Of a stretch of DNA of 62,571 nucleotides, positions 1 through 62,571 are shown piece after piece. The stretch spans positions 1-62,571 of the forward strand of contig CALDPI010000235.1 of NCBI GenBank assembly GCA_937912045.1. The letters are read 5' to 3'. Source of the stretch: an uncultured Clostridia bacterium (GTDB lineage Bacteria; Bacillota; Clostridia; Oscillospirales; Acutalibacteraceae). The position numbers and the translations under genes are program-made. The first letter of the stretch is position 1; each line of letters begins with the position of its first letter. A model generated the notes under the pieces. It was given only the letters and a program-made list of their open reading frames with translations, made no database searches and was not told the DNA's origin.

Positions 1-693
1 CTCGGTACTGCCCGAGTATGAAAACTGTTCGCCCGCCGCCTTGTTTACAAGGTTTTGCACGCTGCCGTATATAACCGAATGGCCGTTAGCGACCGCCTCA
101 TTAGCGATGGCAAGCGACAGATGGGTTTTGCCGAGACCCGTTTTTCCAAGCAGCAACAAATTTTGTCCGCTTTCTTTGAATCCAAGCGAAAACTCTCGGC
201 AGATTTTAAGCACCTGTGTCATACGCTTTCTGGGAGCTATTCCCCCGTCGGCCTTTTCGCTGTAATACTTAAGGTCGAAATTATCAAAGCGGCAGGAATC
301 AAGCGGCATTTCCTCGCACAGCTGCGTATACGCAAGCTTTTTTGCAATTTCGGTAACGCAGGGACAAATCTTGCCGTTTATGTAACCCGTATCACCGCAT
401 TTTTTACAGGTGTATTCGACCTGCGGCAAGGCGGTTGTGCCAAGAAGTTTTTCTTTTTCTTTTGAAAGCTCTTCGCTTTTGGACTTGAGCTCTGCAAGCG
501 CGGACGTATCGCCCGAAAGTGCAGCAATGGCAATCCTCGCTGCAAGCCTTTGCAGCTCCATTTCCACCTCTGAATAGCGCGGATTTGCCGACCTTATCTC
601 GTTTATGATTTTTTCGTGCTCTGTTTCAGCGTTGTAGCGCTGCTGTTTCTTTATTTCAAACGCGCGGGCATATGTATTCCCAAACAGTCCCAT
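1..693 (-). CDS. DnaC/DnaI-like AAA+ helicase-loader ATPase (C-terminus cut by window edge)
   Basis: The minus-strand ORF is open to position 1, so it is absent from the ORF track. ATG at 691-693 is preceded by an AAAGGGG SD. My own translation gives a Zn-ribbon-like CKKCGDTGY..CPC and a Walker A motif LLLGKTGLGKTHLSLAIANE. It lies directly downstream of the DnaD-like gene. Confidence 0.8.
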   Translation of the reverse strand, partial: MGLFGNTYARAFEIKKQQRYNAETEHEKIINEIRSANPRYSEVEMELQRLAARIAIAALSGDTSALAELKSKSEELSKEKEKLLGTTALPQVEYTCKKCGDTGYINGKICPCVTEIAKKLAYTQLCEEMPLDSCRFDNFDLKYYSEKADGGIAPRKRMTQVLKICREFSLGFKESGQNLLLLGKTGLGKTHLSLAIANEAVANGHSVIYGSVQNLVNKAAGEQFSYSGSTE

Positions 694-706
694 AACGTCA
701 CCCCTT

Positions 707-1630
707 TCAGTCTTCGTCTATTGCGCTCAACATACTGTCGAACAGAGAGGTATCATACGCGGCAATGGAATCCTTTCCCTTTTTGCCGTCTTCCTTTATA
801 TCCTCCACCTGTTTAACGCCGTCTTTATACCATTTTTCAAGAATTTTTGTGATATACGGAATGGAGAATTTTCCCGTGGCGTCGATACAACGGTTGTACG
901 CTTCGCGCAACAGCTCTGTGCTCATTTTACGCTCGCCCACGAAAAGCAGAGAAAACTCCTCTTCCTTTTTGCTGGGCTGGCGACGGTCAATACCAAACGC
1001 CTTTGAAACAATGCCCCAGCAGGAACGGCTTTTATATATTTCGTTTATTTTACTCTCGGCCGCGGCGATATCACACACGCCGTCGTCAAGCCAGGAAAGC
1101 GCCGTTTTTTCTATATAGCCTATGCTGCCCTTGTTGTCGCTGATTGCAAACTCGACAAGCATTAAAAGCACGGCAACGCTCATACCCTCGTCGTCGTGAA
1201 GCCAGACAAGCGTTGATGCCTCGCTCTGACGGAGGGCTCTGCCAAACTTCTGCTCAGCCTCGCGCAGTAAAAACGTTATTTCGGCGCTTTCATTGCCGCG
1301 ACGTGCTACCTCTTCCCTTGTGGGTTTAACACTCGCGGCGCGGACAGATTTTTTCTTTGGCTCCTCTGCCACCACGGGTGTGATAGGCGCCGATTCAGTA
1401 GCAAGTACACCGCACTCTGCCCAGAAAAGCAGCGCATCGAGCACGTCACTCTCCGAAACGGACAGTTTTTTCGCAATTAACTCTGCCGAGATTTCCTCCG
1501 ACATATTACGGAAAACGCAAAGAAGGACACGAAGCTGCAAGGCCCCTGCCATCTTAATATGCTTATCCACCACTGCGGCAGGCACTGGAAACGTGCTCCA
1601 CAAGGCATTTGGGTTTACGTGATAGTTCAT
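707..1630 (-). CDS. DnaD-domain replication/primosome protein
   Basis: Track ORF is 707..1642. GGAGAA sits 4 nt before the ATG at 1630, whereas 1642 is a TTG. Two DnaD-type repeats are visible (GYIEKTALSWLDDGV and PYITKILEKWYKDGVKQVEDI). The gene is paired with the loader ATPase. Confidence 0.72.
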   Translation of the reverse strand: MNYHVNPNALWSTFPVPAAVVDKHIKMAGALQLRVLLCVFRNMSEEISAELIAKKLSVSESDVLDALLFWAECGVLATESAPITPVVAEEPKKKSVRAASVKPTREEVARRGNESAEITFLLREAEQKFGRALRQSEASTLVWLHDDEGMSVAVLLMLVEFAISDNKGSIGYIEKTALSWLDDGVCDIAAAESKINEIYKSRSCWGIVSKAFGIDRRQPSKKEEEFSLLFVGERKMSTELLREAYNRCIDATGKFSIPYITKILEKWYKDGVKQVEDIKEDGKKGKDSIAAYDTSLFDSMLSAIDED

Positions 1631-1761
1631 AGCGTTCTCCAAAAAAATTAATTATGTTTATTATAACACCTTTTTATCATATTGTAAACCGACAAAAAAA
1701 CCTTTTATTTTATCCAAATATGAGTTATAATATACCTATCATACACTAAGGAGATTTTCAT

Positions 1762-2775
1762 ATGGCAGTTTTGGTAACCGGCGGTGCCGGATATATTGGA
1801 AGTCATACCCTTATTTCTATGTTCGAATCTGGTTATGACGTTGTGGTTATTGACAACCTTGACAACTCAAGCAAGGAAGCCATAAAGCGCGTTGAAGAAA
1901 TTACGGGGCGCGAAGTCAGGTTTTATGAAAACGACGTGCGCGACAAGGACGCTCTTAGGAAAATTTTCCGCGAAAATAATATCGAGGCGGTTATTCACTT
2001 TGCCGGTCTTAAGGCGGTTGGTGAATCCTGCAGCATTCCGATTAAATATTATGATAACAACCTTATAAGCACGCTCTATCTTTTGGAGGTTATGGAGGAG
2101 TTTTCGGTAAAGCGTCTTGTTTTCAGCTCCTCCGCCACCGTTTACGGCGTTGCAACCGAGATGCCTCTGCGCGAGGGTATGCCCCTTGGCGCGATTAATC
2201 CGTATGGCAGAACGAAGTATTTTATTGAAGAAATTCTGCGCGACCTTTATTCGTCCGACAACACCTGGTCGATTGCACTTCTCAGATATTTTAACCCGAT
2301 AGGCGCACACGAAAGCGGCAAAATCGGTGAGGACCCACGCGGAATTCCCAACAACCTTATGCCGTATATTTCACAGGTTGCGGTTGGCAGACTTGAAAGA
2401 CTCAACGTTTTCGGCAACGATTATGACACGCCCGACGGCACAGGCGTGCGCGACTATATTCACGTTGTGGATTTGGCAAACGGTCATGCTAAAGCGACCG
2501 ACTGGGTTCTGAATAACACAGGCTGTGAGCCGTTCAACCTCGGAACAGGTAACGGCTGCAGCGTTTTAGAGCTCAAAAACGCATTTGAGGAAGCCTCCGG
2601 CGTTACGGTGCCGTACGTTATTGCACCGCGCAGACCGGGAGACCCGGCATCTGTCTATGCCGACGCCAAAAAAGCCAAGGAGATTTTAGGCTGGGAGGCC
2701 AAAAAGACCATTAAAGAAATGTGTGAGGACACTTGGCGCTGGCAAAAAAACAATCCAAATGGTTATAAAGAGTAA
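1762..2775 (+). CDS. galE: UDP-glucose 4-epimerase
   Basis: Has the N-terminal Rossmann motif VLVTGGAGYIGSH and YGRTK (catalytic YxxxK). Length is 337 aa and the SD is AAGGAG. Confidence 0.93.
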   Translation: MAVLVTGGAGYIGSHTLISMFESGYDVVVIDNLDNSSKEAIKRVEEITGREVRFYENDVRDKDALRKIFRENNIEAVIHFAGLKAVGESCSIPIKYYDNNLISTLYLLEVMEEFSVKRLVFSSSATVYGVATEMPLREGMPLGAINPYGRTKYFIEEILRDLYSSDNTWSIALLRYFNPIGAHESGKIGEDPRGIPNNLMPYISQVAVGRLERLNVFGNDYDTPDGTGVRDYIHVVDLANGHAKATDWVLNNTGCEPFNLGTGNGCSVLELKNAFEEASGVTVPYVIAPRRPGDPASVYADAKKAKEILGWEAKKTIKEMCEDTWRWQKNNPNGYKE

Positions 2776-2782
2776 TCAAAAA

Positions 2783-2809
2783 GACGGTGCAATATGCACC
2801 GTCTTTTTT
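2783..2809 (+). terminator. Rho-independent terminator after galE
   Basis: gacggtgca-ata-tgcaccgtc forms a 9-bp stem followed by TTTTTT. Confidence 0.8.
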
Positions 2810-2815
2810 AAGCTC

Positions 2816-2844
2816 TTGACAAATTATATACTTCGTGTTACGAT
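2816..2844 (+). promoter_or_regulatory. Sigma-A type promoter of the PadR operon
   Basis: TTGACA (2816-2821), 17-nt spacer, TACGAT (2839-2844). A GGGAGG SD and the ATG at 2869 follow. Confidence 0.6.
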
Positions 2845-2868
2845 GTATTACGTGATGGGAGGTATCAT

Positions 2869-3189
2869 ATGGATATTCAATTAAAACGTGGTCTTTTAGA
2901 CGTGTGCGTATTGGCAGCGATTAAAGACGAAGAATCCTATGGATATAAAATAATTAAAGATATGAAGCCGTATATGGAAATGTCGGAATCCACGCTTTAT
3001 ACCATTTTAAAACGCTTGGAAACGGCAAATATGCTGACCGTTCGAACAGCAGAGCACGACGGCAGACTCAGAAAATATTACCACATTACCAAAAGCGGCC
3101 TAAAACGTATTGAGGATTTTAAAAACGACTGGCAGGAGATTTTGTCAATATATAAATTTGTTACCGAGGGGGATGAAAAGCATGACTAA
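2869..3189 (+). CDS. PadR family transcriptional regulator
   Basis: 106 aa. The winged-helix pattern LDVCVLAAIKDEESYGYKI...STLYTILKRLE is typical of PadR. Confidence 0.9.
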   Translation: MDIQLKRGLLDVCVLAAIKDEESYGYKIIKDMKPYMEMSESTLYTILKRLETANMLTVRTAEHDGRLRKYYHITKSGLKRIEDFKNDWQEILSIYKFVTEGDEKHD

Positions 3190-3766
3190 AGCAGAATTTC
3201 TGGCACGCCTGCAAAAAGGGGTTTCTTGTTTGCCGCAGGCCGATGCTGAAGAACGACTCAGCTTTTACAGCGAAATGATTGATGACCGCATAGAAGACGG
3301 ATTATCGGAAGAGGACGCTGTTGCGGAAATCGGAAATGTGGATGAAATCATTGCACAAATAATAGCCGATGCTCCGCTTTCAAAGCTTGTGATGGAAAAA
3401 ATCAAACCGAAAAGGCACCTTTCCGCTTGGGAAATAGTCCTTTTGGTGCTTGGCAGTCCTTTGTGGCTTTCACTGCTCATTGCCGCGATTTCGGTGATAT
3501 TCTCGGTTTTTGTTGTGCTTTGGTCGCTCATAATCTCTCTTTGGGCAGTTTTCGTTTCCCTTTTGGCCTCTGCCCTCGGTGCTTTTGGGGGCGCTTTGAT
3601 TGTTGCAATAAAAGCCAACGCTTTAACAGGGGTGGCTATGCTCGGAGCGGGCCTTGTTTGTGTGGGACTTTCCATCTTCTTTTTCTTTCTATGCAAGGCT
3701 GCAACACGCGGTGCTTTTTGGCTTACTAAAAAGACAGTCGCTTGGATTAAAAGGGGGATAAAATAA
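3182..3766 (+). CDS. DUF1700-like membrane protein (PadR-associated)
   Basis: ATG at 3182 overlaps the PadR stop (ATGACTAA). The N-terminus MTKAEFLARLQKGVSCLP..ERLSFYSEMIDDRIEDG is DUF1700-like. The C-terminal half is hydrophobic. Confidence 0.8.
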   Translation: MTKAEFLARLQKGVSCLPQADAEERLSFYSEMIDDRIEDGLSEEDAVAEIGNVDEIIAQIIADAPLSKLVMEKIKPKRHLSAWEIVLLVLGSPLWLSLLIAAISVIFSVFVVLWSLIISLWAVFVSLLASALGAFGGALIVAIKANALTGVAMLGAGLVCVGLSIFFFFLCKAATRGAFWLTKKTVAWIKRGIK

Positions 3767-4674
3767 TGACAAAAGGTGCAAAAATATGGCTTATTATAGG
3801 CGTTTCCCTTTTCATAGTCGGTGCTTTACTTTTTGCCGCCGTAATGGTTGTGAACGATTGGGATTTTACAAAACTTTCAACCGTTAAATATAACACCGCA
3901 ACACACAACATAACCGAATCGTTTAGCGAAATAAGCATAAAAACCGATACGGCTGATATTGAGTTTTTTGAAAGCACAGACGGTGAATGCAGTGTGGTTT
4001 GCTATGAGGCGGAAAACGAAAAACACGCCGTTTATGTAGAGGACGGCGGTATGCTTAACATAGCACTAAAAAGCAACAAAAAGTGGTATGACAATATCGG
4101 AATAAGCTTTGGAACACCTAAAATCAAAGTGTATCTGCCAAAAGGAGAATATATTACCCTCAATATTGCGGCGGATACAAGCGATATAAAGATACCCGAA
4201 CACTTTACCTTCGTTAAGGTTGATATTTCGGTTAGCACGGGTGATGTTGAATATTATGCTGCTGCCGCGCGTGATATTTGGATTTCAACAAGCACAGGCG
4301 ATATTACTTTAGAAAACATTAAATCCGACACACTTGAACTCAGAGTCACCACAGGCGATACGTATCTTTCAAACGTTCGCTGTCGATATATCCAATCGCT
4401 CGGAGATACAGGTGATATCACACTAAAAAATACTGTAGCCGAGGAACAACTTTTCATAAGGCGCAGTACGGGAGACGTGCGGCTTGAGGATACTGACTCG
4501 GCAACAATTTATATAAAAACCGACACAGGTGACATTATCGGCACGGTGCTTGAAGGCAAGAACTTTGATGCAACCAGCGACACAGGCAAAGTGCGTGTCC
4601 CAGAGGGCACAAACTTCGGCAACTGTGAAATCACCACGAATACCGGTGACATTTTAATTGATATTGCAAAATAA
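3766..4674 (+). CDS. DUF4097-like putative adhesin / beta-helix protein with N-terminal TM
   Basis: Start overlaps the upstream stop (TAATG). There are 8 degenerate repeats of (S/T/D)TGD(I/V)xxxx, consistent with a parallel beta-helix. Confidence 0.8.
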   Translation: MTKGAKIWLIIGVSLFIVGALLFAAVMVVNDWDFTKLSTVKYNTATHNITESFSEISIKTDTADIEFFESTDGECSVVCYEAENEKHAVYVEDGGMLNIALKSNKKWYDNIGISFGTPKIKVYLPKGEYITLNIAADTSDIKIPEHFTFVKVDISVSTGDVEYYAAAARDIWISTSTGDITLENIKSDTLELRVTTGDTYLSNVRCRYIQSLGDTGDITLKNTVAEEQLFIRRSTGDVRLEDTDSATIYIKTDTGDIIGTVLEGKNFDATSDTGKVRVPEGTNFGNCEITTNTGDILIDIAK

Positions 4675-4676
4675 AA

Positions 4677-4701
4677 AAGCACCCTTTAGGGTGCTTTTTT
4701 A
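4677..4701. terminator. Bidirectional terminator between convergent genes
   Basis: aaaaaagcaccc-ttta-gggtgctttttt, with A and T tracts on both sides. Confidence 0.75.
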
Positions 4702-5457
4702 ATGCGAATGTAGAAGCACGTCGCTTGCAAGCATAACGCAGAAGCCGACAAGCAGAGCATAGGTTGCGCCACGCTCGTTTCCGTGGGCGTGTGTTTCGGG
4801 AATCATTTCGTCGCTTATGACGTAGAGCATTGTGCCACCCGCAAAGCTCAAAGCAAAGGGCAAAATCGCGTTTGAAACGCTGACGGCAAAATAACCGATG
4901 AAGGTGCCCAAAACCTCAATCACGCCCGTTAAAGCGGCGGCAATAAAGGTTTTTTTCGGGGATACTCCGACCGCGAGCATCGGTCCTATGATAACCATAC
5001 CCTCGGGTATATTCTGCAGCGCGATACCGCCCGCTATAAGCAAGGCCTGCGCGCTGTCGCCAGAGCCGAAGCCGACACCTGCGGCAATTCCCTCAGGCAG
5101 ATTATGGATTGCAATGGCTATGAGGAAAAGCAACACGCGAGAGATTTCGGTTTTGTTGTGACTTTCTATATCGTCACCCACCATTTTGTGAAGGTGGGGC
5201 ACGATTCTATCTATAAAATTAAGGCAGAGTGCGCCCGCAAATATGCCGAGCACCGCCCACGCGAGTCCCCATTTGCCGCCCGATTCTACCGACGGCAAAA
5301 TAAGGCCCAGCACCGCGGCGGCAAGCATTACGCCTGCGGCAAAGGACAGCACGATGTCCGAAAATTTATGTGATATCTTCTTAAACGCAAAGCCTATAAG
5401 CGAACCGAAAACCGTTGCGCCGCCAACGCCAAGCGCAGTTAATAATACCAGTTCCAT
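4699..5457 (-). CDS. zupT: ZIP family divalent metal transporter
   Basis: 252 aa and polytopic. Shows the conserved HNLPEG and QNIPEG motifs of ZupT-type ZIP proteins. Confidence 0.85.
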   Translation of the reverse strand: MELVLLTALGVGGATVFGSLIGFAFKKISHKFSDIVLSFAAGVMLAAAVLGLILPSVESGGKWGLAWAVLGIFAGALCLNFIDRIVPHLHKMVGDDIESHNKTEISRVLLFLIAIAIHNLPEGIAAGVGFGSGDSAQALLIAGGIALQNIPEGMVIIGPMLAVGVSPKKTFIAAALTGVIEVLGTFIGYFAVSVSNAILPFALSFAGGTMLYVISDEMIPETHAHGNERGATYALLVGFCVMLASDVLLHSH

Positions 5458-5460
5458 AGT

Positions 5461-6261
5461 TTACGGACGCAGGCCCATTCCGCCCTCGAGCGTCAGGGTT
5501 TCACCATTCATATATTTAAAATCGGGCGATGCAAGCTGCACACATACGCGGCCGATTTCCAGCTCGGCGTCGCCATAGTGGCCTGCAGGCGGCATTTTAA
5601 CGTTGGCCTTGAATGCGTCGGGGTATGCCTTTTCAAATTGTTCAAGTTGTGCGGTCCAGGCAAGCGGACACACAACGTTTGTGTTGATTCCGTCCTTTGC
5701 CCACTCGGTTGCGGCGACGCGTGAGAGTCCGCGTATGCCCTCCTTTGCGGCTGCATATGAGCACTGACCGTAGTTGCCGAAAAGTCCTGCGCCCGATGCA
5801 AAGTTTACAATGCTGCCCTTGGTTTCTTTAAGATAGGGGTAGCAGGCTTTCATATAATAAAAAGCGGCATAAAGGCCCGAATACATTGCAAGGTCAAACT
5901 GCTCTGTTGTGTGGTCCTGAATCGGCACACCCGAAGCGGATGCCTGTGCGTTGTTGATGAGCACGTCGATTCTGCCAAACTCGGCTATTGCCTTTTCGAC
6001 AACGCCCTTTGCGGTTGCCTCGTTATCGGCGCCTGCGTTTATATCTGCGGCAAGGGCCAAAACCTTTATTCCGTAAAGCTTTTCAAGCTCTTCCTTGGCT
6101 TTTTCAAGCTTTTTTACGTTTCGACCTGTTATTACAAGGTTGGCACCCTCCTTTGCGTAGGCGGTGGCAATTCCGTATCCGATAGAGCCGCATCTGCCGT
6201 CCTCGAGGGCTGCATAGCCTGCACCCGTTATTATTGCTGTTTTTCCTTTAAGAAAGCTCAT
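5461..6261 (-). CDS. SDR family oxidoreductase
   Basis: Contains TAIITGAG...GIG (glycine-rich with an insert), NNAQ, and YAAAK (YxxxK). Confidence 0.85.
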   Translation of the reverse strand: MSFLKGKTAIITGAGYAALEDGRCGSIGYGIATAYAKEGANLVITGRNVKKLEKAKEELEKLYGIKVLALAADINAGADNEATAKGVVEKAIAEFGRIDVLINNAQASASGVPIQDHTTEQFDLAMYSGLYAAFYYMKACYPYLKETKGSIVNFASGAGLFGNYGQCSYAAAKEGIRGLSRVAATEWAKDGINTNVVCPLAWTAQLEQFEKAYPDAFKANVKMPPAGHYGDAELEIGRVCVQLASPDFKYMNGETLTLEGGMGLRP

Positions 6262-6295
6262 TACTTTTACCTCTTTCAGTTTTTAAGTGTGTTTT

Positions 6296-6324
6296 ATTTT
6301 AGCATATACACATTTATATGTCAA
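6296..6324 (-). promoter_or_regulatory. Sigma-A type promoter of the SDR-ZIP pair
   Basis: On the minus strand: TTGACA (6324-6319), 17-nt spacer, TAAAAT (6301-6296). Confidence 0.6.
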
Positions 6325-6325
6325 C

Positions 6326-6354
6326 AAAAGCCACGCAATATAGCGCGGCTTTTA
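6326..6354 (-). terminator. Terminator after the Gfo/Idh/MocA gene
   Basis: Minus strand reads agccgcgc-tatatt-gcgtggct (one mismatch) followed by TTTTGTT. Confidence 0.55.
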
Positions 6355-6356
6355 TC

Positions 6357-7634
6357 CTACATATTTTCTAATTCCTTTGCCTTGTTTGCCTCTGATTCGG
6401 CCAAAAGACAGAGGAAGTTTTTCTTCTGTTCCTTGCTCGGAGCATAGTCGGGGTGGCTACAGCAGGGCAGACTCGGTGGTGTGCCGTCCGAACTCCAGAA
6501 TGGTGAAAGTGTGTCGTTTTCCCATTTCTTTCGGTCCTCTTCCAGCCTGAAATCAGGAATGTCTTGGGGCATTCCGCCCTCTAACACGCTTCGGTGTGCC
6601 AAAATGCCGACCGACGACATTCGTGTTGCAAAATAAACGTCAAAGTCGGGCTTTTTTTGCTCCCTTATACACTCAAAAAAGGTGCGTATGGCGACAAAAT
6701 CACCGCCACCGTGACCCGATTTTTCAATCTGCTCTTTGTCCTTATCATTAATTTCGGGGGTATAGTAATTGACACATTCCTTATCCTCGGGCTTGTTCCA
6801 AGAATTATAGCGGAGCATAATTTTGCCATCACCGCCGCGGACGTTTTCAACCTGTCCGTATTCTCCGCAGACGCGGTATGAGTTATCACTTGCGCCGAAT
6901 GAGGAACTGGCAACAAACTTAAATACCGAATCGTCATCGTTGAGGGTTGTGATGATTGCTGCCTTGTCACCGCAATTTGACGCTCTTTTGCAGTCACGCG
7001 GTGTGGGTGAGAAAATGGCTGTCGCCGTTACGCGAATCGGGTTTGCCCCTGTCGAATACATAATCGGCGCCAGGGAATGTGTGACATAATATGTACGAGG
7101 AAGAAAGAGCCGCCAGTGCTTTTCACCATCGTAAAGGTCGTCCACTCCCCCGTCGTAATACGGGTCAGCGGCGTGGTTATATTCGCCCTCTGCATAGAGA
7201 AGTTTTCCCAGCGTTCCGCCGTCACACACACGCTTGATTTCGCGCGTCACCGTCATAAACGGATAATTTTCCAAAAGCATATAAATTGCCTTGCTTTTTT
7301 CTGCCGCGCGCACAAGCCGCACGCCATCTGCCATTGTGGCATTACTGATACACTCGCTTAAGACGTGTATGTTTCTCTCAAGACAACGAATTGCATACTC
7401 TGCGTGCTCGTGAAAGTAATTGGCAATCAGCACAGCGTCCATCGGATGCTTTATAAACTCGTCAAAATCGCTGTAAACCTCGGCTTTTGAACAATATTTT
7501 TCCAGGGTGCTTTTTATGCGTTTTGGATTTTTATCGCAAAACGCAACAACCTCTCCGCCGCAAGCCTTTATTATGTCGTGGAAGGCATAACCGCCGCGAG
7601 TAGCACCGAAAATTCCAATACGGATTTTTTTCAT
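6357..7634 (-). CDS. Gfo/Idh/MocA family oxidoreductase
   Basis: N-terminal Rossmann motif KIRIGIFGATRGG. 425 aa with the typical two-domain length. Confidence 0.85.
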   Translation of the reverse strand: MKKIRIGIFGATRGGYAFHDIIKACGGEVVAFCDKNPKRIKSTLEKYCSKAEVYSDFDEFIKHPMDAVLIANYFHEHAEYAIRCLERNIHVLSECISNATMADGVRLVRAAEKSKAIYMLLENYPFMTVTREIKRVCDGGTLGKLLYAEGEYNHAADPYYDGGVDDLYDGEKHWRLFLPRTYYVTHSLAPIMYSTGANPIRVTATAIFSPTPRDCKRASNCGDKAAIITTLNDDDSVFKFVASSSFGASDNSYRVCGEYGQVENVRGGDGKIMLRYNSWNKPEDKECVNYYTPEINDKDKEQIEKSGHGGGDFVAIRTFFECIREQKKPDFDVYFATRMSSVGILAHRSVLEGGMPQDIPDFRLEEDRKKWENDTLSPFWSSDGTPPSLPCCSHPDYAPSKEQKKNFLCLLAESEANKAKELENM

Positions 7635-7731
7635 ATCATCACCGCCGGACTGTTTTATGGGCTTATTGTATCACCATTTTAGGATATAATAAATAGAAAA
7701 AAGCCATATGTTTATTTGTTTTTTCCGCTTT

Positions 7732-8538
7732 TTACAAGTTTTTTGCCCACGCTGCCGCCTGTGAAACCCACTTGGCAATCTCCGGATTATTCCATTTTTT
7801 GTTGCCGCATTCGGTAATTTCGTTGCCGAGTGCAACACCGTGCGGTGCGTCGGGATAGATATGCAGTTCAAACTGTTTTTCCGCATTTCTGAGTGCCGTG
7901 GCAAGCAGGAGCGAATTTTTGACGTTCACCAGCTCGTCGTTTGAGGTGTGCATCATAAATATGGGTGCCGTATTTTCGTCAACCGCTAAATCAACGCTTG
8001 CATATTTTAGTTGTTCTTCTGTCGGGTTGTCCGTACACAAAAGGTTTTTGAAACTACCGATATGTGCTGCAGACTCTATGCCGTTTACAACGGGATAACA
8101 GAGTATTGCGCCTGTGGGTTTGTTGTAGCCGTACGGCATCGGTGCCTCGGCGTACACTTCTTTTCTGTGCCACATTGTTGCAATGCTGCCTGCAAGGTGT
8201 CCGCCTGCAGAAAAGCCGACCACAAAAACTTTATCCTTATCTATGCCGTATCTGTCGGCGTTGTCCTTTATGTGCTTAATCGCCAAGGACACCTCAACCA
8301 GCTGTGCAGGGTACGGGCGCCTTCTTGCAACCGAATAATTAAGCACAAAGGCATTAAAGCCATATGGCATAAAGGCCTCTGCAATCGGCTCACCCTCACG
8401 CTCAGCAATACCGCCGTATCCGCCACCGGGAAGCACGAGCATTGCGCTGCGTGTAAAGCCGTCCATAGCGTTTGCAACATAGGCATCTAAATATACCTTT
8501 TCATCGTTATCTCTTAAATAAATTCTCTCTGTCAGCAT
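7732..8538 (-). CDS. Alpha/beta hydrolase (esterase, HGGG/GxSxG type)
   Basis: Contains VLPGGGYG and the nucleophile elbow GFSAGGHLA. A His lies near the C-terminus (DAPHG). Confidence 0.85.
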   Translation of the reverse strand: MLTERIYLRDNDEKVYLDAYVANAMDGFTRSAMLVLPGGGYGGIAEREGEPIAEAFMPYGFNAFVLNYSVARRRPYPAQLVEVSLAIKHIKDNADRYGIDKDKVFVVGFSAGGHLAGSIATMWHRKEVYAEAPMPYGYNKPTGAILCYPVVNGIESAAHIGSFKNLLCTDNPTEEQLKYASVDLAVDENTAPIFMMHTSNDELVNVKNSLLLATALRNAEKQFELHIYPDAPHGVALGNEITECGNKKWNNPEIAKWVSQAAAWAKNL

Positions 8539-9599
8539 AATATTTCTCCCAACAGGCTACCAACTGTTTTTGCCATGCTCAAAAATCCGCTATCGTTCGG
8601 GTGGGCGCTATCCACAAGGGCGGTTTCCCAGGTATCTTCTGATAATAAATCGGGGCCCGCTATGAAATAGACGTTTTGGTCGCCTGCCGCTTTTGCATTT
8701 TCATAGGTTTTGCGGATTACTTCCATTCTTTGCTTTTCAAGCGGTGTCAAGTGCGCCTTGGGGCGCGATAGCATTATAATCGGCAGGGTGGGCTGCGCCT
8801 TCCTTATAGTCTTAAACATTTTTTCGTGGGTGTCTGCAAGATGCTCAATATTCGGCGCGTTATAGTCATAATCATACACAAAAGCCGACATGGAAAGCCC
8901 TGCTATATACTCTGCCATTTCCTGTTCGCCCTTGGCATTGCCCGAAAAGCCTAAATTCAGAATTTCGGTATCAAGCACGCGCGAAATGATGGTGGGATAC
9001 GTGTTTCCCGGGCGCGATGCCGCTATACCGTGGGTTATTGAGCTGCCGTAAAAAACAACGGGCTTTTCGTTTTTATATGCTCTTGGTTCCTTTACATAGC
9101 AGTCTGCATCTATGCCGATATAAACCTTCGTCACGGGTGAATAAATAGGAAAATTTATGGTAACGAGTCTTTCCTTTTTATTCTTAAGTGGGAAATCCAA
9201 TACGCTTTCATAACCCTCGTCAATTACCGAGGGTGGCATAAACGTGCCTACACACCTTTGGCCCTCGCCCTCGTCTGCGTACATATCAAAGCCTGCAACA
9301 CAGGCAAACGTAATATTAGCCCATGCAGACGCTTCCGATGCGGCTTCCTTCACAGAGATTGCAACGTAAGGGCTATCCGTAACAAAACGAATGCGCCCAC
9401 CTGTTGCACTGGCATTAAGTACCGACACACCATCATTAACCGTGTCGGCAACTGCTTGCGGCATACGGCGGAACTTGCCGTCCTCCTTTTTGATGCCGTG
9501 AATAGAAAATGGTGCTTCCTCCGCATCGTAAAACTTAATATTTTCGCGGTCAATCTTTGTTTTAAAATCCAGATTTTTATCAATATTTTTAATATTCAT
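8532..9599 (-). CDS. SGNH/GDSL esterase with N-terminal GxDLY-type beta-sandwich
   Basis: GFDMY matches the GxDLY motif. Block I is FYGSSITHG. DSAHPND lies near the C-terminus. The stop overlaps the next start (ATGCTGA). Confidence 0.82.
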   Translation of the reverse strand: MNIKNIDKNLDFKTKIDRENIKFYDAEEAPFSIHGIKKEDGKFRRMPQAVADTVNDGVSVLNASATGGRIRFVTDSPYVAISVKEAASEASAWANITFACVAGFDMYADEGEGQRCVGTFMPPSVIDEGYESVLDFPLKNKKERLVTINFPIYSPVTKVYIGIDADCYVKEPRAYKNEKPVVFYGSSITHGIAASRPGNTYPTIISRVLDTEILNLGFSGNAKGEQEMAEYIAGLSMSAFVYDYDYNAPNIEHLADTHEKMFKTIRKAQPTLPIIMLSRPKAHLTPLEKQRMEVIRKTYENAKAAGDQNVYFIAGPDLLSEDTWETALVDSAHPNDSGFLSMAKTVGSLLGEILC

Positions 9600-10337
9600 T
9601 TAAAGCCTCTTAAAATTATCGTATATGAACTCTGCCATTATTTTTGCCGCCTTTGGCATTGGGTGGCAGGCATCGCCGTGGCCGAAAAGCCAATCACCGT
9701 GGCCATAGTTGTCTGCCTGCGGGTCGTAGTGCTTTGTCCACAAATCGTAGGTATCTATCATCGGCAGGTCTTTTTCCTTTACTATCTCATACGTACGATA
9801 AACGTATTCTCTTATGCTGTCGCCGTTGGTGGTGGCGGTCAGGACAATGATTTCCGCCTGCGGCTCTGCCTTTGCCAGCTTATCAAGCATATCGCTATAC
9901 TGCACCTTAAACACGTCGTTTGTGACGTATTTTTTTGGGTCGGGCATCAGTGCATCGTTAATGCCAAACATTGTGAAGATAAAATCAGAGCGTGTGCCAC
10001 AGGGCAAAATGCCTGTATAATCGGAAAAACGGTTCATTGCGCGGACAATTGTGTTTCCGCCCACGCCCGAGCGCAGCACGTTTATTCTGCCCTTGTCGCC
10101 GTCCTGCACCAAAATTTCCTCATAGCCGTCAAGCGGCTCGAGTTCACTCACCACTCTGCCGTCATAACGAACAACCTTTGTATCCTTAAAATCGGCCGCC
10201 AACAAGTCTGTTACGTATGCAACAAAGGTTTCGTCCTTTGTGCTGTGACGCGTTGTACCCTGTGTGATGCTGTCACCCACGAAGGTCAGGGTGACGGTCT
10301 CTCCGTTTGCAATTTTTTCTTTTATTTTATTTATCAT
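9600..10337 (-). CDS. SGNH/GDSL hydrolase
   Basis: Block I is FVGDSITQG, followed by GVGGN, then GINDA, with a C-terminal DACHP. Confidence 0.85.
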   Translation of the reverse strand: MINKIKEKIANGETVTLTFVGDSITQGTTRHSTKDETFVAYVTDLLAADFKDTKVVRYDGRVVSELEPLDGYEEILVQDGDKGRINVLRSGVGGNTIVRAMNRFSDYTGILPCGTRSDFIFTMFGINDALMPDPKKYVTNDVFKVQYSDMLDKLAKAEPQAEIIVLTATTNGDSIREYVYRTYEIVKEKDLPMIDTYDLWTKHYDPQADNYGHGDWLFGHGDACHPMPKAAKIMAEFIYDNFKRL

Positions 10338-10339
10338 CG

Positions 10340-11548
10340 TTATCTCTCCTTATATCCCGTTGTAACTACGCATTCCTTTTCGCCGCAGGTAAATATTACC
10401 TCTATATAATACCCTGTCGCGTCGGTCGGTAGGCTGCCGTTTATAAGCCCGTCCTCACAGCAAAGTGGCAGCGTGTTCCAATCCTGCTTCATAAACGACA
10501 TTTTGTTGCCGTATTTTTCGCGCTCTTCATACTCCATTGGCGAGGTTATGTAATAAAGCGTGGCGCTTTTAAGTGTGGCGCCGTCGCATTTTATTAAAAC
10601 GTTATCTCCCTTGCCTTCTTCCAAAAGCCTTGGCATTTGCGGCGCACCCTTGCAGACGCTGTCGGCAAAGAGCAGGGGCTCCTCCCTACACCAGCCGCAC
10701 GCGTGGCTATGATTCATTTCATTTACAATTGCAATTCGCGTTTGAGCGTTGTTTTTTACCGTGTGATAATATGAAAGCGAATTCGACTGCACAGAAAATG
10801 GGCTGTCATCATTCCAGGCAAGCCACAAGACAGGCATCTCTACATCGCAGAAATTGTTTTCTGCACGCCATTTTTCTGATTCGCCCCTTTTAAAGCTCGG
10901 GCAGATTGTGCCAAGGCCATCCTTAAGGTAACCGCTGCCATATATGGGAACGGCAAAGGCAAAGCGATTATCAAAGCCAATAGTCAGCGAGGTGACAACG
11001 CCGCCCCACGAAATGCCGACAATGCCGATTTTATTTTGGTCAATCTGTTCTTCGCCACGCATAAAGGTGTTTGCCTTTATTGCGGCCGAAACCGCGTGGT
11101 AAATCCACTGTTCGTAAAGCGACTTAGCATCGATATTCATATAATCATTATCGGGGGACGGGACAAAGCCCTCCTCTGAAAAGGGTGAAATGAGCTTTCT
11201 CTCCCAAAGGACGTTATCATCAAAATGCTCGCGGTAGCCTGCATTTCTTGTGTTCGGCATAAAGCCTGTATAATCAAGTGCGATTGCAGCATATCCGCGG
11301 TCGTTCCACTGCTTTACCCAGCAACAAAACGCGTGACCGCCGCCACCGTGCACAAGCACGACGGCAGGCACCTTTTTACCGCTGCTTTTTGGAAGTCCGT
11401 AATAGCCGAAAAGCTTGGTGCGCTTGCCCAAAAGTTCCTCCCCCTCTATCGTAAGGGCACGGATATTACCCATATCCTCAGGGTCGAATTCGGGATAAAA
11501 TTTTACGTTTGGTTTTACTGCTTTAATTTTACTGAAAAGCTCTTTCAT
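10340..11548 (-). CDS. Alpha/beta hydrolase (acetyl-esterase-like)
   Basis: I trimmed the start to the ATG at 11548 (MKELFSK), which lies 1 nt after the upstream stop. Contains VLVHGGGGH and GIVGISWGG. Confidence 0.78.
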   Translation of the reverse strand: MKELFSKIKAVKPNVKFYPEFDPEDMGNIRALTIEGEELLGKRTKLFGYYGLPKSSGKKVPAVVLVHGGGGHAFCCWVKQWNDRGYAAIALDYTGFMPNTRNAGYREHFDDNVLWERKLISPFSEEGFVPSPDNDYMNIDAKSLYEQWIYHAVSAAIKANTFMRGEEQIDQNKIGIVGISWGGVVTSLTIGFDNRFAFAVPIYGSGYLKDGLGTICPSFKRGESEKWRAENNFCDVEMPVLWLAWNDDSPFSVQSNSLSYYHTVKNNAQTRIAIVNEMNHSHACGWCREEPLLFADSVCKGAPQMPRLLEEGKGDNVLIKCDGATLKSATLYYITSPMEYEEREKYGNKMSFMKQDWNTLPLCCEDGLINGSLPTDATGYYIEVIFTCGEKECVVTTGYKER

Positions 11549-11549
11549 T

Positions 11550-13736
11550 TTAAGCCTCCAAGACCAGATGTGTTTTTCCGCTTTTAAGAACGCTGCCGTC
11601 ATAGGTCACCGTCACACCCGCGGGCGCGGCAATATCTAAATATATTTTGCCATTCTTGCGTTCCCACTGTACCGATATTTTGCCCGACACAGTATCGCAT
11701 TCGCCCCTCGCAAAGTCAAGCCCTTTAAAAAAGCAAGGCTTGATTTCGGCAGATTTAAAGCCCGGCTCGGTGCAGTTTATGCCCAGCACCGTTTTGACAA
11801 GCCAGGACATAAAATCAGAATACATATGGTGGTTTTTAGAGTCGATATGCTTATAGTGTGGCCAGTATTCCCAAAGGGTTGTGGCACCGTTTTCAAGCCA
11901 CTCACGATAGGATGGAATACCCGATGCCGTCAATATTTTATAAGCATATTCCGATAGTCCCACCATATTAAGTACGTGCAGAATGCGGCGCATACCAACC
12001 ATTCCGCAATCGTGGTGGAAATTATGCTTTTCTATCAGTGCCATAAGCTGTTTTTTAAGCGGTGCCACGTCATCATAGGCACCGTAATAAATGAGCATTG
12101 CGACCGAGGTTTGTCGGTCTGATTTACATTTTCCGTTTTCGTCAATATAAGTCTTTTTTACAAGCAGCTTTTGGGCTTCTGCCGCCTTTTTATGCTCTTC
12201 ACCGTCCAAGCCCGACAGCTCTGAAGCGAGTGCCGCTATGCGATGAAACTCTGAAACGAGCAGAGCATTTATAAGTTCTATCGGAACAACGTTTATATCC
12301 TCCGGCGTTTCAAACTGCGGTCTTGCCCAATCGTCCAGACCGAAGCGGATAAAACCGTCCTTATCGGTGCGGGTGGAAAGATATTTAAAATAGCGTTCAA
12401 AAAAGGGAAGCGAATCCATAAGCGGTTTCGCATCACCCGTATGAAGATAAATTCTGTACGGAATTTCAAACAAAACACCGTCCGACACAGGTCCGTTTCC
12501 CCACTTGTATCCCCATCCTGCTGTGGGAATTATTCCCGGCATTTCGCCGTCGTCATGCACCGTATCGTGAATGTCCTGCAACCATTTTTTGAAGAATTTT
12601 TCGGCTCTCCAGTTGCACATTATCTGCTCTGCCGAGCTTTGTGCGTCGTTGGTCCAGCCCAGTTTTTCTCTCGTCGGGCAATCGGTCAGGCTATAAAACA
12701 TATTGGAATAAACCGAATATTTGCCTGCTCTCCACAGCTTATTCAAAAACTCATCCGAACACTCAAACTCGGTGCGAATGGGCACGTCCTGATGGACAAA
12801 AACGCCATAAACCTCTGCCTCTGTCTCGCTCTTTAGTCCGTCAATTTCTATAAAACGGAAGCCGTGATAGCAAAAGTGCGGCGACCAGGTTATCTCCCTG
12901 CCTGAGCAGATAAATTTGTCGGTCTGGAACTCGGTTTTCGGATAATGGCGCGCCATATCATTAAGCTCGAGCGAAAAGTCGTCCTTGACCTGCTCTGCAT
13001 ATTTTATGGTAAGCTGCTGTCCGCTTTCGCCCTTTATTTTAAGCCTTATATAGCCCGATATATTCTGTCCGATATCAAAGACGTATTTTTCTTCACCCGT
13101 TTTGGCAACTACCCTGCCCTTATAAACCTCACACTCTCTGATAGGCTCACAAGTGCACTCGCGGAATATGCCGAGCGGCTGAGAATCGGTCACAGCACGC
13201 TTCCATCCACTATCGTCAAAGTTTAAATCCTTCCAATCATCCAAGGCCTTGCGCGCATCAAAAAATTCGCCGCTCCTGAGCGCGTTGAACCGCACAGGTC
13301 CATCGACCGTGTAAACCCAGGTATCATCGGAGGTGAGGACGGTTTCGCCGTCAATATCAAGCCTTAATATAAACTTCGGCACATCGCGCCAAGGCGCCTT
13401 ATCAAAATCCCACGAGGACGGCATATCCTCGTTATACCAACCGTTTCCGCACCATACGGCAAAAACATTTTCACCCTCTTTTAACAGGTCTGTCACGTCA
13501 TACGTGTTATACCAAAGTGTCTTTTTATAATCGCTGACGGGCGCGGTGAATTTATCCTCTGTTACCGCTTTCCCGTTTATGTAATAATATCCATAGCCGA
13601 GTCCGCAAACGCAAAGTCTTGCAGAGCCGACTTTAGAAACCGTAAATATTTTTCTGAACATCGGCGCAAGATTTTCACCTGTAAACTGTGGTGATAATTT
13701 CTCTTTTGGTTTAATAAATGCGATATTTTCAAACAT
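11550..13736 (-). CDS. Alpha-L-rhamnosidase (GH78-like)
   Basis: Start trimmed to MFENIAF (GGGAGA SD). The N-domain pattern ARLCVCGLGYGYYYINGKAV...YNTYDVTDLLKEGENVFAVWCGNGWY is classic GH78. A six-hairpin region follows. Confidence 0.85.
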   Translation of the reverse strand: MFENIAFIKPKEKLSPQFTGENLAPMFRKIFTVSKVGSARLCVCGLGYGYYYINGKAVTEDKFTAPVSDYKKTLWYNTYDVTDLLKEGENVFAVWCGNGWYNEDMPSSWDFDKAPWRDVPKFILRLDIDGETVLTSDDTWVYTVDGPVRFNALRSGEFFDARKALDDWKDLNFDDSGWKRAVTDSQPLGIFRECTCEPIRECEVYKGRVVAKTGEEKYVFDIGQNISGYIRLKIKGESGQQLTIKYAEQVKDDFSLELNDMARHYPKTEFQTDKFICSGREITWSPHFCYHGFRFIEIDGLKSETEAEVYGVFVHQDVPIRTEFECSDEFLNKLWRAGKYSVYSNMFYSLTDCPTREKLGWTNDAQSSAEQIMCNWRAEKFFKKWLQDIHDTVHDDGEMPGIIPTAGWGYKWGNGPVSDGVLFEIPYRIYLHTGDAKPLMDSLPFFERYFKYLSTRTDKDGFIRFGLDDWARPQFETPEDINVVPIELINALLVSEFHRIAALASELSGLDGEEHKKAAEAQKLLVKKTYIDENGKCKSDRQTSVAMLIYYGAYDDVAPLKKQLMALIEKHNFHHDCGMVGMRRILHVLNMVGLSEYAYKILTASGIPSYREWLENGATTLWEYWPHYKHIDSKNHHMYSDFMSWLVKTVLGINCTEPGFKSAEIKPCFFKGLDFARGECDTVSGKISVQWERKNGKIYLDIAAPAGVTVTYDGSVLKSGKTHLVLEA

Positions 13737-13752
13737 AGTGTCTCCCTGCAAC

Positions 13753-13788
13753 AATGCCCACACCGTCCAAAAGGGCAGTGTGGGCATT
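13753..13788 (-). other. Intercistronic 11-bp perfect hairpin between the two GH78-like genes
   Basis: aatgcccacac (13753-13763) pairs with gtgtgggcatt (13778-13788) around a 14-nt loop. There is no U-tract on the coding (minus) strand. Confidence 0.5.
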
Positions 13789-13792
13789 TGTT

Positions 13793-15733
13793 TTATTCAT
13801 AATATTTTGGTGTTTTATCCTCGTAATTCAAAACGTGATAATAATACACGGGCATTGCACTCCATCCGTGGCTTCGGCTTCCGCCGCCAGTTTTTATGCA
13901 GTAATCGTGGTCATATTCCCAGAAGGACGTTGCGCCTGCATCGAGCATCTTTTTATACTCTGTGCGGATATTTTCAAGGATATATTCCTTATATTCCGCT
14001 CCGCAGGTTTTAATAAGCGCATCATACTTGAAGCCAATCATACTAAGACTGATTTCTGTAAATCCGCTATCCTTGCTTGCAAGCTTACGTGCGAGCGCTA
14101 CCGCCTCTTCACCGCTTATCGCACCACAAAGAATTGCGAGAGAGTTCACAAGGTCACTTGCTCTGTTATCAATACTGCTGTTCACAAAAACCTTACGCTC
14201 TTTATCATAAAACTTATCATAAACGGCGGTCTTTATTTCCTCTGCAAGCAGGTCGTAATTATCCGTTCTGCCAAGCATTGCACCCATTTTGTGCATAAGG
14301 CGCAGCGCAATTACAAGCAGACAGTTCATTGCGGTGTCAAACTTATCGTCGTCCGGCTTTAAAAGCTTGCCTTCAAGGCCGTCACGCCATTCGTAGAAGT
14401 TCCACTGGTACTTATCCTGAAACGCGCGGATAAGATTGCCCTCGAGTCGCCCCAAAAATACGTTCAGTATTGAAACGAGCTTTGCATAGGTCTGTTCTAT
14501 GAGGGTTACGTCCTTTGACTGAACGGTGTACTCATAGGTCTGAATCATATAGAAAAGCGAAAAGGTGGTGATTCCCAGCTTTGAGCCGTTAGGGCAGGTT
14601 ATGGTCAGAAGACCGTCCTCACGTCTGTCCTTGCTCATAAGCAGGAGGCCTGAACGTGGGAATGCATATTCCCCGAATGCATAATATCCGCAGAGCATCT
14701 GATTGCGGCTGTCGAGCGCGTAGAGCCCCTGCTCACGATAAGGGGTGTCTTCATAATGGTCGTGCGCACAGACCTGAAGCGTATGTGCACAGACGTCGTA
14801 AATGCGCTGGTCAAGCTCATTTTCGAGCGGGTATTCTTTTTTATTAAAGGTGTAATACGCAGGCAAAAGCGTAAGCTCCTCCACCTCTACCGCCTGCTCT
14901 GCCACTATGCCGAAATAGCGTGTGCCGCAACGCAAAAACGGGTTAAAAAACGTGTTCTTGCCCTTGCGGAGCTTAAACTCATAGCTATAATTTCGGTTGC
15001 AGCTTTTCTGATAAACAATGCGGTTATCGCGGAGATATTCATCAAATATGACGAGTATTGTCTGCTCCACGGGTGAATTGACCGAAAAGGTAAGATAGCC
15101 TGTTTCCTCACGACCAAGGTCGTATATATCGCCGTCAGCCCCCTGAATAACGGTGGTCTTTATGGGCGTTCTTCCAATGTCCATCTTCCTTATGGGACGG
15201 ATATACATCGGCAAATCCTGTCCGACAATTACGCTTTTTTCAAAGCCGTCTGCCTCGCCCGTTTTCCAGTCGTCCTCTTTTGTGAAATCATAGCTGTAGC
15301 TAAACGGAATCTGTCCTGTAAGGAAACGGCAATTCCCGTTTTTATAAGCGGGGCTGATGCGAGCGAGGGTGCCTTCATCCGACTGTGCGACAAGTTTTCC
15401 GTCAGTATAAACCTCATAACGAACGGCGGCATTTCCCGGGTAATAGCTGTAATGTTCAACTTTTCCGAAATACCACACCTCAACAGTGAGGGTGTTTTCA
15501 CCCTCCCTGCAAAACGGGGTTAAATCAAGCTCATCATACACCTTATACCAAGGAAAATCGGGGTACTGTCCTAAATCCACAAACTCGCCGTTAAGATATA
15601 CCACATAGGTAGAGTCGGCAGAAATCTGCAGTTTTGCTTCCTTTCCGTTAAAGGAGAATTTGTCCACAAACTGACAATATACGTCGCGTTCATACTCCGA
15701 ATTTTGCCAAATCCATTTTGACGTTGCCTGCAT
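13793..15733 (-). CDS. GH78-related six-hairpin glycosidase (rhamnosidase-like)
   Basis: The likely start is the ATG at 15733 (GAGAGG SD 8 nt upstream); the track start 15742 is a GTG. The N-domain WIWQNSEY...LQISADSTYVVYLNGEFV...EGENTLTVEVWYFG resembles the rhamnosidase N-domain. Confidence 0.7.
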   Translation of the reverse strand: MQATSKWIWQNSEYERDVYCQFVDKFSFNGKEAKLQISADSTYVVYLNGEFVDLGQYPDFPWYKVYDELDLTPFCREGENTLTVEVWYFGKVEHYSYYPGNAAVRYEVYTDGKLVAQSDEGTLARISPAYKNGNCRFLTGQIPFSYSYDFTKEDDWKTGEADGFEKSVIVGQDLPMYIRPIRKMDIGRTPIKTTVIQGADGDIYDLGREETGYLTFSVNSPVEQTILVIFDEYLRDNRIVYQKSCNRNYSYEFKLRKGKNTFFNPFLRCGTRYFGIVAEQAVEVEELTLLPAYYTFNKKEYPLENELDQRIYDVCAHTLQVCAHDHYEDTPYREQGLYALDSRNQMLCGYYAFGEYAFPRSGLLLMSKDRREDGLLTITCPNGSKLGITTFSLFYMIQTYEYTVQSKDVTLIEQTYAKLVSILNVFLGRLEGNLIRAFQDKYQWNFYEWRDGLEGKLLKPDDDKFDTAMNCLLVIALRLMHKMGAMLGRTDNYDLLAEEIKTAVYDKFYDKERKVFVNSSIDNRASDLVNSLAILCGAISGEEAVALARKLASKDSGFTEISLSMIGFKYDALIKTCGAEYKEYILENIRTEYKKMLDAGATSFWEYDHDYCIKTGGGSRSHGWSAMPVYYYHVLNYEDKTPKYYE

Positions 15734-15746
15734 AAATTGCACCTCT

Positions 15747-17048
15747 CTATTTTATGAGTGTTTTTACACCTTTCTTAACCTTAAGACCGCACTTTTTTTC
15801 TGCCTTTGCTACAGTGGCATCATAATCGCTCTTGCCAAGGGCTTCGTTTGCTTTTTGGGTAAAACTGCTGTCACCCTCGCCTGTGTATCTTACTAAATAC
15901 AGGTTTATTGTATCCTCAACAACGTCCCAGTCGCCCACAGCACGCTTATTGGAATAAACCCAGGCGCGCAGCTTTTCGGATGCCGTTTCTTTAAATACGG
16001 TTGTGGATACGGCACCGCTTAAGGTTTTAAAGTTTGCCTCGGTATTTTCCATGCCTTGCCACTTTGAATATACGGTCTGCATTTTTTCAACCGTAGCATA
16101 CGGGTCTGAGCCCAAGGGCATTGTTACCATCTGCACCTTGCGCGTTTTATAATCAAGCTTATATGGTGCTTTCTCAAGATAGTAAACGGAAAACTGGCCT
16201 GTTCCCTCGAAGATTACAGAGTCGCCGTCCTTGCGTTCTTTATTAAATGCCCAGGCACCAAACTGCGTTCTTTCTTCAAAGGCATATTCCGAAACGGTAT
16301 AATCTGCCAAGGTCTTATCCGAGGATATGGACGATAAATAGTCTGTTGCCGCCTTGTCAAAGCCGAGCGTTTCAATGCGGTTAACCAAGCGCTGTGCCGC
16401 TGATTTTGCTGCGTTATATGCGGCAGTTTTACCCTCCTCGGTTCCGTCCAGTTTTACAGAAATTTCCATATATTTATAATCGACACAGTCAAATTCTTCT
16501 CTGTGGCCGTTATAATATTTTTCATATTCGTCCGCGCCATAGGAAAGCGAGGCATAAAACTTTTCTTTAAACTTTTCAGCCAGCGCCTTTGTCTTCATTG
16601 CATACAGCACGTTTTCGGTGCCGTATTTTTCATAAGCTTTTGCAGACTTTTTAAGTGCCGCCTCTTCCTCGTCGGTTAAGACAATGCCTGCTTCCTTTGC
16701 TGCCTCACAGGCGGCAAGAGTTGTCTTCATATCCGTGATAACGCGGTCATAAAAATATGAAAACCAGCTTTCGCCATAGGGACTTTTTTGCCACTTTAGT
16801 GACTTATCCGCCGAAAGACCGGTGTTTTTTATGTAATCTGCGCCGTAAAGCTCGGTATGCTCGTTTACGTAGTCCTCCATCTCTCCCTTTATGAGATAAG
16901 ACATCATAGCGCCATTAATTTTATAATTATCGGTTGATATTACGGTGATGTTGTTCCCCACGACCGAACGCAAAATTAAAAACCACACCGACAAAAGCAC
17001 AACAAGTATTGCAAGCGCAAACGCGGTAATGCGAAGAGCTTTTTTCAT
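15747..17048 (-). CDS. Membrane-anchored protein, SurA_N/PrsA-like chaperone region, no clear PPIase motif
   Basis: ATG at 17048, 7 nt after GGAGA. One N-terminal TM. The segment ITVISTDNYKINGAMMSYL resembles SurA N-terminal-like proteins. The functional call is tentative. Confidence 0.45.
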   Translation of the reverse strand: MKKALRITAFALAILVVLLSVWFLILRSVVGNNITVISTDNYKINGAMMSYLIKGEMEDYVNEHTELYGADYIKNTGLSADKSLKWQKSPYGESWFSYFYDRVITDMKTTLAACEAAKEAGIVLTDEEEAALKKSAKAYEKYGTENVLYAMKTKALAEKFKEKFYASLSYGADEYEKYYNGHREEFDCVDYKYMEISVKLDGTEEGKTAAYNAAKSAAQRLVNRIETLGFDKAATDYLSSISSDKTLADYTVSEYAFEERTQFGAWAFNKERKDGDSVIFEGTGQFSVYYLEKAPYKLDYKTRKVQMVTMPLGSDPYATVEKMQTVYSKWQGMENTEANFKTLSGAVSTTVFKETASEKLRAWVYSNKRAVGDWDVVEDTINLYLVRYTGEGDSSFTQKANEALGKSDYDATVAKAEKKCGLKVKKGVKTLIK

Positions 17049-17078
17049 ACCCAAATCTCCTTTATTTTTACTACTTTA

Positions 17079-17107
17079 ATTTTACATTCTGCAGCATATA
17101 ATTTCAA
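17079..17107 (-). promoter_or_regulatory. Sigma-A type promoter
   Basis: Minus strand: TTGAAA (17107-17102), 17-nt spacer, TAAAAT (17084-17079). Confidence 0.55.
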
Positions 17108-17146
17108 TACAGAAAGTGATATTTATTATGCTATTTTTCGCTATTT

Positions 17147-17179
17147 TAAAAAAGGTTTAGGCGGGCTGCGCCTAAACCT
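17147..17179 (-). terminator. Rho-independent terminator
   Basis: Minus strand has aggtttaggc..gcctaaacct (10-bp stem) followed by TTTTTT. Confidence 0.75.
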
Positions 17180-17187
17180 CTTTTAAT

Positions 17188-18168
17188 TTATGAAAACTCG
17201 GAATATCTTGCTTTGATTTTTTCTTCTGTTTTATTCTCAGGATACTTTGCATCGGCTGAGAGGAAGAGCTTGAAGTCCTTAAAGTCAATCTTTCCGCCGC
17301 GGTTGAACACAGCAAATCCGAGCTTTGTTCCCTCGGGAACGGCGTACATATCGGCGTAACTGTTCCAATCGCCGACGGATGCGTTGTTCTTTTCCATTAT
17401 GAACTTACGCTTGCCTGCCTTGTTCTGTGTTATGATACCGAAACGGGAATTACCCTTTTCTAACACCTTTGAACTGAAGCAAACGTCATACACGCCGGGC
17501 TTTTCAACCGGCAACCAGGCGATGTAATAATATCCGAGGCCCTTGCCCTCATAGTGGAGAACATCGTCGGAGAACGCCACAAAGTCGCATCTCTCAACAA
17601 ATGGCTCTGACCACTTTTTGAAATCCGCAATAATGTTCTTTTCGGGCTCGCAGGTGTTGGCGTCCTCAACCCAGTTGACAGAAAACGCCTCTGTTTTGCT
17701 GGAAACAGGAATGGCATCTGCCATTTTGAACACGCGAACATCGGAAAGCACAACCTCGCCCTCGGTGCCGTGGGTCCAGAATGCCATTTTTTCATTACTG
17801 CCCGAGGAGAAAGCGTAAACGCGTGTGTATTCACTTCCGTCCTGACCTCTGATTGTCAGCTCCTGGTCGGTGCCGCCGCGGAAAACAAAGAACGAAAGCT
17901 CGTACTTTTGGAAGTGGTTTTCAAGCGGAAGACCCTCACTGTCGCAAATGCCGAACTGGAAATTTGTCCAATCGGGCAGGACAACCCTTCCCGTAACTGT
18001 GAGGAAATAAAGTGTATCAGGTTCGGTTTCGAAGCAGGTCTTTGACACAAGCGTGTCACCCTTGTAGGTTTTTTCGCCCGCTAATCTTAAAATGCATTTA
18101 TCGTCTTTACAGGTCAGGCTGTGGTACTGTGTGCGTCTGCCTGCTGCGGTTTTAGAAAATTCTGTCAT
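17188..18168 (-). CDS. Hypothetical cytoplasmic protein, two beta-sandwich (CBM-like) halves
   Basis: 326 aa with no signal peptide. The start overlaps the upstream stop (TAATG at 18166-18170). I recognise no family. Confidence 0.7.
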   Translation of the reverse strand: MTEFSKTAAGRRTQYHSLTCKDDKCILRLAGEKTYKGDTLVSKTCFETEPDTLYFLTVTGRVVLPDWTNFQFGICDSEGLPLENHFQKYELSFFVFRGGTDQELTIRGQDGSEYTRVYAFSSGSNEKMAFWTHGTEGEVVLSDVRVFKMADAIPVSSKTEAFSVNWVEDANTCEPEKNIIADFKKWSEPFVERCDFVAFSDDVLHYEGKGLGYYYIAWLPVEKPGVYDVCFSSKVLEKGNSRFGIITQNKAGKRKFIMEKNNASVGDWNSYADMYAVPEGTKLGFAVFNRGGKIDFKDFKLFLSADAKYPENKTEEKIKARYSEFS

Positions 18169-19475
18169 TAGAAGGTCACCTTCTTTTCTAGTGTGAGCAA
18201 CGGGGATACCGTACTGCTGCCGTCGGCAAAGAAAGCCGTTACACGATAGGTTTCAAATTCGCCTGCATCGGCGTGGGCGCTGTGCAGAATATCGGGGAAT
18301 TCATCATATTCCTCCTGCTTGACCCTGTCAACCTCAACAAATCCGGCGGGGGTCTGACATTCAAGCAGATACTCTGTTGCACCGCGTGCGCCGAACCACT
18401 GAATGTTGTCGGTTGAATCGGTAATTACAAGACAAGGAACGTCCTTTTCGGTCACGCCCTTGCGTGCGTTTTCCACGTCTATACTGCGGAAACGGAGATA
18501 TGCGGCGGTTTTGCGCAGCTCACCCTCTTTATTGACGATGTGCATCTCGCCGCCACCGCCTGCCCAGCCGTAGCACCAATAAAATCCGCCTGCGACGCCG
18601 AATTTTTCAAAATTGGCGTAGTATTTTTTTAGTACCTCAATCTGCTCGTCGTCGGTCTTGTTTGCGTAATTACCAACGCCGTATTCACCCAGCATTAAGG
18701 GACGTTCAAGCAGCATCTCACGCGTATCGGCAAATGCACCTGCGTCGTTATAAATATCGCAGCCGTAAAAATCGACGTCCACGTCGCTATAGTAGCCGCC
18801 CAAAATTGTGCTGTGGCTCGAGCCTGACGAAACGGTTGTTGCAAAGCGTGGGTCAAACTCCTTAACCGCTTTTGCCACCTGATTTATAAAGCGTTTCATA
18901 GATTTCCACGCCATTCCGCGTGTAACATTCCAAATTGCGCCGTCCGCCTCCGGCTCGGCATATATGTCCACAAGCTCCACACCGTATTTGCGGCTAAGCT
19001 CCAAAATCGGATAGACATAATTTTTTATATACTTATCAGTTTCGGAGGGCACCTGCATAAAGCGTGTGTGCTTGTCATATTCAAACTTATTTCCTGTGAA
19101 TGAGCATTCACAATGGTCAAAGAGGCAAATGCTTATGTTAAGGTCAACGTCACGCGCAATCTGATAAAGTCTTTCAAGATTTTGCAAAAACAAAGGCTCT
19201 ACACCGATAACGGTGCCCTTTTCATCATAGAGCATTCCCTCAAACGCTTCATTAAGCCAGATTTTTGCCATTTCATAGCCCATCATTCTGGCGTTATAAA
19301 AGGTTTTTCTTATATATTTTTCATTAAAACAGCACTCGCCTGCGTTGTTTCCGTAAAAGGTGGTGCCGATATCGCGGCCATACCATTTTCCCTGGAACCA
19401 CGGAATGTAAATTCCGTTTACATAGCCGTTTTTTTCAAGCCTTTCGCTTATATAGGTTTTTGTATTATTTGCCAT
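18168..19475 (-). CDS. Cytoplasmic clan GH-A (GH5-like) TIM-barrel glycosidase
   Basis: Start trimmed to MANNTKTY (ATG 19475). No signal peptide. It is a paralogue of 40966..42960: compare KNGYVNGIYIPWF with KGYVNGIQQPWF, YAEPEADG with FVEPESNG, and MLGEYGV with VYGEFGI. Confidence 0.72.
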   Translation of the reverse strand: MANNTKTYISERLEKNGYVNGIYIPWFQGKWYGRDIGTTFYGNNAGECCFNEKYIRKTFYNARMMGYEMAKIWLNEAFEGMLYDEKGTVIGVEPLFLQNLERLYQIARDVDLNISICLFDHCECSFTGNKFEYDKHTRFMQVPSETDKYIKNYVYPILELSRKYGVELVDIYAEPEADGAIWNVTRGMAWKSMKRFINQVAKAVKEFDPRFATTVSSGSSHSTILGGYYSDVDVDFYGCDIYNDAGAFADTREMLLERPLMLGEYGVGNYANKTDDEQIEVLKKYYANFEKFGVAGGFYWCYGWAGGGGEMHIVNKEGELRKTAAYLRFRSIDVENARKGVTEKDVPCLVITDSTDNIQWFGARGATEYLLECQTPAGFVEVDRVKQEEYDEFPDILHSAHADAGEFETYRVTAFFADGSSTVSPLLTLEKKVTF

Positions 19476-19514
19476 AATATCACCTGTTTCTTTGCGGTAA
19501 ATTCGCTTTATAAA

Positions 19515-19542
19515 TATGTGACAGGGCGTATGCCCTGTCACA
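19515..19542 (-). other. Perfect 12-bp hairpin just downstream of the SBP gene
   Basis: atgtgacagggc-gtat-gccctgtcacat. On the minus strand it is followed by ATTTAT, so it could be an attenuator or an mRNA-stabilising 3' structure. Confidence 0.6.
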
Positions 19543-19556
19543 TACTTAAATGTTGC

Positions 19557-20978
19557 TTATTTAAAGCTGAAAGATTTCTTTTCTTTCTCGTAATCTCTGA
19601 TTGCACCGTCAACAACTGTTGTCCAGGATTTGATGGAGTTCTCCAAGCTCTTTGAAGGGTCGCTGAGCTCAGCATAGAGGGTCCAAACCTGATTGCCGAT
19701 AATGTCGGGTTCAACCGAGAAGTAGGTTTTGCCTGTAACAGCCTTCTTCCAGCGCTCTACCCACGCTTTGTTAGACTGTGAAATAGCCTTCATATTTGCC
19801 TGATAATATGCTCTCCAGTTGACAAGTGAATAGCCCAATTCAGGGTTCTTTGCCTTGCGCGGAACAATACCGAGTTGAACACCTATGGGCTGGTAGCTTG
19901 TTCCACCTGTGTATGACGGGAAGGGAACCCAATCCCATTCAAACTTGGCGTTCTTCCAGCTTTCATACTTGTCAACACGAACAGGGTACTGATCGTAAAC
20001 ATACATTGCAATATTGCCACCCGTCCAAGAGCCCTGGTCCTTGGTCATATAGTTGTTTTTGTTCAGTTTCTTAACGAATTCGTAAGAATCCTTCATTTCC
20101 TTGCTGTTTATTGTGTTTGTGAAGTTGCCGTTGTTAGGTTTAATAACAGAAGCACCTGCGGAAAGCGAGAATGCACCGTAACCGTCATACTTTGCACCCC
20201 ACTGAGTAACATTGCCGCTCTTGTCCTTAACGGTCAAAGCCTCTGCAAGCTCATAGAATGCATCCCAGGTCCACTTGCCCTCGTTATAGTAATCAAGCGG
20301 GGTCTTCTTAACCTTTGTAGAGCTTCCGAAAATCTTCTTATTGAAATATACAAATTTGGTACCGCCCCAAAAATGGTCGGTTATGCCGTAGTATTCGCCG
20401 TTGTACTTGCAGGCGTCCATAAGGTTATATGCAAGCCAGGTGTCCTTGCTCTTATCGATATACTTTGTAAGGGGCTGTGCCAATCTCTTGGTGATAAAGG
20501 ACGGGAAATAGTTGTTGGCATCGAACATTGTTGCATCAGGAGCGTCGTTTGCGGCAATAAGCGCAGTCAGCTTCTGGAACATAAGGGTTGCATCTGCAAC
20601 AGGAATGTATTTGATTTTTGCACCTGTCTGCTTCTCATACTCATCGTAAATCTGCTTCTCCCACGGTTCCGGCGTGTACCAAAGCAACAGCTTTACGGTC
20701 TTGCCCGAATAGTCAACGTCGAAACGGCCTGCCGTTTCCTTGTTGTCAACAACGTTACCGGGCTGGGTTACCTTGCTGGAGGTATCCTTTTTGGACGTTG
20801 TGTCCTTTTTGGAGGAAGCGTCCTTGTCGGTATCGGTATCTTCCTTGCTTACCGTTTCGGTAATGAAAGACTCAACATAGTATTCGCTTCCGTCCTCTCC
20901 GCCTGTGGTGATTGAGCAGGCTGTGAGGCCCAGCACCATCAAAAGACAGAGAACCAAAGAAAGAGTTCTTTTTAACAT
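19557..20978 (-). CDS. ABC transporter sugar-binding lipoprotein (family 1 SBP)
   Basis: Lipobox LGLTAC. A Ser/Thr/Asp/Lys-rich linker is followed by an SBP_bac_1-like body. AAAGGAGA SD. Confidence 0.9.
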   Translation of the reverse strand: MLKRTLSLVLCLLMVLGLTACSITTGGEDGSEYYVESFITETVSKEDTDTDKDASSKKDTTSKKDTSSKVTQPGNVVDNKETAGRFDVDYSGKTVKLLLWYTPEPWEKQIYDEYEKQTGAKIKYIPVADATLMFQKLTALIAANDAPDATMFDANNYFPSFITKRLAQPLTKYIDKSKDTWLAYNLMDACKYNGEYYGITDHFWGGTKFVYFNKKIFGSSTKVKKTPLDYYNEGKWTWDAFYELAEALTVKDKSGNVTQWGAKYDGYGAFSLSAGASVIKPNNGNFTNTINSKEMKDSYEFVKKLNKNNYMTKDQGSWTGGNIAMYVYDQYPVRVDKYESWKNAKFEWDWVPFPSYTGGTSYQPIGVQLGIVPRKAKNPELGYSLVNWRAYYQANMKAISQSNKAWVERWKKAVTGKTYFSVEPDIIGNQVWTLYAELSDPSKSLENSIKSWTTVVDGAIRDYEKEKKSFSFK

Positions 20979-21011
20979 AATGCGTTTCTCCTTTTCATTT
21001 TTATTAAATCA

Positions 21012-21887
21012 CTATCCGACCAGGCCGGAGTGTTCAATACCCTGAATGAAGTATTTCTGCAGTGCCGCGTACATAACTATCATCGGCGTGAGGAAGAGCA
21101 TAACACCCGCCATAAGTTGATTTCTTATGGTGGCAATGCCCGTTGATGCCTGTGAAAGCGTCGATTTCAAGGTTGATAGCAGGGTTGAAAGCGGCGACAG
21201 TTCATCGAAGAACATTGTCGGGATGAGGGTTTCGTTCCAGTACCACACGATTGAAAGTATGGCAACAACCAGGAATGAAACCGCCGACGACGGAACAACA
21301 ATCTTCCAATAGGTCTTAAAGGTGCCGCAGCCGTCGATATATGCTGCTTCTTCAAGCTCTTTGGGCAGGTTTTTAACAAACTGCCTGAATATGTATATCA
21401 TAAGTCCTGAACGGACGCCCTGACCCAAAACCGCAGGCAAGAAATACGTAAAGACCGAATCAAGCAGTCCCATACCCTTAAATATTGCATACTGCTGTAC
21501 TATAAGCATCTGCGGCGGTACGATGATTGTAACAATTACAAGGAAAAACAGGAGGTTTTGTCCGCGGAATTTAAACCTTGCAAGTCCGTACGCTGCCAAG
21601 GAGCAACTGAATATTTGGAAAAGCACGCTCATACATACGAGGAAGACGGTGAACAAGAAGTTAGTTCCGTACTCCATTGTGTTCCAAACTGTAACATAGT
21701 TGCTGAAGGTCACCATCTTTGGCACCCACACGACCGAGGGGTCCAGAAGCTGGTCGTTTGTCATAAGACTTGTGCTTACAGCGTAGATAACCGGGAACAA
21801 AATAATATAAATTATTCCGATTAAGAATGCCCAGCGCACAATGCTTGCCAAAACGGAGCGAACTATATTTGCTGTTTTATTATTCAA
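21012..21887 (-). CDS. Carbohydrate ABC transporter permease
   Basis: 6 TM. The EAA loop LPKELEEAAYIDGCGTFKTYWKIVVP is present. Confidence 0.92.
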   Translation of the reverse strand: MNNKTANIVRSVLASIVRWAFLIGIIYIILFPVIYAVSTSLMTNDQLLDPSVVWVPKMVTFSNYVTVWNTMEYGTNFLFTVFLVCMSVLFQIFSCSLAAYGLARFKFRGQNLLFFLVIVTIIVPPQMLIVQQYAIFKGMGLLDSVFTYFLPAVLGQGVRSGLMIYIFRQFVKNLPKELEEAAYIDGCGTFKTYWKIVVPSSAVSFLVVAILSIVWYWNETLIPTMFFDELSPLSTLLSTLKSTLSQASTGIATIRNQLMAGVMLFLTPMIVMYAALQKYFIQGIEHSGLVG

Positions 21888-21899
21888 TTTGTTCCCTCC

Positions 21900-22841
21900 C
21901 TACATTGCTGCGCGCTTAAGCGGTTTTCTGAATATGAACAGGATTGCACCGATAACGACACCCAAAATTACGAAATAGCTCCACATTATTGCAGATGATT
22001 TGTTATAGTTGCTTTCCTGAATCAAGGTGTATGCCTGTTGCATAACCTGGTTGTTATTGGACGTGAACAGGTCGATACAGGTGTATACAACGTTGAGTAC
22101 GATAACGTTTGCCATCATCGGAACGGTGACGTACCAAAAGGTTTCCCAGCCTGTTGCACCCTCGACCTTTGCAACCTCATAATACTGTGCCGAAATGGAC
22201 TGCAGACCTGCAAGGAACAGAATCGTCTGCACGCCCGAGCTCCACACAAGGTTGAAGATGGACGAAATGTACTCATTAAGCTGTTTGACCAGTGCTGCAG
22301 GAAGACCTACGTTTTCCAGCATTGTGGAAAAACTGAAGGAATTGTAAAGTCCGCCGCTCGAACCACCGCCCGACTCGAGAAGTGCCTGCGCGTTGGAGTC
22401 GCCGTTTAAATAGGTGAGCACAACGCCGCTGGCAATTATAACGGGCAGGAAGAATATTGCTCTGACTATAAGTCTGCCACGGAAATTCTGATTAAGAACG
22501 ATTGCGAACACAAAGCTCAAAAACAGAATGATGGGCAAAGAATAGAAAAAGTCAACAATCGAGTCAAAAAGGTTGGTGGTGAATTTTGTATCCACCGTCC
22601 AGATTTCCTTAAAAAATTCTATTCCCGAGAAACGAGTGGCAAAATAATTTATAATCGTTCCATCATGTTCGTCAAGTGGGTTTGCGTTTGAAAAGGCGTA
22701 CCAGATTGACTGCAGCGCGGGATATAAGAAGAATACAAGAAAGCCCACAACCCACGGGATTGTAAACACGAAGCCCTGACGGGCGCGGCGCTTCTCCATC
22801 GAGGCGGGGAGTTTTGATTTGCTGAATATTGTGTTTTTCAT
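21900..22841 (-). CDS. Sugar ABC transporter permease
   Basis: Polytopic, with the loop ISAQYYEVAKVEGATGWETFWYVTVP. Confidence 0.92.
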   Translation of the reverse strand: MKNTIFSKSKLPASMEKRRARQGFVFTIPWVVGFLVFFLYPALQSIWYAFSNANPLDEHDGTIINYFATRFSGIEFFKEIWTVDTKFTTNLFDSIVDFFYSLPIILFLSFVFAIVLNQNFRGRLIVRAIFFLPVIIASGVVLTYLNGDSNAQALLESGGGSSGGLYNSFSFSTMLENVGLPAALVKQLNEYISSIFNLVWSSGVQTILFLAGLQSISAQYYEVAKVEGATGWETFWYVTVPMMANVIVLNVVYTCIDLFTSNNNQVMQQAYTLIQESNYNKSSAIMWSYFVILGVVIGAILFIFRKPLKRAAM

Positions 22842-22854
22842 ATAAACCTACTCC

Positions 22855-25062
22855 CTATCTCTTAATTATAAAGTCGTTTGCGCCGACACTGACGTTATCA
22901 GAATTATAGTCGACCTCACCACAGTTAATGGTGATTTCCACTCCATTGCTGAAGGTTGTTTTATAAACGTCGTCTGCGAGGACCGAGAAGCCGCTTATCG
23001 TTGCGCCCTGCGTTGCCTCGATAGCTTCTTTACCTCTTGCGACTGTTTTTGCCAAGGTTCCCTTGCGGTCAGAATAGCTGCCTGCCGCAAGTGAATCGAA
23101 TATGGATGCCGAATACTCGCTGGTTTCTGTGCCGCAAACGGTGAAGCAAAGGCCCGAACCGAGTGCCACAGAACGCAGGAATTCATCTGCTTCATTATCC
23201 GACAAGGTGAGCGATGCACCCGACATTGCCTTATAGCCCTTAAATACTATATGGTAGAAGGGCAGCCATTCGTCCTCAACCGAGAAGCCACTGCTGTTTG
23301 TGGGCGAATTAATAATATAATCCGCGCTTACTGCGGCAAAGCTGTTTGCAGAGTCGAGCATAAGCTCTGTACCGTTTTTGCTCAGTACACCTGTTGCTTT
23401 TGTAACGTTTTCCGCAAACTGAAGGGCAACGTAGTTTTCTTCCCTACGATAATCACCATAGCAAATGTTACCGAGTGTGCTGAGCGATACGCCGCCCCAA
23501 CCACTCTTGCTTATGGTTTTCTCAAGCTTTTCTGCCGCTTCCTTAAAGAAATTGGGTGCGAGCAGATAATACTCGTATGCGTTTTTCATAGTTCCGCCCG
23601 TAGAAACCGAGTAGAAATACTGTGACGCCTTAAGCGAGGTTGTTGAGGTTGCTGCGTCGGTATTAACCTTAAATCCGTTAGACGATTTTGTGAAACGGAC
23701 AAGGTCAAAATCGGGGAAAAGCTTTGCGCCGTTTTCTTCTGCGGTGTTAATAAGTGCAGAAATCGCCTTTTTATTACCAAGCTTGCCCTCAGTTTTAAAG
23801 CCGCCTGCAATCTTTGTGGCATCAAGTCCGCCGTTTTGAACACCGGTGAGTCTTACAGCCAATGAAGCGCCTGTTTGCTTTGCCACGTCAGCCACAATTT
23901 CTGCCGCCTGTGCATATGTGGTAATGGGCTTTATAACCTTTTTGGGAATACCAAAGAAGAATTCGCGCTTTGAGGCAGCCATTGGCAAATCAAGATAGAC
24001 TGTGCTTTCTTTTTCTGCCTTTTCGAGTCCTTTTTCTTCTATAAGATATTCTCTATAAACGTCAGCCGTCTTGAAGAAATCTGTATCTGCGCCGTCCAAA
24101 ATCATTATGCGCTGACCAATTTCACCCGTTGCTGCGTTTTTGCTGAACTGGTTACCTATCATAACGCTGCCCCAGCCCTGCGGCAGAGCGATTGCCTCTG
24201 CGCCGCGAATGGCAAAGGTGGTGTATGCATAGGAGAAGCCAAGGTCCAAATCACCTGCGGTGGCGACGATTTCTGCACATTCCTCACCCCTGTCGATGAT
24301 TGTGCAATAGGTCTGCTCCGCATCACTTACCGCATACACGGGAAGCTTGACATCCTCTGTATCGGTAAATCTGTACTGTGTGGTCGAGGCTTTATCCTCG
24401 CCGTATACATAACCCTTATAGGTGCGCATGGCACGGTCTGTATCACAGTACATTACCATACCGCTGCCGTCGGGCATAAACATCTCGTTTTCTTTTTTGT
24501 TCTCAACCGATGAGGCATAAGGCAGAACCGAGATTTTATAAATCTGGTGCTGGCTTTCATATATGCTGTCAAGGTCAATTTTTACATCGAGATATCCGTT
24601 AATCAAACGGTATTCAACCGGAATTGCCACGCACTGCTCGTCAAAGCAGTAAAGCAATCTGATGCCGTTTTCTATTTTATATGAATATGTTCTTCCGTAT
24701 TCATATGCACCTGTGTAGGAGGTGACGGTGTTAAGACCCTTGTCATTTATGCCCTTGCTCTCGATTATGAGCGTGGACTCGAGGTAGCTTTTAACGCCGC
24801 CCTCATACAAATTGCCGAGGTACTGCTCTTTCGGCATACTTGACCATACAAGCGTGTCGCCCTTATATATAAGCAACGCCATACGGTCGGCATCCCAATC
24901 GAGTCTGAGTTCACCGTCCTGTGCGACGGTGCCGCTCGCGGCATAGTTTTCGGTGGTTTTAACGGGTTTGCCCTCTGCATTTTCAGTTACAATGCCGCAA
25001 CCCGATAAGACTGTAATTAGCTGAATCAGACAAAGAATCAGACATATTAATTTTTTTCGCAT
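22855..25062 (-). CDS. Large lipoprotein of unknown function (DUF5696-like by recollection)
   Basis: Lipobox VLSGCG and AGGAGG SD. 735 aa with no motif I can assign. The DUF5696 label comes from memory of similar loci and is unverified. Confidence 0.55.
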   Translation of the reverse strand: MRKKLICLILCLIQLITVLSGCGIVTENAEGKPVKTTENYAASGTVAQDGELRLDWDADRMALLIYKGDTLVWSSMPKEQYLGNLYEGGVKSYLESTLIIESKGINDKGLNTVTSYTGAYEYGRTYSYKIENGIRLLYCFDEQCVAIPVEYRLINGYLDVKIDLDSIYESQHQIYKISVLPYASSVENKKENEMFMPDGSGMVMYCDTDRAMRTYKGYVYGEDKASTTQYRFTDTEDVKLPVYAVSDAEQTYCTIIDRGEECAEIVATAGDLDLGFSYAYTTFAIRGAEAIALPQGWGSVMIGNQFSKNAATGEIGQRIMILDGADTDFFKTADVYREYLIEEKGLEKAEKESTVYLDLPMAASKREFFFGIPKKVIKPITTYAQAAEIVADVAKQTGASLAVRLTGVQNGGLDATKIAGGFKTEGKLGNKKAISALINTAEENGAKLFPDFDLVRFTKSSNGFKVNTDAATSTTSLKASQYFYSVSTGGTMKNAYEYYLLAPNFFKEAAEKLEKTISKSGWGGVSLSTLGNICYGDYRREENYVALQFAENVTKATGVLSKNGTELMLDSANSFAAVSADYIINSPTNSSGFSVEDEWLPFYHIVFKGYKAMSGASLTLSDNEADEFLRSVALGSGLCFTVCGTETSEYSASIFDSLAAGSYSDRKGTLAKTVARGKEAIEATQGATISGFSVLADDVYKTTFSNGVEITINCGEVDYNSDNVSVGANDFIIKR

Positions 25063-25078
25063 CTTTGACCTCCTGCAG

Positions 25079-27193
25079 CTAATTATTTCTATAAACTACT
25101 TCGTTATAAACCGAGCGAATAAACTCTATAACATCCTGGAAAAGTGTGAGCACAAGCAAAATGAGGAATGCGCAAAGAATCATTCCCACGATTGTGACCA
25201 GACTCATTCCGAGTGCACGGAAGAAGCTGTAATCGTGTATGATTGTGAGCTCTACAAGCAACACCACAATGGTGATTAACCAGCAGATTGCCTGTGCGCC
25301 TGAGAGAATCGCCTGCTCGCTATATACAAGAACGTGCGATGCTACAATGAAGAATGCGCTGTATATAATCTGCGGAATGAGGGCAAAGCCCGTTACAATC
25401 ACAATCTCCTTAAAGGTACCCTTGCCTTCAAACAGGGTGCAAAGGCCCCAGTTTACAACACACCACAAGGCTGCAATTCCGACCGTGGTGATAAACACCA
25501 TTGCCGAATTGTACTTGTCGGGGTCGAAGTTTGTATACATGAATCCGCCCCAGGTGGTTTCAAGCACCTTGCCGATGAACATAAGCAGCATTATGCCAAC
25601 GGATATCAGCACGTAAATATTAAGCTGCTTGGATTTCTGCTTGCGAAGTGCCCTCATTTTAAGCGAGGTCTGAATCGGACGCCAGGGTGCCAAAAGCGCC
25701 GTCATGGCGATGCCGGGCTCACGCTTTTCACGCGGGTGCTTCTTGCGCCAGATGAGATATGCAATTATTCCTGCAACCGCCAGAATTGCAACAATAAAGA
25801 TAATTGCAAAGTTATCGGCAAGCAGATTAAGTCTTACCTGCTCAAACGCACGCTCGTAAATGTCACGCTCGTAACCGAGTTCTGCATATTTGAGGGCGTT
25901 TTCATAATCCTCAACCGCGATATAATAGTTGGCTATACCAACGTACGCCATCTGGTTGTAGCCGTCCTGCTCCTTAACCTGAAGCCAGAGCGGATATGCG
26001 CCTTCAAAATCGCCGTCCTCTGTTTTTGCCATTGCCGAAAACAGAAGCTCACCAAAATCTGTAAGGCCGAAGACCGTAACGCTGTTGGTGGTTGAGTCAA
26101 CAACAAGCACTTCCTGTCCGTTAATGGCAATTTCTGCGGCATTCTGGAAGGTGCCGACCTGCTCGCCCAAGCCCTTGCCGCCGCCAAATGCTGTAACAAG
26201 GTTGCAGGTTTCATCATAGACAAAAACTCTGCCATAGGTCGAATCAAGTCCGTATATATAGCCGTTGTCATCAACCGCGATAGCAACAAAATGCTCGGTT
26301 GCGGAATGCTTATCAATAAGTGTTATGGATTCACCGTTGCCGAAGGCAAAGTTATCAGCCGATTCACCGTCGCGGTTAAGAATGTTTATTCCCGAATAGC
26401 TGAGCTTTCTAAGCTGACCCTTGCCACTTTCGGAGTTTGCCGTTGCGGTATAAATAAAGCCGCCTTTTTCATAAATATCGTCAAACTCATATGGAAGCTC
26501 ACGCAGAGAATATTCATACTGCGCATCGGTTTTAAGTGTATTAACAAAGAAATTCTTTATTGCATCAAGCACCGTTGCAGAGGTCAGGTTTGCGCCGAAA
26601 AAGCCGCAAAACTCATACTTAGAATTAAATACGAGCGCGCCATAAATACCACCCTCACAGAGAACAAATATAAATCCGTCCTCATCCTCTACTACCTTTG
26701 TCGGCTTAAACTCCATATCATCGGGAACGATGGCCGAATCGGGCTTTGTTATTATCTTGCTGACTGTGCCCGCGGCATTTATAACGACAACATACTCATT
26801 GGTGCTGTCGGCTATGTATATCGTACCTTCAGCTGTGACAAAAAGTCCGTTTGCACTTGAAAGGTCAAGTGCCTCTTCCCCGTTTGCAATATGGTCGATA
26901 ACGCGAATAAATTTATAGTTCTTATCAAGCACGACAATGCGGGAATTTCCGCTGTCAAGCAGGTAGATATAGTCGCCGCAAACGCATATATCGTTTATTG
27001 CGTTGAATGCGCCTATGCCTAAATCCTGTCCTTCTAAATATAGCTTGCTTGCAAAGACATCCTTCTGCTGTACGAGAACGGTCTTACCCTGACCGTTTCT
27101 CTCCTGAAATGATGCAGCGCTTGCGCTGAAGCCCGCTGTCATAATGAGGACGGTCAGAGTGATGCAAACTATCGTTTTAAATAATTTTTTCAT
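25079..27193 (-). CDS. NHL-repeat beta-propeller / TPR / Yip1-domain multi-pass membrane fusion protein
   Basis: Signal peptide, then repeated NHL-like blades (YIYLLDSGNSRIVVLD, TIYIADSTNEYVVVIN, YIYGLDSTYGRVFVYD, VLVVDSTTNSVTVFG). A TPR-like helix pair and one TM follow. The C-terminal ~230 aa has 5 TM and is Yip1-like. Confidence 0.7.
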   Translation of the reverse strand: MKKLFKTIVCITLTVLIMTAGFSASAASFQERNGQGKTVLVQQKDVFASKLYLEGQDLGIGAFNAINDICVCGDYIYLLDSGNSRIVVLDKNYKFIRVIDHIANGEEALDLSSANGLFVTAEGTIYIADSTNEYVVVINAAGTVSKIITKPDSAIVPDDMEFKPTKVVEDEDGFIFVLCEGGIYGALVFNSKYEFCGFFGANLTSATVLDAIKNFFVNTLKTDAQYEYSLRELPYEFDDIYEKGGFIYTATANSESGKGQLRKLSYSGINILNRDGESADNFAFGNGESITLIDKHSATEHFVAIAVDDNGYIYGLDSTYGRVFVYDETCNLVTAFGGGKGLGEQVGTFQNAAEIAINGQEVLVVDSTTNSVTVFGLTDFGELLFSAMAKTEDGDFEGAYPLWLQVKEQDGYNQMAYVGIANYYIAVEDYENALKYAELGYERDIYERAFEQVRLNLLADNFAIIFIVAILAVAGIIAYLIWRKKHPREKREPGIAMTALLAPWRPIQTSLKMRALRKQKSKQLNIYVLISVGIMLLMFIGKVLETTWGGFMYTNFDPDKYNSAMVFITTVGIAALWCVVNWGLCTLFEGKGTFKEIVIVTGFALIPQIIYSAFFIVASHVLVYSEQAILSGAQAICWLITIVVLLVELTIIHDYSFFRALGMSLVTIVGMILCAFLILLVLTLFQDVIEFIRSVYNEVVYRNN

Positions 27194-27206
27194 TTACAAG
27201 ACTCTC

Positions 27207-28067
27207 CTATCCCTTAATGCCCGAGCTGCTCATTGTCTTGGTAACACTCGACTGAGAAATGAGATAAACAGTTGTCGGGAACAGAAGCATTATAACCGAT
27301 GCCGCCATTGTACTGCCCTGACGGGTAATACCAGCGGAAGAAATCTGCTCTATAATATTGGGAAGCAACTTTATGTCCTCGTCGAAAATCATTGAAGACG
27401 AGCTCGTTGCCCATAAATCTCTGAACGCGAACAAAACGAGTGTCAGCACGGCAGGACGAATAAGCGGCAGTGCAATCTTGAAATAGATTGTGAAGCAGTT
27501 TGCGCCGTCGATTTTAGCTGCCTCCATCAAAACGTCGGGAATACTGCTGTCCATATACTGTTTAAGCAGGAAAACACCGAGTGTTGACGGTATGTAGGGC
27601 AAAATATATACGAGATAAGTGTTAAGAATCTTAAGCTCTGACATAATTACATACTGCGGAATTGCAAGTGTGTAGGTATTGAAAAGCAGAGCCATCTGAA
27701 CGAGTGCAAAAATGAGTGTATATGCCTTGTGGTGATATTTTGAAAGCGTAAATGCCGCCATGGAGGCAACAAAGACGTGCAGCATTGTCGTAACAACGCT
27801 GACGAAAACGCTGTTGATGATATATCTTGAAAACGGAACCCACTCGGTCGATAACAACTGCGGTAACGCCAGATAGTTTTCAACTGTTGGCGACACAACG
27901 TAAAACTTTGGTGGGAATGCCATGATTTCATCCAAAGGCTTTAATGATGTAACAATAAGATATACAAGCGGCAAAAGCATGAATGCGCCGAACACCGTCA
28001 AAAATATTGCAATGACTGCGGTGCCGAACTTTGAACGCGTATATCTTTTTACCTGATTACGTGCCAT
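27207..28067 (-). CDS. Carbohydrate ABC transporter permease
   Basis: Polytopic, with the EAA loop IPDVLMEAAKIDGANCFTIYFKIALP. Confidence 0.92.
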   Translation of the reverse strand: MARNQVKRYTRSKFGTAVIAIFLTVFGAFMLLPLVYLIVTSLKPLDEIMAFPPKFYVVSPTVENYLALPQLLSTEWVPFSRYIINSVFVSVVTTMLHVFVASMAAFTLSKYHHKAYTLIFALVQMALLFNTYTLAIPQYVIMSELKILNTYLVYILPYIPSTLGVFLLKQYMDSSIPDVLMEAAKIDGANCFTIYFKIALPLIRPAVLTLVLFAFRDLWATSSSSMIFDEDIKLLPNIIEQISSAGITRQGSTMAASVIMLLFPTTVYLISQSSVTKTMSSSGIKG

Positions 28068-28102
28068 AAGTGTTAAACCTTTCCCTTCAATTAATCCAAT
28101 TA

Positions 28103-29005
28103 CTATTTATCAAGCGTATTAAGCAGTTTTCCTATTACATATCTTGTAATTGCCATAAGGGCAAACAGGAAGACCGCTATTGCCGAGGCATAACCCATTT
28201 CGTACCTGACAGTACCGTAGTCTGCCATATGGGTAACGATGGTGTGGGTTATATAGTTAGTACTCGGATTACCGGTAAGGGCTGTTGCAACAGAACTGAC
28301 AGAGAATGCCGCCTGAATCTGCATAACAGCAGAGAAAAGCAGTATGCTCTTCATCGAGGGCAGGGTTATATACCAAACCTCCTGCCAACGATTGCGGATA
28401 CCCTCAATCGCGCCAACCTCGTAAAGCTCGCTTCCGACATTCTGAAGACCCGAAATGTTGGCAAGGAACGAGGTTCCCATACTCATCCACAACTGGACTA
28501 TCATAACAATCGGCAGTGCATAGGCCTCTTCCTTGAGCCAAATAATCGGCTCGGTTATGAAGCCATACTCAAGCAGGAAACCGTTTATGAGACCATAGCT
28601 GTCGCCGCTGAATATAAACAGCCAGATGAAATACACGTTTCCGACAAGCGCGGGCGAATAGAAAACGAAGGAAACAACCGCTCTTGCAACGCGCGGAAGC
28701 TCGTTTATGAACCACGCAAGCAGGAAAGCAAACGCGTATCCGAGAGGACCTGTTATAACAGCGAAAATAAGGGTGTTTTTGAGTGCGATTTTAAAAATAT
28801 CATCGTACAAAAACAGTCTTATGTAGTTCTGCACACCGTTAAACGTCGGCAGATTGAGCATATCAAAGGTTGTAAAGCTCAGCACCACCGATGAAAGAAT
28901 CGGCAAAACGGTGAACAGGAAAAACAGCGCCAAAAAGGGCGTTAAAAGTAACGTAGGCTGAAGAAAGCTTTCGCTTCTGTAGCGTTTTTTAAGTTTCGAT
29001 TTCAC
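28103..29005 (-). CDS. Sugar ABC transporter permease
   Basis: Polytopic, with the loop VGSELYEVGAIEGIRNRWQEVWYITLP. Confidence 0.92.
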   Translation of the reverse strand: MKSKLKKRYRSESFLQPTLLLTPFLALFFLFTVLPILSSVVLSFTTFDMLNLPTFNGVQNYIRLFLYDDIFKIALKNTLIFAVITGPLGYAFAFLLAWFINELPRVARAVVSFVFYSPALVGNVYFIWLFIFSGDSYGLINGFLLEYGFITEPIIWLKEEAYALPIVMIVQLWMSMGTSFLANISGLQNVGSELYEVGAIEGIRNRWQEVWYITLPSMKSILLFSAVMQIQAAFSVSSVATALTGNPSTNYITHTIVTHMADYGTVRYEMGYASAIAVFLFALMAITRYVIGKLLNTLDK

Positions 29006-29017
29006 TTGCTTTCCCTC

Positions 29018-31825
29018 CTACTTATTTACGGAATATTCTTTGCTCTTTCTTTCCATTTCTTCATCTATCATAAGCGCCCACTTGGTAAGAGCATCCTTGG
29101 GTGCTTCGCCATCACTGTAAACGGCATAAAATGCGTTTTCGAGTGAACGAGTTACATAGTAGCTTCCCGGAACCTCGGGTATAAATTCTGCGAGTTTATA
29201 CTGCTCAAGTATAACCTTTGCGTCGTCTCTGCTCCAAGACAGCTGCTGCAGAGCGTTTACGTTTGCTGTGGGCACACGTGCGGCAATACCAACAATCGAC
29301 TCAACGTCCGAGCTGTATCTGTACTGAACGTCGGCGCTGGTCCACCATTTGAGGAACTCCCACGCCTCTTTGGGCGAGTCGGTATCCTTGAGTATTACCG
29401 TCGCGGTCGAGGTGCCGATTGTCTTGTTGTTAAGACCGTCCTTACCTTCAAAGCCCGGAAGCTGATGCACGCTCCAACGGCCGCTGATTTCGGGTGCCGC
29501 CGCCATAAGCGTAGCATAGGTTGTGTAAGGCTCAATGCCCAGCGGCATTTCACCCGTACGGAAACGGTTGTAAAGGCTGAAAGCTACGGGCAGCTTGTAT
29601 TCAACGTACAAATCCGTATAGAAGTTAAATGCATCAAACGCCTCTGCGGTATCAAGGTTGGTTCTTGAAAGGTCGTCCGTATAGAGTGTTCCGCTCTTCT
29701 GATAAAGGAAGGTTCTATAGTTCTGCGGAACGCCCACAGAAAGATTATTTCTCATAAGCACCGCGCAGCAACGCAAAAACTCGTCCCACGTTTTCGGCAC
29801 AGAAATTTCAAACTGTTCAAAAATATCGTCTCTGACGTACATCATATTAAAGGTGATGCTGTCGGCAAGGCCGTAAACGCCACCCTTATATCTGAATGGG
29901 TTGATGGGCTTATCGCTGCCGTAGTTTGCTTGCAGTGTTTCTTCAAAATCCTCAAACTGTGACAAATCATAAAGTGCTCCACGCATTGCAAGGTTAACGG
30001 GTGTGTCATTGCTCTGCATAATGGTGCAGTCAGGCGCATTGCCCGAAAGCTTTGCCTGAATTATTGATGCTGCAGCAATTTTTATGTTGACCTTTATGCC
30101 TGTTTTGGGTGTAAAGCTATCCTCGACCATTTTCTGAAGAACTCTTGACTGGTCGCGGCCGATGTTTACCCAAACGTCGATAACACCCTCGCCCTCTGCC
30201 GTGGAAAGTGAGTTATAGTCAACAATATATGAGGCAAGAAGCTTGTTAAAGCCGAAGACAAATCTTTCAATAAAGTTGGACTTGTACTGCTTGGCGTCAA
30301 CGCTTTCTCCACCTATTATTATCTTTTCAATGTCGAGCGGCATCTTGCGCATTTCGTAAATCCATGCGCCTGCACTACTGTAGTTATTGAAAAGGTCACT
30401 TACGTATTTATGTGCCTTGAACTTCGATTCCAGCATACGCTCGAGAACGAGTGCAAGACTTTCAAGGGTGACGGCATTAGAGCCGCCCTTTGCGCCGGTA
30501 ATGGCGTTATATTCTTTAACCAAACCGTCGATTTCCTCGATATAGCTCTTAAGGTCATCATTAAGAGTAGGAATTTGGTCGTAAAGACGGTAGTCGCGGT
30601 TGGCATCGGGGGTGGTACCCGTAATCATAATTATCTGGCGATACATTTCGCCTACATTATATATAAGTGTCTCAAGTCTGCGGCTGATATCCGCAACGGA
30701 GCCTAAGGTAGCCTTAAGAGAAATGGTGTGCGGACCCTCTTTGAGATAGACATAATAGGGGGTCTCGCCGCCAAAGGTGAGAAGGTTCCACTTGGTGCTG
30801 TAGGGGAACTTGATTTCACTTGCCTCTGCAAACGGGGTTTCCCCGTCTATTTGCAGACTTCTGATTGCACTGGCATTGGTAAGATAACCCTGCTTATATT
30901 TGAAGGTTATGCTATAATATGCATCCTTTGGCGCATTGAATTCCCAGGTGATTCTCTCGCCTGCGGCATCCCAGTTGCTGCCGCCGATGCAGTTAATTGA
31001 GGTGTGGTATGCGCTTGACGGATTGAGCGACGGGTCTGTGCCGTCTGCCAGGGGACGAAGCTCCTTAGAGCTTTTATCTTTTGCCTCCTGCGCTTCAATT
31101 ACAACGTCGGCTCCGTCATAAATGTCTGATGCGTCTTCGGCTGAATACGCGGGGGTCTTCACAGCGCCCGAAAGTGTGATGGATTCAAGCGCAATTGTGC
31201 CCGAATAAAGCTCGATTGTGATGGTGTTTGCACCTTTTGCGAATGCGAACTTAAGCGGCTCTAAATAAAGCTCGTCGGGGTCAATCAGCTTTTCTGACAC
31301 CCATTTTGGCAGCTGTATCTGAGTGGGGCTGGACTGATTTCCGAGGGCATCCTCTGTGGGCTTTCCTTCGTCAACCCAAACGCGCGGCAGGAACATGCTG
31401 TCTGCCTCCGCGAAGGGCTCTGTGCCGTTGATTTTGCAGGAAAGCTCTATTTTTGATTCGCTGTTGTCAACAGCGGCATAGTTAAGTGCGATGTTGTAAA
31501 GCGCAGCTGTCTCACAATTAACGTTAAAGGAAACAGGGCCGCTTTCTGAATCTATAATAAGGACGTTGTCCTTATCGCAATATGAACCAAGCTTTGCGCT
31601 TGAGCCCTCTGTGGCAACGAAACCTGACGCATCTATTTTCATAGATGCGCCGGTATAATCGTTTTTGCCTTCGAGGTAATCGATGTATCCGCTGCCGGCT
31701 GTAGCGGCGGCAGCGGTTGGATTGATGTCAGACACCGTGTCAGCAGAGCATATGACCTGCGAAAACAGTGTTGTTATCAAAGATATAATTAAAACTGTGC
31801 AAGTGAACTTTGAAACGTATTTCAA
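29018..31825 (-). CDS. Oversized extracellular solute-binding protein (N-terminal ~520-aa CBM-like/helical extension + family-1 SBP body)
   Basis: The track ORF starts at 31840 (TTG). That TTG lies inside a GGGAGG sequence which sits 7 nt before the TTG at 31825, so 31825 is the more likely start. N-terminal signal/TM. The C-terminal ~400 aa are SBP-like (IDVWVNIGRDQSRVLQKMVEDSFTPKTGIKVNI...). Confidence 0.78.
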   Translation of the reverse strand: MKYVSKFTCTVLIISLITTLFSQVICSADTVSDINPTAAAATAGSGYIDYLEGKNDYTGASMKIDASGFVATEGSSAKLGSYCDKDNVLIIDSESGPVSFNVNCETAALYNIALNYAAVDNSESKIELSCKINGTEPFAEADSMFLPRVWVDEGKPTEDALGNQSSPTQIQLPKWVSEKLIDPDELYLEPLKFAFAKGANTITIELYSGTIALESITLSGAVKTPAYSAEDASDIYDGADVVIEAQEAKDKSSKELRPLADGTDPSLNPSSAYHTSINCIGGSNWDAAGERITWEFNAPKDAYYSITFKYKQGYLTNASAIRSLQIDGETPFAEASEIKFPYSTKWNLLTFGGETPYYVYLKEGPHTISLKATLGSVADISRRLETLIYNVGEMYRQIIMITGTTPDANRDYRLYDQIPTLNDDLKSYIEEIDGLVKEYNAITGAKGGSNAVTLESLALVLERMLESKFKAHKYVSDLFNNYSSAGAWIYEMRKMPLDIEKIIIGGESVDAKQYKSNFIERFVFGFNKLLASYIVDYNSLSTAEGEGVIDVWVNIGRDQSRVLQKMVEDSFTPKTGIKVNIKIAAASIIQAKLSGNAPDCTIMQSNDTPVNLAMRGALYDLSQFEDFEETLQANYGSDKPINPFRYKGGVYGLADSITFNMMYVRDDIFEQFEISVPKTWDEFLRCCAVLMRNNLSVGVPQNYRTFLYQKSGTLYTDDLSRTNLDTAEAFDAFNFYTDLYVEYKLPVAFSLYNRFRTGEMPLGIEPYTTYATLMAAAPEISGRWSVHQLPGFEGKDGLNNKTIGTSTATVILKDTDSPKEAWEFLKWWTSADVQYRYSSDVESIVGIAARVPTANVNALQQLSWSRDDAKVILEQYKLAEFIPEVPGSYYVTRSLENAFYAVYSDGEAPKDALTKWALMIDEEMERKSKEYSVNK

Positions 31826-31875
31826 AATTATACCTCCCAAATTAAGTGCCTGACATCAATAAAACTCATTTTGCT

Positions 31876-34800
31876 TTACTGAGCAGTTTGTTCTTTTTTC
31901 CTTTTCTTCTTCACAAGGAAGATGATAAGGAAGGTGATTGCGGCGAGTACAACAACCGCAAGGGCAATCATCAAAATGATGAACCAGGTTGCAAGTCGAA
32001 CAGGGGTGCCCTTCTTCTTGTACTTCTGTACAACCTTCTTGGTTGTTTCCTCGGTTTCGTCGTCGTCATCGTCGTCAGAATCGGTGTCATCTACGTAGTC
32101 GTCATCCGAATCGGTGTCTTCAACGACGTCGTCCTTCTTTTCTTCCTCGTCCTTCTGGAGGCCGTCTGTTCCAAGAACAGTATCAGCGAAGGTGAGGCCG
32201 CCCTTAGGCATATCCTCTGCAAGAGTGAGAGCATAACCGTTTTCTGCTTCGAAAAGACGGAACTTATCGAATACGGCTTCACCGTCCTTATCGTACATTG
32301 CGAAGGAAACTTCACTTTCCGCATAAGTCTTGAAGCTGATGGAAACAAGAGTCCATTCACCGCGGTTTATAGAAACATCCTGCGGGGTGCTGATGAACGC
32401 GCGCGGATTCTTGAGTGAAACAATACCGAACTTCGCGCTTTCGCCGTTGAGAGTTCTGTACCAGAACGAGAATGTGTATGACTTGTTAGCCTCAAGCTTA
32501 ACGGTGGGAAGGAAGTAATAACCCCAATTTGAGCCCTTATAGTGAAGCATCTTGTTGCCTTCACTGGTTACAACCTCGACAAATTTGCCCATACCGTTGA
32601 AGTCCTTCCAGAACTCTGTTCCCTTATCGAACATACCGTTCTTAATCAGGTTGTCAGATTCGTCGCAGGCAAATTTTGCTTCGTCGTAGTTGTAGGTGTC
32701 AATATCGGTGATGTTTACGCTTTCCTTCGCAGGCTTAGCGTCGGCGGTTTCGAAAATCTTGATATCGTCGAAGTACATTTCGCCCTTGATGCCCTGGATA
32801 AAGAAGTAAACCTCTGTGTTATCCTCGGTATTGAACTGATATGTACGGTTGTACCAAGTACCGTCGGGATACTTAATAGTGATTTCCTGCTTGGACGAGC
32901 CATCGCGTGTCCATTCGCTTGTTTCATAAGTCGACTTCGGATTTTCGAAAGGAAGCAGGTTCATATCCATAATACCGAAATGAACGTGCGGAACGACTGT
33001 ATCCGAATAGCCCATGCCGTAAAGGCTTAAATAATAGGTGGTGTTGGGCTTAACAGTTATTTTCTTAACGAAAAGGCCCTGGCCGCTTACCTTAAGCGAA
33101 GTGTTGCCATCATATTTTTCCTCTGTTGTGATGGTTGCAAAGCCTGTGGAATCTGCCCAGTAGGTTGCATTATCACAAGCAGCGTTTGTAATGAGGTTCT
33201 TTGCGGGGTCGCAAATTTGGTTTGCAAATTCTCTTCTGAGACCGAAGCCCGAAGGTGCAAAGCCTCTGTTAATTTTGTCATTTCTGACATAATCCAGATA
33301 GTACTTAGCGCAGAGCGAAACGTAGGTTTCGTTCTTGGTTGCGGTACTGAGAACAGGACTTACGAGTCCGCGCCACATATCATATTTTGAATCATAAACG
33401 CCATCCGCGCCGAATACCTTTGCAGCAACGTCTACAATCGCCGAGTTGAGAACGCCGATTCTGTAGCTGTCGATAACCGCAGCAGCCGCTGCGACGTCGT
33501 CGGGTAATGCGTGGATTGTAAGACCGTCAACGTAGATTGCCTTTCCTGCGGAAAGCACGCTTGTATCAAACTCGATAAAGTTTGCATAGTCGCCTGCGTT
33601 GATAATGGCAGTAACCTTGGTCCAGCCGTTATTATTAGCAGCCGTCTTAATGGTGCGTGTCGATACGCCGTTGCTTACGAGGTCGGCGGTTACCTTGTCT
33701 GCCGACTGGAAGCCTGCGGTCTTAACCCAGTATGTGACGAGATAGTAGTTACCATAGGAAACTGCAGGCAATGTAATCTTGCCGTTCTGTGCAGTAACCT
33801 CAAACACCTTAGAGCCGTACTTTGCAGAAGAATTTGCGGTGCCGCTCTGCTCGAACGAGCCGTCAGTTGCAAGGTTGCCTTCAAGGCCAAACTCATATCC
33901 GTCAACGGCGGGTGTTGTGGCGGCGGTGGTCTTCTTGTAAAGAATCTTGCCTGCCTCAAGGCACTCTGCGCCATATGCAGACTCAAGCTTGTAAACGGCA
34001 ATATCGTCTACATAGCCCTTTGTCTGAGAGTATAAGCTGAGGTTAGGCTCAGAGAAGGTGGAAGCACCTGTGTAGATGAGCATGGTTACTCTCTGCCAGG
34101 AGTTCTTGCTGCCGAATATGCCGTATCTTATGTTAAGGTTTGCGCCTGTTGAGGACTGGAAGCGCATTTCTGCATCGTTTCCTTCAACCTTAATCCAGAA
34201 GGTAACAGCATAGTAGGAGCTGGGCTCCATCTTGGGTAGCGGTATGCAGTAGTTTTGAACTTCGCTGCCCGGCAGTACGATAGCACCCGAGCCGTCGTTT
34301 GTGTGCGAAACCGTGGTATCATTACTCAAAATTCCGCGTGCCTTGGGGCTGAACCACATATTCGGCTTGGTAGCACCTGCATTAAACTGCTGATACTTGT
34401 TAACCGCCTTGCCCCAAATTGCGTTTGCGTTTGCAACGCCGGAGCCTGTGGTTTCGTTCTGATAATATGCCTTATAGGTGCCGTCTGGGTTAAATTCCTT
34501 AACCGTCGGGTCGGGAACAAGGTTGGTTCCGAGTGTAGACCAATCTAAATCAGAATAGTCATAAATTGTTTCGCCCTTGGTTGCGTTCTTATAAACGGCA
34601 ACAAACTCGGGGTCAACAGGCGGGTCAGGCTCCTTAGCGGGTGCCTGTGTCGGGTCAACGCCGTCAGCAACCAGCTTGCCTGCGGTGAGGCACTGGAGTG
34701 CATACTCATCATTTGTCAGCTTGTAAACAGCAACATCGTCAACAAAGCCAACAGAGTTGTTGTAAATTTCGATGAACGGGTCTGCATGTGTCTTGTCAGC

Positions 34801-37413
34801 CATGTAAACCAAGAAGGTTACACGCTTCCAGTTCTGCGAATCAAACTTGCTATAGTTTGTTTCGATGGCCATCTGGTCGCTGCCACCCGCGGTCTTATAC
34901 AAGCGGATGTTGTGATTTTTGCTCGAAACAAACTTAACCCAGAAGGTAATAACGTAGGTGTTGTTTGCCTCCATCTTGGGCAACGGTAAGCGGTAGTTGA
35001 ACTGATTCTTCTTCATTATAATCGCGCCGGAGCCGTCATCTGTGTGAGAATACTTTGTCTCACTTGTGAGCGCGCCGTTCGGCTTCGCACCACCGTAGTT
35101 AGTCAGACCGCTTGCATTCGTATGGAATGCCTGCCAGTTGTTAGCAGCTCTGCCCCACCAAGCGTTTTCGTTGGCAACGCCTGTGCCTGCGGCTTCATCA
35201 GCATAGTATGCCTTGTATGTGCCGTCAGCGTTAAACTCCTTAACTGTCGGGTCGGTGATGAGGTTTGTGCCGAGAGAAGTCCAATCAACATTACCGTCAT
35301 AGAGATACGGCCAGTTGCTTGAGTTTAAGGTTACGTCCTTATACGTTGCAGTAGCCGGGAAAGTAGGTCTTTGAATATTTTCAATAAGTTTGCTTTCGTC
35401 AATGCACTGCTTTGTATATGCATCATCAAGGGGCTGAACGTTGATATCGTCAATGACAGCGCCTGTGCTGCTGAGATAAATTCTCATAGAATAGTTGGAA
35501 GCAGCGTTTTCACCTGTGTAGTAGAACCAGGTGACTCTCTGCCAGCCCTTAGAATAAGAGGTCTGTTTCTTAGAGAGCTCTGCAAGACTTCCGTTAAAGA
35601 TTTGGGTGGTCAGGGTCGAATCGGCAGCCAGGTTAACCCAGGCAGAAATTACATAACCCTTCTTTGCCTCCATCTTGGGCAGCGGCAGATAAACCTGCTG
35701 CTCGCCGCTTGAGGGCATTGTGATAACACCGGAATTATCCGCGGTGTGTGAAAGTGCGCTGTTGTTAGAGAGAAGGCCGCGAGCCTTGGGGCTCTTATAA
35801 ACGTTAACGTTAGCAGAAAACGCCTGATATTTGTTAACGGCCTTGCCCCACCAAGCATTTGCATTGGCAACGTCTGTGCCTGTGGCTTCATCAACATAGT
35901 ATGCCTTGTAGGTGTTGCCGTCGAATTCCTTAACAGTCGGGTCGGTAACGATTGTTGCGCCGAACTGTGCGAAATCAACATACTTAGTGTCGGCAGGTAA
36001 TACGTTGAATATCTTGCTTTCGTTGGGGAGCTCAACAGGCGGTGTTGCAGGCGGGGTCAGAGCGATAAGCTCTTTTGCTGCAACACTCTTGCCGCCGACG
36101 CCTGAGGACAGCTTGTAAACTGCGAAGTCGTCAGCATAAACTGTGCCGTTGTTGGACAACAGATAAAGACCTGTGCCGTGCGTGCCGTCGCAGTTGTTAC
36201 CGCCGATAGACTTGCTTCCGTAATAAAGAATGTAAGAAACACGTGTCCATTCGCCATTCGGATTAACGTTATAAGCATCCTTGAATTCCTTATTCCAGGA
36301 GAGATGATGTCTGATGTTTACCGTCGAATCAGCCTTAATCCAATAGGTTACAAGATAGTAAGAATACTCTTCTGCCTTGCTGTTGGTAAGACGGATTGTG
36401 CGTGAGCTTGAATCGTTAATTTCATACTTAAGCACGCCCGAGCCATCGTTTGTGTGTGATGCGGCAGTGTCAAGTGTGGGTGCGTTAAGCGCAGCAGGTG
36501 TTTGCCACATTGTAGCCGTCTGGCCGCTCAAAACAGTTCTCGAATAAACTGCATTAGGTGCAGTTGAAGCATCATAGGTCTTGTATGACGTGCCGCTGAA
36601 CTCCTTAACGGTCGGGTCGGCTGCAAGGTTCTCACCGAGAGCGGTAAAGTCATAACCGTCGGGGATTGCAACATCCGTCATAGCAGGGTCCGTTGCCGAT
36701 GCATAGGTTATATCATCGGGTGAAAAGAGTTTGCCCGCAGCAACAGATTTTTCAGCAGCAGCGGTATCCATCTTATAAACTGCAAAATCGTCAAAATATG
36801 CGGTGCCTGCCTGTATATATCCACCCATATTCATAGCCGTTGCATATGAGCCGGAATATACAATATAGGAAACGCGTGTCCAATCAGTTGCACCTGTAAC
36901 GATCGTAATCGATGCATCACCGGAAGGAATCTGGTTATAGCTGAAATAATGTCTTAACTGCAGTTGGGGTCCCTTGTAATAGAAGGTTACAAGATAATAT
37001 GTGTGTTGCTCAGAATTAGGAGCAACGCGGAAAAGACGGTGATTCGCACCTGATAAGGTGTACTTTAACGCACCGCTACCATCCTGTGTGTGTGAATCGG
37101 CGGTGGCAGAGGAATATGCTTCGTACACTGCAGGTGAACCCCACATGTCTTTATTTGTATTGGTGACACCTCCAACACCACGTATACCTGTTGTTGTATC
37201 ATAAACTCCACCAGTGAATTTTGATACGTTAGAATCATACGCAAGGTTGGTGCCGAGGGCATCAAGGTCAAAACCGTCTGCAATGCTGACAAGCTTTGCA
37301 CTTGGTGTGTCAGATGCCGTTTCTGCATTTGTTAAAAGGCCAAGAGAGCCTACAAGCACCGTAAGCGCCAGCACAACAGACAATATTCTGCCTAATTGTT
37401 TTTTAATAATCAT
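31876..37413 (-). CDS. Giant (1845 aa) secreted, C-terminally membrane-anchored multi-module putative glycan-binding surface protein
   Basis: GAGGT SD and signal peptide ...LLTNA/ET. Five long modules plus three shorter CBM_4_9-like modules (NLIKNGMFD-type starts). An acidic spacer, a TM helix and a KKKRKK tail follow. Confidence 0.85.
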   Translation of the reverse strand: MIIKKQLGRILSVVLALTVLVGSLGLLTNAETASDTPSAKLVSIADGFDLDALGTNLAYDSNVSKFTGGVYDTTTGIRGVGGVTNTNKDMWGSPAVYEAYSSATADSHTQDGSGALKYTLSGANHRLFRVAPNSEQHTYYLVTFYYKGPQLQLRHYFSYNQIPSGDASITIVTGATDWTRVSYIVYSGSYATAMNMGGYIQAGTAYFDDFAVYKMDTAAAEKSVAAGKLFSPDDITYASATDPAMTDVAIPDGYDFTALGENLAADPTVKEFSGTSYKTYDASTAPNAVYSRTVLSGQTATMWQTPAALNAPTLDTAASHTNDGSGVLKYEINDSSSRTIRLTNSKAEEYSYYLVTYWIKADSTVNIRHHLSWNKEFKDAYNVNPNGEWTRVSYILYYGSKSIGGNNCDGTHGTGLYLLSNNGTVYADDFAVYKLSSGVGGKSVAAKELIALTPPATPPVELPNESKIFNVLPADTKYVDFAQFGATIVTDPTVKEFDGNTYKAYYVDEATGTDVANANAWWGKAVNKYQAFSANVNVYKSPKARGLLSNNSALSHTADNSGVITMPSSGEQQVYLPLPKMEAKKGYVISAWVNLAADSTLTTQIFNGSLAELSKKQTSYSKGWQRVTWFYYTGENAASNYSMRIYLSSTGAVIDDINVQPLDDAYTKQCIDESKLIENIQRPTFPATATYKDVTLNSSNWPYLYDGNVDWTSLGTNLITDPTVKEFNADGTYKAYYADEAAGTGVANENAWWGRAANNWQAFHTNASGLTNYGGAKPNGALTSETKYSHTDDGSGAIIMKKNQFNYRLPLPKMEANNTYVITFWVKFVSSKNHNIRLYKTAGGSDQMAIETNYSKFDSQNWKRVTFLVYMADKTHADPFIEIYNNSVGFVDDVAVYKLTNDEYALQCLTAGKLVADGVDPTQAPAKEPDPPVDPEFVAVYKNATKGETIYDYSDLDWSTLGTNLVPDPTVKEFNPDGTYKAYYQNETTGSGVANANAIWGKAVNKYQQFNAGATKPNMWFSPKARGILSNDTTVSHTNDGSGAIVLPGSEVQNYCIPLPKMEPSSYYAVTFWIKVEGNDAEMRFQSSTGANLNIRYGIFGSKNSWQRVTMLIYTGASTFSEPNLSLYSQTKGYVDDIAVYKLESAYGAECLEAGKILYKKTTAATTPAVDGYEFGLEGNLATDGSFEQSGTANSSAKYGSKVFEVTAQNGKITLPAVSYGNYYLVTYWVKTAGFQSADKVTADLVSNGVSTRTIKTAANNNGWTKVTAIINAGDYANFIEFDTSVLSAGKAIYVDGLTIHALPDDVAAAAAVIDSYRIGVLNSAIVDVAAKVFGADGVYDSKYDMWRGLVSPVLSTATKNETYVSLCAKYYLDYVRNDKINRGFAPSGFGLRREFANQICDPAKNLITNAACDNATYWADSTGFATITTEEKYDGNTSLKVSGQGLFVKKITVKPNTTYYLSLYGMGYSDTVVPHVHFGIMDMNLLPFENPKSTYETSEWTRDGSSKQEITIKYPDGTWYNRTYQFNTEDNTEVYFFIQGIKGEMYFDDIKIFETADAKPAKESVNITDIDTYNYDEAKFACDESDNLIKNGMFDKGTEFWKDFNGMGKFVEVVTSEGNKMLHYKGSNWGYYFLPTVKLEANKSYTFSFWYRTLNGESAKFGIVSLKNPRAFISTPQDVSINRGEWTLVSISFKTYAESEVSFAMYDKDGEAVFDKFRLFEAENGYALTLAEDMPKGGLTFADTVLGTDGLQKDEEEKKDDVVEDTDSDDDYVDDTDSDDDDDDETEETTKKVVQKYKKKGTPVRLATWFIILMIALAVVVLAAITFLIIFLVKKKRKKEQTAQ
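33943..37275 (-). repeat. Five tandem in-frame copies of a ~185-205-aa protein module (aa 47-229, 253-449, 478-676, 708-914, 955-1157)
   Basis: Each copy has the same motif order: LGxNLxxDPTVKEF ... SHTxDGSG ... (LPLPKME) ... WxRV(T/S) ... (V/F)DDxAVYKL ... C..AGKL. At the DNA level, ccttaacNgtcgggtcgg recurs near 34498, 35236, 35928 and 36602. Confidence 0.75.
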
Positions 37414-37459
37414 AATCGTTACCTCGTATCAATGAGATGATTATATATAATGAATATAT

Positions 37460-37488
37460 ATAATAGGTACCTATTTTCATATGTGCAA
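37460..37488 (-). promoter_or_regulatory. Candidate internal sigma-A promoter for the giant gene
   Basis: Minus strand: TTGCAC (37488-37483), 17-nt spacer, TATTAT (37465-37460). Confidence 0.4.
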
Positions 37489-37617
37489 GGACGGCCCGTG
37501 CCGTCGATGCGTTGCGATGGGTGTTGACGAGTGAATAGTTAACGTGTCGCGTTGCGACGGAATATAGCATTCACTCCCCCAGTCACCTTTCGGTGACAGC
37601 CCCCTCTAAGATGGGGC

Positions 37618-38013
37618 CTATTCTGACCAGGGTGACCAGCCGTCCATATTCTCCTTGTCTTTATCAGACTGGGTGGCGGTGCTTGTCACCTGGGAGCTGC
37701 TCTGTGGTTTAGAGCTGCTTTGCGGCTTTGAAGAGGACGACGGGTTTTTGGTGGTTGACGTTACGCTGCCTGTGGCGAAATCAATCGTGATGTCGGGGTT
37801 ATCAAAGGCATTGTCGTCAATCGCGTCCTCACCTTGTGTTTCCTCCGACGACGTATCCGAAGATACGCCGTCGGTATTTGTTTCGTTTTGCGATTGTGTC
37901 ACTTCGCTGTCTGCATCCGAAAGGTAAACTGCTTTATCCTTTTTGCAGGCACTCAAGCAGAGCAAAAGAGCGAAAGCGCACACAAACGCAGATATTTTTT
38001 TGAAGCTCAGCAT
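37618..38013 (-). CDS. Small low-complexity lipoprotein (Ser/Thr/Gln/Asp-rich)
   Basis: The start is most likely the ATG at 38013. This gives MLSFKKISAFVCAFALLLCLSAC with a perfect lipobox, followed by a tandem SSSKPQSSSKPQSSS. Confidence 0.8.
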   Translation of the reverse strand: MLSFKKISAFVCAFALLLCLSACKKDKAVYLSDADSEVTQSQNETNTDGVSSDTSSEETQGEDAIDDNAFDNPDITIDFATGSVTSTTKNPSSSSKPQSSSKPQSSSQVTSTATQSDKDKENMDGWSPWSE

Positions 38014-38018
38014 AGCCC

Positions 38019-38153
38019 TTAACCAACAATAAAGGGAAGTGAGGTGGTTGGTTCCTGACCGCCGTCTGCTTCGTCTTCTTCGCCTGCACACATAGCGCGG
38101 TCAGCCATCAGGCTGATAACTTCAAACTCGGGAGCATCATATATGTTTTTCAC
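38019..38153 (-). CDS. Unannotated 44-aa acidic small ORF (MKNIYDAPEFEVISLMADRAMCAGEEDEADGGQEPTTSLPFIVG)
   Basis: GTG at 38153 lies 7 nt after AAGGAGGA (38168-38161). I hand-translated 44 codons to a TAA at 38021-38019. The ORF fills 135 of the 156 nt in this gap and ends 5 nt before the lipoprotein ATG. It is below the ORF-track length cut-off. Confidence 0.5.
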   Translation of the reverse strand: MKNIYDAPEFEVISLMADRAMCAGEEDEADGGQEPTTSLPFIVG

Positions 38154-38169
38154 AATAATCTCCTCCTTC

Positions 38170-40938
38170 TTAATTACTTACGTGGTTAGAGTACTTGTCG
38201 GACTTGATTGTATTAGAGAATACCAATTCGTCGTCTGCAGTTGTAACGTATCCAACTGCGGTGTACTCTACGTCTGCAAAGTTCTGTTCAACATTGTAGA
38301 GACGTACTGCGTACTGAAGCTCTGTGTTTTCAGAGTTCTTCCACATATACTTTGTGCGGTCAACGTACATAACGGCAATAACTTCACCTGCGTTACCAAC
38401 GTTAACAGCCTCACCTGATGCAATGTTATTTGTCTTCAGGTTGTTATAAAGTATATTGAAAATCTGTTCTCTCGTATATGAGGGGAGTGTTGCGCGGAAA
38501 GCGTCGAAATCGCCACGGATTACGAGTGTTCCGTGTGATTTGGTGCTCAGATTGTCTGTAACGAGTGAGCCAAACTGAATGCCTTTATCACCCGTTATCT
38601 TTACAGACGCGCCAAACGTTCCGACAATGCCTGAGGGGTATTTGAACTGCTTATAGCTGTAAGTGTCTGCGGTCTTTGCAAAAAATTGTCCGTTGCCAAG
38701 CTTTTCTGCCATTGTACCGCCTGTGGTTGCCATTGCACCATAAGGAATAAAGTAGCCTTCATCCGGTGTGATGGTGTATGCGGTATTTGCGGTAGCCTCA
38801 ACACTTGCTGTATTACCGGCGTTTCCAAGCAATTTGCCGGCAGTCATGCATTCTGCACCATAGTAAGCGTCAATTTCATACAAGCCAATGTCGTCAACGT
38901 AGGTTTCTGATTCTGCATAAATATTAATGGCGTTTGTAGCGGCGAGGTCAGACGTTCCTGTGCGAATGAGGTATGTATATCTGTTCCAACCTGTACCAGT
39001 ATTATAAACTCGCTCCTGAGCCTTAATTGCCGCACCGCCATTTTTGAACAAAGTGAGCATTGCATTATTTTTACCGTTTTTAATCCAAAGCGTCAAAACA
39101 TAGTATGTTTTTGCTTTAAGCGTGGGCAGCGGTAAATAAAGGTTTGTACTTGTAGTAGTCTTTAAAGCACCGCTTCCATCGCCGATTGTGTGTGAATACT
39201 GGTTATCGTTTGTTATTTTGCCCGTCTGCAAGCCTGGACCAATCCAGTTGCTCCAACCGCCCCACTGTCCTTGAACGTGGCTAAAGGAGGCCGGAACAGC
39301 CCACCAAGCATTCGGGTTAGCAACGGTTGAAGTTGCGTGTGTTGAACCCATAGATGCATAATAAGTTTTGTATGTGCCGTCTTCATTGAATTCTTTAACG
39401 GTCGGGTCGGGAATGAGATTTTCTGTGAGTGTTTCGAAATCAAAATCTTCAACCGCAGTGCCTGTCATTGCAGTTGCGGTGAACGAAGCAAAATCTTCAT
39501 CTGCACGCAAATCAGTTTCCGTTAAAAGTTTACCGGCAGTTACACACTTTGAAGCATATTCAGGGTCAAGTCTGTAAACACCGAAATCGTCAAAGGCAAT
39601 TTCACAAATGTTATATGTACCAATAGCTCCTGAATGCGTTTGGTTACCGGTATAAACAATATAGGTAAATCGCTTCCAACTGGTAGAATAGTTTCCTCCC
39701 AATTCTTTCCAGTTACCGGAAGCCCAGTTTTGGGCACAAACATGACGAATGTTACAACCGGTAGAAGATGCTGTCTTGAAATAATACGTTATAAGATAAT
39801 ATGACTTTTTCTGCAGTTTTGGTGCTATTTTAAGGGTCCAGTTTTTCGTTGTGCTATACACAATTGCACCACTGCCGTCATTCGTGTGCGAAACATCGGT
39901 TTTTGCAGAATTCTGGTTTTTAGGAGAACCAAACTCGTCGGTTGTGTAACCGTCTTCGCCCGCTCTCATTCCGTTGGTATCGTCGTAAACCATTGTGCCT
40001 GTTCCATCATCAACAAACTTTGAAACGGTCGGGTCATAAGCAAGGTTTTCACCGAGATAATCAAAATCAAAGGTTTCATACTGACCTGAAGATGTAAGGT
40101 TTGTAAGTCCTACTGTGTCACTTGTTATATATTCTTCTTTTCCGTTAAGAAGTATGTTTCCTGCATCTATGCATTTCTGTGCATAATCTAAATCAACTTT
40201 ATACTGCTCGATTTCATCAACATATACTGTTTTTGTGCCAACTTCTTCTACGCAAACATAAGCACCGTATCTGTCCTTATGGTTAACAGGGTCATAGCAG
40301 TAAGCCAATGCGGTAATACGCTGCCAATCGGTAGTTGCATTAACTTCAAATACGTTATATGTTCCGCTCCAGTCGTTCTTTGTATGGAGCTTTACATTAC
40401 CGGCAGAAGATGCCTTTATCCAGAATGTGATAAGATACCAGGAATCCGCACGCATACCGCTGCCTATAGGCATATTAAGACGCTTACCTTCATAGTCGTC
40501 TTCACTTTTCGGTGTAATACATAAAGAGCCGGAGCCGTCTGCAGTGTGGGATACGTTCTTATCTATTTGTCCTCGTCTTGCGGGGCCCTTATACTCTTCT
40601 TCTCCTTTGCTATAAGCGTTGTGCTTCAGAGTCGCTTTTCCCCAATGGGCATTCGGGTTGTTTAGGCCCGTGCCGTTTGTTTCGTCTGCATAGTAGGTGT
40701 CATAGTTACCTTCACTGTCAAACTCCGCAACTGTAGAGTCGGGGATAAGGTTTTGTCCCAAAAGGCTCCAATCCATATCTTCTTCGGTTGAAGAAAGAGT
40801 CAAACGTGACATTTTACAAGTTGTCGGAAGTGTTGCCGTTGCATCCTCCGCATTTGCCACTGCGCCGGTGCAGAAAACTGCCGACAGGAGCATTGCGAGG
40901 GTGAGTGCTAAGGAAAGAATTTTGCGTGTTTTAAACAT
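38170..40938 (-). CDS. 922-aa secreted multi-module protein, paralogue of the giant protein
   Basis: Signal peptide ...GAVANA/ED and AAGGAG SD. Three long modules precede a ~220-aa C-terminal domain I cannot assign. There is no anchor. Confidence 0.85.
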   Translation of the reverse strand: MFKTRKILSLALTLAMLLSAVFCTGAVANAEDATATLPTTCKMSRLTLSSTEEDMDWSLLGQNLIPDSTVAEFDSEGNYDTYYADETNGTGLNNPNAHWGKATLKHNAYSKGEEEYKGPARRGQIDKNVSHTADGSGSLCITPKSEDDYEGKRLNMPIGSGMRADSWYLITFWIKASSAGNVKLHTKNDWSGTYNVFEVNATTDWQRITALAYCYDPVNHKDRYGAYVCVEEVGTKTVYVDEIEQYKVDLDYAQKCIDAGNILLNGKEEYITSDTVGLTNLTSSGQYETFDFDYLGENLAYDPTVSKFVDDGTGTMVYDDTNGMRAGEDGYTTDEFGSPKNQNSAKTDVSHTNDGSGAIVYSTTKNWTLKIAPKLQKKSYYLITYYFKTASSTGCNIRHVCAQNWASGNWKELGGNYSTSWKRFTYIVYTGNQTHSGAIGTYNICEIAFDDFGVYRLDPEYASKCVTAGKLLTETDLRADEDFASFTATAMTGTAVEDFDFETLTENLIPDPTVKEFNEDGTYKTYYASMGSTHATSTVANPNAWWAVPASFSHVQGQWGGWSNWIGPGLQTGKITNDNQYSHTIGDGSGALKTTTSTNLYLPLPTLKAKTYYVLTLWIKNGKNNAMLTLFKNGGAAIKAQERVYNTGTGWNRYTYLIRTGTSDLAATNAINIYAESETYVDDIGLYEIDAYYGAECMTAGKLLGNAGNTASVEATANTAYTITPDEGYFIPYGAMATTGGTMAEKLGNGQFFAKTADTYSYKQFKYPSGIVGTFGASVKITGDKGIQFGSLVTDNLSTKSHGTLVIRGDFDAFRATLPSYTREQIFNILYNNLKTNNIASGEAVNVGNAGEVIAVMYVDRTKYMWKNSENTELQYAVRLYNVEQNFADVEYTAVGYVTTADDELVFSNTIKSDKYSNHVSN
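38830..40776 (-). repeat. Three further copies of the same module (aa 55-263, 289-472, 498-703)
   Basis: LGQNLIPDSTVAEF, LGENLAYDPTVSKF and LTENLIPDPTVKEF are each followed by SHTxDGSG, WxR(I/F/Y)T, DD/DE..YK/YR/YE and C..AG(N/K)(I/L)L. Confidence 0.75.
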
Positions 40939-40965
40939 TTAAAAAATCAACTCCTTATATTATAT

Positions 40966-42960
40966 TTACTTCGCAGTTTCGAAGAGATAAACGTCGTCGA
41001 TGTACCAATCTATTCTCGATTCAGGCTCGTTCTGCTGAGCGCCGCCGTGCCATGCATAGAACATGAGACGTGTGTCGGTTATGTCGCCGCTGTTGAACTT
41101 AACAGTGTGACGTACCCAATCGCCGTGCTTGTTTTTATCAAGCGGACGAATTCTGCCCACAAGGCTGTTCACCTTGTTTCCCGGGTCGGCGTCCGAATTT
41201 TCGGCGTAGTCTGTCAGGAACGCAATTATCGAGTTCCAATAGCCCTCGACCTCGTCATACTTATAATAGAAGGTGAAAGTATAGTCTGTGTTGGGCTTGA
41301 GTGTTACTCCCTGATGGAGCTTGGTAATCTGATATACAGAGCCCTTGCCCGAATGTGCAGCCTCACCGTTTCTATAGTGGGTCATATCATATTCGGATTT
41401 AGTCTGGTTGCAGATTATCCAGCCGTCAACGCCGTCGCCTATTGAGCCGTCGACGTTGCTGCGAATCTTGAGGGGGCCGTTTTCAAAGCCACCGTTTTTA
41501 ATGAGGTTGTCTTCCTCCCCACAGGTGACGATATCTGCTGTGAGAGAAATGGTTTCCGAGGTTGCGGTTTTGCCGTCAGCATCGGCTGCAACTGCACGAT
41601 AATGCCAGGTTTCGCCCTCCTTAACGTCGAGGTCAATCCATTCGTACATCATCGAGCCAAACTCGTAATTTTCAACTGCCTCGGGGTCGTTGGGGTCAAA
41701 GGTGAGGACCTTTTTCCAGCCCGTCTTACCGTCCTTTGAGCGCTCAACGGTGATTGCGCTGGCGCCGCGGGAGCCGAAGAAGCGGATTGCCTCACTCGTC
41801 GAGTACATAAACGTGGGAGCATCTATTCCCTCGTAGCCTGTTTTGGCATACTCGGCATCGAGCGACCAGGCGCGAACCGCCCAGGTGAACGGACGCAGAC
41901 GGTTTTTGTCATCTGTCACGCCCTGTGCGCCGCCGGGGAAGCCGTAATACCAATAGAATCCTGCCTTTACGCCGTTTTCAACAACCGTGTCAAAATAGTT
42001 GCCGAAATAAGACGTCATAAACTCGTCGGAGCGGGTGAGTGAATTACTGCTGTCGGAAATACCGAACTCACCATATACCAAAGGTTTATTAAGGAAAAGC
42101 TCACTTGTGTCGTGCGCGGGCTTGCCGTCTGAATAGAAGTCATAGCCGTAGCAGTCAAAGTCAATGTTCTTATAATATTCAAAGGTCTCATTAACACTGC
42201 CCGTTGCGCCCGCAAAGGTTGTGATGCGGGGGTTAAGCTTATGTATTGTATCGTTGACGGTAGTCATAAACTTAGAAAGGTTTTCCCAGCTTGCACCTGT
42301 CTGAATTCCCCAGCGTCCGCCGTTGGATTCAGGCTCAACAAATACGTTTGCCATTATTATATTATCGTGCTTTTTAGCCATCTCAATCACGGGGGTCAGC
42401 CAGTTGTCAACAAACATCTTGGTCTGTTTTTCATTGTGCATGAAACGGCAGAGCTCTTCATAACGGTATTTACCGTTTACATATGTGGAGCTTTCGGTGT
42501 GGTTTACGATGCCAAGGCAGAGGTAAATGCCGCACTCTTCTGCAATCTCGAACACGCGTGCAAGATTTTCTTTATAGGTCGGCTCAATGCCGATAACCTG
42601 GCATTCGCTGTCAAACAGGATGCCACCAAACTGATATGTCATCCAAAGCTGGACGATATCAAAGCCCATTGCCTTTGAGTTTTTGAAAACCTCATAGAAC
42701 ATTGCGTCGGTATAGTTAGTGGTACCATAGTTCGAAGTGATACTCTTACCGATACAGTTACCCGTCGAGTTCTGGATGAACCACGGCTGCTGAATGCCGT
42801 TTACATATCCCTTTTCCTCAACAAGCTCGTCGAAGGTTTTCCACTCCTTTTTGCCTGTCTCTGCGGCGCTGACCGTTGTCGCAGGAACGACCAAAAGAGC
42901 CATTACCGTGAGGATGGTTAACACCACGCTCACAATTCGTTGGATGTTTTTCACAATCAA
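40966..42960 (-). CDS. Secreted clan GH-A (GH5-like) glycosidase + Ig-like domain + CBM_4_9-like module
   Basis: Signal peptide ...TTVSA/AE. The catalytic region is paralogous to 18168..19475. The C-terminus begins EEDNLIKNGGFENG, a CBM_4_9-type start. The start may instead be the GTG at 42954, which is 10 nt after GGAGG. Confidence 0.8.
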   Translation of the reverse strand: MIVKNIQRIVSVVLTILTVMALLVVPATTVSAAETGKKEWKTFDELVEEKGYVNGIQQPWFIQNSTGNCIGKSITSNYGTTNYTDAMFYEVFKNSKAMGFDIVQLWMTYQFGGILFDSECQVIGIEPTYKENLARVFEIAEECGIYLCLGIVNHTESSTYVNGKYRYEELCRFMHNEKQTKMFVDNWLTPVIEMAKKHDNIIMANVFVEPESNGGRWGIQTGASWENLSKFMTTVNDTIHKLNPRITTFAGATGSVNETFEYYKNIDFDCYGYDFYSDGKPAHDTSELFLNKPLVYGEFGISDSSNSLTRSDEFMTSYFGNYFDTVVENGVKAGFYWYYGFPGGAQGVTDDKNRLRPFTWAVRAWSLDAEYAKTGYEGIDAPTFMYSTSEAIRFFGSRGASAITVERSKDGKTGWKKVLTFDPNDPEAVENYEFGSMMYEWIDLDVKEGETWHYRAVAADADGKTATSETISLTADIVTCGEEDNLIKNGGFENGPLKIRSNVDGSIGDGVDGWIICNQTKSEYDMTHYRNGEAAHSGKGSVYQITKLHQGVTLKPNTDYTFTFYYKYDEVEGYWNSIIAFLTDYAENSDADPGNKVNSLVGRIRPLDKNKHGDWVRHTVKFNSGDITDTRLMFYAWHGGAQQNEPESRIDWYIDDVYLFETAK

Positions 42961-43634
42961 TCTTCCTCCTTTAAAAGAATTTTTGCCGAAAATATCACAA
43001 TCATATTATAATACGCGTACATTATGTAAGTCTTCTCATTTTATAGCAAATCACTCTCAAAAATCATTATTTACTAACTTTTTTACACTTTTTTACCATT
43101 TTTTTGCCGTTTTTTTCTTTGGATGCAGTTTTGCGATTGACACTTCTTCTAAAAACCAGCGGCATATTTTCAAATTCATTCGTCATTTTCACAACGTTTT
43201 TGTCCCATTTTTCCTTCGGATTTGTGTTTTTTGGGATTGTTTTCACTAAAACAGACATTTTCTCGCACAACATATTGTGTTTTTGGATAAAATACACCAC
43301 AAAAATGTGGTTTTTATGTACATATAGTATATATAATATCGGCGTTCTCATCCTGATTTTTTCGAATTCACTGACGGTGCGTGTTGGTAAAATTTTTATC
43401 TCAAAAAACACGAAAATAATTGTTTTTTGCATTGCTTTTTTACTTTATAGATGTTACAATTACCATAAAGACACATATTTTTTATTACATTTGTTACAAC
43501 TTTTTATCAAGCAATTATTTTAAAAACAAACTTTTTTAAATAATTGTGTGGTTATTTTCTATAGAGTTTAGACCCATTTAGTGTTATTATTATTTTATCA
43601 ACCGTTGTTCCCCTATTATGAAAGGAGAAGCAAA

Positions 43635-44456
43635 ATGCCAGGTTCTGTTTTGGAAATTCCAAAAAGCGACGCGGGCGAACAAGGCATTGCCATTCGCAAG
43701 CGCTGCATCACTTCCCGGTATCCCACCCACCTACATAGTGTTTTTGAGCTCGAGTATATCCTCGACGGCGAGGCGGTAACCTATATTGACAGCACTCCAT
43801 ATCCTCTCAAAAAAGGCGCGCTCAAACTTTGCACCCCTCTCGACGTTGAGACTCTCGAGGTTGCATCGTCTGTAACCCTGCTCAACATTAATTTTACAGA
43901 GGCTTTTGTCAGCTCAGAGCTGCTGCCCGATATTACCACAGGCTTTGCCGTTCAAGACGTGGACGACAGGCTCATTACCCTGCTGCGCGACGAGTATCAT
44001 AACAACAAGCCATACAGCACCCTCTACCAAAAGAGTCTGCTCAATCTGATTCTTCTCGACATTATTCGCAGAAAGACTCAATACCTTCCGCAGAGCGACT
44101 CTAAAAAAAGCAACAGCATTGCACAACAGGTTGCACTTTTCATACATCTGCACTACCGCGAGCAGCTCACGCTCAAGGATATTTCAAGTCATTTTTCCTA
44201 CACGCACAACCACCTGAGCAAGCTTTTCCAAAACACCTTTAATATGTCAATCACACAATACCTCTGCAAGACGAGGCTCGAGCAGGCCGAAAAGCTTTTG
44301 CTCTGCTCTGATTTGACGGTTACCGAAATTTCTAACGAGGCAGGTTTCCCCTCGATTTCCACCTTCTTCCGCGTGTTTAAGCAGCAGCGCGGTATCAGCC
44401 CGAAGGAATTTCAGCGCGGGGCAAACACCGAAAACAACGGGACTGAAGAGCATTAA
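43635..44456 (+). CDS. AraC family transcriptional regulator
   Basis: ATG at 43635 after an AGGAG SD (track start 43581 is upstream). An N-terminal cupin-like region is followed by a C-terminal double HTH (ISNEAGFPSISTFFRVFKQQRGISPKEF). Confidence 0.9.
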   Translation: MPGSVLEIPKSDAGEQGIAIRKRCITSRYPTHLHSVFELEYILDGEAVTYIDSTPYPLKKGALKLCTPLDVETLEVASSVTLLNINFTEAFVSSELLPDITTGFAVQDVDDRLITLLRDEYHNNKPYSTLYQKSLLNLILLDIIRRKTQYLPQSDSKKSNSIAQQVALFIHLHYREQLTLKDISSHFSYTHNHLSKLFQNTFNMSITQYLCKTRLEQAEKLLLCSDLTVTEISNEAGFPSISTFFRVFKQQRGISPKEFQRGANTENNGTEEH

Positions 44457-44460
44457 AAAA

Positions 44461-44482
44461 GACCACGATGAAAATCGTGGTC
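44461..44482. terminator. Bidirectional terminator
   Basis: gaccacgat-gaaa-atcgtggtc, flanked by AAAAAA and TTT. Confidence 0.8.
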
Positions 44483-44515
44483 TTTAATTATACATATTTA
44501 CGAAAAGTTTTCGTT

Positions 44516-46132
44516 TTAGATAACATCGGGCTGACGTAGGTCGAGCTCAACCGGTGTAACACCCTTTGCTTCCTTCTTTCCGAAGAGGATATCGCAAAGG
44601 CCTTCGGGGTTGACAACACTCATTGAGAAGGTATTAACAACCGTCTTTGCATATGGGAAGGTGCAGGGGATAAATGGTGAGCCGTGGCAAATCATTATTA
44701 CCGGAATGTCGAGTTTAAAGAGGTATTCGTAAACCTTCTGGAGCATCTTGCCGCAGGGCTGCATATTGAGGCCGCCCCAAACAAAGCCGTAATAGAAGTT
44801 AAGGATGAGCGCATCTGCCTTTGGCAAATCCTCAACGCTGACAATGCCGTTTTCTTCATATTCGCCGTATTTCAAAACCTCAATTCCTCTTGCTCTCAGC
44901 GTATCGTCAAATGTGGTCGGACGCTTGCGCTCGGTATTTGTGAGGTCAACGCTTATAATCCTTTTAATCTTCTTTTCGTCAAGCGGAAGATGTCCTGCCT
45001 CGTTTTTGAAAATCGAGATGGAATTTTCACCTATGCGCTTTGAAGTTTCCGAAAACTTTTCGCGGTCTTCGGTAGAAACGGGCTTATAGGAATACTTTGT
45101 GTCGCCGTCGAACAGGCCAAGGCGCTCCTTCTCCTTATAAATTCTGTAAACCGATTCTTTAACACGCTCGATGGTGATTTCGCCGTCGTTAACAGCCTTT
45201 TCGAGAATGTCAACCGTTTCGGTCATCGACGAGCAGAAGTTTGTGAAGATGAGCATATCGCAGCCGGCCTGAATCGCTCTGACGTATGCTTTATCATAGC
45301 GGACGTAGGGTACGAGGCCGCCCATATTAAAGCCATCCGAAACAACAAGGCCCTTAAAGCCCATTTTTTCGCGGAGGAGTTTTGTTATAACGTTGTAACT
45401 TAAGGTGCAAGGAATGATTCTTCCGTCAGGCTCTGCCGCGGGGAAACAGGCGTGTGTAGGCATTATCGCGCGAACGCCGTTATCGATTGCGCTCTGCCAG
45501 GCCTTGCCGTTGGTTTCCCACCACTGTTCCATAGACTGTGTTTGGAAGGTTGCGTGAATATGGCTGTCACCTGTGCCGTCATTACTCGGGAAGTGTTTGC
45601 CCGTTGCAATCGCGCCGTTTTGCTGAACACCGTTCACAAAGGCGTTAGCCATTCTTGCGGTTGTTTCAGGATTGTTACTCCAAGCGCGTGTGTTGGTTGT
45701 GCTTGCAGCGGACAGGCACATATCATAAACCGGGCCGAAGGTCCAATGAACGCCAACCTCAAAGCCTTCCTTGGCACAGGATTCGCCCGCTGTGTAGGCG
45801 TCCTCCTCCGAGTTAGCGGCAGAGATTACCATTGCGGAGCCGAAGTTCGAGCCGCCGTCATTAATAAACACAGGAGAAGTTTCCATATCGGTGGCGAACA
45901 GAGGATAATTGCCGCAATATTCCTTGAGCTTTTTGGTGAGGTTTGTAATATCCTCCTTTTTTGACGGGAACATATAAAATGCGCCCGGCTTAACGTCGGT
46001 ATCCTTGAAAACATTTTCAAAATACTCGCGCGGGTCGGAATCCTCTTTATATGTAGCGCGGAGTGCAGGACATAAAAGCTGTGCAACAAGGTCACGCGTG
46101 GTCATACCCTCAATATACTTTTCAAACGTCAT
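44516..46132 (-). CDS. Glycoside hydrolase family 3 protein (NagZ/beta-glucosidase-like), cytoplasmic
   Basis: Contains KHFPSNDGTGDSH and GLVVSDGFNMGG (GH3 nucleophile region). No signal peptide. Confidence 0.87.
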   Translation of the reverse strand: MTFEKYIEGMTTRDLVAQLLCPALRATYKEDSDPREYFENVFKDTDVKPGAFYMFPSKKEDITNLTKKLKEYCGNYPLFATDMETSPVFINDGGSNFGSAMVISAANSEEDAYTAGESCAKEGFEVGVHWTFGPVYDMCLSAASTTNTRAWSNNPETTARMANAFVNGVQQNGAIATGKHFPSNDGTGDSHIHATFQTQSMEQWWETNGKAWQSAIDNGVRAIMPTHACFPAAEPDGRIIPCTLSYNVITKLLREKMGFKGLVVSDGFNMGGLVPYVRYDKAYVRAIQAGCDMLIFTNFCSSMTETVDILEKAVNDGEITIERVKESVYRIYKEKERLGLFDGDTKYSYKPVSTEDREKFSETSKRIGENSISIFKNEAGHLPLDEKKIKRIISVDLTNTERKRPTTFDDTLRARGIEVLKYGEYEENGIVSVEDLPKADALILNFYYGFVWGGLNMQPCGKMLQKVYEYLFKLDIPVIMICHGSPFIPCTFPYAKTVVNTFSMSVVNPEGLCDILFGKKEAKGVTPVELDLRQPDVI

Positions 46133-46245
46133 AAAAACCTCTCCTTTTTATTTGTTTAATATGCTTGAAGACAAGTACATAATACACTTTTTTGATGCAA
46201 AAGTACTCTCATTTTTAACTTTTTTTATCTCAATTAATACTGTTT

Positions 46246-47118
46246 TTACATCGTCCACGAGCTGTGCTTTGCGCGGAGCTTTGCAGGGGTTATGCCGTAT
46301 TCCCTTTTGAATATCTTCTGAAAATGGCTGAAGCTGGCATAGCCGACATCCTCTGAAATCTGCTCGATGCTTTTCGTGGTAAGCACCAGTTCCTTATGCG
46401 CCGCTTCAAGTCGAAGCCGCAGCACATACTCGTGCAGCGACATTGACAGATGCTCCTGCATTAGTCTTGACAGGCGGCTTTGACTATAATTCGAAATGCG
46501 CATCAGCGCGGAAACGCCCTCTTTGACGTTTTCGGGCCTTCGCATTTCCTTCAGCGTTTCGGCAAGCCATAGCGGCATTGACGCGGTTTCGGTCTTGGCG
46601 ATGTCAACATACGCTTTTACAAGGTAGCTTAAAAGCAGACGATAGTCCTGCTCTGCTGTTAGCGCCTCGGCATTTTGAAACATTGAATAAAAGCGCGCTG
46701 AAAATTCGGGACTTTTAAAAATAATCGGTTCGGTGGCTTTGCGCTCCTTATCAAGTGACAAATCAAACACGTAGCACATTTTTTCAAACTCTTCACGTTT
46801 GACCGAAAGGCAAAGCGCAGTAACGTCGGGAGACTGACTTATCGAGTCGTGAAAGTCACCCGGCTTTAAGAGAAGAACCTCGTCCTTTTCGAGCTTATAA
46901 AGTTTGTTATTCACGTTGTGAACGTTATTACCCTTTAGTATGACGAGCCACTCATAAAAGTCGTGCGTGTGCCACACAGCGCTGAGTCTGCGGTGCTTTT
47001 CCCCCTGGAGATACTGAAAGATGTAGTTGCTGTTTTCGCTGATTTCATCAAACCGCAAAGTGCGTCCGGTATCTGTTTTGTCCACACACACCACCACCGT
47101 TTCAAACTTCGGCTTCAT
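46246..47118 (-). CDS. AraC family transcriptional regulator
   Basis: Cupin-like N-terminus and a C-terminal HTH (ISEDVGYASFSHFQKIFKREYGITPAKLR). Confidence 0.9.
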   Translation of the reverse strand: MKPKFETVVVCVDKTDTGRTLRFDEISENSNYIFQYLQGEKHRRLSAVWHTHDFYEWLVILKGNNVHNVNNKLYKLEKDEVLLLKPGDFHDSISQSPDVTALCLSVKREEFEKMCYVFDLSLDKERKATEPIIFKSPEFSARFYSMFQNAEALTAEQDYRLLLSYLVKAYVDIAKTETASMPLWLAETLKEMRRPENVKEGVSALMRISNYSQSRLSRLMQEHLSMSLHEYVLRLRLEAAHKELVLTTKSIEQISEDVGYASFSHFQKIFKREYGITPAKLRAKHSSWTM

Positions 47119-47260
47119 TTTAGCACAGCGTCTTTACTTTTACAACCCTGCAACGAAAAATCGCATAAATATAATCAAAAAATGCCTATTTTGAGGTATA
47201 AAATCGTGGTATTTTTAGTTTCAAGGTAAAAAAACCGCATAAATTGGGAGGTGATGCCTT

Positions 47261-48106
47261 TTGGATTATCTGCTTTTAACAGCATCCATTCTTTTGGCAA
47301 CCGGCTGCAACCTTACGTATCACAAGCTGGGCGGCGGAGAGCGGTATAACCCCTATCTTTTTTCGGCCGTTTCCTCTTTTGTGTGGCTTGCTGTTCTGGC
47401 ACCGAGCGGCATAAAAAATTTGCAATCATCAGAGGTGCTTTGGGGCATTGCCTATGGCACTGTGCAGGCGCTTTTCTTATTCTTTAAAATGCGCGCGATG
47501 AGCACCGGTCCGGTGTCCATCACGACGGTTGTGGGCAACTGTTCTATGCTGCTTTCCACACTCTTTGGAATTCTATGCTTTAGAGAAAGCGTCAGCATTT
47601 TTCAGATTTTCGGTGTTGTAGGCATACTCGCTTCGGTTTTGCTCTGCCTGGACACAAAGGCTGATATGAAAACAACGGCAAAATGGAAGCTTTTCTGCAC
47701 AGGCTTCTTCCTCTTTGCCGCAGGGGTGGGCATAATTTTCAAGCTTTTTTCTGCCACGGACGGCTTTGCAGGCAATATGCTGATAATATCGGCCGTCACA
47801 ATGGTGATACTTATGACGCTTTTGTCCTTTTTTGCAACAAAGGGTCACATGCGCCTTGAAAAAAAGCATACGCTTTACGCACTCGCCGCAGGACTTATGA
47901 GTCTTGGCTATAACCGACTCAACCTATATTTATCGGGCGCGCTACCATCGGTTGTGTTCTTCCCCATTTTTAACGGAGCGATTGTGCTGCTTGCGGCAAG
48001 CTTTGGCGTGTTCCTTTTCAAAGAGCGGCTTTCAAAAAAGCAAATTTTTGGAATACTGCTTGGCCTTTTTGCAATAATTTTGCTCAGCGGAGTATTTAAA
48101 ATATAA
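47261..48106 (+). CDS. DMT-superfamily sugar porter (GRP/GlcU-like)
   Basis: TTG start 10 nt after GGGAGG. About 10 TM and 281 aa. The N-terminal YHKLGGG resembles the GlcU-type KLGGG motif. Confidence 0.65.
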   Translation: MDYLLLTASILLATGCNLTYHKLGGGERYNPYLFSAVSSFVWLAVLAPSGIKNLQSSEVLWGIAYGTVQALFLFFKMRAMSTGPVSITTVVGNCSMLLSTLFGILCFRESVSIFQIFGVVGILASVLLCLDTKADMKTTAKWKLFCTGFFLFAAGVGIIFKLFSATDGFAGNMLIISAVTMVILMTLLSFFATKGHMRLEKKHTLYALAAGLMSLGYNRLNLYLSGALPSVVFFPIFNGAIVLLAASFGVFLFKERLSKKQIFGILLGLFAIILLSGVFKI

Positions 48107-48117
48107 GGAGAATTATT

Positions 48118-49749
48118 ATGATAGAATTTGAACACAAGCTGCCCTCAATGAATATAGACGGCAGGCAAAACGGCACTTATAACAATCACGAACTCGGTTT
48201 CCCCTCTGTGCTTACGACGCTTGATGCCCGCTTGGGTCTGTTTATCAAAGCGCTCAGAAACAGTATTCTATCCGAGCGTTCACTCGTTTTTATCGACGGA
48301 CGGGTGCTGCTTTGTGACAAAAACTGGATACGTGACCACGTGCACATCACCAAGGCTATGCGCCACTGGGAGCACGATTTCGGCAAGTTTATTGATTTCA
48401 TAATCGACACACAGCGCGAGGATGGCCAGTTTTATGAGCTTATAAAGCAATATGACGATTACCACTGGAGAATGGTCAACGAGGACTGCTACGTTATGTA
48501 TCCCGACGATAACCTCGCCCTTGTGCGACTTGAGCTGGAGGCCGACGTTGAATATCTCGTTGTGGAGGGTGCAATGTATCAATACCGCACCACAGGCGAC
48601 AACGAATGGCTCTGCCGCGTTCTGCCGCGGCTTGAAAAAAGCATTGAATATATGCTAAGCGATGATAAGCGTTTTGATGCCGAGCACGGTCTTGTCAAGC
48701 GCCCCTTCACCATCGACACCTGGGACTTCACCTACGACCCGACAAACAACGCAAAAAGCGCGGAAGACCGCCGTATAAACCCCGACACGCCAATGTCGAT
48801 TATGCACGGCGATAATTCGGGCGTGTATCAGGCAATGCTGCAGCTTGCGTGGTTTAACCGCCGACTCGGCCGCGAGGAAAAGGCAACCGAGTGGGAAAGC
48901 AAGGCCGCGGTTTTAAGAGAAAATATGTTCAAGCACCTTTGGAACGGCAACTTCTTTATCCACCAGCTGCACTTAGGTCACGACGGTGCCGACAACCTTG
49001 AAAACGTGCGTCTCTCCCTTTCCAACACCTATGACATCAACCGCGGCGTGACCGACACAGAGCAGTCACGTAAAATCATTGAAGAATATATGCGCCGCCG
49101 AAAAACAACCGATTTGTTTGCCGAATGGTTTACGGTTGACCCGCCCTATGAAAACTTTATTGGCTACACCGCAGGCGAATACGTAAACGGTGCCGTTTCA
49201 CCCTTTACGGCAGGCGAGCTTGCAAAGGCGGCATTTCAAAACGGCTATGAGGAATACGGCTATGATATCATAAAGCGGTTTATGGAGCTTGTAGAGCGCG
49301 ACGGCACGTCCTATTTCCTTTACTTCCCCGATTCCGCTCCGCAGGCCGACAGGGGACCGAGCGCGTGGGGCGCTGCCGCACTCATAAGCGCGATTGACGA
49401 GGGGCTCGCAGGTATTGAGGACATCGGCGTGTGCTATGATGAGATTAAGTTCTCTCCCCGTTTCCCCGTCACCGAATACAAAGAGCTTCGTTATCTGACG
49501 GGATATGAGTGCACCGAAACGACGGTTGATTTGCGTTATATTTTAAAGGAAGACGGCATGCGCTACGACCTTTATTCGCCCAAAAGCACCATACACGCAC
49601 ATATTTTGTTGCCCAAGGGCAAAGACGTAAGCGCACTCTACGTGGACGGAGAAAAGCGTGAGTTTTCTGTCTCTTGCGTTGGAGACAGCCGCTATGTTGA
49701 CCTGCTCGTTGAAAGCGACGGTCTTATAAGCTTCCAAATCATTTTCTGA
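48118..49749 (+). CDS. Putative (alpha/alpha)6 six-hairpin glycosidase-like protein, family uncertain
   Basis: 543 aa and cytoplasmic. The helical-repeat pattern with acidic residues (EADVEYLVVEGAMYQYRTTGDNEWL, FTIDTWDF) suggests the fold. I could not assign a family by eye. Confidence 0.5.
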   Translation: MIEFEHKLPSMNIDGRQNGTYNNHELGFPSVLTTLDARLGLFIKALRNSILSERSLVFIDGRVLLCDKNWIRDHVHITKAMRHWEHDFGKFIDFIIDTQREDGQFYELIKQYDDYHWRMVNEDCYVMYPDDNLALVRLELEADVEYLVVEGAMYQYRTTGDNEWLCRVLPRLEKSIEYMLSDDKRFDAEHGLVKRPFTIDTWDFTYDPTNNAKSAEDRRINPDTPMSIMHGDNSGVYQAMLQLAWFNRRLGREEKATEWESKAAVLRENMFKHLWNGNFFIHQLHLGHDGADNLENVRLSLSNTYDINRGVTDTEQSRKIIEEYMRRRKTTDLFAEWFTVDPPYENFIGYTAGEYVNGAVSPFTAGELAKAAFQNGYEEYGYDIIKRFMELVERDGTSYFLYFPDSAPQADRGPSAWGAAALISAIDEGLAGIEDIGVCYDEIKFSPRFPVTEYKELRYLTGYECTETTVDLRYILKEDGMRYDLYSPKSTIHAHILLPKGKDVSALYVDGEKREFSVSCVGDSRYVDLLVESDGLISFQIIF

Positions 49750-49754
49750 TAAAA

Positions 49755-49779
49755 AGGGGCACTCTGTGCTCCTTTTTTT
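49755..49779 (+). terminator. Rho-independent terminator
   Basis: aggggcac-tct-gtgctcct (one G-U pair) followed by TTTTTTT. Confidence 0.7.
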
Positions 49780-49780
49780 A

Positions 49781-49809
49781 TTGCCAAAGTATGAGGTTTA
49801 TGTTAAAAT
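49781..49809 (+). promoter_or_regulatory. Sigma-A type promoter
   Basis: TTGCCA (49781-49786), 17-nt spacer, TAAAAT (49804-49809). Confidence 0.55.
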
Positions 49810-49838
49810 CAAAATATAAACAAGAAAGGATGTGCGTT

Positions 49839-50561
49839 ATGATAAAATACGAAATCGAGGGCGGAAATTTGCCCGTTGTTATCTGCTATCCCGAGGCTTA
49901 TGAAACACTTTGCACCCAAAGCGGCGCTATGAGCTGGATGAGCCCGAATATGCAGATGGACACAAACACAGGCGGCGGAATTAAAAAGGTTTTTGGCCGT
50001 CTGCTCTCGGGAGAATCGCTTTTTATAAACGAATATACCGCCGTGGGCGGCTCGGGAATGATTGCCTTTGCATCCAGCTTTCCGGGCTCGATTATCCCGT
50101 ATGAAGTCAGCGCCGGCAACGGCATTATCGTGCAGAAGCGCGCCTTTCTTGCTATGGAAAAGGGGCTTGACCTTTCGCTCTTTTTCCACAAAAGGCTTGG
50201 CCGCGGACTTTTCGGCGGCGAGGGCTTTATTATGCAGAAAATAAGCGGTGAGGGACTGGTCTTTTTGGAGATTGACGGTCACTGCAAGGAGTATGACCTC
50301 AACGTTGGCGAGACGATTATTGTCGATACGGGCTATCTCGCCGCAATGAGTGAAACCTGCACAATGGACATACAGGCAGTGCCCGGCGCTAAGAATATGT
50401 TCCTCGGCGGTGAGGGACTTTTCCACACACGCATCACAGGACCCGGAAAGGTTTACATTCAGTCGATGCCGCTTTCTAACACCGCGGCAGCGCTTTCACC
50501 CTATCTGCAGATACATAATAGCGACGGCGGCGACGGAATTAATATCCGCCTCGGAAACTAA
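49839..50561 (+). CDS. TIGR00266/AIM24 (DUF124) family protein
   Basis: ATG at 49839. MIKYEIEGGNLPVVICYPEAYETLCTQSGAMSWMSPNMQMDTNTGGG matches the characteristic N-terminus of the family. Confidence 0.82.
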   Translation: MIKYEIEGGNLPVVICYPEAYETLCTQSGAMSWMSPNMQMDTNTGGGIKKVFGRLLSGESLFINEYTAVGGSGMIAFASSFPGSIIPYEVSAGNGIIVQKRAFLAMEKGLDLSLFFHKRLGRGLFGGEGFIMQKISGEGLVFLEIDGHCKEYDLNVGETIIVDTGYLAAMSETCTMDIQAVPGAKNMFLGGEGLFHTRITGPGKVYIQSMPLSNTAAALSPYLQIHNSDGGDGINIRLGN

Positions 50562-50564
50562 AAA

Positions 50565-50591
50565 GAAAACCCCGACTGAGTCGGGGTTTTC
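50565..50591. terminator. Bidirectional terminator
   Basis: gaaaaccccga-ctgag-tcggggttttc. Confidence 0.8.
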
Positions 50592-50593
50592 TT

Positions 50594-51265
50594 TTATCTT
50601 GTGAAATCAAAATCACATTTTTTGAGAAATGCTTTGGCAAGAATGTGCGCACCGAGGAAGTTCGGATGAATTCTGTCCCACGCAATATATGCCGAATGGT
50701 AGTGCTGCAAAAATTCGTCAAACGCGGCCTGAAAATCAACGAGTATACAACCGTGTTTTTTGGCAACCTTTTTACAAATTGCACCGTACTCGTCCATACG
50801 CTTGCGCATAGCATCCTCTTTGCAGGGCTCCATCATAAACGGAGTGGCAATGAAAATGCCCTTTACGTTTAAGTTTTCCTGAATTCTTTTAATCATTTCC
50901 TCAAGGTTTGCCTCATATTCATCGGGCAAAACGTGTCTATCGGGCATAACGGGATTGTCAAACTGACGCCAGACGTCGTTAATACCAAGGCAGATTGAAA
51001 CCCAGTCCGGCTTGTATTCCACGGGGGCAGGATTTAAAACGTCGCTATTAAAATTTGCAAGGTATGAGCGCGTTGTGGCACCTGAATGTCCCGCGTTGGA
51101 AAGACGAAGCTTAAGCTCGGGGTAGCTTGCGCTCAAGAAACAATGCATAATATTAACATAGCTCGTGGAGCCAAGACCGTTTCCCTCACCTATCGGCTGA
51201 TTACTGCCCATATCGGTTACAGAGTCGCCTGCGAATAAAATTCTGTCGCCTTTTTCAAAAATCAT
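50594..51265 (-). CDS. SGNH/GDSL hydrolase
   Basis: Contains FAGDSVTD, GHSGAT, GINDV and DRIHPN blocks. Confidence 0.85.
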   Translation of the reverse strand: MIFEKGDRILFAGDSVTDMGSNQPIGEGNGLGSTSYVNIMHCFLSASYPELKLRLSNAGHSGATTRSYLANFNSDVLNPAPVEYKPDWVSICLGINDVWRQFDNPVMPDRHVLPDEYEANLEEMIKRIQENLNVKGIFIATPFMMEPCKEDAMRKRMDEYGAICKKVAKKHGCILVDFQAAFDEFLQHYHSAYIAWDRIHPNFLGAHILAKAFLKKCDFDFTR

Positions 51266-51274
51266 AAAATCACC

Positions 51275-53596
51275 TTAAAATCCTTGTATTTCTAAAAGGT
51301 CGCCGCGTTTTAACCAGTTTACAACATCTGTAAAATCGTAAGGCGCGGGACCGCTTATGTAATGGTTTTTACATGTTTTTCCGTCGACCGTCCACTCTAT
51401 AAAATAGAAATGGTTTTTATCGTCGGGTTTAATTGTGTCAAGTTCTTTTGCGCTATTTCGGTCTACTATGAATTCGCCCTCAAGTATAAAACTGTCATCC
51501 GTAAAATCGGTAACCTTATATTTAACAGTTTTGGGCACAAGATATTCGTTTGCGGCTATGAGTGTGAGCGCGTCCGGTTTATCCTCACTGACCATAATGC
51601 AAACGGGCTCTTGAATGCGCTTTATGGTGTGGTATGCCAGCTTTTTGCAGTAATAATAGTCAACAACCGAATCGGAGAACTGCGGCCAGCCGTCAACCAA
51701 ATTCCACCAAATGAGGCCTGTTCTTCTCCACTTTGCCGTGCGGAAACGCTCGATAAAGAATTTCTTTGCCTCGCTCTGCGAAATCTGACTGGCCAGTGCG
51801 AAATCTTCAAGTGTTTCGGGTTTGAAACCGAAAAGCACCTCAATCTGTGACGCCATAAGCGGATTGCGGAAGGAATATTCCACGCCCTCGCCAAGCTCCA
51901 TACAGGTGGCGTGAACCTGCCAGTCATCGTTATTCTGCCAGGGCCAAAGTTTGTCTTCGGGTATAAACTTTCTTATAGATTCGGGCGACGGGCAGCCGTG
52001 ATAACCCGTTTCACTTGCAAAGTATGCAGGGGAAGTTGTGTAAAACTCGCCCTTATAATAATCGCGCGGACCCCAAAGGTGAGCCTCGGGCAGACTGTTT
52101 TCGGTCGACTCCATATACGTGTGCTCTGAAACGTACGGCGAGCTTGCAAGGAAGTTTCTCGACGGGTCAAAATCTGCCACAACACGCGGCAATACCTCAC
52201 GCGTTAATTTGTTGAGCGCAGGGTTGCGTTTAACCTTTGTCCACTGGCACGCCGCAACGTCGCACTCGTTATCACCGGCCCAAAGCGCAATGGACGGGTG
52301 CATACGCAGTTTTTTAACAACGGCAATCGCCTCGGTTCTCAGCATTTCACAGGCGCGGTCGTTTTGCGGATACGCGGCACAGCCCATTGCAAAATCCTGC
52401 CAAACAAATATTCCGTGCGAATCACAGAAATCAAAAAACTCGTGGTCTTCATAAACGTTGCCGCCCCAGCAGCGCACCATATTGCAGTTGATATCATAAA
52501 GCATTTCGAGTGCCTTGGGCAGACGCTCCTTATCGCGCGAATGGAAGGCGTCCATCGGCACCCAGTTTGTGCCGCGGGCGAAGAATTTTTCGCCGTTGAC
52601 CATAAAGCAGAACTCGCCCTTGCCGTTTTGGTCAAGAATTTCGGTGCGGTTGAGCCTTACGGTACGAATGCCCACTTTAAGCTTTTTACTGTCAACAATT
52701 TCGCCATCCTTTTTAAGCACGGCCACAACGTCGTACATTGCCTGCTGTCCCATATCACGCGGCCACCACAGAACAGGGTTTTCCACTGTGAATATAATCT
52801 TTCCCTGTGTGTGCCAGAGTGCGTTTTGCGACCACAAAAACTCGCTGTCGCCACATTTTCCGCTGATTTCAAGCGAATAATCGGTGCTGTAATCGCCCGA
52901 TACGGTCGTGCTGTAGATGCCGTGCATATAAGCAACGCCGTCCTCAATTTCGGCGGTGTATATGTAAATATCGTCAATTCGGTCGGTCTTTACACCCTCA
53001 AGATAAACGTCGCGCCAGAGACCGCCCGATACCATTCGCGGCATAATGTCCCAGCCGAACATATGAGAGGCTTTTCTGAGGTTGAGAGAGCCTGCGTTGT
53101 ATGGCAGGTGGGTTATAACGTCGGCATCGAATGTGTATTTCCTTGCCTCGATTACTGCAGGCTTTATGTGCACGAGCAGCTCGTTTTTGCCACGCTTCAG
53201 CAGCTGCTTTTTGAGCAGGATTTTGTGCTCTATAAACATATTTTCAGGAGAGCCCACAAGCGTGCCGTTAACGTAAACGTCGGCTACGGTGTCAACCCCG
53301 CAAAGCACGAGAGAGACGTCCTCTGCCGCCTTTAGCGAAAACTCGCGCACGTACCACAGGTGTCTGTTCTCCAGCTTTTGAACCTTAAGCGGATTTTGTG
53401 AATAAAACGGGTCGTCGATAAGTCCTGCCCTGAACATATCCAGTTCAAAATTGCCGGGCACCACCGCACTGATGGAAAAAAGCCCTTTTTTCTTTAAAGC
53501 CTTTTCGGTATTAACGCTGTCGGCATACTGCACGCAGTCCTTATTCTCTGCTATGTAAAGTCGCCATTCGCCGTTTAATAAAGTTTTATCTATCAT
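51275..53596 (-). CDS. Glycoside hydrolase family 2 protein (beta-mannosidase-like)
   Basis: LNGEWRL start. Contains RCWGGNVYE and VWQDFAMGCAAYP (the GH2 beta-mannosidase-type WQDFMF motif). No signal peptide. Confidence 0.82.
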   Translation of the reverse strand: MIDKTLLNGEWRLYIAENKDCVQYADSVNTEKALKKKGLFSISAVVPGNFELDMFRAGLIDDPFYSQNPLKVQKLENRHLWYVREFSLKAAEDVSLVLCGVDTVADVYVNGTLVGSPENMFIEHKILLKKQLLKRGKNELLVHIKPAVIEARKYTFDADVITHLPYNAGSLNLRKASHMFGWDIMPRMVSGGLWRDVYLEGVKTDRIDDIYIYTAEIEDGVAYMHGIYSTTVSGDYSTDYSLEISGKCGDSEFLWSQNALWHTQGKIIFTVENPVLWWPRDMGQQAMYDVVAVLKKDGEIVDSKKLKVGIRTVRLNRTEILDQNGKGEFCFMVNGEKFFARGTNWVPMDAFHSRDKERLPKALEMLYDINCNMVRCWGGNVYEDHEFFDFCDSHGIFVWQDFAMGCAAYPQNDRACEMLRTEAIAVVKKLRMHPSIALWAGDNECDVAACQWTKVKRNPALNKLTREVLPRVVADFDPSRNFLASSPYVSEHTYMESTENSLPEAHLWGPRDYYKGEFYTTSPAYFASETGYHGCPSPESIRKFIPEDKLWPWQNNDDWQVHATCMELGEGVEYSFRNPLMASQIEVLFGFKPETLEDFALASQISQSEAKKFFIERFRTAKWRRTGLIWWNLVDGWPQFSDSVVDYYYCKKLAYHTIKRIQEPVCIMVSEDKPDALTLIAANEYLVPKTVKYKVTDFTDDSFILEGEFIVDRNSAKELDTIKPDDKNHFYFIEWTVDGKTCKNHYISGPAPYDFTDVVNWLKRGDLLEIQGF

Positions 53597-53679
53597 TTAA
53601 ACACATCCTTTTGGGTGTCACCGTCTTTATTTTAATATATATTAACTCCAAAATCTATACCATTTTAAATTATTTTATA

Positions 53680-54600
53680 TCAAATTTCCTCTTTTTTGTC
53701 GCTGGTGAGATTTTCAGGTCTTTCGTTCCTTATAAATTCTATAAAATCTCTCATCACGGGCGATACCCAGCGCCTTTTATGACAAATGAGCTGGCTGTAA
53801 TACGGCTGCTCCTCTGCGGCAACGTCGAGCTTTTTAAGCCGCCCCGTCTTTAGCTCGTTTGTTACGCAATATTCGGGCAGAAAGGCAAGCCCCATTCCCT
53901 TTTCAGCGAGGGAAGCAATGACGAACACGTTGTCAATCTCCACAACGTCCTTAACCACTGTGCCGTGCTCTGCCGCAAGCGTACGCAGACGCTTGTTACA
54001 GGTGCCCTCACGCTCGGTCACCAGAAAATCATACTCCATAAGCTCGCGCAAGGGTATATTCTCGCGCAGGGCGAGCGGATGCTCTTCACCGCAAACAAAA
54101 ATCAGGCTTTCCTTTCGGACGTAATGCGAGCAAAAAGCAGGCTCTGTATTGAGCGGCACAGAGGCATACACAATGTCTAAGCGGTTCTGCTTAAGGTCTT
54201 CAAACAAATCGTCCACCCTGTGCCCCGTTTTTATGTTGAGAGATACGTCGGGATGCTCGCTTTTGAAAAGCGGCAAAAGGTCGGTTATGACCGAAAACAA
54301 AAGCGACTCCGACACGCCGATGCGCAGCCTTCCGCGGCGGGTGTGCACGCCCGTGCCGATTGCCTCGGCCTCATCCATCATATTGAGCATTTCATACGCA
54401 AGCGATAAAAACTCCTTGCCTGCCGCCGTGAGCGATATGCTGCGGCCAATGCGGTCGAAAAGCGGGAAGGAAAGCTCCTTTTCCAGCTGCTTTATCTGCA
54501 TTGTAACGGTGGATTGCACGTAATTGAGTTCCTCTGCCGCTTTGGTAAAGCTTCTGCACTCTGCCACCTTTATGAAGGTTTTCAGATACTTAATATCCAT
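53680..54600 (-). CDS. LysR family transcriptional regulator
   Basis: The N-terminal HTH FIKVAECRSFTKAAEELNYVQSTVTMQIKQLE is typical of LysR. 306 aa. Confidence 0.92.
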   Translation of the reverse strand: MDIKYLKTFIKVAECRSFTKAAEELNYVQSTVTMQIKQLEKELSFPLFDRIGRSISLTAAGKEFLSLAYEMLNMMDEAEAIGTGVHTRRGRLRIGVSESLLFSVITDLLPLFKSEHPDVSLNIKTGHRVDDLFEDLKQNRLDIVYASVPLNTEPAFCSHYVRKESLIFVCGEEHPLALRENIPLRELMEYDFLVTEREGTCNKRLRTLAAEHGTVVKDVVEIDNVFVIASLAEKGMGLAFLPEYCVTNELKTGRLKKLDVAAEEQPYYSQLICHKRRWVSPVMRDFIEFIRNERPENLTSDKKEEI

Positions 54601-54714
54601 TCCGTTCTCCTATTATCAAAAGTTTTAATAGTTAGTATTTAAAACATTCGTTTTTCAAATTTATGGTAACACATTATACTGTTTTTGTAAATAATTTTAA
54701 TGGGGATTTTTTGA

Positions 54715-55596
54715 ATGAAAAAAGCTACAAAAACACTTATTTCTTATGCGGTCATAACCGCAATGGCTCTGCTTCAGTCGGTCAACTACCACTTTTTCGT
54801 TGTGGAAAACGGCTTTGCTCCTGCAGGACTTAACGGTATTGTGACCATGATTCAGTACAAGACAGGCTTCAGCATCGGTTATATGTCGCTTATTATAAAT
54901 ATGCCTCTGTGTGTGCTGCTTTTCTTCCTTGTCAGCCGAAAATACGCGGTGCGGTCGGCGGTTTTTACGCTTATAAACTCCTTTTCGTACCTGTATTTGC
55001 AGAAAATCGGGCTTGACAGCTTTAAATATGACTCTGGCGGACACGACACCATTTTCCCTGCCATTATAAGCGGCGTGCTGGCAGGTGTGATAAGCGGACT
55101 GTGCTTTAGTCACCACTCGGCATCGGGCGGAATGGAGATGTGCTCAAAATACATAAACAAAATAAGGCCCACCACAAATTTCTTTATTGTTTCGTTTGTG
55201 CTTAACGCCATTGTGGCTTTTATATCGCTTTTCGTGTATTCAGACAAGGGCTTTTTGGATTATAAGCCGGTTGCGCTTTGCATAACCTACTGCTTTGTTT
55301 CAAGCGTGGTGGGCAACTACATATTAAAGGGCTCAAAAACCGCATATAAGTTTACCATAATCACGACCCATCCGCGCGAAATTACGGATGATATTATGCA
55401 CATTCTGCACCACGGCGCAACCGAAATCACAGCAACCGGCGCATACACAGGGGACAAAAAAACCGTGCTGCTTTGTGTTGTCAACAAGCATCAGCTGACC
55501 GATTTTAAGAAAATTGTGGGCAGCTATGAAAACACCTTTTCTTTTTACGAGCTTGTCAATGAAACCTACGGCAATTTTAAGCATATAAAGAATTGA
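54715..55596 (+). CDS. YitT family membrane protein (DUF2179 C-terminal domain)
   Basis: Polytopic N-terminus. The C-terminal soluble part KFTIITTHPREITDDIMHILHHGATEITATGAYTGDKKTVLLCVV is typical of YitT proteins. Confidence 0.82.
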   Translation: MKKATKTLISYAVITAMALLQSVNYHFFVVENGFAPAGLNGIVTMIQYKTGFSIGYMSLIINMPLCVLLFFLVSRKYAVRSAVFTLINSFSYLYLQKIGLDSFKYDSGGHDTIFPAIISGVLAGVISGLCFSHHSASGGMEMCSKYINKIRPTTNFFIVSFVLNAIVAFISLFVYSDKGFLDYKPVALCITYCFVSSVVGNYILKGSKTAYKFTIITTHPREITDDIMHILHHGATEITATGAYTGDKKTVLLCVVNKHQLTDFKKIVGSYENTFSFYELVNETYGNFKHIKN

Positions 55597-55638
55597 CAAG
55601 GCGTATTTCTCTGTGTTATAAATTTCTTGGGTGATATT

Positions 55639-56346
55639 ATGAATTTCAAAGAACAAAACAAGCTAAAAGCCGTTACGTTCAGCTTTGACGACGGCGTTAC
55701 ACAGGATATTCGAATGGTGGAGTTGCTTGCCAAATACGGACTTCCCGCAACCTTTAACCTGAATTCCGAGCTGCTTTCAAAGCGCGGCATTCTGATACGA
55801 AAGGACAAGCGCATTTCACATTATAAGCTTCACCCCGAGGACGTAAAGCCGCTCTATGACGGACACGAGGTTGCGGTTCACACGCTGACGCACCCGTTGC
55901 TACCTGCAATAAATGACGAAAACGAAATCATAAGGCAGGTGGAAAAGGACCGCGAAAACCTATCAGACCTTGTGGGCTATGAGGTTATCGGAATGGCCTA
56001 CCCCTGTGGTGGTGAAAACAACGACGACCGCGTTGCCGAGATTATTAAAAATCACACAGGCGTAAAATATGCGCGCACCATAAAAAGCGTACATAATTTT
56101 GATGTTCAGGAAAATCTCTTCCGCTTTAACCCAAGCGTTTATTATCTCCACTTTGACAAGATGATGGAGCTTGGACAGCAGTTTATAGAGCTCAAAACCG
56201 ACACCCCCAAGATTTTTTATATTTGGGGTCATTCGTATGAGATGGATTTTGAGGAGGATTACTGGGTGAAGTTTGAGGAGTTTTTAAAGCTCATCTCAGG
56301 CCGCGAGGATATCTTTTACGGAACAAATAAGCAGGTGCTGTTATAA
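55639..56346 (+). CDS. Polysaccharide deacetylase (CE4/NodB-like)
   Basis: ATG at 55639. Contains the VTFSFDDG motif plus HTLTHP and AYPCG. Confidence 0.83.
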   Translation: MNFKEQNKLKAVTFSFDDGVTQDIRMVELLAKYGLPATFNLNSELLSKRGILIRKDKRISHYKLHPEDVKPLYDGHEVAVHTLTHPLLPAINDENEIIRQVEKDRENLSDLVGYEVIGMAYPCGGENNDDRVAEIIKNHTGVKYARTIKSVHNFDVQENLFRFNPSVYYLHFDKMMELGQQFIELKTDTPKIFYIWGHSYEMDFEEDYWVKFEEFLKLISGREDIFYGTNKQVLL

Positions 56347-56897
56347 TGAGATTAGAAACCGAAAGACTGCTTTTGCGTCGTTGGGAGGACGCGGACGCAG
56401 AGGCGCTGTATGAATATGCCAAGGATTCCGCCGTGGGACCTGCTGCAGGATGGCCGCCGCACAAAAGCGTTGATGAGAGCCTATCGGTTATCAGAAACAT
56501 TTTTAACCGTCCCCAGTGCTATGCCGTTTGCGAAAAGGAAAACGGTAAGGCAATCGGAGCGATTGAGCTTAAATTAAACGGACATACCGATATGACCGAA
56601 AGCGACGACGAGTGCGAGCTTGGCTATTGGCTCGGAAAGCCCTTTTGGGGCAAAGGCTATATACCCGAGGCAGCGGCGGCGCTGTTGCGTTACGGCTTTG
56701 AAACGCTCCAAATGACTGTTGTTTGGTGCGGATACTATGACGGAAACGAAAAATCAAGGCGCGTGCAGGAAAAACTCGGTTTTGTTTACCACCACACCTG
56801 CGAACACGTCCCCGTTCCTCTTATGAACGAGGAGCGGGTTGGACATACAAGCTGTTTGACGCGGGAGCGTTGGGAAGCGATGAATAAAAACATATAA
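56346..56897 (+). CDS. GNAT family N-acetyltransferase (RimJ/RimL-like)
   Basis: Begins MRLETERLLLRRWEDADAEALYEYA. The start overlaps the CE4 stop (TAATG). Confidence 0.9.
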   Translation: MRLETERLLLRRWEDADAEALYEYAKDSAVGPAAGWPPHKSVDESLSVIRNIFNRPQCYAVCEKENGKAIGAIELKLNGHTDMTESDDECELGYWLGKPFWGKGYIPEAAAALLRYGFETLQMTVVWCGYYDGNEKSRRVQEKLGFVYHHTCEHVPVPLMNEERVGHTSCLTRERWEAMNKNI

Positions 56898-56901
56898 TCG
56901 G

Positions 56902-56948
56902 GCACACCGAAGAAATAAAAAGGGACGCGATGCGTCCCTTTTTATTTC
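56902..56948. repeat. Direct repeat copy A (~47-50 bp)
   Basis: gcacaccgaagaaataaaaagggacgcgatgcgtccctttttatttc. Compare copy B at 57756-57806. Confidence 0.7.
56921..56939. terminator. Bidirectional terminator (copy 1 of a duplicated element)
   Basis: agggacgc-ga-tgcgtccct, flanked by AAAAA and TTTTT. Confidence 0.8.
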
Positions 56949-57154
56949 TTCTCTCTTTCTTCTATTTCAACAAGTAAAGAGCCCCTTGCTTGTTCCTTTG
57001 CATCAGCAATGCACCGCAAAAAGATTCCATCCTCTGTCGGTGTTATTACAACCTGTGTACCATTTTCCATATCGTATGCTCTTCGCATTTCTATGGGTAA
57101 ACAAATTCTTCCAAGACTGTCAACCGGTCTTATATACATAAAATCTCTTTTCAT
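56942..57154 (-). CDS. AbrB/SpoVT/MazE-type DNA-binding protein (70 aa)
   Basis: Contains IRPVDSLGRICLPIEMRRAYDMENGTQVVI, a SpoVT-AbrB swapped-hairpin motif. I chose the ATG at 57154, which is 5 nt after GGGGG; the track ORF extends to 57214. Confidence 0.72.
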   Translation of the reverse strand: MKRDFMYIRPVDSLGRICLPIEMRRAYDMENGTQVVITPTEDGIFLRCIADAKEQARGSLLVEIEEREKK

Positions 57155-57172
57155 AAAAACCCCCATAAAAAT

Positions 57173-57200
57173 AAAAAAGTGCGCAACCGAAGCCGCGCAC
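57173..57200 (-). terminator. Intrinsic-terminator-like hairpin inside the leader of the AbrB-like gene
   Basis: Minus strand reads gtgcgc-ggcttcggtt-gcgcac followed by TTTTTTATTTTT, ending 18 nt before the start codon. Confidence 0.5.
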
Positions 57201-57223
57201 CGAAAAACGCACAACTCCGCTTG

Positions 57224-57338
57224 TTGTCACACAATTTTTCACAGTACTGTAAGCATGCGAAAAGAGTATGCGTTTTTGCCAATAGTAAAAACACACGCTT
57301 ACAAATTGTACTGCATAAAATATAAAATTGTGTGACAA
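57224..57338 (-). promoter_or_regulatory. Perfect 15-bp inverted repeat pair (operator or long leader stem)
   Basis: ttgtcacacaatttt (57224-57238) and aaaattgtgtgacaa (57324-57338). The promoter-proximal arm overlaps the predicted transcription start. Confidence 0.55.
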
Positions 57339-57342
57339 GTGG

Positions 57343-57371
57343 ATTATAACACATTTACCATAAATTGTAAA
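57343..57371 (-). promoter_or_regulatory. Strong sigma-A promoter with extended -10
   Basis: Minus strand: TTTACA (57371-57366), 17-nt spacer ending in TGt, TATAAT (57348-57343). Confidence 0.62.
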
Positions 57372-57486
57372 TAATTAAATATTTACCTTTTTCGACAATA
57401 AACTGCAATGTTGGGGACAGTGCGCACGACGCGCCGTTGCTTTTTATGAAAAATAAAATTTTGTTTCCGCTTATGCCGCGGCGGCA

Positions 57487-57743
57487 CTTCCTTTCTGCCC
57501 GTTTGCAGAAAGGAAGCAAAGAAAAACTTAAGGGGAATTCCGATTTCCCCTCGGACAGAAAGGCTTTATGTCATAAAAATCGTTTCGGTAATACGTCTAT
57601 TACCGAAACGAAAACTTATTATTTTATAAACTTTTATCTCCCTGTCCTCACCCCAAACGGCAAGGGCTGCCGCCCTTAACCCGCCATAGACGGTCGTCCG
57701 AACGATTGCCTTTTTTATGTGTATTATTCTCAAAAACACATAA
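57487..57743. other. Cluster of five perfect hairpins in non-coding DNA
   Basis: 12-bp stem 57487-57516, 6-bp stem 57532-57550, 14-bp stem 57580-57611, 6-bp stem 57662-57677, 8-bp stem 57715-57743. I saw no convincing ORF or SD. Confidence 0.5.
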
Positions 57744-57755
57744 TCAGTGCCGCCA

Positions 57756-57806
57756 GCACACCGAAACAACAAAAAAGGGATGCGATGCGTCCCTTTTTAT
57801 TATTTC
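57756..57806. repeat. Direct repeat copy B
   Basis: gcacaccgaaacaacaaaaaagggatgcgatgcgtccctttttattatttc. The core of 29-30 nt differs from copy A at one position. Confidence 0.7.
57777..57793 (-). terminator. Terminator of the 1024-aa gene (copy 2 of the duplicated hairpin)
   Basis: Minus strand has gggacgcatcgcatccc followed by TTTTTTGTTGTTT. Confidence 0.75.
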
Positions 57807-60800
57807 GTTTCTGTAATTCTGGGTGCGGAGAGAATGCCAAGCGGACGGAAGCGGTAGCTTTCGGTCCATTCTGCACCCTTTGTGTGCCACATATCCGGTC
57901 CAAGCCAAAAACGCTCTGCGTCGGCAAGGTGAAGCGCACCGAACGCGTTATAGCGATTACCGAGAAGCGTCAGTTTTACCGTGTGCTTGCCTGCGGGCAA
58001 ACGACCTAAGCTGAGGGTGTAGGGCGGATAAATGATGTAATCCTTTTTATCTGCCAGCTCCACCTTGACTGCGGCGCCTGCATAGTGCGGCACCGCCAGC
58101 TCTACATTGCCGCCGTTTGTTTCTATTTCGACATTGTAGGTAATGTTGCCTGTATAATGTGCAAGACCCTGATGTGTTATATCGTCAAAGCCGAGCATCG
58201 TGGGCTTCTTTCCGATGCTGCGGTGTTCACCCTTGACGCTGACACCAAAGTCACCGAGCAGATAGCACCACTCAAGATTTATACGGCGGCCAAAGGGCTG
58301 TGTAAGTTCGAGCACGTTTGCACCCTTTTTGAGTGTTGGGAGTGCCACCGTTTCAATGCTCTTATCAACAAACCAGCCGTCCGGCTCTGATTTAATAGCC
58401 TTGCCGTTTAAGACAATTTTTGTTTCTCTTGCATCCTCAAGCGCGAGCTTTACGTTCTTTACCTTTTCGTCACAATGGAAGGTATAGCGCAGATAAACGC
58501 TGTGGTCGGGTGCCTGTTTGCCGTAAACCCAGGGCTGTGTTACCCAGCCGTCGTTCTTCGGCCAACCAAGAGTCGCTCGGACAGCGTTATCAACGCGCAT
58601 AATCTCGGTTTCGGGCATAAGGGGGCCGCCATCAAGCGAATATTCCGCCTTGTCGAGCACGAATGCGTTGGGCTCGTCAAGTGTGAAGGATACGAGCTTC
58701 GGCACTGTGAGTGCAACGGCTTCTGACGCCGGCTCTGTCTCTTTTGCGGCCGGCACACTGCCCCTGTCGGTAAACCTGAGCAGTAGCGAATCCAAATCAT
58801 AAATCACTGTGTTTATAACGGTGTTACCGTTTACGAGCTCCGATGCGAGCGGCTTAATATCGCCCGTCAGCGTATCGTAAAGCATTACGCCGTATTCGCC
58901 CTTTAGCGTGATTTTAAGCTTTTCTTCTACGGGCACGTCCTTGTTATACGGCTTTTCACAGTGGGCAATAAACAGCCAACGGTCATCGCCGTCTGCGCGG
59001 AGCTGATGAATGAGGTTTTCGGTGCGCTCGCCCTTATTATTGCGAATATCCACCATTCGTGAGGGGGCGGCGGCATCCAGCACGGCCTCTTTCATATAAT
59101 CGGTCCTCTGAGACGCGTCGAACAAACGCTTTCCGCGCTCACTTATTACAGCGTTTTCATATTTCGGTGCGGCACCGAGGAAGACAAGTCTTCCGCCTGC
59201 CTCTTTGAATGCTTCGAGTCTTTCAAGCGTTGTGCTGCGGAGAGTTTCGCAAGCAGGTACAATTATGGTGTCGTACTCCATAACGCCGACCCTGAGCGGT
59301 GCGCCGCCTTTTTCACACTGTGAGGGTAAAAGTGACTCGCATATGAAGTCAAAATCGATATTGCCGCTTATGAGCCATTTTGTCAGGTTCTTGAAGTTGT
59401 TATCCATCTGCTCGCGGATTGCGGCGGTCTGCTCTTCGGGTCCCATATGGAGCCAATAGCTCTCAATCGGGTGGATAACGCCGACCTTAATAAGCGGCTT
59501 GCCACGTGTAAGCGCCGTATGTATGCGTGAATAATGGTCTTCAACCGCGCCGTAATCCTTCCACCACGGCGACTGATAGTTAAAGGTTGCAGGATAGTCG
59601 TGCTTTGCCTCGCCCTTCATAGATACCCAGGCAAGATGATGAACACGTGTGGTAACACCAAGTGCCGCCTGCCAGTCGCCCTGGAACTTGTGACCTCTGA
59701 AGTCGAAATCCCAGCCTGTAACACCGTAAAGCTCGCTCAGCACGCCGTCACGACCGTACTGATGCGATGCCGATGCCGCCTGTTTTACGGTTGTGAACTC
59801 GGTCTGATTGCAGAGCATATCAACGCCGGGCAGTTGGAAACTGCGGTATGAACGCATTGCCTCGCCCAGCGCCTGTGACTGACTCAGAAGCGAGGGCTCC
59901 TCCATCATATGACCGGTGAGCATAAGACCGTGCTCCTCGCACCATTTGCCGCACTGGTCCGCAAAGGCAGATGCAAAACGCTCTGCCACGTGGTCGTGAT
60001 AATGATAGCGCACGGTGGAAATCTTGCCGTCGGGCAGCTCCCACAAAAGCTCGGGCAGGCTGTCAACCAAATCCTCACCGTATGCTGCCTTAAAGGTTTC
60101 CTGTATGTCGTGCGTCCAGGGCAGAAGCACCTTTTTGCTCTCCCCTGCAAAGCCGAGTCTTGTTTTGTGTGTGAACTGCGGCTCGTCTGTGAACATAGTG
60201 GGGATTAACGTGCCGAAATCGTCACCGACAACCTCGTTATACCTTTCATACGTAACCTCGATAAAACGGCGCATTGCCGCCGGGTCAAGCGTGTTTATAT
60301 AGGTCTGGTCGTTAAACCACGGGGTCGGGTCGGGCTCCTCCATATAGGCATACCACTTGACACCCTCTGCCTCATCGTTTTCGCCAATTCTTTTGGCGCT
60401 TGCAAGGCAGCCGTTTTGGTCGAGCACAACGTCAAAGCAGGCAATCAGCTCGTCCTTGTTTTCCATATCCTCGCGGTGAAGTCTTTTAATTTCCTCTTCA
60501 ATGCTGCGGTCCATAAAAAGCAGATACTTTTCGCGGTATCTGGGGTCCTTTGTGACGATTCCGCCTGCCGCGCCCGAGGGCCAGCGGTCCTCGTCGTACA
60601 GGTAGGCAAGCATATTTTCCCGGCGGAGCTTTTCTGTGCAGGTCTTTATAAGCTCCATATGCTCGTCACTCAGATATTCGGTTGCCATTCCCGTGCGAAC
60701 GTGCATATGCGCGCCGCCCATTCCCATTTTTTTGAGAACGTCTATCTGCCTTAAAAGCTCATCCTTTTCGAGCTCACAGTTCCACGCCCAGAACGGTGTG

Positions 60801-60874
60801 CCGCGATACTCGCTTGTGGGGTTTTTAAAAAGCTCTGACGAAAGGGCTTTTTCTTTATTTTTAGGATACAGCAT
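57800..60874 (-). CDS. Large cytoplasmic glycoside-hydrolase-like protein (family uncertain; possibly GH106-type rhamnosidase-like)
   Basis: 1024 aa with no signal peptide and a GGAGGT SD. The N-terminus RGTPFWAWNCELEKDELLRQIDVLKKMGMGGAHMHVRTG resembles a TIM-barrel glycosidase family I recall only loosely. Confidence 0.6.
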   Translation of the reverse strand: MLYPKNKEKALSSELFKNPTSEYRGTPFWAWNCELEKDELLRQIDVLKKMGMGGAHMHVRTGMATEYLSDEHMELIKTCTEKLRRENMLAYLYDEDRWPSGAAGGIVTKDPRYREKYLLFMDRSIEEEIKRLHREDMENKDELIACFDVVLDQNGCLASAKRIGENDEAEGVKWYAYMEEPDPTPWFNDQTYINTLDPAAMRRFIEVTYERYNEVVGDDFGTLIPTMFTDEPQFTHKTRLGFAGESKKVLLPWTHDIQETFKAAYGEDLVDSLPELLWELPDGKISTVRYHYHDHVAERFASAFADQCGKWCEEHGLMLTGHMMEEPSLLSQSQALGEAMRSYRSFQLPGVDMLCNQTEFTTVKQAASASHQYGRDGVLSELYGVTGWDFDFRGHKFQGDWQAALGVTTRVHHLAWVSMKGEAKHDYPATFNYQSPWWKDYGAVEDHYSRIHTALTRGKPLIKVGVIHPIESYWLHMGPEEQTAAIREQMDNNFKNLTKWLISGNIDFDFICESLLPSQCEKGGAPLRVGVMEYDTIIVPACETLRSTTLERLEAFKEAGGRLVFLGAAPKYENAVISERGKRLFDASQRTDYMKEAVLDAAAPSRMVDIRNNKGERTENLIHQLRADGDDRWLFIAHCEKPYNKDVPVEEKLKITLKGEYGVMLYDTLTGDIKPLASELVNGNTVINTVIYDLDSLLLRFTDRGSVPAAKETEPASEAVALTVPKLVSFTLDEPNAFVLDKAEYSLDGGPLMPETEIMRVDNAVRATLGWPKNDGWVTQPWVYGKQAPDHSVYLRYTFHCDEKVKNVKLALEDARETKIVLNGKAIKSEPDGWFVDKSIETVALPTLKKGANVLELTQPFGRRINLEWCYLLGDFGVSVKGEHRSIGKKPTMLGFDDITHQGLAHYTGNITYNVEIETNGGNVELAVPHYAGAAVKVELADKKDYIIYPPYTLSLGRLPAGKHTVKLTLLGNRYNAFGALHLADAERFWLGPDMWHTKGAEWTESYRFRPLGILSAPRITETK

Positions 60875-60898
60875 TTTATTACCTCCGTTTACATTGTC

Positions 60899-60928
60899 TT
60901 GACTTTACAATAACGCATAGCTTATAAT
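60899..60928 (+). promoter_or_regulatory. Sigma-A type promoter of the third AraC gene
   Basis: TTGACT (60899-60904), 18-nt spacer, TATAAT (60923-60928). Confidence 0.55.
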
Positions 60929-60982
60929 AAGTAAACACCCTTTTTTATGATTTTTAAAGATTTTAGGTGGTGATTTTAAGAT

Positions 60983-61831
60983 ATGGGCAATAAAATTGCA
61001 ACCTTTCGTTCACAAATTGGCGACGGTCAAATCCATATGGAGCATATCAAACCGATAAACGACCGTCTTCACCGACACGCTTTTTTCGAGCTGGTGTACG
61101 TCATAAACGGCAGCGCAACACATTATCTCGGTGAGGAATGCACCCAGCTTCGCAAAGGGGATTATTTTATAATCGATACGGGCAGCGCCCACTGCTACCG
61201 CGACATAAAGGATTTTGAGATTATAAACTGCTTATTCCTGCCCGAATATATTGACAGGGCGCTTTCTGACTGTCCGTCCTTGTTTTCTATGCTTTCAAAC
61301 CAGGTGCTTCGGTTTGGTCTGCCCTTTGACGTGCGGACCGCCGACCGCATTTTTCACGATACCGACGGCTCTGTCCGCCGTCTTTTCAGCGCAATGGAAA
61401 AGGAACACACAAAAAAGAAGACGGGGTATTTTGAACTGCTCAGATGCTATCTGACACAGGTGCTCGTCTGTGCTGTGCGCGCCTCGGAGGAGGCCGAATC
61501 AAACCGCCTGCGCCACAGCGCCACAACCGCCGCGGCCGACTATCTTTGTGCCAATTTTAAAGAGCCGCTCTCGCTTCAAAAACTCGCGTCGCTGGTGGGC
61601 TACACACCGCAATATTTGAGCCAGGTTTTTCAAAAGGACACAGGAATGAGCCTTCGCACCTTTTTGCAGAGACTACGCGTTGAGGAGGCCTGCCGTCTGT
61701 TATCCCAGACGGATATGCGCCTTTCGGACATTGCCGAGGCGGTTGGCTACAGCGATGCAAAGCATTTTTCACGCGTGTTCCGCAAGCATAAACAACTTTG
61801 TCCGCGCGAATTCCGCGCAGGAATAATATGA
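60983..61831 (+). CDS. AraC family transcriptional regulator
   Basis: Cupin-like N-terminus (HRHAFFELVYVINGSATHY) and a C-terminal HTH (IAEAVGYSDAKHFSRVFRKHKQLCPREFR). Confidence 0.9.
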   Translation: MGNKIATFRSQIGDGQIHMEHIKPINDRLHRHAFFELVYVINGSATHYLGEECTQLRKGDYFIIDTGSAHCYRDIKDFEIINCLFLPEYIDRALSDCPSLFSMLSNQVLRFGLPFDVRTADRIFHDTDGSVRRLFSAMEKEHTKKKTGYFELLRCYLTQVLVCAVRASEEAESNRLRHSATTAAADYLCANFKEPLSLQKLASLVGYTPQYLSQVFQKDTGMSLRTFLQRLRVEEACRLLSQTDMRLSDIAEAVGYSDAKHFSRVFRKHKQLCPREFRAGII

Positions 61832-61866
61832 TTTTAGAACAAATTTTTAGTTAGAAGACAGACAAT

Positions 61867-61903
61867 AAAAGACACGGTAATGCTTGCGCATACCGTGTCT
61901 TTT
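61867..61903. terminator. Bidirectional terminator
   Basis: aaaagacacggta-atgcttgcgca-taccgtgtctttt, a 13-bp stem. Confidence 0.8.
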
Positions 61904-61904
61904 A

Positions 61905-62571
61905 TTACGGTGTTGGAATCTCGCCGTCACGCACCTGCTTTATAAGCGCGGCTCCGCGCTCTACCGTTTCTTCGTTCGGCAGCATAACGTAGGCATTAAA
62001 GCCGAGGGAATACGGTCGACGCCAGGCACCCGTTCCGTCTGCGGAGTAGGTTGTGACGTTCCATTTCGTACCGTTATTTATTTGCTGTTTTATAAGCGCC
62101 GTAATTTTTTCATACGGCATATCAGTTTCAAACGTGCCCGACATACTGTCAAGCGTGGACTTATAGTTTGTGATTATGGCAGGGCTTGTGACCTTATCGA
62201 TAACGCCCTTTATAACCGCCATCTGATTTTTTCCGCGCTGGCGGTCCCCCCCTGCGACCGAGTAACGCTCGCGCGCGAAGGAAAGCGCTTTTGTTCCTGT
62301 TAAGAAGTTTTCGCCCTTGTTAAAGGAATATCCGCCTGAAGAAAACGCATACTGCGAGTTGACGGTTACTCCGCCAAGGGCGTCTATTATATCGCGGAAG
62401 CCGTCAAAATTCACCCTGAAATAATAATCAATTTTTATATCGTAAAGCATACCGAGCGTGTCGCGGCTGACGTTTATTCCGTAGATGCCGGCACCACCGC
62501 CCGCACCCTGGAAGCCCGGCGGAAAGAACTGATGGAAGAAGTGGATTCCCCGGAAAAAAAAGCAGCACTGG
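61905..62571 (-). CDS. LCP (LytR-CpsA-Psr) family protein, N-terminus beyond window edge
   Basis: IDYYFRVNFDGFRDIIDALGGVTVN and ALSFARERY..GGDRQRGKNQ are LCP hallmarks. My hand translation shows the frame stays open upstream of the M at 62450 through to position 62571. Confidence 0.85.
   Translation of the reverse strand, partial: QCCFFFRGIHFFHQFFPPGFQGAGGGAGIYGINVSRDTLGMLYDIKIDYYFRVNFDGFRDIIDALGGVTVNSQYAFSSGGYSFNKGENFLTGTKALSFARERYSVAGGDRQRGKNQMAVIKGVIDKVTSPAIITNYKSTLDSMSGTFETDMPYEKITALIKQQINNGTKWNVTTYSADGTGAWRRPYSLGFNAYVMLPNEETVERGAALIKQVRDGEIPTP

Follow-up and report, generated by a model that had tools for sequence, protein, structure and literature searches.

A conserved small gene between a secreted-protein gene and a lipoprotein gene of an uncultured Clostridia bacterium probably encodes a divergent LppA-like precursor peptide

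The linear polyphosphorylated peptides (LPPs) of Bacillota provide the closest described system with which the locus reported here can be compared (Popov et al., Nat Commun, May 2026; PMC13381572). The LPP precursor, LppA, is 35-200 aa long, is present in one to three copies per cluster and combines a conserved N-terminus, YxxPxVLxHQxIxFETxxS, with variable C-termini; several phosphates are transferred onto Ser3 of the core by LppK, an HprK-like kinase (PMC13381572). The discrete recognition element LppB holds the Tyr and the Pro of the leader through D70 and N33, and the underlying Y-x-x-P-x-[LFMIV] motif is bound both by LppB and by the B1 proteins of lasso peptides (PMC13381572). The leader is removed by LppS, a SipW-like peptidase that depends on LppB and cuts after T-1, the residues before the cut in LppA being F-3, E-2 and T-1; this archaeal-type, signal-peptidase-I-like enzyme is the hallmark by which the LPP family is defined (PMC13381572). 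The remaining components are LppD, an MsbA-like exporter, and LppN, an NTP transferase that showed no activity when expressed heterologously (PMC13381572). The published clusters are found mainly in Bacilli, in capsule loci, and the role of the peptides in capsule and biofilm is a matter of speculation only; Clostridia, satellite or dispersed precursors, surface proteins and lipoproteins are not mentioned in that paper (PMC13381572).

The window, that is, the whole stretch of 62,571 nucleotides analysed here, comes from an uncultured Clostridia bacterium of the Acutalibacteraceae. An earlier note, made from the letters of the window, had drawn attention to a small open reading frame (sORF) located between two secreted-protein genes and had described it as having a Shine-Dalgarno site 7 nt upstream of a GTG, then 44 sense codons, and a TAA that precedes the ATG of a lipoprotein gene by 5 nt. 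All of these positions are confirmed, and the translation given in the note, MKNIYDAPEFEVISLMADRAMCAGEEDEADGGQEPTTSLPFIVG, is identical in every letter to that in the ORF list. The features of the locus, in the order in which they are read on the minus strand, are as follows.

38170..40938, minus strand, upstream partner, a 922-aa secreted protein (ORF list and domain scan; synteny kept in L026-L030)
38161..38168, minus strand, Shine-Dalgarno site AAGGAGGA (read from the sequence; equivalents in six orthologues)
38019..38153, minus strand, the sORF, with a GTG start, 44 sense codons and TAA at 38019-38021 (ORF list)
38085..38153, minus strand, predicted leader, residues 1-23, MKNIYDAPEFEVISLMADRAMCA (boundary placed from the family columns and by analogy with LppA)
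38124..38141, minus strand, YDAPEF, a Y-x-x-P-x-[LFMIV] motif and predicted contact of a PqqD-type recognition element (family consensus; PMC13381572)
38022..38084, minus strand, predicted core or tail, residues 24-44, GEEDEADGGQEPTTSLPFIVG, acidic and variable (orthologue alignment)
37618..38013, minus strand, downstream partner, a 131-aa lipoprotein (ORF list; kept in all orthologous loci)

The TAA of the 922-aa gene lies at 38170-38172, so that this gene ends 16 nt 5' of the sORF start, and the 7-nt spacer GATTATT separates AAGGAGGA from the GTG at 38151-38153. On the other side, the TAA of the sORF is followed by GGGCT (5 nt) and then by the start codon of the lipoprotein gene, ATG at 38011-38013. 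These three genes occupy different reading frames, and no promoter-like or terminator-like site was found between them. AAGGAGGA occurs four times in the 62.5-kb window, each time on the gene strand, against a shuffle mean of 1.3. The 922-aa protein carries a signal peptide and three CBM-like modules and lacks an anchor, and the 131-aa lipoprotein is made up of the lipobox LSAC, a stalk of SSSKPQ repeats and the tail DGWSPWSE.

A frame of only 44 codons, with a GTG start and no match in Pfam and NCBIfam scans at E values up to 1, might have arisen by chance in the spacer or be an artefact of gene calling. A search of 5.8 billion proteins with the single sequence returned two clusters only, which contain peptides of 98% and 71% identity, and a single-sequence search for related loci returned only one relative, an Acutalibacteraceae MAG; further orthologues were obtained by a profile search, P0001-P0006 being orthologues of the sORF. 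The description of the sORF as unannotated thus holds for the domain models, whereas public gene calls do include orthologues, one of them a JGI 'hypothetical protein'. The earlier note had also proposed that the reading frame and its synonymous and non-synonymous changes be compared among related genomes. Comparison of six orthologous loci (L026-L030 and G093) reveals a common gene order consisting of an AraC regulator, a GH5/CBM enzyme, a secreted protein of 340-920 aa, the sORF, a lipoprotein of 131-146 aa and a giant CBM protein. In all six orthologues, AGAAGGAGGA or GGAGAG is located 7-8 nt 5' of an ATG (GTG in the window copy), and the sORF frame remains open across several indels, the other two frames containing 2-6 stops. 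Pairwise dN/dS values of the sORF are 0.2-0.45 among the orthologue pairs, and the pooled pN/pS is 0.38 over the first 26 codons. A chance origin is extremely improbable, since the frame, its ribosome-binding site and the amino-acid motif have all been retained between species, genera and families and both other frames are closed in every orthologue. The sORF is thus a genuine small gene that has been conserved.

The distance from the sORF stop to the lipoprotein ATG is 2-22 nt in all orthologues, and in all of them, as had been observed in the window, the lipoprotein start has no well-placed ribosome-binding site. With such a short gap and without a good site of its own, the lipoprotein gene is likely to be reached by re-initiation after the sORF, and translational coupling is a plausible secondary role that is compatible with a function of the peptide itself. 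The same features, including the 5-nt gap in the window, would be expected if the sORF were a cis-acting translational device only, which loads ribosomes for re-initiation at the lipoprotein gene and whose peptide is functionless. This explanation is quite improbable, because non-synonymous change is well under synonymous change, the N-terminal motif is kept across genera, four paralogues are present in one genome and a lipoprotein gene follows only a minority of the family peptides (about 10 of 37). The purely cis-acting leader peptide listed among the options of the earlier note also conflicts with the purifying selection on the amino acids and with the occurrence of the motif in front of quite different downstream genes, or of none.

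A family of related peptides emerged only when profiles were used. Among 1.84 billion representative proteins, a profile matched mainly peptides of 37-50 aa, with alignments starting at residue 1. The strongest matches to large proteins (P0011 and others) were rejected because their VVNLGADRSICQGS repeats match SLMADRAMCAG many times, a chance similarity inflated by the repeats; the C-terminal domain of the P0011-type repeat protein is presumably of the gliding-motility/T9SS type. In six-frame searches, such peptides are encoded by 26 of the 201 genomes from the taxonomic family of the source bacterium and by 18 others that belong to at least seven further families of the order; a single genome has up to six copies. 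Nearly all of the matches are open frames of 37-73 aa that follow an AGGAGG-type site. At least 54 Oscillospirales peptides, 34-61 aa long, belong to the family, and the consensus drawn from 54 members is M-K-K-x-Y-x-x-P-E-[LFM]-x-[VIL]-x-x-[FL]-x-x-[ED]-[DS]-x-[IML]-small-small-[SGDN], in which the Tyr and the Pro are each present in 52 of the 54. The tails are variable; their net charge averages -5, and in 40 of the 54 members an aromatic residue occurs among the last six positions. The sORF peptide scores 58.8 bits against the family HMM and agrees with every conserved position of the consensus, and the YxAPExEVIxL pattern that the earlier note had likened to short peptides of gut Clostridia turns out, from the profile search, the six-frame searches and the 54-member consensus, to belong to a real family. 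Tandem copies are found in G018, G197 and G092, and the combination of a conserved head, a hypervariable tail and tandem copies is typical of RiPP precursors.

In the leader, the conserved family columns include [FL] at +10, [IML] at +16 and small residues at +17/+18. By analogy, the cut is predicted at AMCA/GEE, which would place a hydrophobic residue at -3 and a small residue at -1. A Ser at the first core position is present in 24 of the 54 family members and is missing in the clade of the window; towards the C-terminal end, the aligned orthologues share [TL]-S-x-[PF]-F, which holds the sole conserved Ser of this clade. The single Cys to which attention had been drawn is indeed present in the peptide, but its conservation is limited to the closest clade. 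The peptide does not resemble an AgrD-type autoinducer precursor: there is no NCBIfam match at E values up to 1, the N-terminus is charged and not amphipathic-hydrophobic, and the Cys is missing in most family members. The family HMM does not match the LppA leader of P. alginolyticus (-1.9 bits; leader rebuilt from published primers), and the resemblance to LppA therefore consists of the short YxxPx[LVIF] element and of an overall build in which a conserved head precedes a variable tail.

Stand-alone PqqD proteins (PF05402, ~90 aa) are encoded in 116 of the 201 genomes of the taxonomic family, some of them beside family peptides. Around PqqD, a recurrent cluster is observed in which the other members are an HprK-fold protein (235-300 aa), a soluble protein of 145-185 aa that resembles S24/S26 signal peptidases and an MsbA-like ABC exporter, often with one or two PF14907 nucleotidyltransferases; PF14907 proteins are located in or beside the clusters of G018, G041, G042, G043, G135 and G149. 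The cluster kinases match the NCBIfam models ScmC and HprK_rel_A weakly, and the peptidase homologues in relatives match TIGR02228 sigpep_I_arch, SipW and Peptidase_S24/S26.

Family peptides are located directly 5' of such maturation clusters in five genomes. In G018 and G197, with two copies each, and in G041, the peptide lies 5' of the HprK-like gene, followed by PqqD, the peptidase and the ABC exporter, with a gene order that varies among the three and NTP_transf_5 nearby; in G179 the peptide is followed by the HprK-like gene, PqqD and the peptidase, and in G043 it lies directly 5' of PqqD/NTP_transf_5. In a sixth genome, G042, the cluster is divergent from the peptide and 3 kb off. A secreted protein of 530-1025 aa precedes the peptide in five of these six cases, G043 being the exception. 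At the level of whole genomes, PqqD is found in 25 of the 26 peptide-positive and 91 of the 175 peptide-negative genomes (p = 7e-6), and the LppS-like peptidase in 21 of the 26 and 56 of the 175, respectively (p = 4e-6), p values that ignore kinship in a sample spanning 185 genera; the LppS-like gene went undetected in about a fifth of the 26 peptide-positive genomes. Among the functions suggested in the earlier note, that of a precursor peptide is supported by the Y-x-x-P-x-[LFV] motif, by the five placements 5' of a cluster and by the co-occurrence with PqqD and the peptidase, and that of a small regulator or chaperone gained no supporting evidence.

The source genome is a MAG of 83% completeness in 308 contigs, a fragmentation that limits the judgement of gene linkage; in it, the sORF is located on a different contig from every maturation gene, and no maturation gene adjoins it. 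The HprK-like gene of this genome is split over the contig ends C40/C242, encodes the P-loop HSGTGKSTHT and lies directly 5' of the gene for the LppS-like peptidase (155 aa, C242:2767-3234), in which GSSMYP and VLHR are found as around S29 and H68 of LppS. The PqqD protein (94 aa, C298:1101-1385) matches PF05402 with an E value of 1.3e-14, and in a motif alignment made by eye, its IITLNETGAFLF and AADIKKFV line up with TKLN33GVGGF and EED70IEAF of LppB, an Asn and an Asp of the protein corresponding to N33 and D70. The ABC exporter is encoded after the PqqD gene (C298/C301). The PF14907 homologue (C105:3790-4986) is situated within a polysaccharide-synthesis locus, unlinked to the other maturation genes, and this NTP_transf_5 homologue may be unrelated to the pathway. 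In the congener G093, the genome of which is 98% complete, the K-S and B-D gene pairs are found at separate places and the precursor beside neither: an intact HprK-like gene adjoins the peptidase gene, and directly 3' of PqqD lies the gene of a 554-aa exporter with ABC_membrane and ABC_tran domains and no peptidase domain.

In a PDB sequence search, the best relatives of the PqqD protein of the source genome are the lasso B1 proteins TfuB1 and TbiB1, both weak matches (E 0.2-0.4), and no LppB entry is among the matches. Lasso chaperones are also the best NCBIfam models for the cluster PqqDs, with scores below the cut-off, and the N-terminus of the sORF peptide resembles the candidate lasso leaders of rumen Firmicutes, MTYNKPSFEKISSFKESTM followed by G (PMC7533575 Table 3); against the rumen lasso leaders published there, the family HMM scores only 8-9 bits. 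The sORF is nonetheless hardly credible as a lasso-peptide precursor, because the B2 protease PF13471 is found above the cut-off in none of the 26 peptide-positive genomes, the source genome included, and the PF00733 matches found in 8 genomes never share a contig with the clusters or the peptides, several of them having the size of a housekeeping AsnB (616-671 aa). The source genome itself contains one weak, partial PF00733 match only. The peptide also departs from a lasso precursor in that a Thr at -2 is absent before any plausible cut and that no Gly1 with an Asp/Glu at positions 7-9 is conserved in the orthologues, P0004 having a Tyr there and G093 no acidic residue. With no B2 protease and with asparagine-synthase homologues that are unlinked, the system is regarded as cyclase-free and not as a lasso pathway.

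We consider it fairly likely that the sORF encodes a leader-bearing precursor, namely a divergent satellite LppA-like substrate of an LPP-type system that is encoded elsewhere in the genome. In the proposed mechanism, the N-terminal YDAPEF strand would bind to the LppB-like protein encoded on contig C298, a discrete PqqD-type recognition element, a Ser in the acidic C-terminal part would be phosphorylated by the HprK-like kinase (C40/C242), and the leader would be cut off by the cytoplasmic signal-peptidase-I-like enzyme (LppS-like, C242), probably near AMCA/GEE. The acidic product of ~21 residues would then be exported by the MsbA-like ABC exporter encoded next to the PqqD gene (C298/C301), and ribosomes that terminate on the sORF would probably re-initiate at the lipoprotein ATG 5 nt on. 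From family membership and genome content, we infer the link of the sORF to an LPP-type system; the PqqD binding, phosphorylation, cleavage site and export of its peptide are predictions. The peptide is classified as a divergent variant because no enzyme gene adjoins it, the family HMM does not match LppA, the cut is placed by analogy and the core Ser is missing.

The position between two secreted-protein genes, correctly recognised in the earlier note, proves to be the rule for the family. A same-strand frame of at least 300 aa lies within 60 nt upstream of 24 of 37 family peptides, and all of the upstream proteins seen at full length have signal peptides. These proteins are diverse (CBM-like, with Flg_new repeats, with BspA-type LRR or cohesin-like): Pfam identifies Flg_new, LRR_5 and Cohesin in some of them only, and an all-against-all BLAST of the upstream proteins yields small homologous subsets and no shared domain that would explain the pairing. 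The source genome has four family members, at the following positions.

C235, the sORF of the window
C258:2010-2138, family peptide
C271:1884-2027, family peptide
C178:4204-4350, family peptide

All four have a large protein upstream and a lipoprotein downstream. Three of the four upstream proteins are full-length with a signal peptide, and that of C271 runs off the contig; in three of the four lipoproteins, the lipobox is followed by a long stalk rich in Ser, Thr and Pro, and a short tail of acidic-aromatic type forms the end. As a large secreted protein and a stalked lipoprotein flank each of the four peptides, the product of the sORF probably acts at the cell surface together with its neighbours.

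The constancy of this neighbourhood bears on another explanation, according to which the peptide is a small cytoplasmic partner (a chaperone, inhibitor or assembly factor) of the upstream secreted protein, undergoes no PqqD-dependent maturation and has a YxxP strand that is merely RiPP-like. It is indeed the large secreted protein upstream (24 of 37 overall, four of four in the source genome), rather than the maturation genes, that neighbours the family most constantly, variation in the C-termini might follow that of the upstream proteins, and the characterised LppA goes unmatched by the family HMM. The five genomes in which the peptide is placed between a large protein and the kinase, PqqD, peptidase and exporter genes argue against a cytoplasmic partner, as do the strong co-occurrence across genomes with PqqD and with the LppS-like peptidase and the RiPP-like build of the family, with its conserved head, hypervariable tail and tandem copies (G018, G197, G092). 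A partner of this kind is therefore unlikely, and an exported LPP-type product is preferred.

The tails of the peptides and of the lipoproteins show similarities in several cases. The end of the C178 peptide, YDDDKNWADGPIPPRK, resembles the end of the C271 lipoprotein, YDNEENWVDGPIPSRK (E = 8e-7 against all ORFs of the genome), and the end of the G100 peptide, GIILPDEEW, resembles that of the neighbouring lipoprotein, GIFLPEDKW, with a shuffle p value at its floor of 0.003. These two are the only clearly significant pairs, and such sharing of tails between the two protein classes seems to be new. The tail of the window peptide, PTTSLPF, resembles the lipoprotein tails TTSLPEYY (G093) and PTVSIPDYF (C258) with p about 0.01, which is not significant among 108 comparisons and is thus a lead rather than a result. 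Between the window and G093, two tail types are seemingly swapped between peptide and lipoprotein.

A speculative reading, which we put forward with considerable reserve, is that the LPP-type peptides of Oscillospirales are one leg of a three-part surface-display unit and not free antibiotics or signals. In such a unit, every large secreted protein lacking an anchor would come with a small peptide of its own and, in many cases, with a lipoprotein in which a lipid anchor, a long stalk rich in Ser and Thr and a short acidic-aromatic tail are combined. The peptide core and the lipoprotein tail may carry interchangeable versions of one short motif, and the tail may serve as a ligand by which the secreted protein is retained at the surface of the cell; once phosphorylated and exported, the peptide may be a soluble competitor that releases this protein, or a phosphate-joined adaptor to wall or capsule glycans. 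If true, this would give the LPP family a role in cell-surface building. The pairing of such peptides with secreted proteins and lipoproteins seems to be new, being undescribed in the literature searched, and the arrangement offers a testable idea of the purpose of the peptides.

If the sORF peptide is a satellite LppA-like precursor, the LPP family would extend to uncultured Oscillospirales of the gut and rumen, with a leader too divergent to be found by searches seeded with the published precursor. A rule would also be gained for finding the hidden precursors of kinase/PqqD/peptidase cassettes that seem to be orphans. For annotation, the family represents a recurrent, mostly unnamed class of genes of 35-60 aa.

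Two other kinds of system share parts of this machinery. The HPr-rel-A system (TIGR04352/TIGR04353) and the SynChlorMet cassette (TIGR04248/TIGR04249) are, to our knowledge, known only as database models. Like the clusters described here, they combine an HprK-fold protein with a PqqD chaperone and a peptide substrate, and the cluster PqqDs match ScmD and PqqD_rel_X weakly; they differ in that the scores are far under the curated cut-offs, radical SAM/SPASM partners are lacking here and the taxa are others. The phosphorylated or glycosylated lasso peptides of Firmicutes (paeninodin, pseudomycoidin) share with the present family a [Y/W]xxPx[LVI] leader and a discrete B1/PqqD protein, as well as a tailoring set of an HprK-like kinase, a nucleotidyltransferase and an ABC exporter, whereas the leader described here has a Tyr and not a Trp and the putative leader peptidase is a homologue of serine signal peptidases.

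The likeness to the LPP system lies in the enzymes of the clusters, namely an HprK-like protein, PqqD, a signal-peptidase-I-like enzyme and an MsbA-like exporter, joined in several relatives by an NTP transferase, and in the lack of a cyclase. It also lies in the precursors, whose conserved heads contain a leader of the Tyr type, Y-x-x-P-x-[LVIF], whose tails are highly variable and which number 1-3 per cluster. The leaders themselves differ: that of the family reads M-K-K-x-Y-x-x-P-E-L-x-V-x-x-F-x-x-E-D-V-I-x-T-S, compared with YxxPxVLxHQxIxFETxxS in the published precursors, and the second half of the published motif, xIxFETxxS, is missing in the sORF peptide, the family having x-V-x-x-[FL]-x-x-[ED]-[DS]-x-[IML]-small-small in its place. 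In the genus of the window, the machinery is split into the K-S and B-D pairs, an arrangement absent from the LPP paper, and the precursors are all dispersed behind secreted-protein genes, usually with a lipoprotein gene next. The precursor gene of the window thus lies outside a cluster, whereas in five relatives the family peptides are encoded inside or at one, as in the LPP system.

Outside the window, the genome to which it belongs (G000) carries three further peptides of this family, each located between a large upstream protein and a downstream lipoprotein:

C258:2010-2138, plus strand, family peptide; upstream protein of 361 aa, downstream lipoprotein of 188 aa
C271:1884-2027, minus strand, family peptide; upstream protein of at least 632 aa (cut by the contig end), downstream lipoprotein of 163 aa
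C178:4204-4350, plus strand, family peptide; upstream protein of 1275 aa, downstream lipoprotein of 334 aa

At all three loci, the gap from the large upstream protein to the peptide is 5-14 nt. A comparison of the C-termini reveals that the 16 C-terminal residues of the C178 peptide, YDDDKNWADGPIPPRK, match those of a lipoprotein belonging to another triad, that of C271 (C271:1396-1887, minus strand; YDNEENWVDGPIPSRK), with an E value of 8e-7. The C271 and C178 upstream proteins likewise have similar C-termini (DFDSTIDSWME and DFDASVDAWMAG, respectively), and at locus L047 of the related genome G100 the peptide ends in GIILPDEEW and the adjacent lipoprotein in GIFLPEDKW. In the window, the peptide ends in PTTSLPFIVG and the lipoprotein (37618-38013, minus strand) in DGWSPWSE, whereas in the congener G093 the peptide ends in DGPEWPEQE and the lipoprotein (locus L021:7958-8398, minus strand) in TTSLPEYYEGAY. 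When these ends are compared by eye, the peptide and lipoprotein tail types look swapped between the two genomes.

In the ENA record of a near-identical strain, an intact lipoprotein gene lies 3' of the sORF in frame 2 (L030:8135-8760); the public gene set calls the 44-aa sORF and leaves this lipoprotein gene uncalled. The protein encoded downstream of the lipoprotein gene in the window differs in its membrane attachment from the 922-aa protein:

31876-37413, minus strand, CBM_4_9 protein of 1845 aa

It terminates in a stretch rich in Asp and Glu, a single transmembrane helix and the stop-transfer sequence KKKRKKE, and thus has its own membrane anchor, unlike the 922-aa protein, which is without one.

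Other family loci are present in related genomes:

L072 (G092:C12), 4081-5129, minus strand, cohesin-like secreted protein, peptide, lipoprotein, peptide, peptide
L060 (G197:C98), 5433-5537, plus strand, family member in which 14 codons precede an in-frame TAA; a lipoprotein gene comes next

All three L072 peptides share a [DE]FL[SV]SSP motif after the leader, and the run is 10 kb distant from a pair formed by PqqD and the peptidase. The G197 member may be a decayed copy. The HprK-like kinase gene of G000 is present as two contig-end pieces:

C40:3-326, minus strand, kinase piece
C242:3251-3685, minus strand, kinase piece

The pieces overlap by approximately 20 residues, and in this overlap the C242 copy contains mismatches and a stop, a pattern more suggestive of an assembly-end artefact than of a pseudogene.

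Among the profile-search matches, P0011 (1683 aa), P0018 and similar large proteins contain up to 16 repeats, each starting with VVNLGADRSICQGS; the likeness of these repeats to VISLMADRAMCAGE of the window peptide was judged to be due to chance, amplified by repetition. The C-terminus of P0011 resembles a sorting domain of the gliding-motility/T9SS type.
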